Shown here piece by piece: positions 1 through 64,000 of a stretch of 64,000 nt of DNA (position 1 is its first letter; the number at the start of each line of letters is the position of its first letter). A program made the position numbers and the translations under genes. The notes under the pieces were generated by a model. The model was not told the origin of the DNA. It made no database searches and was given only the letters and a program-made list of their open reading frames with translations. This DNA comes from Octopus sinensis (lineage: Eukaryota), in NCBI RefSeq assembly GCF_006345805.1, contig NC_043000.1:163618001-163682000 (forward strand), written 5' to 3'.

Positions 1-612
1 AAAGTGCAAAAATGTATCAGCTGCAGACGAAAGGCATTCAGCAGTTTAAATGGAATTGCTAAATCTGGGTTTCTGCATCTTTGTATTAGGGCTTCCGTTT
101 CTTGCAGTGCCAAAATATACTGAATAGATGAAAAGACATGATCTACCAAGTTCAGTCTAACATCTTTCCATTGTTACTCATAAGAAGCTTTGAACTCCAG
201 GTTTAATCATTTGACTTCAAATTCATTCGGTAAAAAAGTGTTTCGAGCAAAATTTCTTGACGTTGATGTGACTTACTATATTTAATGGTTGATTTTTGTA
301 ACATTGCAAAGTTTTGTTGGAATTAGGATGTAGTGTAATGTTGCTGCTGTTTCTAAAACGTCTAATGGTCTCTTTCAACAGCTCAAACATACATGTGTAC
401 ATACATCAGAAAGTAAGGTATCATATGAGGACTATTCGGCTACTCTTTTCAAAAGATCCGGCCGTGCCCCTCCAACTGCATCATGCATGGGCTGAGGGTC
501 CACAGAAGGAAGCATGTAGAGACACACTCGATGGATAATGCATACATACATACCTATATACATACATACATACTTACACACACACACACGTACACACACT
601 CACACACACACG

Positions 613-649
<37 letters not shown>

Positions 650-1961
650 TAGTAGCTAATACCATTAAGTCCAGCAACTGTGTATTAGTTCCTGTTTTAT
701 TGCGTGAGTTTCGAGGACATATTTCGTCGGGAAATGGGAAAAGCAAGTGATTCCTTCTCATGAAACACAGCAGAGAAATGGTGATAAGTAAATAAAATAT
801 TTAGCTTTATCAATAATAGCAATGCTGAAAATTTAAATAATTCAAAATATTAACGTTTGGATGTTTTGCATCTCAAATCAAATGTCGTGGTCACTTCCCT
901 ATCGATGTGGCGAATATTTGGCTTTTGCGGATGTTCATTTTGTAGCTACTTAATAACACGCGAGGATACACACGCAGAAGAAAAAAAAACATGCGTGTTT
1001 ACATGTGTGCGTGTGTGTTTGTATGTGGTGTGTGTGTATGCTACTTATATGTGTGCATGTATGCGTGTGTCAGATGAAATCCGAATTTCTCTTGTTTTCA
1101 ATTTTTATTCTTTAGTTTTTCTTTGTTACCTCTTTAGTTTCTTACTACTCGTGACACGAGATTATATGTTCCGACGATCATGACTCAGGAGTTACTGTTT
1201 CAAACCTAAGTCTTATATTTCCAAATATGGTTTTAGGTTTTCAAATCAGATCTTGTTATTTCAACTCTGGTGTTAGAATCTCGAACCTTAATCTATTTGC
1301 ACTTAATTGTTGTAAGGCTTTACATTAACGTTGTCCTATCTTTGTGAAAAAAAGAACCAAAAGCAAATATAAAGACAAACACGCATATTATGGTGTTTGT
1401 TCTGTGAATCAATATGCTAACGTATCTTTCGATCTGCAAGTATCTGTGTGTGTGTGTGTGTGTGTGTCCTTCTATGTGAATACATGCGTTTGTGTGAGGG
1501 ATGAAGAGCAAGGAAGATAGTGAGATATATAGGGAGGTACGTATATAAGTGTGTGTGTATACTTATACAAATATACAGCGTTAAAGTTTAGATAGAAAAT
1601 GCATTGACCAGAATAAATCTAAGATCAAAACTTAATCTAGAAGCAAGGATAAATAAAATATGATATTAAGAATAAGTGAAAAATATATGGTAGATCTAAG
1701 ATACTGCTAAATAGCTGCTATGACTGAGCTGACAGGTTTTCTAACACACACACACATACACGCACACATCCATCCATACATACAATCATACATACACACA
1801 TACATACATACATACATACATACATACATACATACATACATACATACATACATACATACATACGTACATACATACATACATACATAAGTTTCACGCCATA
1901 CAGAATGCCAATGTGAGGTTCGAGTCGCAAGAAAGGAATTCACTTTAAAGAAACTACATAC

Positions 1962-2200
1962 TCTAGACATGTATTGAGCACTCTCTTCATTCGTCGACAA
2001 AAAGTAATATTTGAATATGCTCCGTCAGTGTGTAATTTAATGCCATATATCTTGTGTAATAGGTTTAAGTCGTCCATTTCTGGCTCTTGCGCAACATTAA
2101 CGAAGGTCATTCTGTTACAAGCAAACTCAACAGGCATTTTATTTGTCTTACCCAGTTTGTATAGAAACCTCTGTTCCGCTCGTGGTCTAAACAGGGTCAG
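1962..2200 (-). other. Candidate coding exon or decayed ORF segment, product unknown (LTLFRPRAEQRFLYKLG...HTDGAYSNITFCRRMKRVLNTCL)
   Basis: Stop-free non-repetitive frame bounded by tcttttacag| acceptor and |gtatgt donor; 239 nt, phase 0 to 2. No family recognised. Confidence 0.3.
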
Positions 2201-3461
2201 CTGTAAAAGACGCGCGCCAGAATACACTAAAATTGGTCAAATACTTAGTTAATATCATTGAAGGTTTTCCTACCACCTAAAGCATAATCTCATAATCCAA
2301 AGAATATGTGGATTTTTGTGCAGTTCTTGGGAGGCCCGCGACTTCCAACTGGTCTGTTTATGAAGATACTAAATCTGATAATCCATAATCCATGTCTTCA
2401 TTTCTTCCACTTGATACTAACGCAGAAACTTTACATTAACACCGAAACTACGTTCACTGTTCCTCTTTGACATACATGCCTAACAATCGAACTCCCCAAC
2501 TCACATCTACTGGACAAGGAGATCCCTATTTACTTTCCAGAGTTCACCCATTTCTCAAAAACCACCTAAAATATCTCTGTAAGAAACACTCCTGCATATA
2601 ATACCAATACATTTTCTGGGATATTTTCTCTCATATACTACATCCTCTGGTGTACTTGCATCAAATTCGTTATAGTTCTTGTAATAACTGAAATCTGGCG
2701 ACTGCATACGAACTAACGGTCTTTCGAAACCCACCTCTTAGCCAAAACGTTAGAGACTTAGCAGCACTTTGTATCAGTCTTGGAAGAAGGGAAGAAAGCA
2801 ACTGATTATAAACATGCAAATAATTGCCAACAAAAAAAATCAGATGAAAGAAAACATTCTTCACAAAAAAAAAAGAAAAGAAATTCGTGTCGAATATTTT
2901 ACCAGATTCAAAGGAATGTGAAACTAAGTCGTAAATACGATGAAATAATATAATATATCCTAACTTAATTTAAAGCTAATTTTAGAATCTTGCATATAAA
3001 ATTTTAACGATTAGAAAATTATTGACCAACACATGAGGAAATTTCCATCTGAAAGAATGATTGGGAGATGCACCAAGGTACAAAATCTAATTCGTACAAA
3101 TTTAAGTGAAAATATAAAAGTTATTATCTTTCTAATTTTTCAATCTGTCGGTGCAGAAAATATTACATTATCTTTTTATCTAACTATTGTTCAAAAATAT
3201 CACATACAAATGCTATATAATAAAGATTTATGTATGGAAATTTTCATAAGATGATATTGTATTTCGTATTAATCTAAGGCGTTCAATTGGTAAAAAATTA
3301 AAATTAACTTACTGTATCATATTTCATATTTCTATGTTCTAAGTTCATATTATGCAGAATCTCCCATTCACCTTTTGTATGAGAGGTGGGGTGTATAAAT
3401 TATGTGCTGTTAATAAAACAAATGGCTTGGTCAATCGTTTGATAATCAAATCTGTCGTCTT

Positions 3462-3502
3462 ATCAGAGCCCTTTCGTCGCACTTTGTGACCTCATCAGTG
3501 AC
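3462..3502 (-). ncRNA. Degenerate hammerhead ribozyme-like motif
   Basis: Minus strand GTCA-CTGATGA-G-GTCACAAAGTGCGAC-GAAA-GGGC-TC-TGAT: intact core, stem II with one mismatch, 4-bp stem I, non-palindromic stem III. Confidence 0.45.
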
Positions 3503-3506
3503 TTAC

Positions 3507-3615
3507 CCTCAACTGCTCCAGTTTCACATCATGGAACCATGGAAAATAAACGCAAGAAAGGTACGCTTCCATAATTTAATTCATAAGACTGATATTTTCA
3601 AATTCGAGCAGGTAC
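3507..3615 (-). other. Candidate exon (109 nt) with one in-frame TAA
   Basis: Long pyrimidine tract ending ttttaccacag| and donor |gtaagt; phase 2 to 0; YLLEFENISLMN*IMEAYLSCVYFPWFHDVKLEQLR. Confidence 0.3.
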
Positions 3616-3719
3616 CTGTGGTAAAAACCGTTTAATTAAAAGAAAAGGAAAAGAAAATTAGTGACTATGGTATCCTACAGTGGTGTACACTCCATCAAAA
3701 GCAGTCAAAAAGAGGTGAT

Positions 3720-3782
<63 letters not shown>

Positions 3783-5480
3783 AATCTCTAAATATATAAT
3801 TATTAATTTAATGTATGAATTACCTATAGATTTTTGTAGCATGCTGACTACCTGATGAAAATCATTAACGTGATTTTATCCTTATATTTTATTATGAATT
3901 AATACACACATATACACACACATATATACACACACGCGTGTATTTTATATATATATATATATGTGTGTGTGTGTCTGTGTGTGTGCATGTATATATATAT
4001 ATATATATATATGTCCCCTCTGGTGGTCACCCCTTGTTGTGGTTTGTGTGCATATGCTTGAATGCATTCAAATGTATATGTACGATCCGAGCAGAGAGAT
4101 GTATATTCATGAATGTGCGGTGTTTATATTTCATTAGACGGCAGGCTGCCACTCGCGTGCGTGAGTTCCACCGAACAGATTGGTAACGGAAGAAGAGAGA
4201 TTGTAATACAGCGAAGTTGTGTGCGTGTCAAAGCAAAACTGGAGAGGTGTCAGTCGGGGCTACAGGTATGTATGGTGGGATGGTTAGCCGTTTACATGTA
4301 TATATAGAGAGAGATATATAGATAGATTGATAGATACATATATACATACAAACATACAAACATGCATACATACATAAATGCATACATACGTACATATAAG
4401 CACACATAGATGAGCGTGTTCGCATGTGTGTGCTCGTGATTTATGTCATGTTAGATGATAGCCGTCTCATTCGAGAAGGGTATCATCTGTCTACTAGTTT
4501 ACAGTGAGATACGCTTGAACGACACATATACTACTCTTTAAGTATCCGTGTTTAAATATCCAGTGACAAGCATGAGCATGATGACCGGAAACGATTTCAA
4601 GAGCGGGTTTTATATCAGAAAACATAGCTACTAGATTTTTCCCGTAAAAGGATACCCAGAAGTCAGTTAGGATTTATTTTTGGAATTTTTTTGCTTTAGC
4701 GTGACCCGAAACAAATACCTGGGTATTTTTATGTCCTCACAAAATACGTGTTTGTGTGTGTGTGTGAATGTATGTCCGTGTGTCTGTGTTTCTGTGTGTT
4801 TGCGTGTGTGTATGTGTGCGTATATGTGTGTGTTTTCCTTTTTATTCTCCCTTTTTGAAGTTAAAAGATATAATATTCAAATCAATTTTTTAATTTAAAT
4901 TTGATTTTTATTGCTATTGTTATACATAAGTATGTATTCAGATTTCTATAATGCCCCAGTTTACCATATATCCATTGGCTTTAAATAATCATTACTGAAA
5001 CCGAACTGAAGAAATATTTATAAACACATAGCCCACAAACTTGCCTCCTTAATACATAAAGGTTGACGTTTCTACATATTAATCAAATTGCTTACAAGTC
5101 ATTGAACGCGCAGAGAGAAATATACTGACTAACAATCTTTACACCTATCCACATCCTCTTGTGAATATCAAAGCAAAAGATAGACGATTTTTTATCCTAA
5201 CAACATCATGGCCTACTCGACTAATAACTTCCACTTTACAAATACAAATAGGAATTACTCTAAATAACTTCAATAAGAATCTTATTGAGCAGCTACAACG
5301 TACCACCTATTTACACCCTTTTGTGGGCCCTTAAAAATTCCATAACAAAAATCTGAGACGCCCAATTCCTAAGTCTTTAAATGCTTGACTAAAATTCGAA
5401 CTCTTATTTTTACATTGCCAATGAAAAGGATTAAACCGAATAAAACCAAAAATGATTAAATTAACAACACATCGACTTAC

Positions 5481-5527
5481 CTATTTCCTTTTCCTAAAAA
5501 GTTATCCCATGGCCGAAGCTGACGCAC
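5481..5527 (-). other. Candidate exon (47 nt)
   Basis: gtgtttatttag| acceptor and ag|gtaagt donor; only one frame open (VRQLRPWDNFLGKGN), phase 0 to 2. Confidence 0.3.
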
Positions 5528-6648
5528 CTAAATAAACACCCAAAATGAATAAATTCTGAACAATAACATAACCTCAAATCTAATCAATAAGAATTCTCCA
5601 CAACACCTCTTCATCACAACCCACCCTACAACCTAATTACGATTCAAGTGAACCCCAGAAACCTCAGAAAAAATTATCTGAACAGGGTCGATTTAAAACC
5701 AAGATTAATTTTATGCATCACACTCCGATGATGGCTTAGCAGGCCGCAAATTCTAGGTCACTGTCAATACTATTCTTGTTAAAGAAAAATAAATTCTTGT
5801 TCTACAAAAGTATGGATATTAATTCTTAAAAGCGCATCGGTACAGTGTTTTGGTTTTCATATTTCAATTTTATTTCTGGATGAAACAATCTACTCATTTC
5901 ATTCAAATTAATTACGCATGCATTATTAAGTATTAATCATGTAATGCCTAGATATGTCTACATTTTAGCAATGGAAATAGCTGTTGCTCTTAAGTATAAA
6001 ATCTTAAAGCATCAGTCCCATCTTTGTATTTATTTGCTAAATAATTTGCTTTGATAACTTGGTTTAACCAGTTTAACTCCTTGCAAACTCACTTCCATTG
6101 TGGATATTGCATTGACATAATATTAATAAAAGTTGGGCACTTAAATTCAATGGCACTAGTTCAAGATATGTTTGTGTATATGTGTGCGTATGTGTGTGTT
6201 ATTCATCTTCATGCAAGTGTTTGTGTGTGTGAAGTCAGAAATTAAATAATCTGCTACAAGTATTGAAGTAGAATACTGTTTATCTTATGGTCGCACCGTC
6301 AGAGTGAATAACCCCAATTTATAGTTTCAGCTCTATAAAGGCAAAGGCCTCCTCAAATGTCAATTGTTTCTCCTCAAGCCTACAAAATAGAGGTAGAACC
6401 CATTATGCTTCACGAGTTTAACATCACCGACAATCTTGGCCAACATTTATATTCGGTTAACTATCACATGAACAAAGCCTTGTCTTTTCTCTGATCCAAA
6501 TACATTCAGGTGAAATAAATCCCTAGATATTGGAACAAGCTACAGTAGCTTAAAACTGGCTTTGGGTGGATTCTCTTCTTTCCGTTAACCATTTTATCCA
6601 CAGAGGCAAAATTACAGCCCGAATTTAAGTATGCAATAAATACACACA

Positions 6649-6710
<62 letters not shown>

Positions 6711-6749
6711 CAGTTGAAAATTTCGGACAGAGATTCCACGTGGTGATAA

Positions 6750-8345
6750 ATGTAAAATAAGATATAAGGCGAAAAATTACAGAAGTCATGTTTGTGTAGA
6801 TAAAGATTATTTAATCCATTACAATATGTACAGAGTCAATCGGTTTCGCTTCGCAAATCATGACTCAATGTTATGAAATCATACGTTTTTGAATTATAGT
6901 TGGCGTACCTTAGCACGTCTGGATATGTGATCACCGAGTGGTATTTAACATTATTGGGTTTGGTTGCTTTGTTCTCTGTGTAGTGAAGATCTACATCTTA
7001 AGGACATTCTTGTCGAACTTATGTAGTTCCTTCCGCAAACGGAAAATGTTATGACGTAGATGAGATTTTTAGAGGCGCAAATGAAGTCAGTTTTATTTTT
7101 TTATTTTTGTCCCTGTAAACAGGGAATTCTGAGCCTTCCATTATGTTGAAACATATTCCACAGTTCGGTCGCCCACATTATTTAACTCTTGCTTCCCTTA
7201 GTTTTTAGTATAGTTTTGCATTTGAGAGTATCCATTTTAGTGGTTTTGGCTCTTTGTTGCTTTTAATAATTTTATGGGCGCGTAGAATTTCATACAGCTT
7301 AGGGTCCTTATGCAGTATTGGAAGGTTTCAGATGAAAGTATAATATGCTTCGTTGTTTCTGGGGGTTGTATGTAGAAAATTATAAGCAAATAGTTTTAGA
7401 ATAGGTGCGTTCTTTTGTTTGACCTCTGTTAGTCTTTGTATATTAATTATTTTTGCACGTTTTATCCCATCATCTATATGCGAAGTTGGGTAATGTCTGT
7501 CGACGAGTATGTTTTTGGGTTCTTACAGTATGAGTTATATGGTGTGTTTTTCCGACACTATAGTGCAGATGCTTCTCGCCAGATTGAATATGATGTTTAT
7601 TGTAATATGTCTCGGGTGGCATGAGCTAAATATCAGGTATTGTTTCCAGTCTGTAGTTTTGTAAAATATGTCGGTTTCTCTTTTTTATTTACTTTTTTTT
7701 ATTAGTATATCTAGGAAAGGGAGTTCCTTAATGTTGTGTTCCATTGTGAATTCTATATTTGTATTTATGCTATCAAGAAGTCTTTTGAATTCCAAAAGTT
7801 TCTCCATGTTCTCATTCCATAGAATGAGACAGCCATCCAAATGTCTTTTCCAGTTTTCTTTTATGTATTGGGAAAGAGAATTTCCGAATTTTGTGAGTGA
7901 CTCCTGGTATATTGTTATTTCCAAATAGACCATTGTCAGGTTTACAAGAGCGGGAGCTGCCTTAGTTTTCATCGTAACTCCCATTATACAGTATACAGTG
8001 GTGTCAAATAGGAAGTGAATATGATGGAGAATAAATTTTACTGATTTTCCCAGCCAGAACTTTATTGCTTCTAATCCATGATTATCGGAGATCTTAGTAT
8101 ACAGGTTTACAACATCAAAACAGATCATCAGTGGTTTTTCCTTTACCTTTTTTGGGTGGGGGTGGTTTGATATGTCCAAATCATCTCTAATGTAACTTTT
8201 TTTATGTATTTTAGAAGTGGTTTCAAGAGGATGTCACTGAAGTAACTCAGTCGGTGCCTTTCACAGGATTGTCCAGCTATAATAGGCCTTTATTTAAGGT
8301 CTCCTGGTGTTGGTATATGCATGTATTACACAAGTGCACGCACGC

Positions 8346-8377
<32 letters not shown>

Positions 8378-8890
8378 TTTAGTGTGTTTGTAATTGCTTC
8401 ATTCATAATATGGATTTTACGAATATTCGGTAAGCTATAGAAGGGGATGGGTTTACATTTAAAGTTAGTTACGTAGTCTATTTCTGTTTTCATCATGCCT
8501 TTTCCCCTTTTCCGTGTAGTTGAACTAATGTCGAGAGACTTTCAATATTCTTTGGGAACTGTAGTCTTCGCTAGTTTCGTAGTAGTCTTCATTATTCAGC
8601 ATGGATATCGCTAGGTTATTGTAGTAAACCGTGTCCATCACTACTACCGCAATCCTTTTATCGTTTTCGTTAATTTTTAATTCCGCATCATTTTGTAATT
8701 TAATTAATTCTTTCCATTGGTTAGCGCTGAAGTTTGAGTTAATTTTTTTGTTTTTGTAGGATGTGATAGGGGACGTTTTCAATGGGGTTACAGAAATCGT
8801 CGACTGTTTTATTTCTACGTTTGTATCGGATGTAGTTACTTCTGTTTTTAACTAGTTAATCATCGTAAATATTAGAGTTAACTAGTGCTT
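6750..8890 (-). mobile_element. Penelope-like element relic (RT plus decayed GIY-YIG region)
   Basis: DKRIAVVVMD (8525-8782); RPIIAG..C; FDVVNLYT; AAPALVNLTM.YLE; WKRHLDGCLILW; IEFTMEH..KELPFLDILIKK; Cys motif CGRPNCGIC downstream. Many stops and frameshifts; CA tract inside. Confidence 0.9.
6833..6866 (-). ncRNA. Decayed hammerhead motif at the 3' end of the Penelope-like element
   Basis: GAGTCA/TGACTC 6-bp stem I flanking TGATT..GC-GAAA-CCGA-TT; core partly deleted. Confidence 0.4.
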
Positions 8891-9020
8891 CTGTAAATAT
8901 ACATATACATACATATATATATATATATTCACACACACACAACACACACATACACAAACACACACACACACACACCACACACACACACACACACACACCA
9001 CACACACACACATATATATA

Positions 9021-9058
<38 letters not shown>

Positions 9059-9059
9059 T

Positions 9060-11035
9060 TCATCTGCAGACCGACATGAAAACCTCCATTGAAAATCAAA
9101 GAGCTGTGGAGGAACAGTGGGTAATCAAAAACATCAAACAGAACCCAAAAGTGTTCTATTCTTATGCAAGCAAGCATAGAACCACTGTCTCACCCGTTGG
9201 GCCATTGATTGATGACAATGGCATTCCCCAACACGATGCTAAAGAAATGGCAGAAATACTGCAGAAACAATACTGCTCTGTCTTTAGTGTTCCCACTGAT
9301 ATTGACGCAAGAGAAGCGAACGAAGTTGACTCCCAACATAAAATCTCAGACATAACCTTCACTGCCACTGACATCACAGCAGCAATAAATGAGGTCAAAT
9401 ACTACTCTGCTGTAGGCCCTGATAGATTCCCCGCTAGTCTCCTGAAGGAATGTAGACACCAACTTGCAGTCCCTCTGACCAACCTCTGGAGAAATTCGTT
9501 AGACGCAGGTTATATACCGAAACAGTTTCTATCCCAGTCAGTCTTTCCCGGTTTTCAAACAGGGAAACAGATCCCTCGCACTCAACTATCGCCCAATCTC
9601 ACTCACCCCCCACATCATCAAAGTGTTTGAAAGAGTGTTAAGATCAAGGATAGCTGACTTCCTGGAGACCCACAAGCTCCTAAATGCAAATCAGCATGGC
9701 TTTCGCTGAGGCAGGGACTGTCTAACACAGCTCTTACACCACATTGAAGATCTACTCAAAGCCTTGGGAACAGGTTCGAACTCTGACGTCATATATCTTG
9801 ACTCAGTAAAGCGTTCGACAGGGTAGACCATAATATCCTACTCTCAAAATTGGCAAATATTGGAATCCGTGGAAAAGTTCTACACTGGATTAAGTACTTC
9901 CTGGCGAATAGAACACAACATGTTGTAGTTGATGGAGTCCACTCAAGCCCAGCAAAAGTCACCAGCGGTGTCCCCCAGGAGACTGTCTTGGGTCCGCTAC
10001 TCTTCATAATTTACATAAACGACCTTTCCAGTGTCGTACATTACTGCAAAGTGAAAATATTTGCTGATGACACTAAGCTCCAGCAAATCGTCAATGAAGA
10101 AGAAGACCGAACTCAACTCCAGTCTGATCTATATGCTGTGAGTCAATGGGCAGACAGAAACAAAATGCAACTGAACGAGGGAAAATTTGAGCTGATGCAT
10201 TTTGGAAGAAATTCCTCACTAAAACAGCCATACTCTCTTCCTTCAGGGGAACCACTCACAGCCTCTAACAATATCAGAGACCTGGGTGTAATTGTTGATG
10301 ACGATCTCAGTTGGAGTGCACACATCAACAAGAAGGTCAATATAGCTCGTAGGATGAGTTCCTGGATCTTGAGAACTTTCCGGTCCAGAGAACAAGGTGT
10401 CATCATACCACTTTTCTCCTCCTTTGTACGGCCACACCTCGAATACTGCTGCCCACTGTGGTCTCCTCATACAAGACAAAACATCTCGAGGATTGAATCA
10501 CCCCAGAGGGCACTCACTAAACGAATTGAAGGCATGGCTGCTCTCGATTATTGGGATCGCCTTAAAGCCTTGAAACTCTACTCTCTCCAGCGTCGTCGTG
10601 AGCGGTACATCATTTGTACGATGTGGAGAATATACCGCCAACTTTGCCCAAACGACCTGAACGTTAGCTTCAAGGTTCATCCAAGACTGGGACCACGGGC
10701 CATACGTCCCCTGCCCAATTCAAGATCACAGCATACATGTACACTGCAACATAATTTATTTTTCTCAACAGGCTCTGCCCTATTTAACAATGTCCTGAAA
10801 GAGATCAAAGAGGAAAAAGATCCCATCAACTTTAAACGGTGTCTGGATAGATTCCTTCAAAGAATACCTGATAAGCCACCCATAATTGGATACAGCTCAC
10901 CCAACAAGAACTTACTACTTGAATGGACCATAAACAAAACTTGACTTAAACAGGATTCGAATTATCCTATCAGGTGGTGCTATTAAGTTAGACATGGCCT
11001 GGACCAATCTTTGGTCGAAACATATCTAAGTTTAT
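9060..11035 (+). mobile_element. 5'-truncated CR1/L2-group LINE (ORF2 RT and C-terminus, 3' UTR)
   Basis: GPDRFPASLLKEC, NYRPISLT, QHGFR, KAFDRVDH, SGVPQETVLGPLLFIIYINDL, FADDTKL, RPHLEYCCPLWSP, LYSLQRRRER; a few frameshifts and one stop; ends at a TA tract. Confidence 0.92.
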
Positions 11036-11059
11036 CTATGTTTATATATATATATATAT

Positions 11060-11258
11060 ATATTTCGTTTTGGATTTGGTTTGCAAGATTCTTTATGTGA
11101 GTTCGTGTGTTGAAGCATATTCTGTTGTGTCTGGGGGGAGTCATTTTCTTTTTGTGCCTTATAATGTAACACACTCACCGGTAAAATTTCCACTTATTTT
11201 TTGTTTTTATTTTCCTAAAATTTGCTTTGCATCTTGCAACCTTTTCAGTAGTCTTGAC

Positions 11259-11262
<4 letters not shown>
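11060..11262 (-). mobile_element. Probable Penelope-like terminal fragment with decayed hammerhead motif
   Basis: Minus strand CTGAAAA-GGTTGC-AAGAT-GCAAA followed by an ATG (MTPPRHNR); homologous to 31020-31160. Confidence 0.5.
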
Positions 11263-11293
<31 letters not shown>

Positions 11294-11809
11294 CATACAT
11301 ATATGCATACATACATAAGCACATACATGCATTCATACAATGTACACCACGAATACACGTTATTCCAATTATTTACACCATCTTGTCTAACTATCGAGAG
11401 ATAATTCACCCTTCATGATTTTGTCCTCCATCTTAGTGTCTTTTATTACCATCATCATTTTCTCTCAAATTTATTTCATATCACTTCCAGCTATAGTTAC
11501 CTAATACTATTAAACACCCTATTGTTCCCTTACAAGTGTTCGAAACCATAATGTGTTTCACCGAGGGTTGGTGAAGACCTTCATGTTATTTTAGCGACCT
11601 GTTTTTAATACCAATTTGTTTATATTTATATCTATTTGTTTATAACTCTTTCCTGCTCTTGTACGAGTAAACACCGGTCGCAAGACTCTCCACTTTCTCA
11701 CCATCCCTTCCACCTGAATTACTTCGTCATTTGTTTGCTTTATTTAATTTATATGCCTGTATCTCTTTTTCTCACACTTTGTAGCACATGCTTTTACTCA
11801 CGCACACAC

Positions 11810-11840
<31 letters not shown>

Positions 11841-11914
11841 TGTATGTATGTATGTATGTATGTATGTATGTATGTATATTTATACATACATACATGCACA
11901 TACATATATATATA

Positions 11915-12262
11915 GCCGCAGGAGTGGCTGTGTAGTATGATGTTTACTTCCCAGCCACATGTTCCGGGTTCAGTCTCACTGCACCTTGGGCAAGTGTCTT
12001 CTACTTTAGCCTCGGGCCTACCAGAACCTTGTGAATGGATATGATGGCCGTGTGTGTGTGTATTTGTGCCCCATGATGGTTTTACAACTGCTGTTGGTGT
12101 GTTCACGTCCCCGCATCTTATCAGTAAAATTTACCGATAGAATACGTACTTGGATTTAAGGAAAAGAAATGTACAAAAGTACTGGAATCGATTAGTTTGA
12201 ATAAGATCCTCCAAGATAGTGCCCCAGCATGGCCGCATTCTGTTGACTGAAACAAGTAAAAT
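11915..12262 (+). mobile_element. tRNA-derived SINE, family A (full length, internal TG tract)
   Basis: Head ggagtggctgtg..gttccgggttcagtc (A/B-box-like); tail ccagcatggccgca..tgactgaaacaagtaaaa; several copies in the window. Confidence 0.85.
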
Positions 12263-12489
12263 ACACACACACACACACATAACACCCCCACATATATATA
12301 TATATGTATATACATATATATATATATATATACACACACATATATATCACTCACGCGAGCAATGCAATGAACATATTAGAAATAGGCTTAACTTTGCGTT
12401 GAATACATCAGTAAGTAATGTATATTTCAATACCAATTGATCTCACCTTCTTCATGACCAACATACTCTGGGATCTCTATATGTATGTT

Positions 12490-12605
12490 AGGAGCAATGT
12501 GGTCGCAGAAATTGTCTGACACCCAATACTGGATTCTCCTGCTTGTGCGGCATGGTGCAAAATCTTCTTGCCAGACATAGCGTCTTCCAGGAGTCACCCT
12601 CTTGG
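12490..12605 (-). mobile_element. Tc1/mariner maT-type transposase fragment
   Basis: YVWQEDFAPCRTSRRIQYWVSDNFCDHIAPNI; homologous to 14470-14560. Confidence 0.75.
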
Positions 12606-12611
12606 GTTATA

Positions 12612-12690
<79 letters not shown>

Positions 12691-12787
12691 AGAAAATGGA
12701 TATAATAACAATGGGAAACTCGTAGTTTTCGCTGGTATGTCCTTAATTAAATAGATAACAAAGAAGGAAGAAGCAGAGATGAGGGAA

Positions 12788-12838
12788 GCATTTACGATCG
12801 CTTCAATTTACTGGTTTAAGTAAATCTCTTCAGAATGC
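12788..12838 (-). ncRNA. Near-intact type I hammerhead ribozyme
   Basis: GCATT-CTGAAGA-GATTTACT-TAAACC-AGTAAATT-GAAG-CGATCG-T-A-AATGC: 5-bp stem I, 8-bp stem II, palindromic stem III; two core substitutions. Confidence 0.7.
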
Positions 12839-13094
12839 GAATATAGATAGATGCATCGGTTAGGAGGCGAAAATAATTGATATTGTGTGATGCTAATGTA
12901 AACAAAGTGGTAATTCTTACATTAAATTTTTGTTCTTGCGCTGATAAATTCGCTGGGTAGGGGTTTGCTTGTGGTAGATTGGTTAGTTTCTTTTGGTAAT
13001 AAGGGCGGGGTGAGTATTATTTAGGTGCAGATTTCCTAGTTTAATTAAGCACATTAGCTTAATTGAACTAGGAAACCCGCATATATATATTCTT

Positions 13095-13208
13095 CATTCT
13101 TTTATTCTTTTATCTTGTTTCAGTCATTTGATTGCGGCCATGCTGGGGGCACCTGCTTTAGTCGAGCAAATCGAACCCAGGACTTATTTTTTGTAAGCTT
13201 AGTACTTA

Positions 13209-13210
<2 letters not shown>
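13095..13210 (-). mobile_element. SINE family A 3' fragment
   Basis: cttgtttcagtcatttgattgcggccatgctgg, matching the other SINE tails. Confidence 0.7.
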
Positions 13211-13266
<56 letters not shown>

Positions 13267-13339
13267 CTATATATATAGTATATGTGTATACTATATATAT
13301 AATATGCATATATATATATATATGTATACCTATTTATTT

Positions 13340-13868
<529 letters not shown>

Positions 13869-13872
13869 TATG

Positions 13873-13904
<32 letters not shown>

Positions 13905-13908
13905 ATAA

Positions 13909-13985
<77 letters not shown>

Positions 13986-14019
13986 CAGAGCGAGAGAGAG
14001 ACAGACAGACAGACACAAA

Positions 14020-14880
14020 GGGTGTGATGGCTAAATTATCACAATTTTATATATTTAATTTCGCGCATGCGAATTGTTTGTTTTCTGTGATTTTGTCGAC
14101 TACACAGTATAGATGGGTCGGTTGAGCACCTTCTGTGAGAAAAGCAGCACCATGACGCAATTCACTCGGCCTGAAATTTGGAAACCACATTCTGTGCTGA
14201 TTGGTATTCGCACCGAAGCTCCAATTTGAATATTTCCGAGTGTTTGGGTGTCAATCTGAGGGCAGTGCAATCCGTGGACATGTACCGAGAGTGATAAAAA
14301 TCAAGCATCCAGTCAACATCATGATGTTTGGAGTAATCACTAGTGATGGCGATGTTATACCTCTATTCATCTTCCCACATGGCTTCAGACTCAACATGGT
14401 GGCCTAGATCAAGTGCCTGGAGGAGGTAGTGTAGCCCTGAATCAAGAGGGTGGCTGCTGGAATACTCTATGTCTGGCAACAGGACTCTGCAACATGCCAC
14501 ACAAGCAAGAGAATCCAGTCATGACTGTCAGACAATTTCTGCGACCACATCACTCCTAACATCTGGCCACCTGACTCTAAGACTACAACGCCCTTGATTA
14601 TTATGTGTGGGGCGCAGTTAAGCGAGAGACCAACAAAACTACTTGTAACACCAAAGAGGAACTGAAGGCAATGATTATGCTACCTTTGACCAACTTAAGA
14701 AGGAGACCATCCAGAAGAGTTGCAGGAGATTCCGAATGTGTCTGGAGGCTGTAGTTGAAGTCAATGGCGTCTTTATTGAATAAATTTCAAGGTAGTTTTA
14801 TGTAATTTTGGTAAATGTATCTGTTAAAATGAGATGCGAGTATTTATTTTTTCATTTTTGCGTAATTTAGACGACAGTTT
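14020..14880 (+). mobile_element. Tc1/mariner maT (DD37D) relic
   Basis: VNIMMFGVITSDG, WQQDSATCHT..SDNFCDHITPNIWPP..LDYYVWG; about 37 residues between the second and third Asp after restoring a small indel. Confidence 0.85.
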
Positions 14881-14919
14881 ATTCACCACAACAGCAAGCA
14901 GACAGACAAGTAGGCAGGT

Positions 14920-14989
14920 AGATAATTAGATAGATAGATAGGTGGATAGATAGATAGGTAGATAGATAGATAGACAGGTAGATAATTAT

Positions 14990-15077
<88 letters not shown>

Positions 15078-15090
15078 TTGATAGATAGAT
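14920..15090. repeat. (GATA)n microsatellite
   Basis: Direct inspection. Confidence 0.95.
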
Positions 15091-15874
15091 TGTGAGTAAC
15101 ATGTTTACAAGCATTGTAGAATAAATTGGTAACTGTGAGAGTGAAGAAATTTTTCAGCAAAACATGAGGAAAAGGCAAGTTAAGAGAGTAAGAGATTATG
15201 GTAAGAGGTGGGAAATGTAACAAGTGTTACTGGAAGGGAGTCAGCGGTCGAATCTAAGAGAGAAATGGAACAACATTTTTGTCTGATACAGGTTTTGTGT
15301 GTCTGTGTCTAAGCGAAGTGTAAAGCGTCTGTTTGCATGTGTGTGTTCCAAACTATATTTGCGTGTGTGTTTTGCATTTGTGCTTGGGTCTGTGTTTGTG
15401 GTGTAAATGTGATAAAGAATCTGTGAAATCATCATGATTCAGCGTCAAAAGGGAAACAGCTTGATTACAACACGCTTGGTTTACAGTTAAAGGCCAACGG
15501 GTATCTTTCCCGGACACATGTTATCGATATAGTGATGATTTCTAAGCTCTCCTTCTCCTTCCCCCTCCCTCTCCCTCTCCCTCCTTCTTCCTCTCCTTCC
15601 CCCTCTCTCTCTCTTTCCCTCTCATTTTCTCTCCTTGCATCTCCGTAAGTCTTCTTTTCTTCCTCCACACTAAACTGTGATATTTGAAACGTTGTAATAA
15701 ATTGAATTATGCACCCCACACACACACGCATACAAGCACACAAACATATTCACATACAAACACTCATGCACACAAAAGAAAAACACATCATCATGCACCA
15801 CACACACACATATACCAATTCAAATCACTTTAATGAAAGTTTCATGCCCAGGGGCAATCCCTAGACGACGGGGG

Positions 15875-16032
15875 TTAGTGGTGAGAGCTCTGTCACAGTC
15901 GGACTACACACTAGGAACGGAACGACTTGTTAGATACTTCGGTTGGCTTCATCCAATTCATCATTTCGTAGATTTCCAGTGGACTGATTGATCAGCTTTG
16001 TCATCCAGCTGTCCCCGAGCTCTCACCACTAA
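15875..16032. repeat. 16-bp perfect inverted repeat flanking about 125 bp
   Basis: ttagtggtgagagctc (15875-15890) and gagctctcaccactaa (16017-16032). Confidence 0.7.
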
Positions 16033-16185
16033 ATATACTTGGCTGAGGAGCGCATGTGAAAATGAAACCCTCAATAATCAGATATGAATTGGTGGAAGCT
16101 AAGATACACAATCGATTTACTCAGACCTTAAAAGTGAGTTCTTTTCAGTTAATTAATAAAGTTTTTGTTGTTGTTGTCGTTATTA

Positions 16186-16235
<50 letters not shown>

Positions 16236-16339
16236 GAAGTGTTATTACAATTGCAAACCCTGTGTCTATATACACACACACACACACACCACACACACAC
16301 ACACACACACATACACACACACACACATATATATATAAT

Positions 16340-16378
<39 letters not shown>

Positions 16379-16395
16379 TGAGAGAGAGAGAGATG

Positions 16396-16469
<74 letters not shown>

Positions 16470-16477
16470 CACAAAGA

Positions 16478-16625
16478 TGCGAGGGGTGTTGCAAAGTTGC
16501 AGTCTTTTAGGCTATCGCGAAAGACCTGGTTGGAGACCCAGCCTTCTGAGTTCTTTTACAGGGCTTAGAAAATCTGAAAGACGGCTACAGTTAGTGTGTA
16601 AATCTGGGAGGGAAATATGTTGGTT
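16478..16625 (+). mobile_element. Internally deleted mariner remnant
   Basis: tgcgaggggtgttgcaaagt TIR-like start joined to a C-terminal QPSEFFYRA...VNL.G.YV-like sequence. Confidence 0.55.
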
Positions 16626-16639
16626 TAAGTGATGGCGGG

Positions 16640-16655
16640 GATGATGATGATGATA

Positions 16656-16717
<62 letters not shown>
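16640..16717. repeat. (GAT)n microsatellite
   Basis: Direct inspection; explains the poly-His ORF in the track. Confidence 0.95.
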
Positions 16718-19614
16718 AAACAAGAAGAGAAAATTTGTCAATACATGTCATTCTTAGAATATGACCATATTTATTTGGGCAAAGCATTTTGCCATTACTT
16801 CAGGAAAGCTCGATTTCTAGATGACCATAATGGACTATAATTAAAAACATACCTCAAATTAAAATGGCGCCTGCCCTTGTGTTTCATTTGTTAATAAATA
16901 CTACGCGATTTATATTATCTAAATGTATTGCAAAGCAAAACCCTAATAATACATCAAAATATACTTGATCGATTATAACAGTCATTCCATACAGATGTTA
17001 TATAACTTCTATGGACCACAATGTTTCTATGCTGTATATTACCACTTATCTATTTTTAATGTCGTTCTAGAATATAGAACATGCATCATAATGGAGACTG
17101 ATATCACAATAATAATAAACGCAGTAACTTTAAATTTGTTAGAATTTTATGATAATTCCTAGTAGCATATCTGGAAATGTGAATGGTGCAAGGCTCTGCC
17201 CTACAGTGGTTAGTACGATATACTCTGCTTCACACAGATATAACAAAAATTTTCAACAAAGCCAACCATAGTTTTGTATGTAAGATTATAACACTCTAAC
17301 CACAAAACAACCCATAAATATTTCACAAACAATCCAACCCAAATTCACCTGCAGAGACTCAGTTGCTCTTTTCTAGAAAACCGGCATAAGAGAAGTTATA
17401 TATATCACGAAAAAATATTTTAGCGTCTTTTCCGTTCTCAAACTAAGATATTTAACAGACGTAGAATCAAAGAGAGCTATTCTTGCTGTTACGACATCGT
17501 TACCTACCTGTAATTGTAATGTACCGTACACTTGTCCAAGTAATAGTAACTGCATGGCTAAATCATTGGTTTATCATGTTATAATGCAGATAGATAAAAA
17601 AAAAAAGAGCACAGCAGAGCAGAATGACTAAGAAATTCAAACTTTATCTCAAAAATGGGATTTTCACAAATTTGTAAACACGTTTGTTTTAAAACAATCT
17701 AGCACGGCTGCATTTAAAACAAAATGAAACATTTACCATAGGCATGTGTCTCACCTAAATCTAGGAAGTCTTCATTATATTCCAAGACTTTCATGCATTA
17801 AACAAAAGTTTTGCATTATCATTTTCCTACAGTCGCACTTCTAAGTATTGACTTACGATTATATTTCATATCTTCTCTTAACGCTAGATTGTGAAAATGC
17901 TCCTCACAACTATATTCTAATCACAACTTAATCGCTATACTAAAAACTTTTTAATTAACAAATTTGTTTTATTTTATGTAAGAAGCAAAATATTAAGAAT
18001 TAGAAATTAAACATTTTCTTCAACTTAGCTTAACTTAGAAGAGATTTTCCAGAAGCAAACCACGTGGTTAAAATGCTCTGGCCGCTTTTTAAAAATTACC
18101 CACGAATAAATGGCGGATAGCACAATCTCATCCCAGCGGATGGTACAATGGGAAATAGAAGCTACAATTCTTATGTCCACCCAAAAAGAGTATGCTAAAA
18201 CGGGCTCACGAAACTTGTTTGTAGTAAAAACATCAAATGTAACTACAAAAAGAAATTTTTCGCAAGGCGGATATGTCCTGGAAGTATTATTACCCGCATG
18301 TAGGAAATTCCTATCTTTCTCTTTTCTTTACAACTAAGCAGCTATCCCTTTAAACTATTCTCTTTCTTTCTAAAAAGAAAATCTTTGTAGGATGTTGAAT
18401 AAAGGCTTAATTAAACTGTGTCTCGAGTTATTTCGTGCCGACGATTTCAAAGGGGATTGAAACAGTACTACAGACAACTACCAGTGACTAAAAGCTTTAA
18501 AAACCTTAGGAGCATTATTTTATTTTATTAAGAAAAAATTAAGAATTAGAAATTTAAAATACAAGTTCTTCAACTTAGTTTAACCTAGAAAAGATTCTCT
18601 CCTGTTTAATTGTAAAGTAAACCACGTGTTTACTTTTTATAGCTTTCAGTTATCTCCTCTACACTGCTTGACTAAACTCCCCACCTCCACTGTACATTCA
18701 TCTGAATAGTATTTTAATGTATATTCTTGAAATAATTTTTCTTCCTTCACCCTAATCAGCTTTCTTTTAATTACACGGTATTTCCATCTTAACATCAACG
18801 CTCCTTTACTCATTTTAAAAATTTTATTTAATTTTATGAACATCGAATATACATAGTCGTTCATTTTATCTCCTCCCCCATTTTCTCCTCCTTAACTATT
18901 TTGTTTAATTATTCAAATATTTCCACTCCATTTATTTTCACTATGTTTTATATTCCGTTCTTCCTAATCGCCCAAACATCAGATGCCCAGGACTCGAAGC
19001 AACGATTTTTGTCCTTTCAAGCTTCCAATGAAATATTATATAACGCTGTATGTCTTGTACTGAATAATTTCTGTTAGCTTTGTTTGCATTCAACTGTTTA
19101 CACACATACATGTGTACATATGTACAAATATATATATATATACATAATAACTATAAATGTCCATACGCGTGAGTTTTCCTGTGTGCGGATGTCTGCCAAC
19201 CCAGACCGTCACTTAAAGAACATTATGGGCTTCAGCTATATCTCTGTCATTCAATATGCCTTTCACATTTTCAATGTCGATAAAATATACATGAGTACAT
19301 ATTTTATATACTGGTGTTCCTTTCATCGCTGCGTATTTTCTCCAAAACTTGGCGTTCTGCCTTTTCAAAAGAAAGAAATATCAGTCAATTATATTTCTAA
19401 TTAACGACGGTATAATTAACACAAATTCCAGTTAACTATGTTTATAAATGAAAGGGTGGATGTTATGCAAGAAATGGTAGGGTGCCGAAAAAATTACTTT
19501 GTACTGTTTAAGTTTTGCTTTGATATAAACTGGCGGATCCTCATTTCCATTCATTCTTTTGGGATCGTTAGATTAACTCCTGTAATGTAGCGACATCTCT
19601 TCTGTGAGCAAACA

Positions 19615-20472
19615 GATCTATTACATGGAAAAATGCAAGCAAAAGAAATAAAATTCTTAAGATTATAAACCTGGAAAATTACAGGATAAGTTATTACACT
19701 TGGAAAAGTTCAGGACAAGTTATTATATCTGGTAAAGTACGGAACAAGAAAAGGTTTATTTAAAATATTGCAGCTAAGGATAAAATTTCAAATAAAGTAT
19801 TTAGATTTAGAAAATATTTGCTTTTATTAAAACTAAACATTTTTTTTACAAGTTATTGCTTCTGTATGTTATTACTTCTATTAAAAATAAAAATAACTCA
19901 AAATATTTTTTGCACATTAAAACATTTTATTTTCTTGATTATTAATTAATAATCAGAAATTTGAAAATAGGTTATAAAAAATAATAGTAGTACATAATTA
20001 GTTAGTACAATAAATAGAATAATACATAAATCAGTTACATATTACAGTAAAATCTACCTATAACAACAAATTCCCAGTAAAATTTGCTTGAGTTATTGTC
20101 TAAGTTATTGCCAAGTTTTCACATATTTAGTCGTGACCCAATGCCTATTTTTTACATAATGAATTTGCCTACCATATATACTATTCTACTTTGCATAAAA
20201 CTTTAGCTATATTAGTACTTCTGTTTCTCGTTTTTTACGTATTCTAGTGTGCCAATATTTTAACAAAATGATGGTACCTTTTCAATTATAATGTTGTGAA
20301 TTAAAATCAAATAATTTTTAATATTCAAATTTTATCGTTAGCTGCAATATTTTAAATTAAAATGTTTTTCTTCTGTACTTTACCAGATGTTATAACTTGT
20401 CCTGTAATTTTCCAGGTTTATAATCTTAAGAATATTATTTCTCTTGCTCGTATTTTCCATGTAATCCATATT
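19615..20472. mobile_element. MITE/foldback element with long imperfect terminal inverted repeats (about 190 bp)
   Basis: 19619-19800 is the reverse complement of about 20300-20470 (ttcttaagattataaacctggaaaat; aaaatattgcagctaa.gataaaattt); AT-rich non-coding interior. Confidence 0.75.
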
Positions 20473-21199
20473 TTTTCCAGATATGCTATTATGCTAATTA
20501 ATAACGTGTCAAATGTGTCATTTGCTGGTGTCGTTGATATTTTTCTTTACCTCAATGATGCCGGTGACACATATTAAAAGTCCCCTTATAGAACTGTATT
20601 CATAAAAAAAAATATAGAACTATATTTTCACCCTCAAATTTGAGAAACAAACACTCATAACTTTTTTATTTTTAAAACTTCATTGCATGAGATTGATTCC
20701 ATGAAATTCTTCGAATTGAGCTCTTTCATTTAAGCTTAATTAAAATATAGTTTGGTTTTAAATAAAAAAGTTAATTATACTTAAATCCAATATTTTGATT
20801 GATTGATTGATTTTTCGTGATATTTTGCCTCAGTTTTTTTTAAATATAAATTTTTGTTGCATGGGACCAAAACTATAAAATTCTTCATGCTTTCTTTTAT
20901 CATTGAAGCTAAGATAAATATATTTTGCTTTTAAAATAAAAAAAAAGTTATTTTGATCTAAACTTGATCGGTGGTGTTGCTTACTCACCTATAACGTTGC
21001 TACAAATTTTGATGTAAACTTTTTTCTACTCGATCAAATCTCAATTTTTAATGCCAAACTGTAACAGTTTTCAATTTGGTTAAGAACTCAATTAACGACA
21101 AGCTCTAAAAGATGCTGCGTGTGAGTAAAATGCGGCCTTAAGTATATTATTCAACTGCTACCGTAGTTGAATGATAAACACTTTGTAGCTATGACTATT

Positions 21200-21960
21200 T
21201 CGTTTTATGACCACGGATGCAATATCTCTAAGACAACGTTATTTTATCTGCCTCTCTCTTTTCTTTTTTCTGTTTTCCAAAGGCGATGTGGTAAGATCTG
21301 AGTGAATTCTGACTGAAGTTTAATATGGTGCTACTACTATACACGCATGCATTCTGGATCACAAACAAAGGAAAGCTACTCCACTGATTAGTGAGATTGG
21401 TGAAGTTGCTCACGAACCCACTTTAAACTCTGTTCTACGGCCAGTATGCCCTCGCTTTGTGCTTCTACCAATGTTACTATAATAGCTTCTGATTTTTGAA
21501 TAGGGGTCGCTTCCTGTCACCTCCGCTGAAATATACATGGCCTACTCATGACTCCTTCGCTCATCAGTAAAATTGTGTCCACAACACCTAAATTCGCACT
21601 AACTTTTGCGCCTATTGCTTCCTTTTCAGAAGTGTGGACTACCTGGAACTTCCTCCTTGCAGCCATTGACGTGGCTCTTCGAAGACCAAGGACATAATGT
21701 CTTCCTTCAGACCAAGTCAATAAAAGATATGTGATGCTCTCCGTTTCTCTTCTGTCCTTATTTTCTTCCTCACCCCAATTTCTAATTTGTGATTTACACC
21801 TGTCCAAAGGACCAATTATTGCCTTCTTATCTTCTCTATTTATGTTTGCATACCTTAGTTTCAGTTTAATATTATAACTATTTTGATTTTTATGCCTATA
21901 TTTGTGTTGTTGATGTTGGTGATTGTAGTATGATGGTGAGCTCCAGACTGCTCCCATCGA
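21200..21960 (-). pseudogene. Possible highly decayed RTE-like LINE segment
   Basis: Weak resemblance only (VWSSP..N.Q like the endonuclease end TWxSP..NQID; KWVREQLHQ like the linker RWxEYF). Confidence 0.25.
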
Positions 21961-23419
21961 ATCGATCTATGGTTAAAGGTCTTCCTCCCGTGACTAATCC
22001 AACTTTTTCAGACATAGAATCTACAGACAAAGAGAAAGTGAAAGAGAAAGAGAGAGAGAGAGGGGGGGAAAGAGACAGACAGACAGACAGACAGAACGAA
22101 AGAAGGAAAGAAAGAAAGAATGAAAGAATGAAAGAACGAAAGAGAGGTGTTGTTCAGTAGTATTGATTGGGGTAATGGTGGCGATGAGGAAGGTGCCACA
22201 GAAGAGATATTTGTGTGTGTTTGTAATTATATGTATGTATGCATTATGTATGTATATATATATGCATGCATGTATATATGCATATATACGTATAATCACA
22301 CACATTTCCAGAGCACAACAACGATATCAACAACAGTAACGGCAGCAAAAGCAAAAAACTACGATAATGAAGACGAACAAACAAAATATATATGAAAGAT
22401 TCGTAATGAAGAGAAAAGGGAAAATATCTCAAGCAAATGCTGAGAGGGTGGAGGTAGAGAATGTCGGTAGATGGGGATGGTGTTTGTGTTGAGGTCATAT
22501 AATAGTTGAGGGGGATGGATGAGGTTGCGGGGGATAGAGGAGGTTGAGGGGGATGGAGGAGGTTGAGGTGGGTTACACTATACAAATTTACTTACCATCG
22601 AATTTACTGATTCTCGTCTGGGCAATGAAACGTTTGGTATTCATTTACATGTCTTCATGTATGTATAAGTAAATATACATCTGCGCGCGCACTTGCTTGC
22701 GTCTCTGTGTATGTACGTGTATGTGTGTGTGTGTGCGTGTGTGTATGCGTGTGTTTTGATAGAGTAGTGTATATAGTAAAGTGTAGTATTGTAAAGGAGC
22801 TAACGGACTGGTAACATACATACATATATGACGACATACAATATGATAACAAACACATATGATAACATACATATGTAATAACATACTTACATGATAACAT
22901 ATAAAAAGGTAAATATATATCCGTGTTTTTATGTATGTCGTCTGTGTGTATACGTGTTTGTGTGTGTATACGTGTTTGTGTGTGGATCTGTATTTATGCA
23001 TACATTCTAGTGTGTGTAGTAGAATAATAAGATGATAAAAAAGGTAGTAAGCTATTAATATAGTTTCATGTTTACACTTTTTCTCTTTTACTTGTTTTTG
23101 GCAGCGGACTACGGCTATGTTGGTACTGCTTAGTATATGTATTTAAGTATTTCTATCTATCCTGTTGATCACAGTACTTTTTTTATAACTAGCAGTTAAA
23201 ATCTCCATCGAATGACACACGACTGTCTTTACAAAGGAAGGACAATTGGAGAATGAAAAGTTATGAACGTCAGAAAGATGGGATGGTCACAGCATGAAGA
23301 TCCTTGATCTTGGATCGGTTCGATTTCGACTGACATATCGCTGAACAATATCAAAAATAAAGGCAAATATGATGACAACAGAATAAAAGTAACATATAGA
23401 ATAATGGTTTTAAATTTTA

Positions 23420-23595
23420 GCACAAGGCCAGCAATTTCGGTTGAGGGTGTAAGTCGATTACATTGACCCCAATACTCAACTGGTACTCATTTTATCAAGC
23501 CCAAAAGGATGAAAGGCAAAATCAACCTCGGCAGCATTTGAACCTGGAACATAAAAACGGACGAAATGCCGCTAAGCATTTTGTCAGCTCGCTGT
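23420..23595 (-). mobile_element. tRNA-derived SINE family B
   Basis: Reverse complement of gcgagctg.caaaatgcttagcggcatttcgtc..gttc..aaat..cgagg, shared with 28952 and 53853. Confidence 0.8.
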
Positions 23596-24829
23596 CTTAA
23601 ATATACAAAATTATTTAGAAAATAATATACCAGTGATTCAGTTATTATAAAACCTACTATGGCAATGAAAACGAATACAATAAGAGCAGTTACAAAATGA
23701 AAAATAATAATATAACGGCTACAATAATATAACAACAATAAAAACAACCTAAACAATTGAAAACAACAAGAGCAAAAATACCAGCAATAATATACGAATG
23801 ATCGCTGTCACTATAACAACGACGACAAGAAATGAAAACGTTAAGATTCCTGATGTCAAATGTCGTATGTGTCGAAGTGCTGATTGATATACATCAACGA
23901 ATGATTGTGATATCAGGGTCAAATATAATCTCTGTCGACTAGTAATGTTTCTTACCCTCTGCCCACTCGTTTTCCCATCAATATCCTTTATTGCTCTTCT
24001 AAGATCGTGTTGTCTTTGTCTCTCTCTTTTACTCTCGTTCGTTTCTTTGAGAAAGGTGAATACGGTTTTTAGGTAAAGGAACAATGAAGAAGCATGTTAT
24101 CATCCACCCAACCTGCAACGAAACTAGGAAAAACAGCCGAACGGTTCTTATAAACCAAAGGGAAAAGCAATTGAACCGAAGTAAAAATTCCTCCCGCAAA
24201 CTGTCTGCAGTCTTCTCCACTAAGTTCATGTATAAACCAGCATCATCGTTATCATGAGCATTAATACTTCTACGACTATTCAATACAGATTGTGGCGAGC
24301 GACTTGTGCATGATATGAATGCGAACTTCGTGAGTACGCGTAATATGTTACTGGAGCCATTTTAAAACCATTTAGAATTCATATCAAACTCCTAAGGGCG
24401 CAGAAGGTGTTCGCTTATTTCAGAAACGATTACAATGAGTCATGATGTTGTTGATGGCGATTATGTCATCAATGACACTGTCTTAGTTCTCGTCATACAT
24501 CGTACGCCTGTGGCGAATTGATGACACCACAATGAAAGTCTTTACGATTAAGAAGGACTTTTCTAGCTGTTTTATTTCATTAAATTTGTCATGAAGACAG
24601 TACTTCGATTGGGTAGCCTTGTGGGCTGGACAAGACATTAATGAAATGAATGATAATGATACAAGGATGATAAGGATGAAAGAAGACAGAAAGTGCCCGC
24701 CGACCCTCTGCTTCTCTATAACATTGTTCTTTAACAATACATTACATGAGGCAATGAACCTTTTGCAATTCGTCTATAATGACAACAATATTAATCATTA
24801 CAAATATATACATATTTCGGCGCTAAGCC

Positions 24830-25400
24830 TATTCTTCTTCGCCCCCGACCAGGCTGTGAGCTGCCCATAGGTACTGCTCCGGATCCCAGTTGGGGTCTCA
24901 AAAATCGACTCTAAACAAGTCCTTCGTAAAGGAGCCCAACACCCTGGACATGTTGACCTCCAATATGACCTTCGCAGTCACCTGCGAAGGCCAATTCGGA
25001 TTTTCGGTCCAGGCTAAGGGCTCCTCCGCAACCGGCTCTTGATATTATGCATTCATTGTGTTCTTTGCTTTCCTTTTGATTTATTGCCCGCTGTTCTTCC
25101 TTCTTTGATGTCTTCCATACCTCTGTTTTTCCGAATATGGCTATGATATATGAGCTTTTGTTTTTTTCCCAATGCTCAAGAGTTGTCTTTCACCTACTTG
25201 TAACACCCATTCATTTGTCTCATGGTCCTTGTAAGAGACTCGAAACATTCTCCTATATACCCACATTTCGAACACATTCACGACGACATTACGATGATAA
25301 TATAAAACGACAGAGACTGCGCGCGCCAATCGCGTCTCCTTACTTATTTTATTCAGATAGTCGTGAGTTTTTGCCTTACTGGAGCTGTGCATGCTGTATA
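24830..25400 (-). mobile_element. RTE-clade LINE 3' fragment
   Basis: FEMWVYRRMFRVSYKDHETNEWVL, typical of the RTE C-terminus; a gaagaagaa tail-like end near 24835. Confidence 0.7.
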
Positions 25401-27449
25401 ATTTTGTATTTTTGTATACTATGAATCAGTGAGCTTCTGGAAGCTGCTCTATACTAAGGATAACTAATCAACAACGCAGGAGGGAAGCTGCTTGAGACGA
25501 TGCTAAAAAGTTAAGAGACATTTTGAATTAAAAAGAAAACGTTTCCGTTCAATAAGAAACATTAAATAATTAAGACAAGGCAGTTGTAATGTAGTCTTCT
25601 TGTCGATGTTTTTGTTGCTTAGGTTCATAAACTGGTCGAGTAGGGCTGTGATCAAAGGGATTCGTCTTTGATCAGACATAGTATATCACTGCTACTTCAA
25701 TGTGTTGTGTATATATGTGTATGTGTGCAATAGTGTGAGTGAATGATTGCAATAACGTATATGTAAGAAATGAAAACGTTCCTTAATTCTTAATATATCA
25801 CTGGTTAAATATTGAAAGATTTGCATTCTTTATATAACGTCCACTAGAATTCAACCGAGCAAAATCCATTCCTTTGGCAACCGACAAACGGCCAAAGACT
25901 GAGGAAACAGACAGTACGTGTAAATATAGGGAAATATTTCCCCTCACGAAAATCGATCTTATGTCTCTGAATCTCATAGCCGTAACCTTACCACCGTACC
26001 ACGGTGCTCGCAATATTTATTAGTTATACACAGTCAAATAAACAAAGGAAAGAACATGCAGCTAGAAATCTCGTTATTTTCACTGAACCAGCCACACAAC
26101 GACAACATGAAGCAGCAAGGGAGCTTCTATGTAGTCACTCGATCGGCTCAATTTAGTATCAAAAATGTTCTTCATCTCCATCAACAAACTTCCTACCGCT
26201 TTTAATATCAGGACCAAATGAGTCTGCAAGAGAGCTTGTACGAAGTCGCTCTGCACCGCTCAATTTAGCAGCCAAAACCAGCGGCAACAAAATCCCCCTC
26301 TGTCTTTAAAATAAAAACCACATGTTTTTTTTTTTAAGTTCTACATCTTCTGACAAAAGAGTAATTAGGTAAGTACACACACACATACCTCACCACACTC
26401 GTGTGTGTGGAGAGAGAGAGAGAAGGAGAGTGAGTGAGTGAGAGGGAGGGAGAGAGTGAAGGAGCTTAAGATATTACATCAACAAATTTATAGGTTACAA
26501 TAATGGATATATATTTTGGTTCAGAAAGAAGACCAAAATATTGTTAAAAGCAAATGTTTTGCCGTTGTACACAAACCTTTTGAAGTGTTGAAATTATTCA
26601 GTGAACAAAAAGGAAACTGATATCTATGACCCTAAGACGATTAATAATAAAAAAGAATACGAGATAAACGAAGCCTATGCGCGATGACTCGACCTGTAAG
26701 AAATAGCTTCTAAATCTCTCTCATACCACACACTCTAATTTTACAGGAATAAATGACACATACACAGTGCCTCGAGTAAGAGTTGGGCGGTTTTTACCAA
26801 AGATCAGCTTGGATGCTGTTATCATGGGTCATAAACACCACACCAGACTTGCCATTTAAGAAAATCTGTTCTCTGGAATATCCTCTATGCCCAGGTTTTA
26901 CGAGCAGGTGTTGAAATACGACTGTTTATATGGGACATTATAATGGTATCCGTCTCACCCGTCGTCTCAGAGTGTCTGCAAAGGTCCTGGCACAGCATCT
27001 TCCTCAGAACCAGCAAGTAAAGGAAAAAGAAAGAGAAGATAATCGCACTTCGAAACGTTGTTTGAAGGGGAGAGTATAATGAAATAAGCTTAAAGCTAGG
27101 TGTTCTTAATACTTGAGCATTTCATGTTCTTTTCCATTGTTTTAGACCACGTTATCTATTTGGAGAGCTGAGGAATGGTGTGGCTTTGTTAACCTTTATA
27201 ATTCTTAAATCTAGTATTAAAGGTCTTCTGAAATGTAGATAAGGGCAAAATAAAAAGAGTGCTTCACAAACATGCTTCGTAGTATTTAGTTGCTGTTATG
27301 CCCTAAATTGGAACCACACCGAGGTCGAATCTTTCTGTCATCCCTCCAGAGTCGATTACAAACATACCAATCAACTCCTGGGATCAATTTAACCGGCGGT
27401 GCCCTTTCGAGACGGTGGTTTTTCTCTTATATTTCTAATAATATGTAGT

Positions 27450-28700
27450 CATATGTTTCTATTAAGAATCATAACAGCTGAAGCGGAATTGAGTAGCAGT
27501 TCTCTTTCTCACTTATTTTGAAAGAAAAATTTATATATTTGCAAAGCAGTTTAACATCAACGACTCTATATAGGTTTTCTTTTCCATCGCAAACAAGATC
27601 TGTTATGTATGTGGCTTGGCAGAAGTTAGCATAGAGATAGTCCACCAATATTCGTTGTATTAATTCGTATTTATTCAACAATAGATGCATTCTGTATAGT
27701 CTTTCTTACAGATGACATTGCTTATTGATGTAGTAGCAAAATCTTGCCGCATTAGAATGTAGTAACTTAATTACATGTCTGACTAACTGCCGATCACGTG
27801 TGTAGCATCCTCCGTAGAAAAGTAACATTATCAACATTGTCGGTCGCAACTCGAAGGCATAAAAGTTCTTCTGTTTCTTTATTATTGGGGAATTTTCTAA
27901 ATATCTGTTGCTCTTGAATTGCAGAAGCATAACCAATGCCCATAATGTAATATAATGGATTGGTTGAGTTCAAAACAGGTTAAACTTCATTTAAAGTTAG
28001 CATCATCCTCGAGTGTACGGAAGACATACCCATACATAACATTTGGCTCTTGGTTTTGGCACGCTTGTCTATTTTGGTGGAGTTCACGTGGAGGATCAGC
28101 AAAAGTGAATTCTTCTTGAGGAGTTTGCTACCATCCTGTAGGATGTTTTTCGCTTCACGTTTACGCAATTTATTGAAGTATTTTTGTTTAACAGATATCT
28201 GGTTGACATTGAATCACATTTAAGCACTGTCTAAACCTATCTTTTCAACATTCGTCTTTTTAAATCTGAGACGGAGCCCTTCTTTATTTCTGTCGAAGAT
28301 TCCAGTTGACGTCAAAATATATGGGTTCTAATACTTCTGGACGGATCTCTCCTATAGAAATGTGGCTCATAAGTATTAAAACGCATCTGATCTATAGACA
28401 GTTGTTGATATCAGTACTGATAACACAAATGCATTGCAGAATACTGTCTTGCTGTAAAAACTGTCATGTGTTTTTACAATTTGGTATATCCTTTGATTTC
28501 TCTATCTTTATTCACAACACATTCGTGTGGTATATTTTCGTAGGTAGTACTTGGATGAAACAGGGAAGACAGAAAGGCCATCGAAGCAAAAACGTTGGGT
28601 TTTGGAAACAGATTTTTTACGCTCAACTAACAAACATGAGCATATGACTATTTCTTTCTCTGCCAACTCAAGATCTTCTTACTAAAATTGTTTCTCGGCA
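27450..28700 (-). pseudogene. Unassigned decayed coding region, about 1.2 kb, intronless
   Basis: Chain of frame-hopping non-repetitive ORF pieces (GEIRPEVLEPIYFDVNWNLR; QEEFTFADPPREL; LYYIMGIGYASAIQEQ; VATDNVDNVTFLRRML). Confidence 0.3.
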
Positions 28701-28951
28701 TTGAAAATATTTTTATTACATACCTTTAAACTATGTCATATCAATGTTTTTTTACAGTTGTTAATCCTAATATGACAGCTTAGACTTTTAAAAGAAATGA
28801 CCCTGGTTTAGTACCAAAGTAAACAACGAACAGACAGGAATATTCCCTCTGTAAGATATTAACAGTAGAGTCAGTCGGATGACTTACCTTTACAAGGATG
28901 AGGATTGTGAGACAGGTCTTTCTAAGCCTTTCAATATTGATAAAAAACTGA

Positions 28952-29140
28952 GGCGACAAGCTGGCAGAAACGATAGCACGACGGGCAAAATACTTAGCGG
29001 CATTTCGTCCATTTTTACGTTCTGAGTTCAAATTCCGTTGAGGTCCACTTCGTCTTTTATACTTTAGGGGTCGATAAAATAAGTACTAGTTGAACACTGA
29101 GGTCGCCGTAATTGAATTAATTTTCCCATAAAATTGCTAG
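28952..29140 (+). mobile_element. tRNA-derived SINE family B
   Basis: agctggcagaaacgatagcacg...gttctgagttcaaattcc (A/B-box-like), ggggtcgataaaataagtac. Confidence 0.85.
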
Positions 29141-29229
29141 TTTTGTGCAAAAAAAAACAATATCAAAACTCACTTTTACCAAGTGTAAGCCCCAGTCATA
29201 AGTAGGAAAGAGAATCGAAAGACTTTCTG

Positions 29230-29515
29230 TAATCAAGCTATACTGCCACAAGGTTCTGTAGTGATTTTTGTTTCTTCAAAAGTGGTTTCCCACGCACCAA
29301 CAAGCCTTTTTTTTTACCACCTGTTTCCTCAACATACATGACTAAGTTAGACTCGTAATGATGTAGAAAGAGATGGTTGAGAAAGTAAGTGTGAATTTTG
29401 TATTGCATATTTAAGTAAACATTTTTCTGCAAAACTTTGTATTTGCTTTTTGCTACAAGATTTGTCCGTGTAATAGAAAGTAAATTTGATACGAAAATCT
29501 GGCCTTCCATAGCGA
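29230..29515 (-). mobile_element. R4/Dong-clade LINE RT fragment
   Basis: EGQ..TRTNLVAK...LNMQYKIHT..LN.LF..H.ES...EETGGKK, homologous to 45105-45400. Confidence 0.75.
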
Positions 29516-29704
29516 TATATATTATTTCATTTTCGCCGTAGTTTTCTATAGAACTTCACATACTCCCCCTCCCCAGATACATCTATATATATATATATGT
29601 ATATGTGCCTATGTATATATATGTATCTATGTATATATCTATCTACACACATAACACGCAAACACACTGAAACAGACAGACTCACATTCATTATGTATAC
29701 ACAG

Positions 29705-29739
<35 letters not shown>

Positions 29740-30654
29740 GGCATACATGCACATACACACACGTTCATAAACACACATTCACACACATAACATTCACACA
29801 TACACATATCGAGATATAACACAACCTCCCACACACTTGTCATAGATTGAACAGACAGATACAGACACGTAAGTAATGGAAGCAAAACAATAACAGTATT
29901 GCTTGTATCTGTTAAATCTATCTTAAGGTTCTTTACAAGATTATATAGCAAAAGAGACGTCCCTCTATACAACCCATTGGGTTTACAGCAACCAACGTTA
30001 CCTACCGGGATGAGATGGCAGTGCTTTCTCTATATCCACTGTACACCCCCCACACACACATACACACACATACATACATGCATATATATATGTGTGTGTT
30101 TATATAGGTATGAATAAGAATGTATGTATATACGTATATATAAATAAATGAGTGTGTGTATGACAACTGGCTACCACCCATTGTGACGAATCACATACCT
30201 TGTCAAGCTGAGGCAGAGAGAGAGAGAGAGAGAGAGAGTTGGGGTAGAAATATATATATATTTTATGCATCGCTGTTGACTGGTTTCACGCAACATTAAT
30301 ATAGTTTGTCAAATGTCGTAGATTTTCAATGCAAAAACAAGCTATGTTTCAAGCACACGCACTCATATGCGCACACAGTCATACAAGTATATACACATAT
30401 TCAAATGAATGCGTATGGGTGTCTGTTTATACACGTTATTAATTTTTTTTATTACTAGGATTTTTTGCTAAGTAAATTCTGTTTCGATTCTGAGTTAGGA
30501 AGTTCGTGATCAAATACAATGGAAATCAAAAGAGAATTAAGTTTATGAAACTCACCTAAAAAGTAAAGAAAATACACTCTACTTGCTGAGGTATTCGGGA
30601 ATTTATTTTGTACCTACAAAAGCCATCACTTCCGAACAAGCACCCAGAAATAAA

Positions 30655-30820
30655 CATACGTGGCTATGTGGTGATAAGAAGTTTGCTTCACAACCACAGG
30701 GTTCCAGGTTTAGTCCCACTGCGTGGCACCTTGGGTAGATTTTTCTACTATAGCTTCGAGACGACCAAAGCCTTGTGAGAGGATTTGGCAGGCAGAAACT
30801 GAAAGAAGCCCGTCGTATGT
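30655..30820 (+). mobile_element. tRNA-derived SINE family A head
   Basis: tggctatgtggtgataagaagtttgctt..gtcccactgcgtggcaccttggg..gaccaaagccttgtg. Confidence 0.85.
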
Positions 30821-30836
30821 GTATAAACCTTCTACA

Positions 30837-31012
30837 CCCGGATATGTCTAAATCCCAGATAAATCTCCTACACCTGGATATGTTTCCGTAAACAATAACC
30901 CCATCCTTGAGTGGGCCATGTTGTTCGATTCCTGATTTGAATGACTTTGCCAGGTGGTACTATTAAGTTAGACATGGCCTGAGCCAATTCTAGCCGAAAC
31001 CTATCAAAGTAC
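30837..31012 (+). mobile_element. 3' end of a CR1-group LINE related to 9060-11035
   Basis: PDKSPTPGYVSVNNNPILEW versus PDKPPIIGYSSPNKNLLLEW; shared caggtggtRctattaagttagacatggcctg. Confidence 0.7.
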
Positions 31013-31019
31013 ATATATA

Positions 31020-31160
31020 TATTATTGTGTCTGAGGAGAATCATTCTCTTTCGGTGCATAATTACTTAACACACGCACCAGTTGAATTCCACTCATTACT
31101 TATTCATTGATTCAAATGTTTTCGTTGCGTCTTGCAACCTCTTCAATAGTTATTGACTCT
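31020..31160 (-). mobile_element. Probable Penelope-like terminal fragment with hammerhead-like core
   Basis: TTGAAGA-G-GTTGC-AAGAC-GCAAC-GAAA; homologous to 11060-11262. Confidence 0.5.
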
Positions 31161-31163
31161 ATC

Positions 31164-31253
<90 letters not shown>

Positions 31254-31484
31254 GGTGGGGTATGTGTGTATGCTTGCATTTGTGTGTGCATACATACCAT
31301 CCCCTGCTACTAACCTTAACCTATAAAACAATTTTTTCAGTTTATCAAACTTCGATAAGAGAGAAACTTATCCTTCGACGTCAATAAAGCACTATTGATC
31401 CTGAAAGTTGTTTTTTATACCTTCTACGAACTACTCGGAGTTTACTGTCTTCCTACACCACGATCCTTGGATCTTATTTTTACT

Positions 31485-31485
<1 letters not shown>

Positions 31486-31538
<53 letters not shown>
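31486..31538. repeat. (GATA)n tract at the 3' end of the Tx1-like LINE
   Basis: Direct inspection. Confidence 0.95.
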
Positions 31539-31539
<1 letters not shown>

Positions 31540-31771
31540 CTTTTTATTGTAGCCACACAGGGCTAAACACAGAATAAAAATGGACGAAATACAATGTAGA
31601 ATTTTTTCTTTCGAGGTGGGATGGGTGTGGCAAGAAAAAAAAAAAAAAAAAATTTTGATCAATAGGATCTGTGGTTGTGTGGTGATAAAAAAGCAATATA
31701 TATATATATATATAAGGTTCACAGTTTAGGTGTAGTCTTGGAAGAAAACCTACAAAAAAGACCAGGTCACC

Positions 31772-34700
31772 TCAGGCAATTCGAAAAAGAACACATGAGT
31801 AAGTCGCCTTACTTCTCGTTGTCTCTTTTGTTACAGATTTATTGCTTAAAATAGTGTCGTCTTTCATACTGACCATTTTTGCCACTTTTACCCACTTTTT
31901 ATTAAAACATTCGTTCGACAAAGCCTTCCTCTCTATTCTCATCCTCCTTTTCAAGTGGTACTTGAAAAAGTTGACGAGAGACTGACCAGAGAGGAAGGTT
32001 TTGTTTGCAGTCCTTTCAAACGCGTCCACCACACACATTCTTTCTTTCCCATAGCCTTGAGCGTAACGAAAACCGTTTTCCCTTCCCGTTTAAAGGAAGG
32101 TGGTGGAACAATATTCACGATAGACTCGGCCGATAGGCGAGCCTGACCTACACGTGACAACAGCTGTTCGACGAAGGACCACAGCTCTGAAATATCTGGA
32201 CACTGCACGAGTGCGTGCAGAACGGTTTCGTCGCTCTGACCGCATCTCGGGCAGGTCGGTCCGGTGATTGTTTCGGAACCGTGTCTGTAGCTCTTCTCTC
32301 GAACAGGTAGTGCGTCTCGATAGCACTGCCAAGCCAGGGATTTCTGGAAGTTATCCATAGGCCCCGGCCCGAACGTCGTCCTGAACAGGCGGGTTAGGAA
32401 TTCCTCGTCGACGCCCAGGTTTGCCCCGAGTGTGTCGTCGGACCTCCCCTCCACTAGTCCTCTATAGAACGCTTTAGTCGTTTGTAAGTTGCACAAGTTT
32501 GACCCCGGTCGGCAGAGCCTGTAGAGCTTGGCGACACTCTCGGTGCCAATCGCCCAGTTTCGGTCTCTTTTTGATCCACGTTTGCAGTTCGGTCAGTGAG
32601 ACGAGCTGCGGGAAGTCGCGCCTCACAAACGGCGCCCACACTGTTCACCGTCGTCGATGAATTTCCAGAGATGTCGCAGTCTCAGCGCATGCCTGCGCAT
32701 CATCAACCACGGCATGCCCAGTCCTCCATTCAACGGATGTTGACAGCAAATGGACTTCCTCACCATCGGAACGCCACCTTCCACAGGAAGCGGAAGAGTA
32801 TGCGTTCCAGTTTGGTGATGGTGGCGTCGGGACAAGGTACGACGGTCAGGCGGTAATCGATGACGGATGCGATGTACGCGTTCGCCACCTCCGCCCGGCC
32901 TTTTAGAGACAGCTTTCTCTCGGCCCATGTTTGGCTGAGAGCGACCACTCTACTCTACTCGTGATCTCGTCCCAGTTCTTATCCATTTGGAGGTCCGGAC
33001 TGAACCAGACCCCGAGCAATTTAACCCCGTCCGTCCTCCAGCGTCCCACTACTGAGCCGCAGTCGGACGGCATGGGCTTGCTTCTCCAGGTGCCGAGTAG
33101 CAAACCCACTGACTTTTCCGGGTTAATCTTTGCTCCCGTCACCGTTTCATATTTTCTTAGTGTCTCGCCGACCAGCTCGATGTGCTGGTAGCTCGACACT
33201 ATGACGGTGACATCGTCCGCATATGCCGACAGACACGCTCGTCCCGCAACCCAGTTCCCGTGGGATGCCCCTCAGTGTCGCCAGCTTCCGCAGTAGCGGC
33301 TCGAGAGTCAATACATACAGAAGCGCCGACAGGGGACACCCCTGACGGACCGAACGCGTGATGTCAAACGGTTTAGACAGGTGACCGTTTACCCGAATCA
33401 CCGATCGGATGCCGCTATACAAGGCAGCGATCCAACCGCGGAAGACGGGACCGAAGCCAGCCGCCCTGAGGACGGCCGCCAAGTACCGATGGTCGACCCT
33501 ATCGAAGGCTTTAGACTGATCCAAATTTATCAGCGCCCCACCCATGCCAGGATCCTTAACTACCCTGTCCACAATGTAGCGCATCAGATGGAGGTTGTCA
33601 TGTATGGTTCTGCCCCGGCACGGCGCATGTTTGCGCCCTGTCGACCAGTTTACCAATGACAAGCGCCAACCTCTCGGCTATTACTTTGGCCAAAATTTTC
33701 AAATCTGCGTTGAGCAGAGTGATGGGCCTGAAATTATCTATAAAATTCCCCTTGTTTGAGTCTTTCTTCAGCAACGTCACTGCACCTCGGCTCACGAAAC
33801 CGGGGATTCTCCCGTTTTGTTGCCAGTTGCAGTACTGATGCCAAGAGTTCGCCAAACAAGTCTGGCATTCGACAATACAGCTCGTAGGGTAAACCATCCA
33901 ATCCAGGCGACTTATCCCTCGCGCAGCCCGCCATCGCATCCCACACGTCAGCGGCTGTGATGGGACTTTCACAACACTCCGCCTCTCTTGCCGAGAGCCG
34001 CGGCAGGTCGGTCAGGTAGGCACTGAAATCCATCCCTCGTTCCGACCCACCACTCGCACCAAACAGTCGAGCAAAGTGCTGTTGAAAGGCCTCACATATC
34101 CTTTCGGGTTCGAGTAAACTGCATCCCTGTTGATCTATTAGAGACCGAATGGTTGATCTGTTGCCACGCTGCGCCTCCGCTACCCGGGCCTCTCGCGCAG
34201 CTTCAATCCCTTCGTTCCTTAAGGCACGCATTTTAGCTCTGACGACGCAACCTTCGTGCTTGGCGTTGAGGTGTTGGTCGAGGGCCATCCTCGCAGCTAG
34301 CACGTTGGTTGCGCTGCCAGTGGTAAGTGCCTCTTCTAGTTTCTTAACTAAGTCTCCCTCTACTCTATTTCGTTCTATCGCTAATTCCTTGCTAAACCTA
34401 ATTGATTCCGATTTTATTGCCATTTTCAGGGCGTACCACCAGCGGTTGTTAACGACCGCTCCCGTCAGCGCCCTCTTAATTAACTCGCTAATCCGGTTCC
34501 TGTAAACCTGTCGCGCTAACAGCGACGTGTTCAGTTTCCAGTAACCGGGACCCTGCCTATGTTTTATCTAAGTCGAGCGTACACAACAAATTTGTGATCT
34601 GTGTAGCTGACTATTTTAAATTGTGGACATCCTACACTATCCCTATCCGCTGTCCTGCATAGAATTCTATCTAGATAAGATCTCGACGATCCGACGCGGT

Positions 34701-35273
34701 TTGTCCAAGTCCACGTTGGAACGTTCGGATGGTCGAGTCGGAACCTGTCAGACAAATGGAAACGTCTGAGCAGGTCTTTGAGGCTCTTACACCCCCTTCT
34801 ATTCCTATCCCTTCCCACATAATCTAGATGCGTGTCCAAGGTAGCGTTCCAATCCCCTACTAACAGTAAAGGTCTAGACGTACCCAGGAAAACCTCTAGA
34901 CGTCTGAAGAAATCCGCCCGACCCGTTAAGGACGGTGCATAAACTGCCATCAGACGGATGCACACCCATTTCTGCCATCCACGTCCAAGACAACCAGCCT
35001 ACCCTCCGGGTCTAGGAATATTGCTCTTACTTTTACCTTTAGACTCTTTCGAAAAAGCACCGCAGTACCTCCACCACCCATGTTCGGCAGACAGGGAGAA
35101 AAATAAATGTCAAATTGATTGCCAAACATGGACTCGAGGGCCCGCGGCTTACTGAGTCTGGTTTCGCTGATAGCTACTATATCAACGTCCAGTGACTTGA
35201 TGTCGTTTAGAAGGTAACCTTGCTTCCAAGCCGACGCCAAGCCACGCGCATTCACACAACCTAATTTAAGCAT
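31772..35273 (-). pseudogene. Tx1-like ORF2 (APE endonuclease, reverse transcriptase, C-terminal Zn finger), frameshifted
   Basis: CVNARGL, VAISETR, VYAP, LLVGDWNA, SYLDRI, TDHKFV, GPGYWKLN, KSPGLDGLPYE, NFRPITLLNADLKILAK, LDQSKAFDRVDH, RQGCPLS, YADD, CPRC..DETVLHAL..C. Roughly eight frame changes. Confidence 0.92.
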
Positions 35274-35339
35274 ACTTGACAATTACGAAAATTGTGTTTT
35301 ACACACTATATTAGAAGAGACAAGAGGCAAGAAGTGAGG

Positions 35340-37213
35340 TCACTTACTCATTTTAAAAGTTTCATTTTTTTCTTCTTCTTTTGTATCGTTTTTGATGAGG
35401 TGTTTGTATAGTATTTTCGACAGGTATCGTTGATACCCGCCTACCGCATTCGGAAATAATGTTTTCAGTATGTGGTGTTGTGCTTGTGTTATGTGTAAAA
35501 TTCTGATGTGTTTCGGTGGTGTGGTGTGCGGATGATTGTTTGTCTTAAAATCATCTTCACAGACGACCATGTTAGATTTGATGTAGTCCATTAATTCTTT
35601 ATTGTCTGTGTCTATTGCAGTTAGTTGTGTGTGTGGTTTTACAGGTTCATTACTTTTTTGATTGTCTAGGGGAATGTTGTCCTGAGTGAGATATCTCCCT
35701 GCTTTAATTCCTTGTTTGGTGGATTTTTTGGATCTTTTTCTTTTACCCCCTGTGGCTATTTGCCATTCCATCGAACTTTCGTCGTCCGAGGTATCAGTAT
35801 GGGGTAGAGGAAAAGAACAGGATCACTATGTATGCTTGTATAAATTGTTGATGTTTTGTGCGGTGTTTGTGTTGTTGTGGTGTTAGGGGTAGCATTTGTC
35901 TTCTCGTCAGTGTTTTCTGTCTTTTTAATTGTCGTCCTGGGTGTGGGTGTGGGTCGATTTTTTGAAGATTCAACAAGTTTAATTGGTTGTGACGTCAACG
36001 GTGATTGTGTTGGTACTGTTTTTCTTGGTGATGTTGTTGGGGTTTGTTGTTTTTCTTGGCGTTGTTCCATAATTGAGTGTGTTGGTGTTGGTGTTGGCAA
36101 CAAAGGGATTTTATTTGTTTTCTGAATTGTTCTTTCTTGTTTTTTCTGTACCAGATCGCACTTGGCAATCAAATGTTCGGGGCTGCCACATTTGTAGCAT
36201 CTAGGCTTTTTGCCTTCTGCCATAACATATAGGCATTGCCCATTCTCCAAGTATATCTTGTCGGGTAGGCTTTCGATAGAGGCCCCCTCAATCTGGATGG
36301 TCACAACTACTGTTTTTCCACCCCAATTGTCGTTTAGGTACACGGCTGTTTCTATAATATTGATCTTTTTCAAGTGGTAACAGATTGCCCCTGTTATCCA
36401 TTTGTTCGGCATATCGGGGGGTACATTTCTGATAGTAATTCTACTCACCCTCTGGTTTTTATAATAAGGGACCATGATGATTTCATCATTTCCCAGAGAC
36501 TCAGTAGAGTGAGCTTTTGCCACTTCCTGGTTAGGGAAGCGGACCACTACTGTGTTAAACTGTGGACCCCAGTTTATATACTCTTTTTCTTTCATTATAT
36601 TTTTTAAACATTTCTCCACATCAGTTTTTGTAATCTGTTCATTTGGTTTTTTGTTTTTTTCTAATAATTTTATATACAATTGTCTTATTTTCTATTTCTT
36701 GTTTTATACGTTGAGGTGTATGCAGGACTAAATCTTGTCCAGGGTTGTAAAGAGAGCTCTTGTTTCTATGAGCTCTTCATTTGTGAATGTAACAATCTCC
36801 TTTTTCTGGCGAAGAATATCTGCGAAATTTACTGTTGTTGACTTTTTTGTATTGGCATCTTCACTATTAGATAGTTCATTTTTATTGTTGTTCTTGTTGT
36901 TGCTGTTGTTTTTGTCAATAGTTTTCGTTTCAGTTTTATTTTTATCATTTATGTTGGTCGTGGTAGTGGTGGTGGTGGTGGTGGAGGTGGTGGTGGTAGC
37001 AGTTGTTGTCTCGTGGTTGCTGTTGTTAGTGGTGGTGGTGGCGGCGGTGGTGACAGGGCTGTTAACGCACGTGGTTGCAGCGTTCCTTTCACCGAATTTC
37101 ACGTTGGCATTTTCCGTGCGAACGTTCTTTTTTTTCTCTGTCGTTTCCAGACTAGGAAAATTTTGTTCCAAAAAAGAACGCGACCAGCGTTCAACAATAA
37201 AATTTCTAGACAT
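35340..37213 (-). pseudogene. Tx1-like ORF1 (Gag-like, zinc knuckle), interrupted
   Basis: Pieces 36728-37213, 35756-36679 and 35340-35771; CYKCGSPEHLIAKC (CX2CX4HX4C); Thr/Asn low-complexity tracts. Confidence 0.8.
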
Positions 37214-37417
37214 TTTCTAATGTCGAGAAGAAAATAACAGAAATGAAATGGGGTCGAAACTGCCCCTAGGGGCGAATTCCTCCCTTGGAAAAGCACTCAA
37301 ATGAAAGTTGGTTGCCTTACACACCTTATTTGCAAAAATCTACACAAAAATTGGCCTATAAATAGTCAAAATAAATGATTACCTTCGGAGCTGAAACGAC
37401 ATCACATCCGTCAATAA

Positions 37418-37460
<43 letters not shown>
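37418..37460. repeat. (GATA)n tract between the two Tx1-like insertions
   Basis: Direct inspection. Confidence 0.95.
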
Positions 37461-37750
37461 TGTTTCTTTATTAGCCACACAGGGCTGCACACAGATAGAA
37501 CAAATTACAAGGTAGAGCTTTTCTTTTGAAGGTTTAAAAAAAAAAAAAAAAAAAGAGGAAGGGGGAGTTTCGATCAAAAGGGATCGTAAAGGAGAGAAAG
37601 AGGACAAAAAAAAGGGGGGGTTAAAAAAAAAAGGGGGGGGGAGAGGAAAAAAAATTGATCAATAGGGATCGTTATCACAGAAATGTCAATATGAAGTGTA
37701 AAGGGGAGGACAGGTGAGGTTTACCCGTGGAAAGAAAAGCCTACGGAAAA
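37461..37750 (-). mobile_element. 5'-truncated 3' UTR fragment of a sister Tx1-like copy
   Basis: Shares agccacacagggct, ttgatcaatagg and gaaaa.cctac.aaaaga with 31550-31760; ends in AATAAA then (TATC)n. Confidence 0.85.
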
Positions 37751-37751
37751 G

Positions 37752-37838
<87 letters not shown>

Positions 37839-37840
37839 TA
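37751..37840. repeat. (GATA)n tract upstream of the truncated Tx1-like copy
   Basis: Direct inspection. Confidence 0.95.
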
Positions 37841-39009
37841 AACTCCCGCGTTTATGAGTTATACAGAAATTGCTCTTGCGCTTATAATACTTTCAGTTCA
37901 ACTCATAGGACAAAAGAGTGATCATTGCCTTATGTACTTAGTTAGTTAGATCATGTTTGGACTGGATTATTGAAAACAAAAGAAATAATTGGGGCCCTAA
38001 AATGATCGATTATCTGTAAAATAAACGAAAAGGCGTACATCGATTACTAGGATATATGAATATAATCATTATTATCTCATTGAGTATGTTCATATATTTC
38101 TAAAAGCAAGCAAAACTGGGACATTGATTCATCTAGTTTTGCAAAAACCCAACACACAAAGCATCTGTAGATACCATAATAGACGTCACAAGTTCTTCAT
38201 TTAAAACGGTCCAGCTTTTTCTCAATACTTTAACCAAATGCAACCAATTGTACAAAACATAATTTAGAGCACAACGACTTCAAACAAAACCATCAACATT
38301 TCCTGCAAACAATCCACTACCCACAGGTAAACTACCTACACCAAAATAAAAACACGAAAAGAAAAACGCTTTGGTTGAATGGACAGTGCAGGTGTAGTAT
38401 ACAAAAAGCATTCGTTAATCCGTTGAAGCATTAAATTAGGAATATGTTGAGCTTTCATTGTTGGAAACATGTTCTTAGGTACTCATATGATCAGATGTAA
38501 ATTTGTAATTTAATAGACATTAAATATGGCGCCAATATATGTATGAATGTAAGTATGTATGTATGCGTATATGAGACTTTTACAGGAAACGATCGTCCAC
38601 ATAATGCTGGAATAGAATACAGGAAAGTAGAAATTTATACAGAAAATGTTAATCGAAATTAATAGAAAAAAATCTGTAAATAGTTAATGGGAACACCAAC
38701 TGTGACTCTGTTGCACACACACAAAAGAACACGTTTATATATACATTTATACATGTGTGTGTATAAACATGTATATATATGTGTGTAAGTATATGTTTAG
38801 AGGAAGGAAAAGGGAACTGAGTGAATATTTTATCGGAAATTTTATCTATTAAATTGATGAATCACGTGGGAGACAAGACAATATAACACAGGAAGAGGAA
38901 AGAGAGTAATGCTTCGGTTGTTCTTATTCTTTATGTCACTCTCTCTCTCTCTCTCTCTCTCGCTCTCTCTCTCTCTCGCTCTCGCTCTCTCTCTCTCGCT
39001 CTCTCTCTC

Positions 39010-39047
<38 letters not shown>

Positions 39048-39065
39048 TCCCAGAGTATAAGTAAG

Positions 39066-39123
39066 ATCCTCTGATGAGAACTAAGATCATGGCGGCCAGA
39101 GTTCGAAATCACGTGATAAGGAT
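39066..39123 (+). ncRNA. Type I hammerhead ribozyme, all core nucleotides intact
   Basis: ATCCT-CTGATGA-GAACT-(17-nt loop)-AGTTC-GAAA-TCACGTGA-T-A-AGGAT: 5-bp stem I, 5-bp stem II, palindromic stem III ATCACGTGAT; AUA cleavage after 39118. Confidence 0.85.
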
Positions 39124-39135
39124 GTGTCTTTTTAA

Positions 39136-39166
39136 TTCATTTTGTGAGTTTATTTCACAAAATGAA
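39136..39166 (+). other. Perfect 12-bp hairpin downstream of the hammerhead
   Basis: ttcattttgtga-gtttatt-tcacaaaatgaa. Confidence 0.7.
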
Positions 39167-39990
39167 GGGTGCCTTAGCTCGTTCTCTCGCTTTCCCTCAA
39201 TTCATGTGCTGACTGTTTTGTGTGGCTATTCGTGTCGTCTTTTGATGACATGAATTGCCTGTACTAATCTTTACCCTTGTTTATTAACTTGTCTTTAGGT
39301 TTTAATTGCTAACGAGCCACCTATATTATAATGTATTTGATATATTTAATATATTAGCATATTGCAATATCTGATAGTATATATATAAATAAATTCTAAT
39401 ATCCTATTGTATTTAAATACATACATGTGTGTGTGTGTGTGTGTTGTGTGTGTGTGTTTAAAACCAAGGCAAACAGGGTAAATACAATATATTGAGCATA
39501 ATTGACATTCAAGAAGACGTCGAAAAATTAAAAGGTCTTGAAGATAACCCCGTGCTAAAACTCAAAATCGAGTCTCTTACCATTTAATCTCCGAACAATT
39601 TATTGCTCCATTACGTGTTATCTAAGTTGAAAAAATAACACATATATCTTCATTTACGTAAGAGACATAAATTCTTTCACTTACGTGGAAATGGTAAATA
39701 TCCACCCAAATGTTTCAGTGGTAAAACATCTACTTAGAAGAACATATAGATTCGCCTTCATAAAAGGAGCATTAGATACAGAAACATTCAAAACGAAACA
39801 AATCTAATACACTAAAACAAAGGACAGGAGACTATGAAATACAACAGCAGCAAGTGGAGTATAAGGAACTATATGAATATATATACAAAACCAGTTATTA
39901 GATCAAATAAATATTATTTTACAAGGCAAATTAATATACTATCAAAACATCTTGAAATAGAATACAAAATACTTCATCCTAAACCATAAA

Positions 39991-42900
39991 TAACCAGGCT
40001 GAGTCAAAAGATTTTCGAATTTCAAACTTTATTTAACAGTTCAAACAAATCACATGCGATTACCCACTTATCTATCGAAATTCATACCATCATATTCTAT
40101 TGTCTGTTCTATCCTATCATATTCTATTGTCTATTCTATCCTATCATATTCTATTGTCTATTCTATCCTATCATATTATATTGTCTATTCTATCCTATCA
40201 TATTCTATTGCCTATTCTATCCTATCATATTCTATTGTCTATTCTATCCTATCATATTCTATTGTCTGTTCTATCCTATCATATTCTATTGTCTATTCTA
40301 TCCTATCATATTCTATTGTCTGTTCTATCCTATCATATTCTATTGTCTATTCTATCCTATCATATTCTATTGTCTATTCTATCCTATCATATTCTATTGT
40401 CTATTCTATCCGATCATATTCTATTGTCTGTTCTATCCTATCATATTCTATTGTCTATTCTATCCTATCATATTCTATTGTCTGTTCTATCCTATCATAT
40501 TCTATTGTCTATTCTATCCTATCATATTCTATTGTCTGTTTTATCCTATCCATTATTCTATTGTCTATTCTATCTATCATATTCTATTGTCTATTCTATC
40601 CTATCATATTCTATTGTCTATCTATCCTATCATATTCTATTGTCTATTCTATCCTATCATATTCTATTGTCTATTCTATCCTATCATATTCTATTGTCTG
40701 TTCTATATCATATTCTATTGTCTGTTCTATCCTATCATATTCTATTGTCTATTCTATCCTATCATATTCTATTGTCTATTCTATCCTATCATATTCTATT
40801 GTCTATTCTATCCTATCATATTCTATGTCTATTCTATCCTATCATATTCTATTGTCTGTTCTATCCTATCATATTCTATTGTCTATTCTATCCTATCATA
40901 TTCTATTGTCTATTCTATCCTATCATATTCTATTGTCTATTCTTCCTATCATATTCTATTGTCTATTCTATCCTATCATATTCTATTGTCTATTCTATCC
41001 TATCATATTCTATTGTCTGTTCTATCCTATCATATTCTATTGTCTGTTATCCTATCATATTATATTGTCTATTCTATCCTATCATATTCTATTGTCTATT
41101 CTATCCTATCATATTCTATTGTCTATTCTATCCTATCATATTCTATTGTCTATTCTATCCTATCATATTCTATTGTCTATTCTATCCTATCATATTCTAT
41201 TGTCTATTGTATCCTATCATATTCTATTGTCTATTCTATCCTATCATATTCTATTGCCTGTTCTATCCTATCATATTCTATTGTCTATTTTATCCTATCA
41301 TATTCTATTGTCTATTCTATCCTATCATATTCTATTGTCTATTCTATCCTATCATATTCTATTGCCTGTTCTATCCTATATATTCTATTGTCTATTTTAT
41401 CCTATCATATTTTATTGTCTATTCTATCCTATCATATTCTATTGTCTATTCTATCCTATCATATTCTATTGTCTGTTCTATCTTATCATATTCTATTGTC
41501 CATTCTATCCTATCATATTCTATGTCTATTCTATCCTATCATATTCTATTGTCTATTCTATCCTATCATATTCTATTGTCTATCTATCCTATCATATTCT
41601 ATTGTCTATTCTATCCATCATATTCTATTGTCTATTCTATCCTATCATATTCTATTGTCTATTCTATCCTATCATATTCTATTGTCTATTCTATCCTATC
41701 ATATTCTATTGGTATTCTATCCTATCATATTCTATTGTCTATTCTATCCTATCATATTCTATTGTCTATTCTATCCTATCATATTCTATTGTCTGTTCTA
41801 TCCTATCATATTCTATTGTCTATTCTATCCTATCATATTCTATTGTCTATTCTATCCTATCATATTCTATTGTCTATTCTATCCTATCATATTCTATTGT
41901 CTATTCTATCCTATCATATTCTATTGTCTATTCTATCCTATCATATTCTATTGTCTATTGTATCCTATCATATTCTATTGTCTATTCTATCCTATCATAT
42001 TCTATTGCCTGTTCTATCCTATCATATTCTATTGTCTATTTTATCCTATCATATTCTATTGTCTATTCTATCCTATCATATTCTATTGTCTATTCTATCC
42101 TATCATATTCTATTGTCTGTTCTATCTTATCATATTCTATTGTCTATTCTATCCTATCATATTCTATTGTCTATTCTATCCTATCATATTCTATTGTCTA
42201 TTCTATCCTATCATATTCTATTGTCTATTCTATCCTATCATATTCTATTGTCTATTCTATCCTATCATATTCTATTGTCTATTCTATCCTATCATATTCT
42301 ATTGTCTATTCTATCCTATCATATTCTATTGTCTATTCTATCCTATCATATTCTATTGGTATTCTATCCTATCATATTCTATTGTCTATTCTATCTATCA
42401 TATTCTATTGTCTATTCTATCCTATCATATCTATTGTCTATTCTATCCTATCATATTCTATTGTCTATTCTATCCTATCATATTCTATTGTCTATTCTAT
42501 CCTATCATATTCTATTGTATTCTATCCTATCATATTCTATTGTCTGTTCTATCCTATCATATTCTATTGTCTATTCTATCCTATCATATTCTATTGTCTA
42601 TTCTATCCTATCATATTCCATTGTCTATTCTATCCTATCATATTCTATTGTCCGTTCTATCCTATCATATTCTATTGTCTATTCTATCCTATCATATTCT
42701 ATTGTCTATTCTATCCTATCATATTCCATTGTCTATTCTATCCTATCATATTCTATTGTCCGTTCTATCCTATCATATTCTATTGTCTATTCTATCCTAT
42801 CATATTCTATTGTCCATTCTATCCTATCATATTCTATTGTCTATTCTATCCTATCATATTCTATTGTCTGTTCTATCCTATCATATTCTATTGTCTATTC

Positions 42901-44275
42901 TATCCTATCATATTCTATTGTCTATTCTATCCTATCATATTCTATTGTCTATTCTATCCTATCATATTCTATTGTCTATTCTATCCTATCATATTCTATT
43001 GTCTATTCTATCCTATCATATTCTATTGTCTATTCTATCCTATCATATTCTATTGTCTATTCTATCCTATCATATTCTATTGCCTGTTCTATCCTATCAT
43101 ATTCTATTGTCTATTCTATCCTATCATATTCTATTGTCTATTCTATCCTATCATATTCTATTGTCTGTTCTATCCTATCATATTCTATTGTCTGTTCTAT
43201 CCTATCATATTCTATTGTCTGTTCTATCCTATCATATTCTATTGTCTGTTCTATCCTATCATATTCTATTGTCTATTCTATCCTATCATATTCTATTGTC
43301 TATTCTATCCTATCATATTCTATTGTCTGTTCTATCCTATCATATTCTATTGTCTGTTCTATCCTATCATATTTATTGTCTGTTCTATCCTATCATATTC
43401 TATGTCTATTCTATCCTATCATATTCTATTGTCTATTCTATCCTATCATATTCTATTGTCTATCTATCCTATCATATTCTATTGTCTATTCTATCCTATC
43501 ATATCTATTGTCTGTTCCATCCTATCATATTCTATTGTCTGTTCTATCCTATCATATTCTATTGTCTGTTCTATCCTATCATATTCTATTGTCTGTTCTA
43601 TCCTATCATATTCTATGTCTATTCTATCCTATCATATTCTATTGTCTATTCTATCTATCATATTCTATTGTATTCTATCCTATCATATTCTATTGTCTAT
43701 TCTATCCTATCATATTCTATTGTCTGTTCCATCCTATCATATTCTATTGTCTGTTCCATCCTATCATATTCTATTGTCTATTCTATCCTATCATATTCTA
43801 TTGTCTATTCTATCCTATCATATTCTATTGTCTATTCTATCCTATAATATTCTATTGTCTATTCTATCCTCCCATATTCTATTGTCTATTCTATCCTATC
43901 ATATTCTATTGTCTATTCTATCCTATCATATTCTATTGTCTATTCTATCCTATCATATTCTATTGTCTATTCTATCCTATCATATTCTATTGTCTATTGA
44001 TATCCTTATGACAGAAGCATAATTCCACGCTTATACCATTTGGCTGATTTAGAGGCAAAAAACTCCCTGCACCGTTTCCAAAGACATCCGTCTGTGTAGG
44101 AAATGAGCAGTAGTTCAGAAAAGGCGGTAATTTGATATTGCAAGGTCTGGACTGTAGACAGGGTGAAGCAGCACATTTGGCTCCTCAAATTCCTCGAGTT
44201 TGTGCTCGGCAACATTTGCAGTGTGTGCTGGGACAGTGTCGTGTTGTGGGAGTGCGCATCTCGCTGCAGTTGTAG
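39991..44275 (-). mobile_element. 5'-truncated mariner relic split by the 27-bp array
   Basis: QHDTVPAHTA, HPVYSPDLAISNYRLF, FFASK..WYKRGIMLL on one side; TIEYDGMNFDR* then a TIR-like cttttgactcagcctggt|TA on the other. Confidence 0.8.
40089..43998. repeat. 27-bp minisatellite, about 145 copies (tattctatcctatcatattctattgtc)
   Basis: Direct inspection; the unit is five TATYN-like pentamers plus 2 nt; no spacers. Confidence 0.99.
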
Positions 44276-44708
44276 AGCATAAAAAATGTTCGCGTTCACT
44301 AAAATCAAAAATGTCATCATTAAAAAACGACAAACATATAATTCGAAAGAAATAAAATATTCATGGTTGAGGTTATAAATTCTATTGCAAACGTAAAACA
44401 AGTAAACTTCATGACTCCGCTTGTTTTATTGTTCATAATAGGTATGACATTTTTTAACCGGTGAACTTATAAAGCCAAAAGATATCAAACTTGATATAAC
44501 TGCCGAAAGATTGGGGCATGATACTTACGGTACATTCTAAGTGTTAATAGTCATACTGATTTTTTTCGTGACTGCCTGATATCTTCGACGGCTAGTTCTA
44601 AAGATGTCAAGTAGTGGTTTATTTTACGAACTAGATGACCATGGCGATTGTCATTATTTCATGTGTGTGATGGAGCTGTAATCATATACCTAAGTATGGA
44701 TATATCTA

Positions 44709-44787
<79 letters not shown>

Positions 44788-44830
44788 AAGTCAGATAGAA
44801 AATGCTAAAATAATTTTATAAAAAACATTT

Positions 44831-44866
44831 CAGTACCGGTTTCAGTCATTGAGGCTTTTTCAACTG
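44831..44866 (-). ncRNA. Minimal hammerhead-like motif with U3-A8 core variant
   Basis: CAG-TTGAAAA-AGCC-TCAAT-GACT-GAAA-CCGG-T-A-CTG; palindromic stem III ACCGGT. Confidence 0.6.
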
Positions 44867-45037
44867 TAAGTATGGAAACGAATTAAATTTTGGAAAGTTT
44901 AAAGAAATTTTTTAAAAGACTATTTGCATAGTGTTCAAATACAAGACATCTTTTCCTTGTTTCTGCTTGTTTCTCTCTCTCTTGTTTACCTGATGGGGGT
45001 TCGAGTATTTTAGCATTTTCCATCTTGACTTTTTTCC

Positions 45038-45104
<67 letters not shown>

Positions 45105-45107
<3 letters not shown>

Positions 45108-46150
45108 TGTGTTCGGTACATCCCCACACTCTTTTCTTTCCACCAGCATGTTCATCAGTCACAATATTCTTCGACTCACAATGGTCCTGGAGGAATTGGT
45201 TGAGGCAACTGGTGTACATTTTGTACATAATGTTTAGCAAGCAATGGGCCTGTAGTTCCCTGCCATTTCGGTGATTTCATTTTTGGCAACAAGATTTGTC
45301 CTTGCTGTAGCAAGCCAATTTGGTATATCAGTCTGACCTTCCATAGTCCTTTTGAACATACATATCAATTGGTTTCTATAAAATGTCAGCTTCTTGTACC
45401 AATATCCAACTATTAGGTGCCTTCCAGATGCCTTCCCATTCTGTAGTTTGCCTACAACAGTTGCGAAGTTTTCTGCATCAATTTTGTTTTACTATTAGTG
45501 TTGGTACAATATTCTCTCTCAATTGTATTTAACCATGATACATTCAGGCTGAGATTCCGTTTTCGTTCCAAATTTTTTAACCAGAGTGATTGTAGATCTT
45601 CTTGGGGGGGGGGGGCTCTTAATGGTAATATTTTCCTTTCTCATCTCTCAGTACAATGCTTGTGGGCTGGCAGTAAGTTTGTGATTGATACTGGCTCGCT
45701 GAAACATTCGCATGCGATAGCGGGGTTTCTTCGCGCATCACCATGAGTTCATATTTTAAAGTGATTAGCTTTCCCTCAAGAGTTCGGTATTGTAAAGAGT
45801 TTCGTTCATTTTTGTCTAAGGTAGAGTTGGTGAGGTGTAACCTCATTTTTCTCCGTACATTTTATTGTTGTAGTTAACCATCCAATATTTAAGTTGGGAT
45901 GATCTTCGTCCCAGGATTAGTTTAACTGCTTCATGTATCCGATTGAAGAGTCATCTCGAGCTTTTTCATGGCACCGAAGTAAATCTTGGTTTAGTTGCTG
46001 AGTCCAAATAAGATGAGAAGAGTTCTTACGTCTACTGGGGAAGTAGTTCTGTTTTCATCAGTGGTGGCGTCGTTAGTTTCCTCTGTGGTGGTGTTAGCTT
46101 CAGCCATAATCATGTTAGCGAGATTCCAGCCAGACGCGAAAGGCTCTGTT
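45105..46150 (-). mobile_element. R4/Dong-clade LINE relic (pre-RT region and RT N-terminus)
   Basis: KLQNGKASG..IVGYWYK, IPNWLATARTNLVAK, NYRPIAC, NIMYKMYTS.LN.FL..H, GGKKRVWGCTEH. Confidence 0.8.
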
Positions 46151-47001
46151 AAAGCCTACGAAATTTGAAGTAGTATGGAATCCGATTCATACTCTGTGTG
46201 TGTGTACGCGTGTGCATGTGTGTATGTGTGTATATGTGTGAGTGACTGTGTATGTGTACGCGTGTGCATGTATGTATGTATGTGTGTATCTGTGTGAGTG
46301 GCTGTGTGGTGTGTGGGAGGTCTGTGTATATACACATACATATGTATAGAAATGCATACACACAAGCACAAATATGGATGTGTGTGTATATGTTGTATAT
46401 ATATATATATGCACGCAAACATAGATAGATACGTACATAGAAACACATATGTATTCATATAGATACATAGCTAGATACGTAAATTGATAATCTCTGAATG
46501 GAATTGGCGTGTAAAAACAACCTCATAGAAAGTGAATAAACAGAAGTAGACGACGTGAATATTTGATTTGACGCGTTACAATTGACGTTGGATATCGTCC
46601 TCGAGATAATGTTTGTCGACGATCTGACAAGAAACTGAAATAAATATATGTGAAAGATATCACAAGCCACAACTATAATGTTTCATGCGTCAATACCAAC
46701 GGTTAAATGATTGTACGGAAATGACCAAAAAATATTTATGGAACCAATCAAGACATACAAACAAATGAGAAAATAATCATTTGAGTGTTCTGTGTTTTGT
46801 GAGTCAGCAATAGTTTCTGTTTGTGTGGGCGCGTGTGTGTATGTGTGTGCTCATATAAACATATATGTGTGTGTGTGTGTGTGTATGAGTGTGTGTATGT
46901 TTGTGCATGTGCGCGTGCATACCTGTGCATGTGTGTAACTGGAGAATAACATAATCGCTTTCAAATGTAGCAGAATATTGGGTCGGGAAGCAGCTATAAT
47001 G

Positions 47002-47033
<32 letters not shown>

Positions 47034-47075
47034 ATGTATATATGTGTGTATATATATATATATAATATATATATA

Positions 47076-47106
<31 letters not shown>

Positions 47107-47139
47107 GCGTGTGTGTGTGTGTGTGTGTGTGTGTCTCAG

Positions 47140-48270
47140 GTGGCATAGTTCTGTAAAATATGTAGGTTTCTATTTTTTATTTACTTTTTTGATTTGCATA
47201 TCTAGCATATATTGTGTTCCATTGTGAATTATATATTTGTTTTTATGTTATCGAGAAGTCTTTTGAAATCTAAAAGTTTCTCCATGTTTTCATTCCATAG
47301 AATAAAACATTCATCCAAATATCTTTTCCAGTTTTCCTTTATGCATTGGGAAAGGGAATTTCCGAATTTTGTGAGTGATTCCTTATACACCGTTTGTTCC
47401 AAATAGCCCATTGTCAGGTTTACAAGAGCGGGAGCTGCCTTGGTAACCATCGCAACTCCAAATTTTTGTCGGTATGCAGTGGTGTCAAAGATGAACTGAT
47501 TTTGCTGGAGAATAAATTTTAATGATTCAATTATGAACTATTTGCTAATACGTCCCGGTATTTCTTCTGGATATTTTCCCAGTCAGAACTGAGTTGCTAC
47601 TAATCCATAATTAGGGGAGATATCAGAATACAGGTTTGCCAAATCAAAAGAGACCGTAAATGTTTTTCCTTTACTCTTTTTGTGGGATGGCTTAATATGG
47701 CCAAATAATCTCTAATGTAACTTTTAATGTATTTTTAGAAGTGATTTCAAGAAGTTGTGAATGAAGTAACTCAACTGATGCGTTTCACAGGATGGTCCAG
47801 CTCTAATGGGCCTTAGTTTAAGGTCTCCTGGTGTTGGTATATTTATGTATGACACGCACATACATTTGTGTGTGTTTATGTTTGCGTGTGTGTATATGTA
47901 TATGTGTGTGCACGAGTGTGTAAGTGAGTAAGTTAATGTGTATGCGTGTGTATTTATGTATAAATGAAAAGGAGATATTAGTTTCGTATATCTAAAAGTC
48001 ATAAATTTTTTTACTCTTTCTGCTTCTCTATATGTCTATCGCTGCTGAAGATGAGATGGGGAAAATGTTCTGCTAATAACTTGTGTCTACATCTCTCCTA
48101 TTGCCCAAAGGAAATCAAAATTTTCTTTAATGGCGTGACCATTTTGTTGAGTCCTTGATTTCTTAGACTAACTCTCTTTTGTCAGTTTGAGTTGGAACCG
48201 GCGATTGTAATAACAACAGTCTCTTCTTTATTTTCTGTGATACGAAAAACTGTGTCTCATGTCTGATACG
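47140..48270 (-). mobile_element. Second Penelope-like RT relic
   Basis: IPTPGDLKLRPIRAGPSCETHQLS, AAPALVNLTMGYLE, WKRYLDECFILWNEN; clearly similar at DNA level to 7650-8330. Confidence 0.9.
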
Positions 48271-49849
48271 CTTCCTCCTCTCTCTCCTTCACTCTTTCTA
48301 TCCATCCTCCTCTTTCATTCACTAACTATATTCCCTAGTTACAAAAGTGTATCTATCTCGATTCTCTTAAATTACCTGAAATAAGATAACACACAAAAAG
48401 GTCCACTTAAGATCAAAATATGAATATGTGTTTGGAATTTTAAAATTCCTTAACCTTCTTTTTGTCATTACAATGAAATTTACAGATTGTTTACGATTTT
48501 ACTTCTTAATTATTATTGCCCTATAACGACCATCTCCTCACGTCCAAATAAGTGAAATGAATCAACTAATTATATTGAAGCTCTCATATATGTGTGATGG
48601 AGAGGTATTCATATAATTATGTATGTGTATGCCTGTGCGGGAATGCCTATGATTGTATCTAAAGTCTGATCGTAAGTAAACACTTTCATCAATAACATGT
48701 TACTAGTTTTATTTACTTTACACAAACGTCCGTCACTTTAATTGTGCTCTGTTCCCATCACTTAGAGACACAAACATTCGTGTCTCTAAGCAAGCCGGAA
48801 AACAATAAATAATATAAGGCAGAGAAGAAATGCTTAATGAGGTCGGTAAAAGTTTTGCTTCATCCACCATATTAATCGTATGCGATTATATTACTTTGAT
48901 TGAAGGAGAGAATTGATTTTTAATGAGGCATGAAACCTATGGTAAATAGTGTTAAATGGTTTCTCCAGTGACATGAAGCCATTCTTGGGATTGTCTACGA
49001 GGTGGAGAAAAATTCGAAACATTCATCAATTTGTCCTTATTGTAAACAGCATACTGAAGTTATTGTTGACTTCAACGAGTTTACAGATTGTGGAACTTAA
49101 AACGAAAATATTTTTGTGTGCATATCGAAATAGAGTCTAGGAAAATATTAAGAGACATCTGTGTCGCTTGTATTTAATCATTTATTTTTACTTTGTTTTG
49201 TTTGAAAACAGCGATCATAATAATAGTGATATAGGATGTTCTGCAATATGATGAGAAGATGATAAAATTTATAAATAAATGTATTATTGGAAACCGGAAA
49301 TGAGACATTTACACGGATGTCTTAGAAAATAGCATTACAAAAATAAAATAAAGATCAAAAATGGTATTATTATAGCTGAGAAGTTAATATAGAGAGATAC
49401 TTTTTACCCTATCAAAGCTAACCACTATTATTGAAAAACAAAACAAAATGAAACTTTTCTCCATCATTTGTGACTTCCGTTCTCTCTCATAACTTCACAC
49501 CCCAAACAGACTTCCGTCACTTTTGTATTAACATATTGCACTGTGTTAATATATGGGGGCAAAACAGATATAGACAAAATAGTTTATTGTGTCTTTATAT
49601 TTCTAACGCAGAAGATCCATTCTTTTGTTATTCAATTTCCTTTGTAACCCGGAGAAAAGACGAAATGAAAAGTACGCTTCCTCCGAAAGATTGTACAGTG
49701 TCCAATTCTGAACTGCAAATACAGGAGTCATCGGCCAAATATTCTCATCAACGTGTGTTGAGATGTATTGCGTAGACATTCTACTGTAGGTACATCCATT
49801 TTTTCTCCATAACGAAGATGAGGAGGGAGGAAATATATATATATACGTA

Positions 49850-50490
49850 TACGAGGTGTAGTAAAAAAAGTAAGCGATCTTGATTGTTTTTGCACAAAAT
49901 AATAATGCGTGATCAAAATTACAATAAGTATTAGGTGGCCGCATCCTTGCTGAGCATGCGCACGAAATTTCGTCTCTGTAAGTTTCGCCATTCGCCCGAA
50001 GTGACTCTTTGAGGACAGATGTGCGATTTTTCTTTTTGAGTAAAGCTGACCGAGCGCATGGAGCAAAGATACTGTGTCAAATTCTGCCAAAAATTGGTGA
50101 TACGCAAGCCCAGACTATTGAGAAGATTCAGAAGGCCTTTTGAGATGATGTTATGGGAAAAAACACAAATAAAAGAGTGTTACGACCGGTTCAAATAAAG
50201 TTGCACCCCAGTGGACAGTGAGCCAGGTTATGGCCAGACGATTAACAAAGAATACTATCTGGGGGTTCTTCGTCGCTTTCATGAAGTTGTGCGGCGAAAA
50301 TGTTCCGACTTGTGGGCAGCAAAGAACTGACAACTCCACCATGACAACACACCCTCTCATTCCGACCACTTCGTCCGCGCATTCCTTGTCAAGCAAAACA
50401 CACCACTTGTTCGTCAGGTTTCGCACCATGTGACTTTTGGTTATTTCCAAAGCTCAAAAAACACTCAAAGGGAGAAGATTTGAGTCAATG
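49850..50490 (+). mobile_element. Internally deleted mariner (irritans/Hsmar2-like)
   Basis: tacgagg start; MEQRYCVKFC, GQTINKEYYL.VLRR, LHHDN.P.H, APCDFWLFPKLK. Confidence 0.9.
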
Positions 50491-50509
50491 TGTGGAGACA
50501 GCTAAAATT

Positions 50510-50705
50510 AGCATTTGACCCAGACTGCCTTCTTCCAACTGTTAAACATGGAGGAGGATCTGTGATGATTTGTTGGTGGTGGGGGGGCTATATCTTGGAA
50601 ATTCGCCAGCCCGATGGTTTCCCTTCATAGCAGAATTAATAGTAAAGACTATTTAAGCATTTTATTTGATCAAATTCATCCTATGGTTGCGGAACTGTTT
50701 CCAAC
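50510..50705 (+). mobile_element. Tc1-type transposase fragment
   Basis: PTVKHGGGSVM..WGAISW...INSKDYLSIL. Confidence 0.75.
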
Positions 50706-50767
50706 ATCGGTTGTCAAGGGATGGTGCGTGAAGGGACAAACAGACACAGAAATATAAATATATATAT

Positions 50768-50926
50768 ACGACGGGCGTCTTTTAGTTTCCGTCTACCAGA
50801 TCCACTCACAAAGATTTATTCGACCCTAGGCTATAGTAGAAGACACCCAGAGTGCCACAAACTGGGAGTGAACCCAGAACCGCGTGGTTGGGAAGCAAGC
50901 TTCTTACCACACAGCCACGCCTGCAC
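50768..50926 (-). mobile_element. tRNA-derived SINE family A head
   Basis: Reverse complement of the family A head. Confidence 0.85.
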
Positions 50927-51048
50927 CTGTCTATTGATATGTATTTAATTATTATTATTATAGATGTGTGTACATCAATAAATATACCCATATATATCTT
51001 TATATATATAATATATTATATGTATATATATATATATAATACACACAC

Positions 51049-51106
<58 letters not shown>

Positions 51107-51139
51107 TATATATGTGTGTGTGTGTCTGTGTGTGTGTGT

Positions 51140-51700
51140 GTTCAGTAGAGTACAGTTACTCTATTGCCAGTTTAAATACTTACAACTTCATGAACATCCA
51201 TTCAAAATTAATGAAATTGTGCATCAATATTTTGTAGGTCCTGCATTCGTTGATATTATGGCTTTCCCTCGATTCGGCTCTCCAGCTCTGCTATTGATGC
51301 AAATCCCAATGATCTTGCTTGCTATTATCTACCAAGATGTTCCCGTATGTAACGTCCTGGATTAAGTCGGATCAAATCGAGCTTTGAAAAATAAGAGATT
51401 TTATTCTGGGAGATCCGTTCCAAGCTTGTGATGTTTTGCTTGTATAGCATGGGACTCCAATGCTTTGTTAAAGATTGGCTTTATCAGTTCTTTCATGGCA
51501 ATATATGGATTGCAGACCCTTTTGAATTATTTAACACTATTTTGGACCAGTTAAGCGTTTTTCAGCAAAAATATACTCTGATATGCCTATCGCCATAACT
51601 GCTCCCTATAAAACAACTCAATCTTTCCCGTACTTAACTGCTCCTTGTAAGCAATCAGATTACCATGTTTAAGATTACCTGCATCGCATATGTATTTTCC
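51140..51700 (-). mobile_element. Decayed CR1/L2-group LINE 3' segment
   Basis: Remnants resembling YKQNITSLER and RR...TYKIL of the CR1 C-terminus; many stops. Confidence 0.45.
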
Positions 51701-51704
51701 TTCA

Positions 51705-51842
51705 ACTTAACGGTTCGGCAAAAGATAACGATAGAATAAGTAGTAAACTTACAAAGAATATGCCCTTGCGTCGATTTGTTCGACTAAAGGTCGTGCTCCA
51801 GCATGGCCGCGGCCAAATGACTGAAACAAGTAAAAGAAAGAA
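51705..51842 (+). mobile_element. SINE family A 3' fragment
   Basis: cggttcggcaaaa..gtcgatttgttcgactaaagg..ccagcatggccgc..tgactgaaacaagtaaaag. Confidence 0.8.
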
Positions 51843-51890
51843 TATATATATACATGTGTATGTATGTATATATATATATTATATATATAT

Positions 51891-51923
<33 letters not shown>

Positions 51924-51948
51924 GTTTGTATGTATGTATACATGTATT

Positions 51949-51980
<32 letters not shown>

Positions 51981-52439
51981 ATACACATTCGCAGATAGAG
52001 GGATACATACACACACACATAATATGTGTATGTGTGTATGATAGAGAAAGAAAAACGGAGGAAATATTAAATTGACATATATGATTGTACACAGACTTTT
52101 GTTGACCTGTTTCAACGGGTTTCGCTTCCTGTATACCACCTGTGTGATATCTTATAAGTAACATTTGAACTATTATTCATACACGCACATATATACACTC
52201 ATGCGCAATCATATACACACTCGCGTACATACATACTCACATACTCACATACTTATATGCTTATGTAGATACATACATGCATACTCACACATACATACGT
52301 ATACTCACACGCACACATATATGTATGTATGCATATATATGAATATGTATAAACATAGATATGTACAGATATAGATAATGTGTATGGTCACATACAAACG
52401 CGCGTGTGTGTGTGTGTGCATAGACAGAAAAATAAACAA

Positions 52440-52493
<54 letters not shown>

Positions 52494-52499
52494 TGATAG

Positions 52500-52597
<98 letters not shown>
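52440..52597. repeat. (GATA)n microsatellite
   Basis: Direct inspection. Confidence 0.95.
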
Positions 52598-53852
52598 GAG
52601 CAAAAGCAGGCCCACATTCCGTGCTCGCTATCTCGTTTGCACAGAAATTTAGACATAATTTCTGTCATTTGTCACCAATGCTGTATATACACGTGCATTT
52701 TAGCAAAATCGACTTTGACTCACGGCACTTCTATACACACACATATTGTTGTTTTTGTAGAACTATTTTCGTTGTTGTCGTTGTTGTTGTTGTCGTCGTC
52801 GTTTTACTTTGATATTTACACAGCTGCAGCTTTTTTTGTTTGCATTGTATTTTTTTTTAATCTATTGTGGTTGTTGGTCTTTTATTTGTCACTGCTGTCC
52901 GTGTTGTCTTTCGTCGTTATCTTTATTATTTATCATGATAAAAGCGGCAGTGATTTAGCAGAAGCGGCAGAACACTGACCTCATTGCAGTCTTGTTCTTT
53001 ATTATTTTGCGTTCAAATCCGGTCGGTTCGTTCCTAACTGCCATCGCTGCATAATCAGCATTATAAAGAGCCAGTAATATGCTAGTGTGTTAGTATTGGG
53101 GCGAAAATGACTCTTGAATGTTGTGTCTGCAATCTGATCTCAAAGAAGATTGTGTTACTCAAAGTAAAGAAGAATTTTGTACGAAAGTACAAAACCTGTT
53201 TGCCGTGCCTTCTGTTAATAAAGATTCTAGAGTAAAGAAAACAGCGATCCTCTCTCACTCCAATAGTTGTGGTTATATGGGATTCAACTCAGAGTTGATG
53301 TGTGTCGGCTTTCATCGTCTCTTTGACAAGCTCTTTGAATGAAGGCTATCGTGGAGACAGTGGGTTTTGAGAGTCTCTCCTCTTTACCTTTACCTCTTAA
53401 ACGAAGCGCGACTAAAGAATTTATCACGGTACCCGAAGTACTCGAAAGTTATACGATGTTTGTACGACTCTGGAGGAATAGATAATCTATCTTACAAACA
53501 TTATTCATAAATGGCGAATGTGTAGAATTGTATTTTGTTTAGCAATAAACGGGGAAATGCCGTGTGATATTCCTTCCGGATCCTTACATTTTGAATTAAA
53601 ATCCCCCCAGGGTCAACTATGGCATTCATTCTTCCGAGGCCGAGGAAATAAAATAGCTACCTAGTTCTGAGGACGATGGTATTTACTAATCCTCTCCGCT
53701 AAAAAAAAACCTGTTGGTCGTGCGTCTAAATTAGAAACTATTATTATTATTATATTATTTTTTTTTTTTTACTATTATTATTATTATATTATATTATTAT
53801 TATTATTATTATTATTTTATTATTATTATTATTATTATTATTATCATAACTA

Positions 53853-54085
53853 AGACGACGAGTTGGCAGAATGGTTAGCACGCCGGTGGAAATGCCAAGC
53901 GGCATTTCGTCCGTCTGGAAGTTCTGATTTAAAGTTGGAGTTCTGAGTTGAGCTTGAAGTTCTGAGGTCGATTTTGCATTTCATCCTTCCGAAGTCGATA
54001 AGATAAGCATCAGCTGAACACTGGGGTCGATGTAAACAACTTTCCCGTCTCCTAAAATTGCTGGCCTGAATCAAAAATTGAAACT
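53853..54085 (+). mobile_element. tRNA-derived SINE family B
   Basis: gagttggcagaatggttagcacgccgg..ggggtcgatgtaa. Confidence 0.85.
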
Positions 54086-54110
54086 ATTATTATCATTATT
54101 ATTATTATTA

Positions 54111-54147
<37 letters not shown>

Positions 54148-54701
54148 GAGTGAGAGAGCAGTTCATGCCATCAAAGTGACACTGGGGTAAAATATACGAA
54201 GCCCAATATACCCATCATGACTACCCTTCTGATAAAGGTACACCAGGCACATGCATCACAACCATATGTGCGCGACATGGTAATCTCATATCAAGATAAA
54301 CAGCGCATGACCTTGCAGGTGGGGCCCAGTTAGAATTTTCTTCAGGTTGAGTAACCCATCCCGCTCAAAAGGTCCCTGAATAAGGGTTGTTTAAGGATGT
54401 TGAAAGAACCACCCATGTTTCCAGAGGTGAATTATTCAAACCCCAAAGAATCCCTCTCAACACATGGCTATGATGCTCCCCCACTACTTCTGCTCGTGAT
54501 TAGAGATGCACATATCGTCAGCCACTAAGGGACATGCTCAACTGGTTAAGGTCAAACAACTGACAAGCAAATCTGTGGTATTGAGCAGAATATTTGCTGT
54601 AGCCCATCTTTTATACCAAGACAAAACAATGTACATGATAACACTTCCAATCAGTTAAGATCAGGAGCCATGAGAGCCACTGCCTGGTACTGCATCAGGG
54701 C
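54148..54701 (-). mobile_element. Roughly 550-bp non-coding interspersed element flanked on both sides by (ATT)n
   Basis: Second copy at 55171-55596; no ORF and no tRNA head recognised. Strand inferred from the adjacent LINE orientation. Confidence 0.75.
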
Positions 54702-54720
54702 ATTATTATTATTATTATTA

Positions 54721-54767
<47 letters not shown>

Positions 54768-54768
<1 letters not shown>

Positions 54769-55048
54769 GATATGAAAACTCACAGCTTGTTTTCCTGAGT
54801 ATAATTGAAAGTGTCAGCTGTCCACACCCAGCAGATTTAGGTGACACTTGTTTACTGGTCATGCTTCAAGAAATCTGCGAAGAATTCTTGCAGTTCCAAG
54901 CTATGATGATTTTCGTAGGTTTTCTACCTTCTCCCTTGCTCCGATATTTTTCAGCCATGTCGGTAGTTGAGTGCTGATACTTCTGAGGGCATCAGTTACT
55001 ATTGCTATCACGTCTATCTCTTCATTGACCACAACCTTCATATTCCCC
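54768..55048 (-). mobile_element. R4/Dong-clade LINE C-terminus and 3' UTR ending in (TAA)n
   Basis: IVTDAL.SI...LPTWLKNIG...LRK..LGTARILRRFLE, typical of the R4 restriction-like endonuclease end. Confidence 0.75.
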
Positions 55049-55076
55049 ATTATTATTATTGTTATTATTATTATTA

Positions 55077-55145
<69 letters not shown>

Positions 55146-55170
55146 CATTATCATCATCATCATCATCATC

Positions 55171-55596
55171 GAGTGAGAGAGCAATGCATGCCATGAGAGT
55201 GACACCGGAGTACAGATATACGAAGCCCACTATACCCGTCATGATTACCCGTCCGATAAGGTCATACCAGGCATATATATCACAACCACATGTGCGCGAA
55301 AACGTCTCACCTTGCAGGTGGAGCCCAGTTAGAATTTTTTTCCGGTCGAGAAGCCCATCCCACCCAAAAGGTCCTGGGATAAGGGTTGTTTGAGAATGAT
55401 GTACGAAATATGCATATTTCCAGAGGTGAATTATTTAAACCAACAAAAATTCCTCAAAATGGCTATCATGCTCCCCAACTACTTCCGCTCGTGATCTCTG
55501 TTAATGGACATGCTCAACTGGTTAAGGTCAAGCAACTGACAAGCAAATCCGTGGTATTGAGCAGAACATTTCCTGTTGCCCATCTTTTATACCAAG
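55171..55596 (-). mobile_element. Truncated second copy of the (ATT)n-associated element
   Basis: Collinear with about 54148-54620. Confidence 0.8.
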
Positions 55597-55830
55597 CAGA
55601 AAAGGAGTGGGGAGAGCGAGTCTCCTTGGAATATTCCTCTTCTAATATGGGTGGCTTTGGCTTTTATGTTGTATCTCTTATGTCTGAAGCTGTAGCGCTA
55701 CCCGCCATTTATTCGTGGAATGTTTTATATATTTTATGACTATTGGTGCTTCCTTGTTCATGGTTAGTTTTTCTAGGATCCATGTATTGGGAAAGTAAAG
55801 ACGGACGATATGTATAATTTGTCTGTCTTA
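55597..55830 (-). mobile_element. R4/Dong-clade RT fragment
   Basis: WILEKL.M...P..IKYI....KW..AL.L and GIFQGDSLSPLLFCL. Confidence 0.8.
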
Positions 55831-56500
55831 CAAGTCACGGCTTTGTAAGTTCCCTATTTAACGTTTTTTTGCATTTTTTCTTCATATTCGAACCCTTGTG
55901 GCTAATAATGAAAAGATAATTCAAACTCCTCCTCCTGCTTCTGTTACTACTACTACTATCAATTTCTTCAGTTCCCTATCACAAGCAACTGGTTGATCTA
56001 TAACCTTATTCGTAAATGTTTGATCTCACTATCTTCAAAGTATGAGGTCGAAGGTCAAGCTGATTGACTGCAAACATCTGTGCCCTGTCTGCGTTGGTCT
56101 GTGTATGCGTACTTCTGTGTGTGTGTGTATGTGTGTGTGTGCGTGTTCGTGTGTGTGTGCCTATGTATATGGCAATGTAGGCATCATTTTTTGGGTCATG
56201 TGTTTGTATGTGTTATTTGTACGTTTGTGTGTTAATTTTCCTTAAAGTGCCTCTATCTGCGTGCATATACGTGTGCGTATAGAAGTCACTTTTAACTATT
56301 TTCCTTGTTTCATTCATTAGCTGCAGCCAAGCTGGAGTAGCGTCTCGAAGGATTTGTAGTCCACTCCAGTTTTTGCTTAAACAAATTTTGTTTAGCACCG
56401 CTAACTTTAGGGACATATATACAGACACATATCATTATATACGGAAACTCATATACAAACACCATATATAACGTTTTTATAACGGCAGCACTTTCTAGAC

Positions 56501-56570
56501 CAGTGTTCCGCAATCGATATGACGTGGCACACTCGCGTGCCATGAGACGATGCTAGGGGTGCCACAGTGT
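56501..56570 (+). mobile_element. hAT/Charlie-like terminal fragment
   Basis: cagtgttccgcaa..gtggcacac..gtgcc preceded by ttctagac, the NTCTAGAN target preference known for Charlie elements. Confidence 0.55.
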
Positions 56571-56949
56571 AACCTGAATATAATTTTTCCCCTATACTTT
56601 TAGTTATTGCAGCGTTACTATCATTCCGAATATGCTTGATGCACGTTCGAACTGAGGAACAAGCTACCCACTGCGTTTTGACAAATGGTGTGTATACACC
56701 TGTATCGGTTCTCAGTGCCATCTACCTAGATAGTGAAATACTAGCATTTCGGAGTAGTTATCACCTCATCGGTGACAGATACTAGGGAGACAACACAAGA
56801 TGAATTAAGAGATTACCTCTCTAATGCTTTTCCAGTCACCGTACTTTTAGTTCAGGTGTGCTGCCGATTTCTAAAAAGATATATGTACCGCAAATTAAAA
56901 AAAGGTTGCGGAGCACTTGTCCAAACTACTCTTCATCCCTGTATAGGCT

Positions 56950-58315
56950 ACTAGCATTATGACCCGTCGTTGCCGTGTCATAGTGCTAGTGCATGTATAT
57001 ATGTGTACATATTACATGTACATCTATATATACATCTACACATAAAATACAAAATACAAGGTTATATCTTGATATCGCTAGTGATAACAATACTGAAAAT
57101 ATATAACAGACTGGAATTGTAGGCCCGTCTCTTGCAATTTCGATCAATTGTATCTTGTCCTCCCTCTTGTTTAGAAGTGTGGCTACAATCCAGCCTACCT
57201 CTACTTCTGGGGGGAAATTTAATTTTTATCCGAAACGTCCTATGTCCCAGATATAAAGGTAAAAATAAAATATTTCCACTTTGCAAGGTTCGAGTCGAGT
57301 ACTCCCTTGCACGCTCCGTTGACTCGAACCTTGCTTCTATTGTGGCGAATTTACCGCCTCTGGTTAGATATCTTTCATAGTCGCACCAAGACACTTTTCG
57401 ATGGTGCTTTCCTCCAGGTGTTCAAATCTTTTTTTTCTCTACATTGTATACTTTATAGACAATAGTCTTTTCTTTAATTTAATTTTTCATTTCGTTTGAT
57501 GGTGTTATCCTAGATTCACTGTCTTTGTCGGTGATCAGTCCGAAATAGGTTTGTATTTCTTCCATTTTAATTTTAATGAGTTCGCGCCCGCCGACGGCTG
57601 CAGCGAAATTCATTTTTGGACTTTCTTCTATCGAAGGCATTCTAACAAAAATGCTTCCGTGTAAACGGTGAAAATATTGTCAATTTCCCCAAACAGGGAC
57701 ACAATTCAAGTTTTAAACACTAACCAAAGCCCCTTCTCCCAAAGGGGGAGGGTTATAGTTTACAATTATTTAACAAATGGAACACAAGAACGTTTCCCTT
57801 ATGAGGAACCAACAAACGTGATAACAATAGTTAAACAGTAATAATAATAACAGTACTCAGTAGAAGCGCTTTTCGAGAAAACAGACATTACATACAGCCA
57901 AACTTCATATAGATACTTAATGCCAGCTAATTAGCAGATAATCTAATTTTAACACGTAATACTGAAATAGTGGAAAAGATATGATATTGCTATGGGCTCG
58001 CCCTAGACAAGAAGTTGAACATTTATTTTTTCTGCCCATGAAACTACATGGACCCTAAGTAAGGCATTTGTAAAATTTGAATGAAATTGGTTGTGTAGTT
58101 CTCAAGTTTTAGGGAATCGTAGTGGAGAGATATGATATTGCTGTGGGCTCGCCCTAGGCAACAGGTTAAAAATGATATTGCCGATGACACTCCCCAAACC
58201 CTAAGTAAGGCATGTGTAAAATTTGAATGAAATTGGTTGTGTATTTCTCAAGTTTTAGAGAACACAGACAGACAGACAGGCAGGCACAGATTCTCAGTTT
58301 TATATATATAGAGAT
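56950..58315 (+). mobile_element. Non-autonomous Helitron/DINE-like element (ends inferred)
   Basis: 5' actagca..tgctagt short inverted repeat; two roughly 150-bp tandem units (57985-58260); (GACA)n then ttttatatatatagagat end. Confidence 0.55.
57060..57660 (-). pseudogene. Decayed ORF1 of another Tx1-like lineage
   Basis: EKCL..YLTRGGKFATIEARF..E.A..YST..L..I...P.Y..R..RI.I..PP aligns with EKCL..YINWGPQFNTVVVRF..E.A...ST..L..I..VPYY..R..RITIRNVPP of 35756-36679. Confidence 0.7.
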
Positions 58316-59037
58316 ACCACTCCCTCGGGAGTGGGGAACTCGTAGACTGCCCCAGTAGCACACACTTTAGCTATGCCACTGTTCAAGACACCAATATAGG
58401 GAGGCATACCTACTAGATTATATTGACCCCTGTGGTTGATTGCTACCTTAGGTTTATTAGATTTGAACAAAGAACGTGAAGAGCTGTTTGTAAATATCGC
58501 GAGGCAGTCCAAGGCTCTCGCTATTCTGTCTCTTCAACTGCTGTGTCATAAGTTTGTTGGCCGAAAGGTGTTCATGTAGATAATATGACGTGAAGTAGAG
58601 AACAGGATTATTATGGTGATACTGATGTTTATGGATTTTATGCTGCTGGTGACGAAAATGGCAACGATGATGACGACGATGATGATGATGATGATGATGA
58701 CTACGACGATGATGATGATGATGATGATGACGACGACGACGACGATGATGATGATGATGATTAGGAGGAGGAGAAGAAGGAGAGGAAGACGAGCAGGGGC
58801 ATGGAGACATCAGTATTATCTGTATTATTTAGGTCACAAGTTAGTAGTGATTGAATAGATGCATGATCAAAGACATTCCATCCATGACGTTCTTGCTGAT
58901 AGTAGGTTCTGGAACTGTTATAACAGATGGTTAGCCTAAATAGACCTACCTGATTAAGAGACATATGATCGAAGATAATTCTAGTCTCGAGCCATCCTGA
59001 TTACTTAGTACACCACACGGAAAAAGAAGGAAAAATA

Positions 59038-59198
59038 GCAGGCATAGCTGTTTGGTAAGAAGCTTGCTTCTCAACTGCGAGGTCCAGGGTTCAGTTCCAA
59101 TGCGTGGCATCTTGGGAAAGTGTCTTCTACTATAGACTCAGGCCGACCAAAGCCTTGTGAGTAGATTTGCTAGATGGAAACTGGAGGAATCCCGTCGT
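59038..59198 (+). mobile_element. tRNA-derived SINE family A head
   Basis: Matches the copies at 11915 and 30655. Confidence 0.85.
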
Positions 59199-59321
59199 AC
59201 ACACACAGACGCACACACATAGAAAACAAAGTTATTTTATTCTGCACGAGTAGAAATATACGAAAAGTAGAAGTTGAAAATGCATTAAGAATAGTTAAAA
59301 TGTTTTTTTATTATTCCCATA

Positions 59322-59703
59322 TATGTGGAAGCACTCCGTCGGTTACGACGATGAGGGTTCCGGTTGATCCGATCAACGGAACAGCCTGCTCGTGAAATTA
59401 ACGTGTAAGTGGCTGGGCACTCCACAGACACGTGTACCCTTAACGTAGTTCTCGAGGATATTCAGCGGGACACAGAGAGTGAGAAGGCCGGCCTTTTGAA
59501 ATACAGGTACAACAGAAACAGGAAGTAAGAGTGAGAGAAAGTTGTGGTGTACAGCAGGGATCACCACCATCCCCTGCCGGAGCCTCGTGGAGCTTTAGGT
59601 GTTTTCGCTCAATAAACACTCACAACGCCCAGTCTGCGAATCGAAACCGCGATCCTATGACCGCGAGTCCGCTTGCCCTAACCACTGGGCCATTGCGTCT
59701 CTG
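59322..59703 (-). mobile_element. tRNA-derived SINE, third family, apparently full length
   Basis: Minus-strand head gcaatggcccagtggttagggc..gcggtttcgattc (A and B boxes) followed by a roughly 300-bp body. Confidence 0.85.
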
Positions 59704-59824
59704 TTTCCATAAATATATATATATATATCTATATATATATAATATATATATATTATATATATATATTTATATATATTTATATATATATATATATATTTAT
59801 ATATAATATATATATATTATATAT

Positions 59825-59870
<46 letters not shown>

Positions 59871-60299
59871 GTTACTTTGATAGCGTCTTCAAACCATGCG
59901 TTCCTCTTCTCCCTCCCCCTTACTTCCGTCTTTCTTTCGCTAGCTATTACGTTTAGAGTTCTTATTTTCTTTTTCCTTACCCCTCCCTACGTTTCAGATA
60001 TACTTCCTATCTCTCTTGTCTGTTATAACTGACTTGTATATGTATACACCAAGAGATTTCTGTATGCGGGAATGGTTGCGTACATATATGTATATGTGTA
60101 TATGTGTATTTGTGCGTATATTTATGTCTTACATATGTATGCCTGTATACGTATGGAACCATGTGCATGCATCTGTGTATTTTGATGTATATATGTATAT
60201 TATAGATGGCCTAGTATGGCTATATACTGTTGTAAAATATTTTTTGTAATTTAACGTGGTGGTGGTGTAATCTTTTTGATACAGAAGGACATCTATCTA

Positions 60300-60660
60300 C
60301 AGCTAGTCGAGAAATCTCACCATCAAAGTTCACCCTGATTAACAGGAACAAGTGCCCTCCCCAAATATCGTTCTCCAATCTGCAGGCTTATAATTAGAGA
60401 GATCCCATCCACTCTGACTGTCTTGCACTACTTTTACTCATCTTTCAATAAACTCCTTTGAAGATAATGTGTCCGTCTTCCCCTTCATCTTCCTTTTCAA
60501 GTTAAACTTGAAAAAGTCGATAAGGAATCGGCCAAAATGTAAAGCAACAGAAGCACTAGATAATGGACTGGTACTTGTTTGCATGAAACTATGTGTCCAA
60601 TGGGTTTGAAATCTCTTCAAGTCTTTGGCTTTATACGAAAATGTTGACAGCATGTTAGGC
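60300..60660 (-). mobile_element. Tx1-like ORF2 C-terminal relic
   Basis: FLIDFFKFNLKRKMK...LSSKEFIER*VKV versus SLVNFFKYHLKRRMR...LSNECFNKKWVKV at 31772-32038. Confidence 0.7.
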
Positions 60661-61892
60661 CTACGATTAGTTTTATGCTTTTGACATAAAGAGCATCGGG
60701 ATATTTTGTTGGTGGTGATGGCGGCGATGGTCTTTAGCTCTACTGCTACATCAACCCTGAACTGAAAGAAGTCACGATTAAATCTATTCTAGCTACGGCC
60801 ACCACCTTCATTCAATATATTTATATACCTATGTTATGTACCCTTTCTTTGTTTAAATTGGTAAGTTTAGAGGCGATTTGGTTGCTATTTCTAACAATTC
60901 GTCCAACCGAGTAGGCGATCTTGCTATTTAGGGATAAGCAACATCCCATGAAGCGTTATTCTTATCGTGCTCAAGCATATATCATCGTACATATATTTAT
61001 TGATGTCTTATTCAACATAAATAATAGCCACAAACAACAACTACAGCAATAATAACAATAAAAACAAATGCTGCTACCAAACAGCATCGCCAAAATTACA
61101 AACACCTAATTACACACTTTAGTTCTTTTCCAAGTTCTCTTGGCAAATTTTTCAATTACTTTTTACTTGAATTCCTCAAACACCAAGCCTTTATTTCGCA
61201 AACCCTACTAATTTCGTTGTATTTCTTCATCTGGCCGTAGTTCCATACTATTTCCTCTTCCGGCAATGGTTCCATTCTATTTCTCACAGATAATAGAGCA
61301 TCGATTTCTTCTTTCTATACATTTTAGTGGTTATAAAAATTAGATGTGATGTTCTACATTATTGGGCATTCCGTACTCTTCCCCTCAATTGTAACTCAAA
61401 ACTATTTATTCCAGTCTAGAAAATAAAAATTAAGACAAAAACACTTTACTTCTACGCCGATACTGAAAAATATTATTGGCTAATAATTTATTTTCCTCAC
61501 CGCATAATTATTAGTAGTCTATGTGACATGCAATCAAATACTTTAACACTAACTTACCTGTAACTCATTGTGTGATTTTTTTTTATGCGTATGGTTATTC
61601 AGAATAATTTTCTAAAGAATCCTATTTACCGACATCGACCAATGGACATTTTGTTCATCTGCTAAGGGATTCGTTCATCAATACATTCCGCAAGTTTGGT
61701 TAAGTCCGGAGTTGTGAGGGAGTTGTCTCTTGTACATGATACAAAAATGAAAACAATGTTATTCATTGACTAATATCATTTTTTTTTAGTTGTTTCCCAT
61801 CTCCACGTAATTATTTATAGTTAGCTATTTAATGCTCTTTCCATGAAAAATATTAACGTTAATTGCTTGTATTAATATTGCTAGACAGTTCA

Positions 61893-61985
61893 GGCAGCGT
61901 GCTGGTAGAATCGTTATTAGACCGGGCAAATTGCCTGCAGTTGTGTCGCCTGCCTTCATGTTCTGAGTCCAAATTCCGCTGAGGT
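61893..61985 (+). mobile_element. SINE family B head fragment
   Basis: gctggtagaatcgtta..gttctgagtccaaattccgctgagg. Confidence 0.75.
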
Positions 61986-62011
61986 TATACATACATACAT
62001 ACATACATACA

Positions 62012-62047
<36 letters not shown>

Positions 62048-62254
62048 TGTATATAGACATACATATATATGTAAGTATGCATGCATGTATGCATGCATTT
62101 ATGTATGTATGTATGTATGTATGTATGTATGTATCTTTGTATGTTTGTAGCTTGTTGTGAAGGCAATGGACAAAGGCAAAGAGAAAAGACAACACAAGTT
62201 GGACAAGTTTTGACAAATGTATTAATTTTAATGCTTAAAAAGAAGGTAAAATAG

Positions 62255-62290
62255 TCTTAACGTTTCGGATCCTAGTCCTTCATCAGAAGA
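62255..62290 (-). ncRNA. Minimal type I hammerhead ribozyme (dimer type)
   Basis: TCTT-CTGATGA-A-GGA-CTAGGA-TCC-GAAA-CG-T-T-AAGA: 4-bp stem I, 3-bp stem II, loopless palindromic stem III ACGT. Confidence 0.75.
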
Positions 62291-64000
62291 AAAGTATAGA
62301 AAAAAGCAAAGAAATAATTGAGAAACAAAAAATGAGGCAAGTCGAAATGAAGTTCTAACAAGTTGTTAAGAAAGGATAAGGGGTGGATGGGTGTGCGCGT
62401 GTAGGAATGTATCAGTGATTTGAGATTAGCAAAATAGGGAAATGCCGGGTGTGTTGTTTTTGATGTATGAAGAGTTGCGCATGTACGGAGCTACTGTAAA
62501 GAGATATAGCGAGGATATGAAATGTGTGTGTGTGCGTGTGTAATCGTTAAGTGCGGATGTGAAGAGGTGGGGGCAAAATTGAGTGTGATGCAAAAGCAAA
62601 GGGGAGCAGATTGTGAAGGGGTAATGTATGTAGGAGTATGGGCATAAGATATTGAGAGGAGAAACAGAGAAATAATTTGGACCCTCAATGAGAGAAAATA
62701 AATAGAAATATCACATTGATCAGTTTTTGTCTACTTTTGCCCAAGATCGATGACCAGCATCTAGTAGTTCATTGGGTGACTCTCTATATGGTGACGCAAC
62801 CCACCTGAAATAACAATCAAAGCTCACTTAAATCACACACATGTTGCTATAAAAAAGGGATAATGTGGTCCTAGGTACATTATGTCTATAAAGCAAGAAA
62901 CAAAATATAAGAAGACGGCACGGTTGGAATAGAAATAACCATGTCTCAGTATGTCAGTTCGATTGGAACCGATCTGAGATTAATGAAATAATAACTACTA
63001 CACGTGAACAGTTTTTGTTTTTTGGTTGTTTTTTTTTTTTGGTTAAATAATATTTTTGCACAGTTCGTAGTCAATCATCAAACCACTGTCCTTGTAGGTA
63101 ATATAAGAAAGCTTTAATAAGCAATTAATTAGCACCACCACCACCACCATCATCGTAGTCATCATCATCATACTTGTCATCATCAACGTCGTTATGAACG
63201 TCATTCGATCATTCTCATCTTCGCCTTCCTTATAATCACATCATCGATATCAACAACGATAACAACTGCAACATCAGCTCCATTATCTTTTGCAATAAAG
63301 TTAGTATCTTCATTTATCAAAATTATCATAATTAACGTGTTCATTATATAATTATATTATTTCCAGATCGTATGGTATTAGGCAATTAAAGTATACAAAT
63401 TGCTTTCTTAATTTGTAAGTTGTAATCTGCATCGCTAGCACTTTCACCAACACCGACGCCAACTTTGCAGCCAGCATTGCTGTCGCCACCATCTTGAACA
63501 TGAGCTGACTGCATGACAGGTCGTCTCTACGTGGTTGTTATTCTTGTTTAGCCGTTGATCTCTCCTTTGTGTGCTGAGAACACAAGAACAAATTAGTAAA
63601 CGTCTCCTTCCTTATGACAGTGGAGCGTGTTTGATGTAAATTTGTCTGCTGGTTCAATCAAGTTATGCAGCCTCACAGTATATCCCTCGTTGGTCTCTGG
63701 TGATGTCATGCTATGCTAGAAATAGCAGTCAAGTCTCTTTTTAGTGCCACGCAATCGCCTTAAGTGGAATAATACTGGTTAAAGTTAACCCTGTTATACA
63801 TTAAAACGAGATAATCACTACTGGAACGCTTATGCTCCATCAGTATTAACCTGGTGCCACCAATTTAAATAAAAACACACGAGGTACTGCCGTGATGGGT
63901 ACCCTATGCCTGGAAAAGATGGGATTGTCATGGCAGGAATGTGCTTTATATACCTATTTTCCTCAAGCTGTGTTTCTTTGTGTAATGTACATCCAGTTGT

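What the first reader, a model, noticed from the sequence alone, without database searches (positions are those of the whole stretch)
39991..44275. A 3.9-kb satellite born from the last codons of a mariner transposase
Seen on the minus strand: ...WYKRGIMLLS*GYQ*[TIEYDRIE*]x~145-TIEYDGMNFDR*, then the TIR-like end and TA. The flanks join seamlessly into the known mariner C-terminal pattern (Mos1 RGIHKLPERWEKCVASDGKYFE). Fifteen of the 27 nt (acaatagaatatgat) are transposase coding sequence and the rest looks like slippage of its AATAG/GATAG motif. Both parental junctions of a satellite birth are therefore preserved.
Basis: partly seen in the sequence, partly recalled or inferred. Interest (0 to 1): 0.8.

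Follow-up and report, generated by a model that had tools for sequence, protein, structure and literature searches.

The report
Minisatellite grown inside dead mariner transposon
A 3.9-kb run of 146 copies of a 27-base unit arose by repeated duplication of nine codons near the end of a long-dead mariner transposase gene, probably in an octopus-like genome: a clean but ordinary case of a tandem repeat born from a transposon relic.

Summary
Window 40089..44006 is one tandem array of 3,918 bp: 146 units of 27 nt, 2.5% mean divergence from the consensus. On the minus strand it sits inside the 3' end of a 5'-truncated, stop- and frameshift-ridden mariner copy (44303 down to 39993, then TA). With the array collapsed to one unit, the flanks align without a gap to Mos1 transposase residues 247-344 (E 2e-11). 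They also align base for base to four related mariner copies, two of them from Octopus bimaculoides and O. sinensis. All four carry this segment once.

A 28-nt stretch (codons R-W-Q-Q-T-I-E-Y-D in the family consensus) was duplicated. The first unit is still 28 nt. The unit shares this copy's private mutations, including its stop codons, so the element was already dead.

The array then grew by out-of-register exchange; a 10-unit block is duplicated 28 units away. I found no second locus in the window, in a translated search of a large protein collection, or in JGI metagenomes. On present evidence it is a single-locus minisatellite, not a dispersed satellite. It is a new member of a known kind, with no sign of function.

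The parts
39991..39992 (.). TA dinucleotide next to the element end (the mariner target-site duplication position)
   Evidence: Read directly. Similarity to the relatives L003, L004 and L001 stops at ...CCTGGT, immediately before it.
39993..40020 (-). 3' terminal, TIR-like end of the mariner remnant (+ strand ACCAGGCTGAGTCAAAAGATTTTCGAAT...)
   Evidence: Conserved in the relatives. It occurs once in the window and no inverted 5' partner exists, so its status as an inverted repeat could not be confirmed here.
40021..40067 (-). 3' untranslated stretch between the transposase stop codon and the terminal repeat
   Evidence: Aligns with the same stretch in L001-L004.
40068..40088 (-). Last six transposase codons plus stop (GGT ATG AAT TTC GAT AGA TAA = GMNFDR*); the downstream parental junction lies at 40088/40089
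   Evidence: Aligns to the family consensus GGGATATATTTTGGTAAATAA and to Mos1 ...DGKYF.
40089..44006 (-). Tandem array of 146 units. Consensus on the minus strand is AGGATAGAATAGACAATAGAATATGAT (27 nt). The first unit, 44006..43979, is the 28-nt ancestral-like form AGGATATCAATAGACAATAGAATATGAT.
44007..44303 (-). Degenerate remnant of the transposase catalytic domain (…VNANIFYALQLQ…QHDTVPAHTAN…YSPDLAISNYRLF*…EFFASKSAKWYKRGIMLLS*). It is 5'-truncated and carries stops, at least one frameshift and a 46-bp deletion relative to L001.

Best explanation
A mariner-family transposon inserted here long ago and decayed. It lost its 5' part and picked up frameshifts, stop codons and a substitution at the third catalytic aspartate.

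Later, a 28-nt stretch of its 3' coding end was duplicated head to tail. This stretch covers the codons that read R-W-Q-Q-T-I-E-Y-D in the family consensus. By then it had mutated to an ATAG-rich sequence containing stop codons. The likely cause was misaligned replication or repair within this cryptically repetitive sequence.

A variant that had lost one base (27 nt) then spread. The array grew to 146 units by out-of-register exchange or slippage between units, including multi-unit blocks. It is a neutral single-locus minisatellite with no function.

Shown: the array, its position, its ancestry from the coding sequence, single-copy relatives, and block duplications. Inferred: the molecular mechanism of the first duplication and of later growth, and neutrality.
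For: - **Seamless join.** The flanks plus one unit align ungapped to Mos1 residues 247-344 (E 2e-11). From CTTCTG to the stop TAA they span the same 60 nt as the relative L003.
- **Relatives lack the array.** Four relatives (L001-L004, 69-73% nt identity) hold the segment once. L005/L006 (67%) match only upstream of the segment, and L002 is O. sinensis and L003 O. bimaculoides. None of the six fetched loci contains the duplication junction AGAATATGATAGGATAG.
- **The unit comes from this copy.** The flank GGATATCAATAG and the unit GGATAG-AATAG both have G at position 1 and A at position 5. The relatives have (C/T/C/C)(G/G/A/A)ATGGC... there. The first unit differs from the consensus unit by only one substitution and one deletion.
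- **The element was already dead.** Every unit carries the in-frame stop codons (TIEYDRIE*), so the duplication came after inactivation.
- **Growth by exchange.** A 10-unit variant pattern recurs at a lag of 28 units (42101 versus 41350), and an 'HI..HI..' pattern recurs at a lag of 4 units.
- **No hairpins.** Neither strand of the repeat forms a hairpin (MFE 0 kcal/mol). Direct-repeat misalignment therefore fits better than hairpin-driven expansion.
- **Precedent.** Tandem repeats derived from transposons, including from their reading frames, are documented (PMC9659126; PMC12628747).
Against: - The source genome could not be searched. Other arrays of this 27-mer, or an orthologous locus without it, were not examined directly.
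- The closest relatives obtained are only about 70% identical. The ancestral state at three unit positions (G/T at position 6, C/T at position 10, and which base was lost) is therefore inferred by parsimony.
- Conversion of the first unit by the array cannot be excluded.
- Array length rests on a single assembly.
Confidence: 0.8

Rival explanations
1. One reading: only the 15 nt ACAATAGAATATGAT are transposase sequence, and the other 12 nt were made anew by slippage of the AATAG/GATAG motif.
For: AGGATAGAATAG resembles ACAATAGAATAT at 9 of 12 positions (my reading). (ATAG)n and related microsatellites are common in this window.
Against: The 12 nt match the sequence directly upstream of the array better: 11 of 13 positions with one gap. 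They continue it in register and share its private substitutions against four relatives. A contiguous 28-nt duplication needs fewer events.
Confidence: 0.08
2. A pre-existing satellite or minisatellite from elsewhere was inserted into, or captured by, the mariner copy, as proposed for some repeat-carrying MITEs.
For: Capture of tandem repeats by Tc1/mariner MITEs has been proposed for Xenopus miDNA4 (PMC12628747).
Against: - The unit is homologous over its full length to the mariner codons at exactly the insertion point.
- Nothing is lost or added at either junction.
- No other locus of the 27-mer was found.
Confidence: 0.03
3. The array, or its length, is an assembly artefact.
For: Long tandem arrays are prone to mis-assembly. 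No reads were available to check.
Against: The array holds 32 distinct unit variants in a structured, non-periodic order, with indel-bearing units. Both unique junctions are clean. This pattern is typical of a real array resolved by long reads.
Confidence: 0.05
4. The array is functional, for example as the 1,322-aa open reading frame on the + strand or as a regulatory or structural repeat.
For: All three + strand frames are open across the array (ORFs of 1322, 1303 and 1086 aa).
Against: - The open frames follow trivially from a unit that has no stop codon on that strand.
- The frames switch at every indel.
- The translations (SILSYSIVY, LSYHILLSI, LFYPIIFYC) have no relatives among 5.8 billion proteins.
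- There is no Rfam match.
Confidence: 0.02

Closest known systems
Minisatellites derived from transposable elements (for example the roughly 7,276 human TE-derived minisatellites cited in PMC9659126)
   Same: A short internal stretch of a decayed element is amplified in place into a kilobase-scale array. The element's own sequence continues on both sides, and other copies of the family lack the array.
   Different: The source here is the coding 3' end of a mariner (DNA transposon) transposase in a probable cephalopod genome. Most catalogued cases come from Alu or LTR elements, or from the non-coding or already repetitive parts of elements.
Satellites derived from transposon reading frames: CficCl-61-40 from the CACTA Jozin transposase in Chenopodium; PROsat and Pvc20 from L1 ORF2; HinfI from CR1 ORF2 (PMC9659126, Table 1)
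   Same: The repeat unit descends from protein-coding sequence of a transposable element.
   Different: Those are genome-wide satellite families, usually with longer units. This is one 3.9-kb locus with a 27-nt unit and both birth junctions intact.
Tandem repeats associated with Tc1/mariner: Xenopus miDNA4 MITE internal repeats, the Bari1 80-copy cluster in D. melanogaster, and Mboumar within Messor ant satellite (PMC12628747; PMC9659126; PMC2581405)
   Same: A Tc1/mariner-superfamily element is physically linked to a tandem array.
   Different: miDNA4 is thought to have captured a repeat and spreads it by transposition. Bari1 is a tandem of whole elements. Mboumar is inserted into a pre-existing satellite. 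Here a 28-nt piece of the transposase gene itself was amplified in an immobile relic.

Membership tests
mariner-family transposon (Tc1/mariner superfamily) | Transposase with sequence similarity to known mariner transposases across the catalytic domain | tested here: met
   The 99-aa conceptual translation of the joined flanks matches Mos1 (E 1e-11 to 2e-11, residues 247-344 of 345) and the SETMAR/Hsmar1 domain. The Pfam scan of this short, degenerate fragment gave no hit. The relative P0003 carries a weak PF01359 hit.
mariner-family transposon (Tc1/mariner superfamily) | DD34D catalytic triad | tested here: inconclusive
   The first D lies in the missing 5' part. The second D is present (QHDTVPAH). 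The third position reads N (LAISNY versus Mos1 LAPSDY). The spacing is one residue longer than in Mos1 (one-residue gap in the Mos1 row). This is a dead copy, so the triad cannot be judged.
mariner-family transposon (Tc1/mariner superfamily) | Terminal inverted repeats flanked by a TA target-site duplication | tested here: inconclusive
   The 3' end ...CAGCCTGGT followed by TA is present and conserved in the relatives. No 5' inverted partner exists in the window, because the copy is 5'-truncated.
TE-derived tandem repeat born in place | The unit is homologous over its whole length to a contiguous internal segment of the element | tested here: met
   The unit of 27 nt corresponds to 28 nt of the family consensus aCGATGGCAAcAGACAATAGAATATGAT. 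The 15-nt part is 15/15 identical in L003.
TE-derived tandem repeat born in place | Element sequence continues in register on both sides, and collapsing the array restores the element | tested here: met
   Ungapped alignment to Mos1 and equal length to the relatives across the junctions.
TE-derived tandem repeat born in place | Other copies of the family lack the array | tested here: met
   L001-L004 are single-copy at this site. The duplication junction is absent from all six fetched loci. Only distant copies (67-73% identity) were available.
Satellite DNA in the strict sense | High-copy family present as long arrays at several or many loci (typically heterochromatic) | tested here: inconclusive
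   There is one locus in the 64-kb window. There are no hits in the translated protein collection, which includes ORFs called on the O. bimaculoides and O. sinensis assemblies (detection control). There are none in JGI metagenomes. The source genome was not searchable.
Minisatellite | Unit of about 10-100 bp in an array of about 0.5-30 kb at a discrete locus | tested here: met
   27-nt unit, 3,918 bp, single locus. The size ranges are the conventional definition, taken from general knowledge.

The most novel reading that the evidence does not exclude
This locus is the founder, or one member, of a young satellite family that is spreading in an octopod genome. Under this reading, the same 27-mer arrays would sit in several copies of this mariner subfamily or would have escaped to new sites. 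That would give a dated, junction-resolved example of the step from transposon codons to satellite. Alternatively, it could be a hypervariable locus with extreme length polymorphism between individuals.
Probability: 0.1. Interest if true: 0.55.

Novelty: new member of a known kind. Interest (0 to 1): 0.3.

Why it matters
This is a tidy, fully traceable example of how a tandem array starts from unique sequence. The donor segment, both junctions, the ancestral-length first unit and array-free relatives are all visible, so it would suit teaching or a survey of repeat birth in cephalopod genomes.

There are two practical points. All three + strand frames are open for more than 1,000 codons, so gene callers may predict a spurious large protein here. 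The array is also a candidate variable-length marker. It does not change the current understanding of satellite origins.

Tried and rejected
- **Pfam scan** of the 99-aa joined-flank translation gave no family. The sequence search of solved structures did find Mos1 and SETMAR.
- **Word-indexed protein searches** found nothing for three queries: the joined-flank protein, one frame of the array, and a composite of the 131-aa flank ORF plus all three array frames. The last hit 8,000 candidates, possibly a cap. A local control showed that phmmer would detect same-frame array translations at E 1e-50 or better. The negatives are therefore meaningful, though not exhaustive.
- **Exact look-ups of three window ORFs** to identify the source assembly found nothing on record. 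The species of the window remains inferred.
The 54-aa in-window piece was used instead.
- **Rfam** gave no match in the window.
- **The JGI metagenome scan** for a 42-nt repeat string gave nothing. This says little for an animal genome.
- **An inverted-repeat search** for a 5' TIR in L002 and L003 found none. Those relatives are also truncated.
- **Hairpin-driven expansion** was rejected because neither strand folds.
- **A first flank join** cut 13 nt too many. It was redone correctly.

Full report
**What is there**

Tandem Repeats Finder reports a single array at window 40089..44006: period 27, 146.0 copies, 95% matches, score 7151. The 27-mer ACAATAGAATATGATAGGATAGAATAG (minus strand) matches 127 times at up to three mismatches. 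Every match lies inside the array and none elsewhere in the 64 kb; shuffled sequence gave no matches.

My own segmentation against the consensus AGGATAGAATAGACAATAGAATATGAT gives 146 units. Of these, 77 equal the consensus and 20 carry a T-to-C variant (…GAACAG…). The other 49 units fall into 30 rarer variants, several with one- to three-base deletions. Total edit distance is 97 over 3,918 nt, or 2.5%.

**The flanks**

Read on the minus strand, the sequence upstream of the array translates, across one frameshift, as …VNANIFYALQLQ…CALPQHDTVPAHTANVAEHKLEEFEEPNVLLHPVYSPDLAISNYRLF*…EFFASKSAKWYKRGIMLLS*GYQ*. Each unit reads TIEYDRIE*. The downstream flank reads TIEYDGMNFDR*.

A 99-residue conceptual protein made from the two flanks plus one unit, with X at stops, matches the Mos1 mariner transposase at residues 247-344 of 345 (E 2e-11) and the human SETMAR transposase domain. 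There is no gap at the place where the array sits.

After the stop come about 75 nt ending …GACTCAGCCTGGT at 39993, followed by TA at 39991-39992. This terminal sequence occurs once in the window, on either strand. tblastn with mariner proteins finds nothing further upstream on this strand beyond about 44303. The copy is therefore 5'-truncated.

It is also dead. It has stops and at least one frameshift. It has a 46-bp deletion relative to a relative. It reads N where the third catalytic aspartate should be.

**Relatives**

An exhaustive HMMER search with the 54-residue in-window piece found 24 proteins at 41-56% identity. Several are short pseudo-ORFs whose ends resemble this one:

- P0003: …LLAQQWPQSIEYNGIYFGK
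- P0011: …LLVERWQKTIEI…
- P0020: …LAKWYKRGTELLTQ

I fetched their DNA:

| Locus | Source | Identity to the joined flanks |
|---|---|---|
| L001 | Logan run ERR3431203 | 70% |
| L002 | GCA_006345805.1, Octopus sinensis | 69% |
| L003 | GCA_001194135.2, Octopus bimaculoides | 73% |
| L004 | Logan run ERR14857104 | 72% |
| L005/L006 | Logan runs SRR11869391 and SRR11869390 | 67% (match ends upstream of the repeat segment) |

In the alignment L001-L004 carry the segment once. The family consensus there is CTTCTGGCACAACGATGGCAAcAGACAATAGAATATGATGGGATATATTTTGGTAAATAA. This translates as L-L-A-Q-R-W-Q-Q-T-I-E-Y-D-G-I-Y-F-G-K-stop.

From CTTCTG to TAA, the window with its array collapsed has the same 60 nt as L003. 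The junction that only a tandem duplication creates (AGAATATGATAGGATAG) is absent from all six fetched loci.

**Where the other 12 nt come from**

It is in fact the preceding codons. The sequence directly upstream of the first ACAATAG is AGGATATCAATAG (44006..43994). This matches the unit's AGGATAG-AATAG at 11 of 13 positions with one gap.

The flank and the unit share two substitutions that none of the four relatives has:

- G rather than C/T at the first base
- A rather than G in the TGG codon

TRF and my segmentation both place this stretch inside the array, as a first unit of 28 nt that differs from the consensus by one substitution and one deletion.

The simplest history is that a contiguous 28-nt segment, A-GGATAGCAA(C/T)AG-ACAATAGAATATGAT, was duplicated. 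This segment covers codons R-W-Q-Q-T-I-E-Y-D after this copy's own mutations. A form that had lost one base then took over the array. The edge unit kept the original length.

The common AACAG variant matches the consensus of the relatives (CAACAG). It may be an ancestral state still segregating in the array, but I cannot show this.

Every unit carries the stop codons created by this copy's mutations (TGG to TAG, CAG to TAG). The duplication therefore came after the death of the gene.

**How it grew**

Coding each unit by its variant shows structure that single-unit slippage alone would not give. A 10-unit pattern recurs 28 units apart (starting at 42101 and 41350). A two-variant motif recurs at a four-unit lag. 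Rare variants occur in pairs far apart. This is the signature of out-of-register exchange of multi-unit blocks.

Neither strand of the repeat can form a hairpin: minimum free energy is 0 kcal/mol, no better than shuffles. Misalignment between direct repeats is therefore the plausible mechanism.

The donor sequence is itself cryptically repetitive (ATAG, AATAG, GATAG). ATAG-type microsatellites are frequent in this window. Both may have favoured the first misalignment. That step is inference.

**Is it a satellite?**

I could not search the source genome. Within reach I found the following.

- There is one locus in the window.
- All three + strand frames of the array are open, so an ORF caller would emit its translation. 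I searched the 5.8-billion-protein collection with those translations. That collection includes ORFs called on the two octopus assemblies. Nothing scored, either with one frame or with all three frames plus the flank ORF.
- A local control shows that such a match would score E 1e-50 or better.
- A scan of JGI metagenome contigs found nothing, which is of little weight.

On present evidence this is a single-locus minisatellite.

**Source organism**

The window is animal DNA with LINE reverse-transcriptase ORFs and dense microsatellites. The relatives of this mariner come from octopus assemblies. Other interspersed repeats in L003 match the window at about 80% identity. An octopod or other cephalopod source is likely but not shown. 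Three exact look-ups of window ORFs found no record. Mariner elements belong to the old repeat complement of coleoid genomes (PMC8967140).

**Comparison with what is known**

Tandem repeats born from transposable elements are well documented. Examples include thousands of human minisatellites, and satellites from L1 ORF2, CR1 ORF2 and a CACTA transposase (PMC9659126). The standard two-step model is a small duplication followed by expansion through unequal exchange (PMC12628747).

For Tc1/mariner, the reviewed cases differ from this one. They are a MITE carrying a captured repeat, tandem whole Bari1 elements, and a mariner inserted into an existing satellite.

This locus is therefore a new member of a known kind. 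What sets it apart is how completely its origin can be read, not a new principle. I saw no sign of function. The long + strand ORFs are a by-product of a unit that lacks stop codons on that strand.

**Verdict**

Interest is modest at 0.3.

Noticed in passing
window 50232..50515 (+): A second, independent mariner-like transposase fragment on the opposite strand. It matches P0001 residues 412-510 and covers part of the same protein region as the remnant studied, so it is a different copy.
   Followed up: partly
window 40054..44022, 40100..44011, 40587..43847 (+): All three + strand frames run open through the array (ORFs of 1322, 1303 and 1086 aa; peptides SILSYSIVY, LSYHILLSI, LFYPIIFYC). They have no database relatives, so they are probably spurious. 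They are a hazard for automatic gene calling.
   Followed up: yes
window 44118..44279 (-) and proteins P0010, P0012, P0020: The spacing between the second catalytic D (QHD) and the third position (N here, D in the relatives) is 35 residues rather than the 34 of Mos1. The Mos1 alignment shows a one-residue gap. This hints at a mariner lineage with DD35D spacing. The count was made by eye on degenerate copies.
   Followed up: partly
window 31951..36679 (-), with G+C 55% at 32001..34000: A string of ORFs from a non-LTR retrotransposon (endonuclease- and reverse-transcriptase-like). It is much richer in G+C than the 33-39% background, which suggests a young or foreign-composition LINE.
   Followed up: no
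window 7685..10944: Further reverse-transcriptase ORFs (164, 184 and 364 aa) from other retrotransposon copies on both strands.
   Followed up: no
window 45106..46000 (-): A reverse-transcriptase-like reading (…NYRPIACLNIMYKMYTSCLNQFLQDHCESKNIVTDEHAGGKK…) that breaks off at an (AT)34 microsatellite at 45038..45105. Together with (AT)44 at 44700..44787, it lies just upstream of the truncated mariner and may mark the event that removed its 5' part.
   Followed up: no
window 14919..15090, 16343..16469, 37752..37838, 52440..52597: Long ATAG/TAGA/AGAT tetranucleotide microsatellites, 22-43 copies each. The same motif dominates the 27-nt unit.
   Followed up: partly
window 57968..58262 and 58666..58760: A 146-bp unit present twice in tandem (83% match) and a 30-bp GAT/GAC-rich repeat of 3.2 copies. 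These are other small tandem duplications in the window.
   Followed up: no
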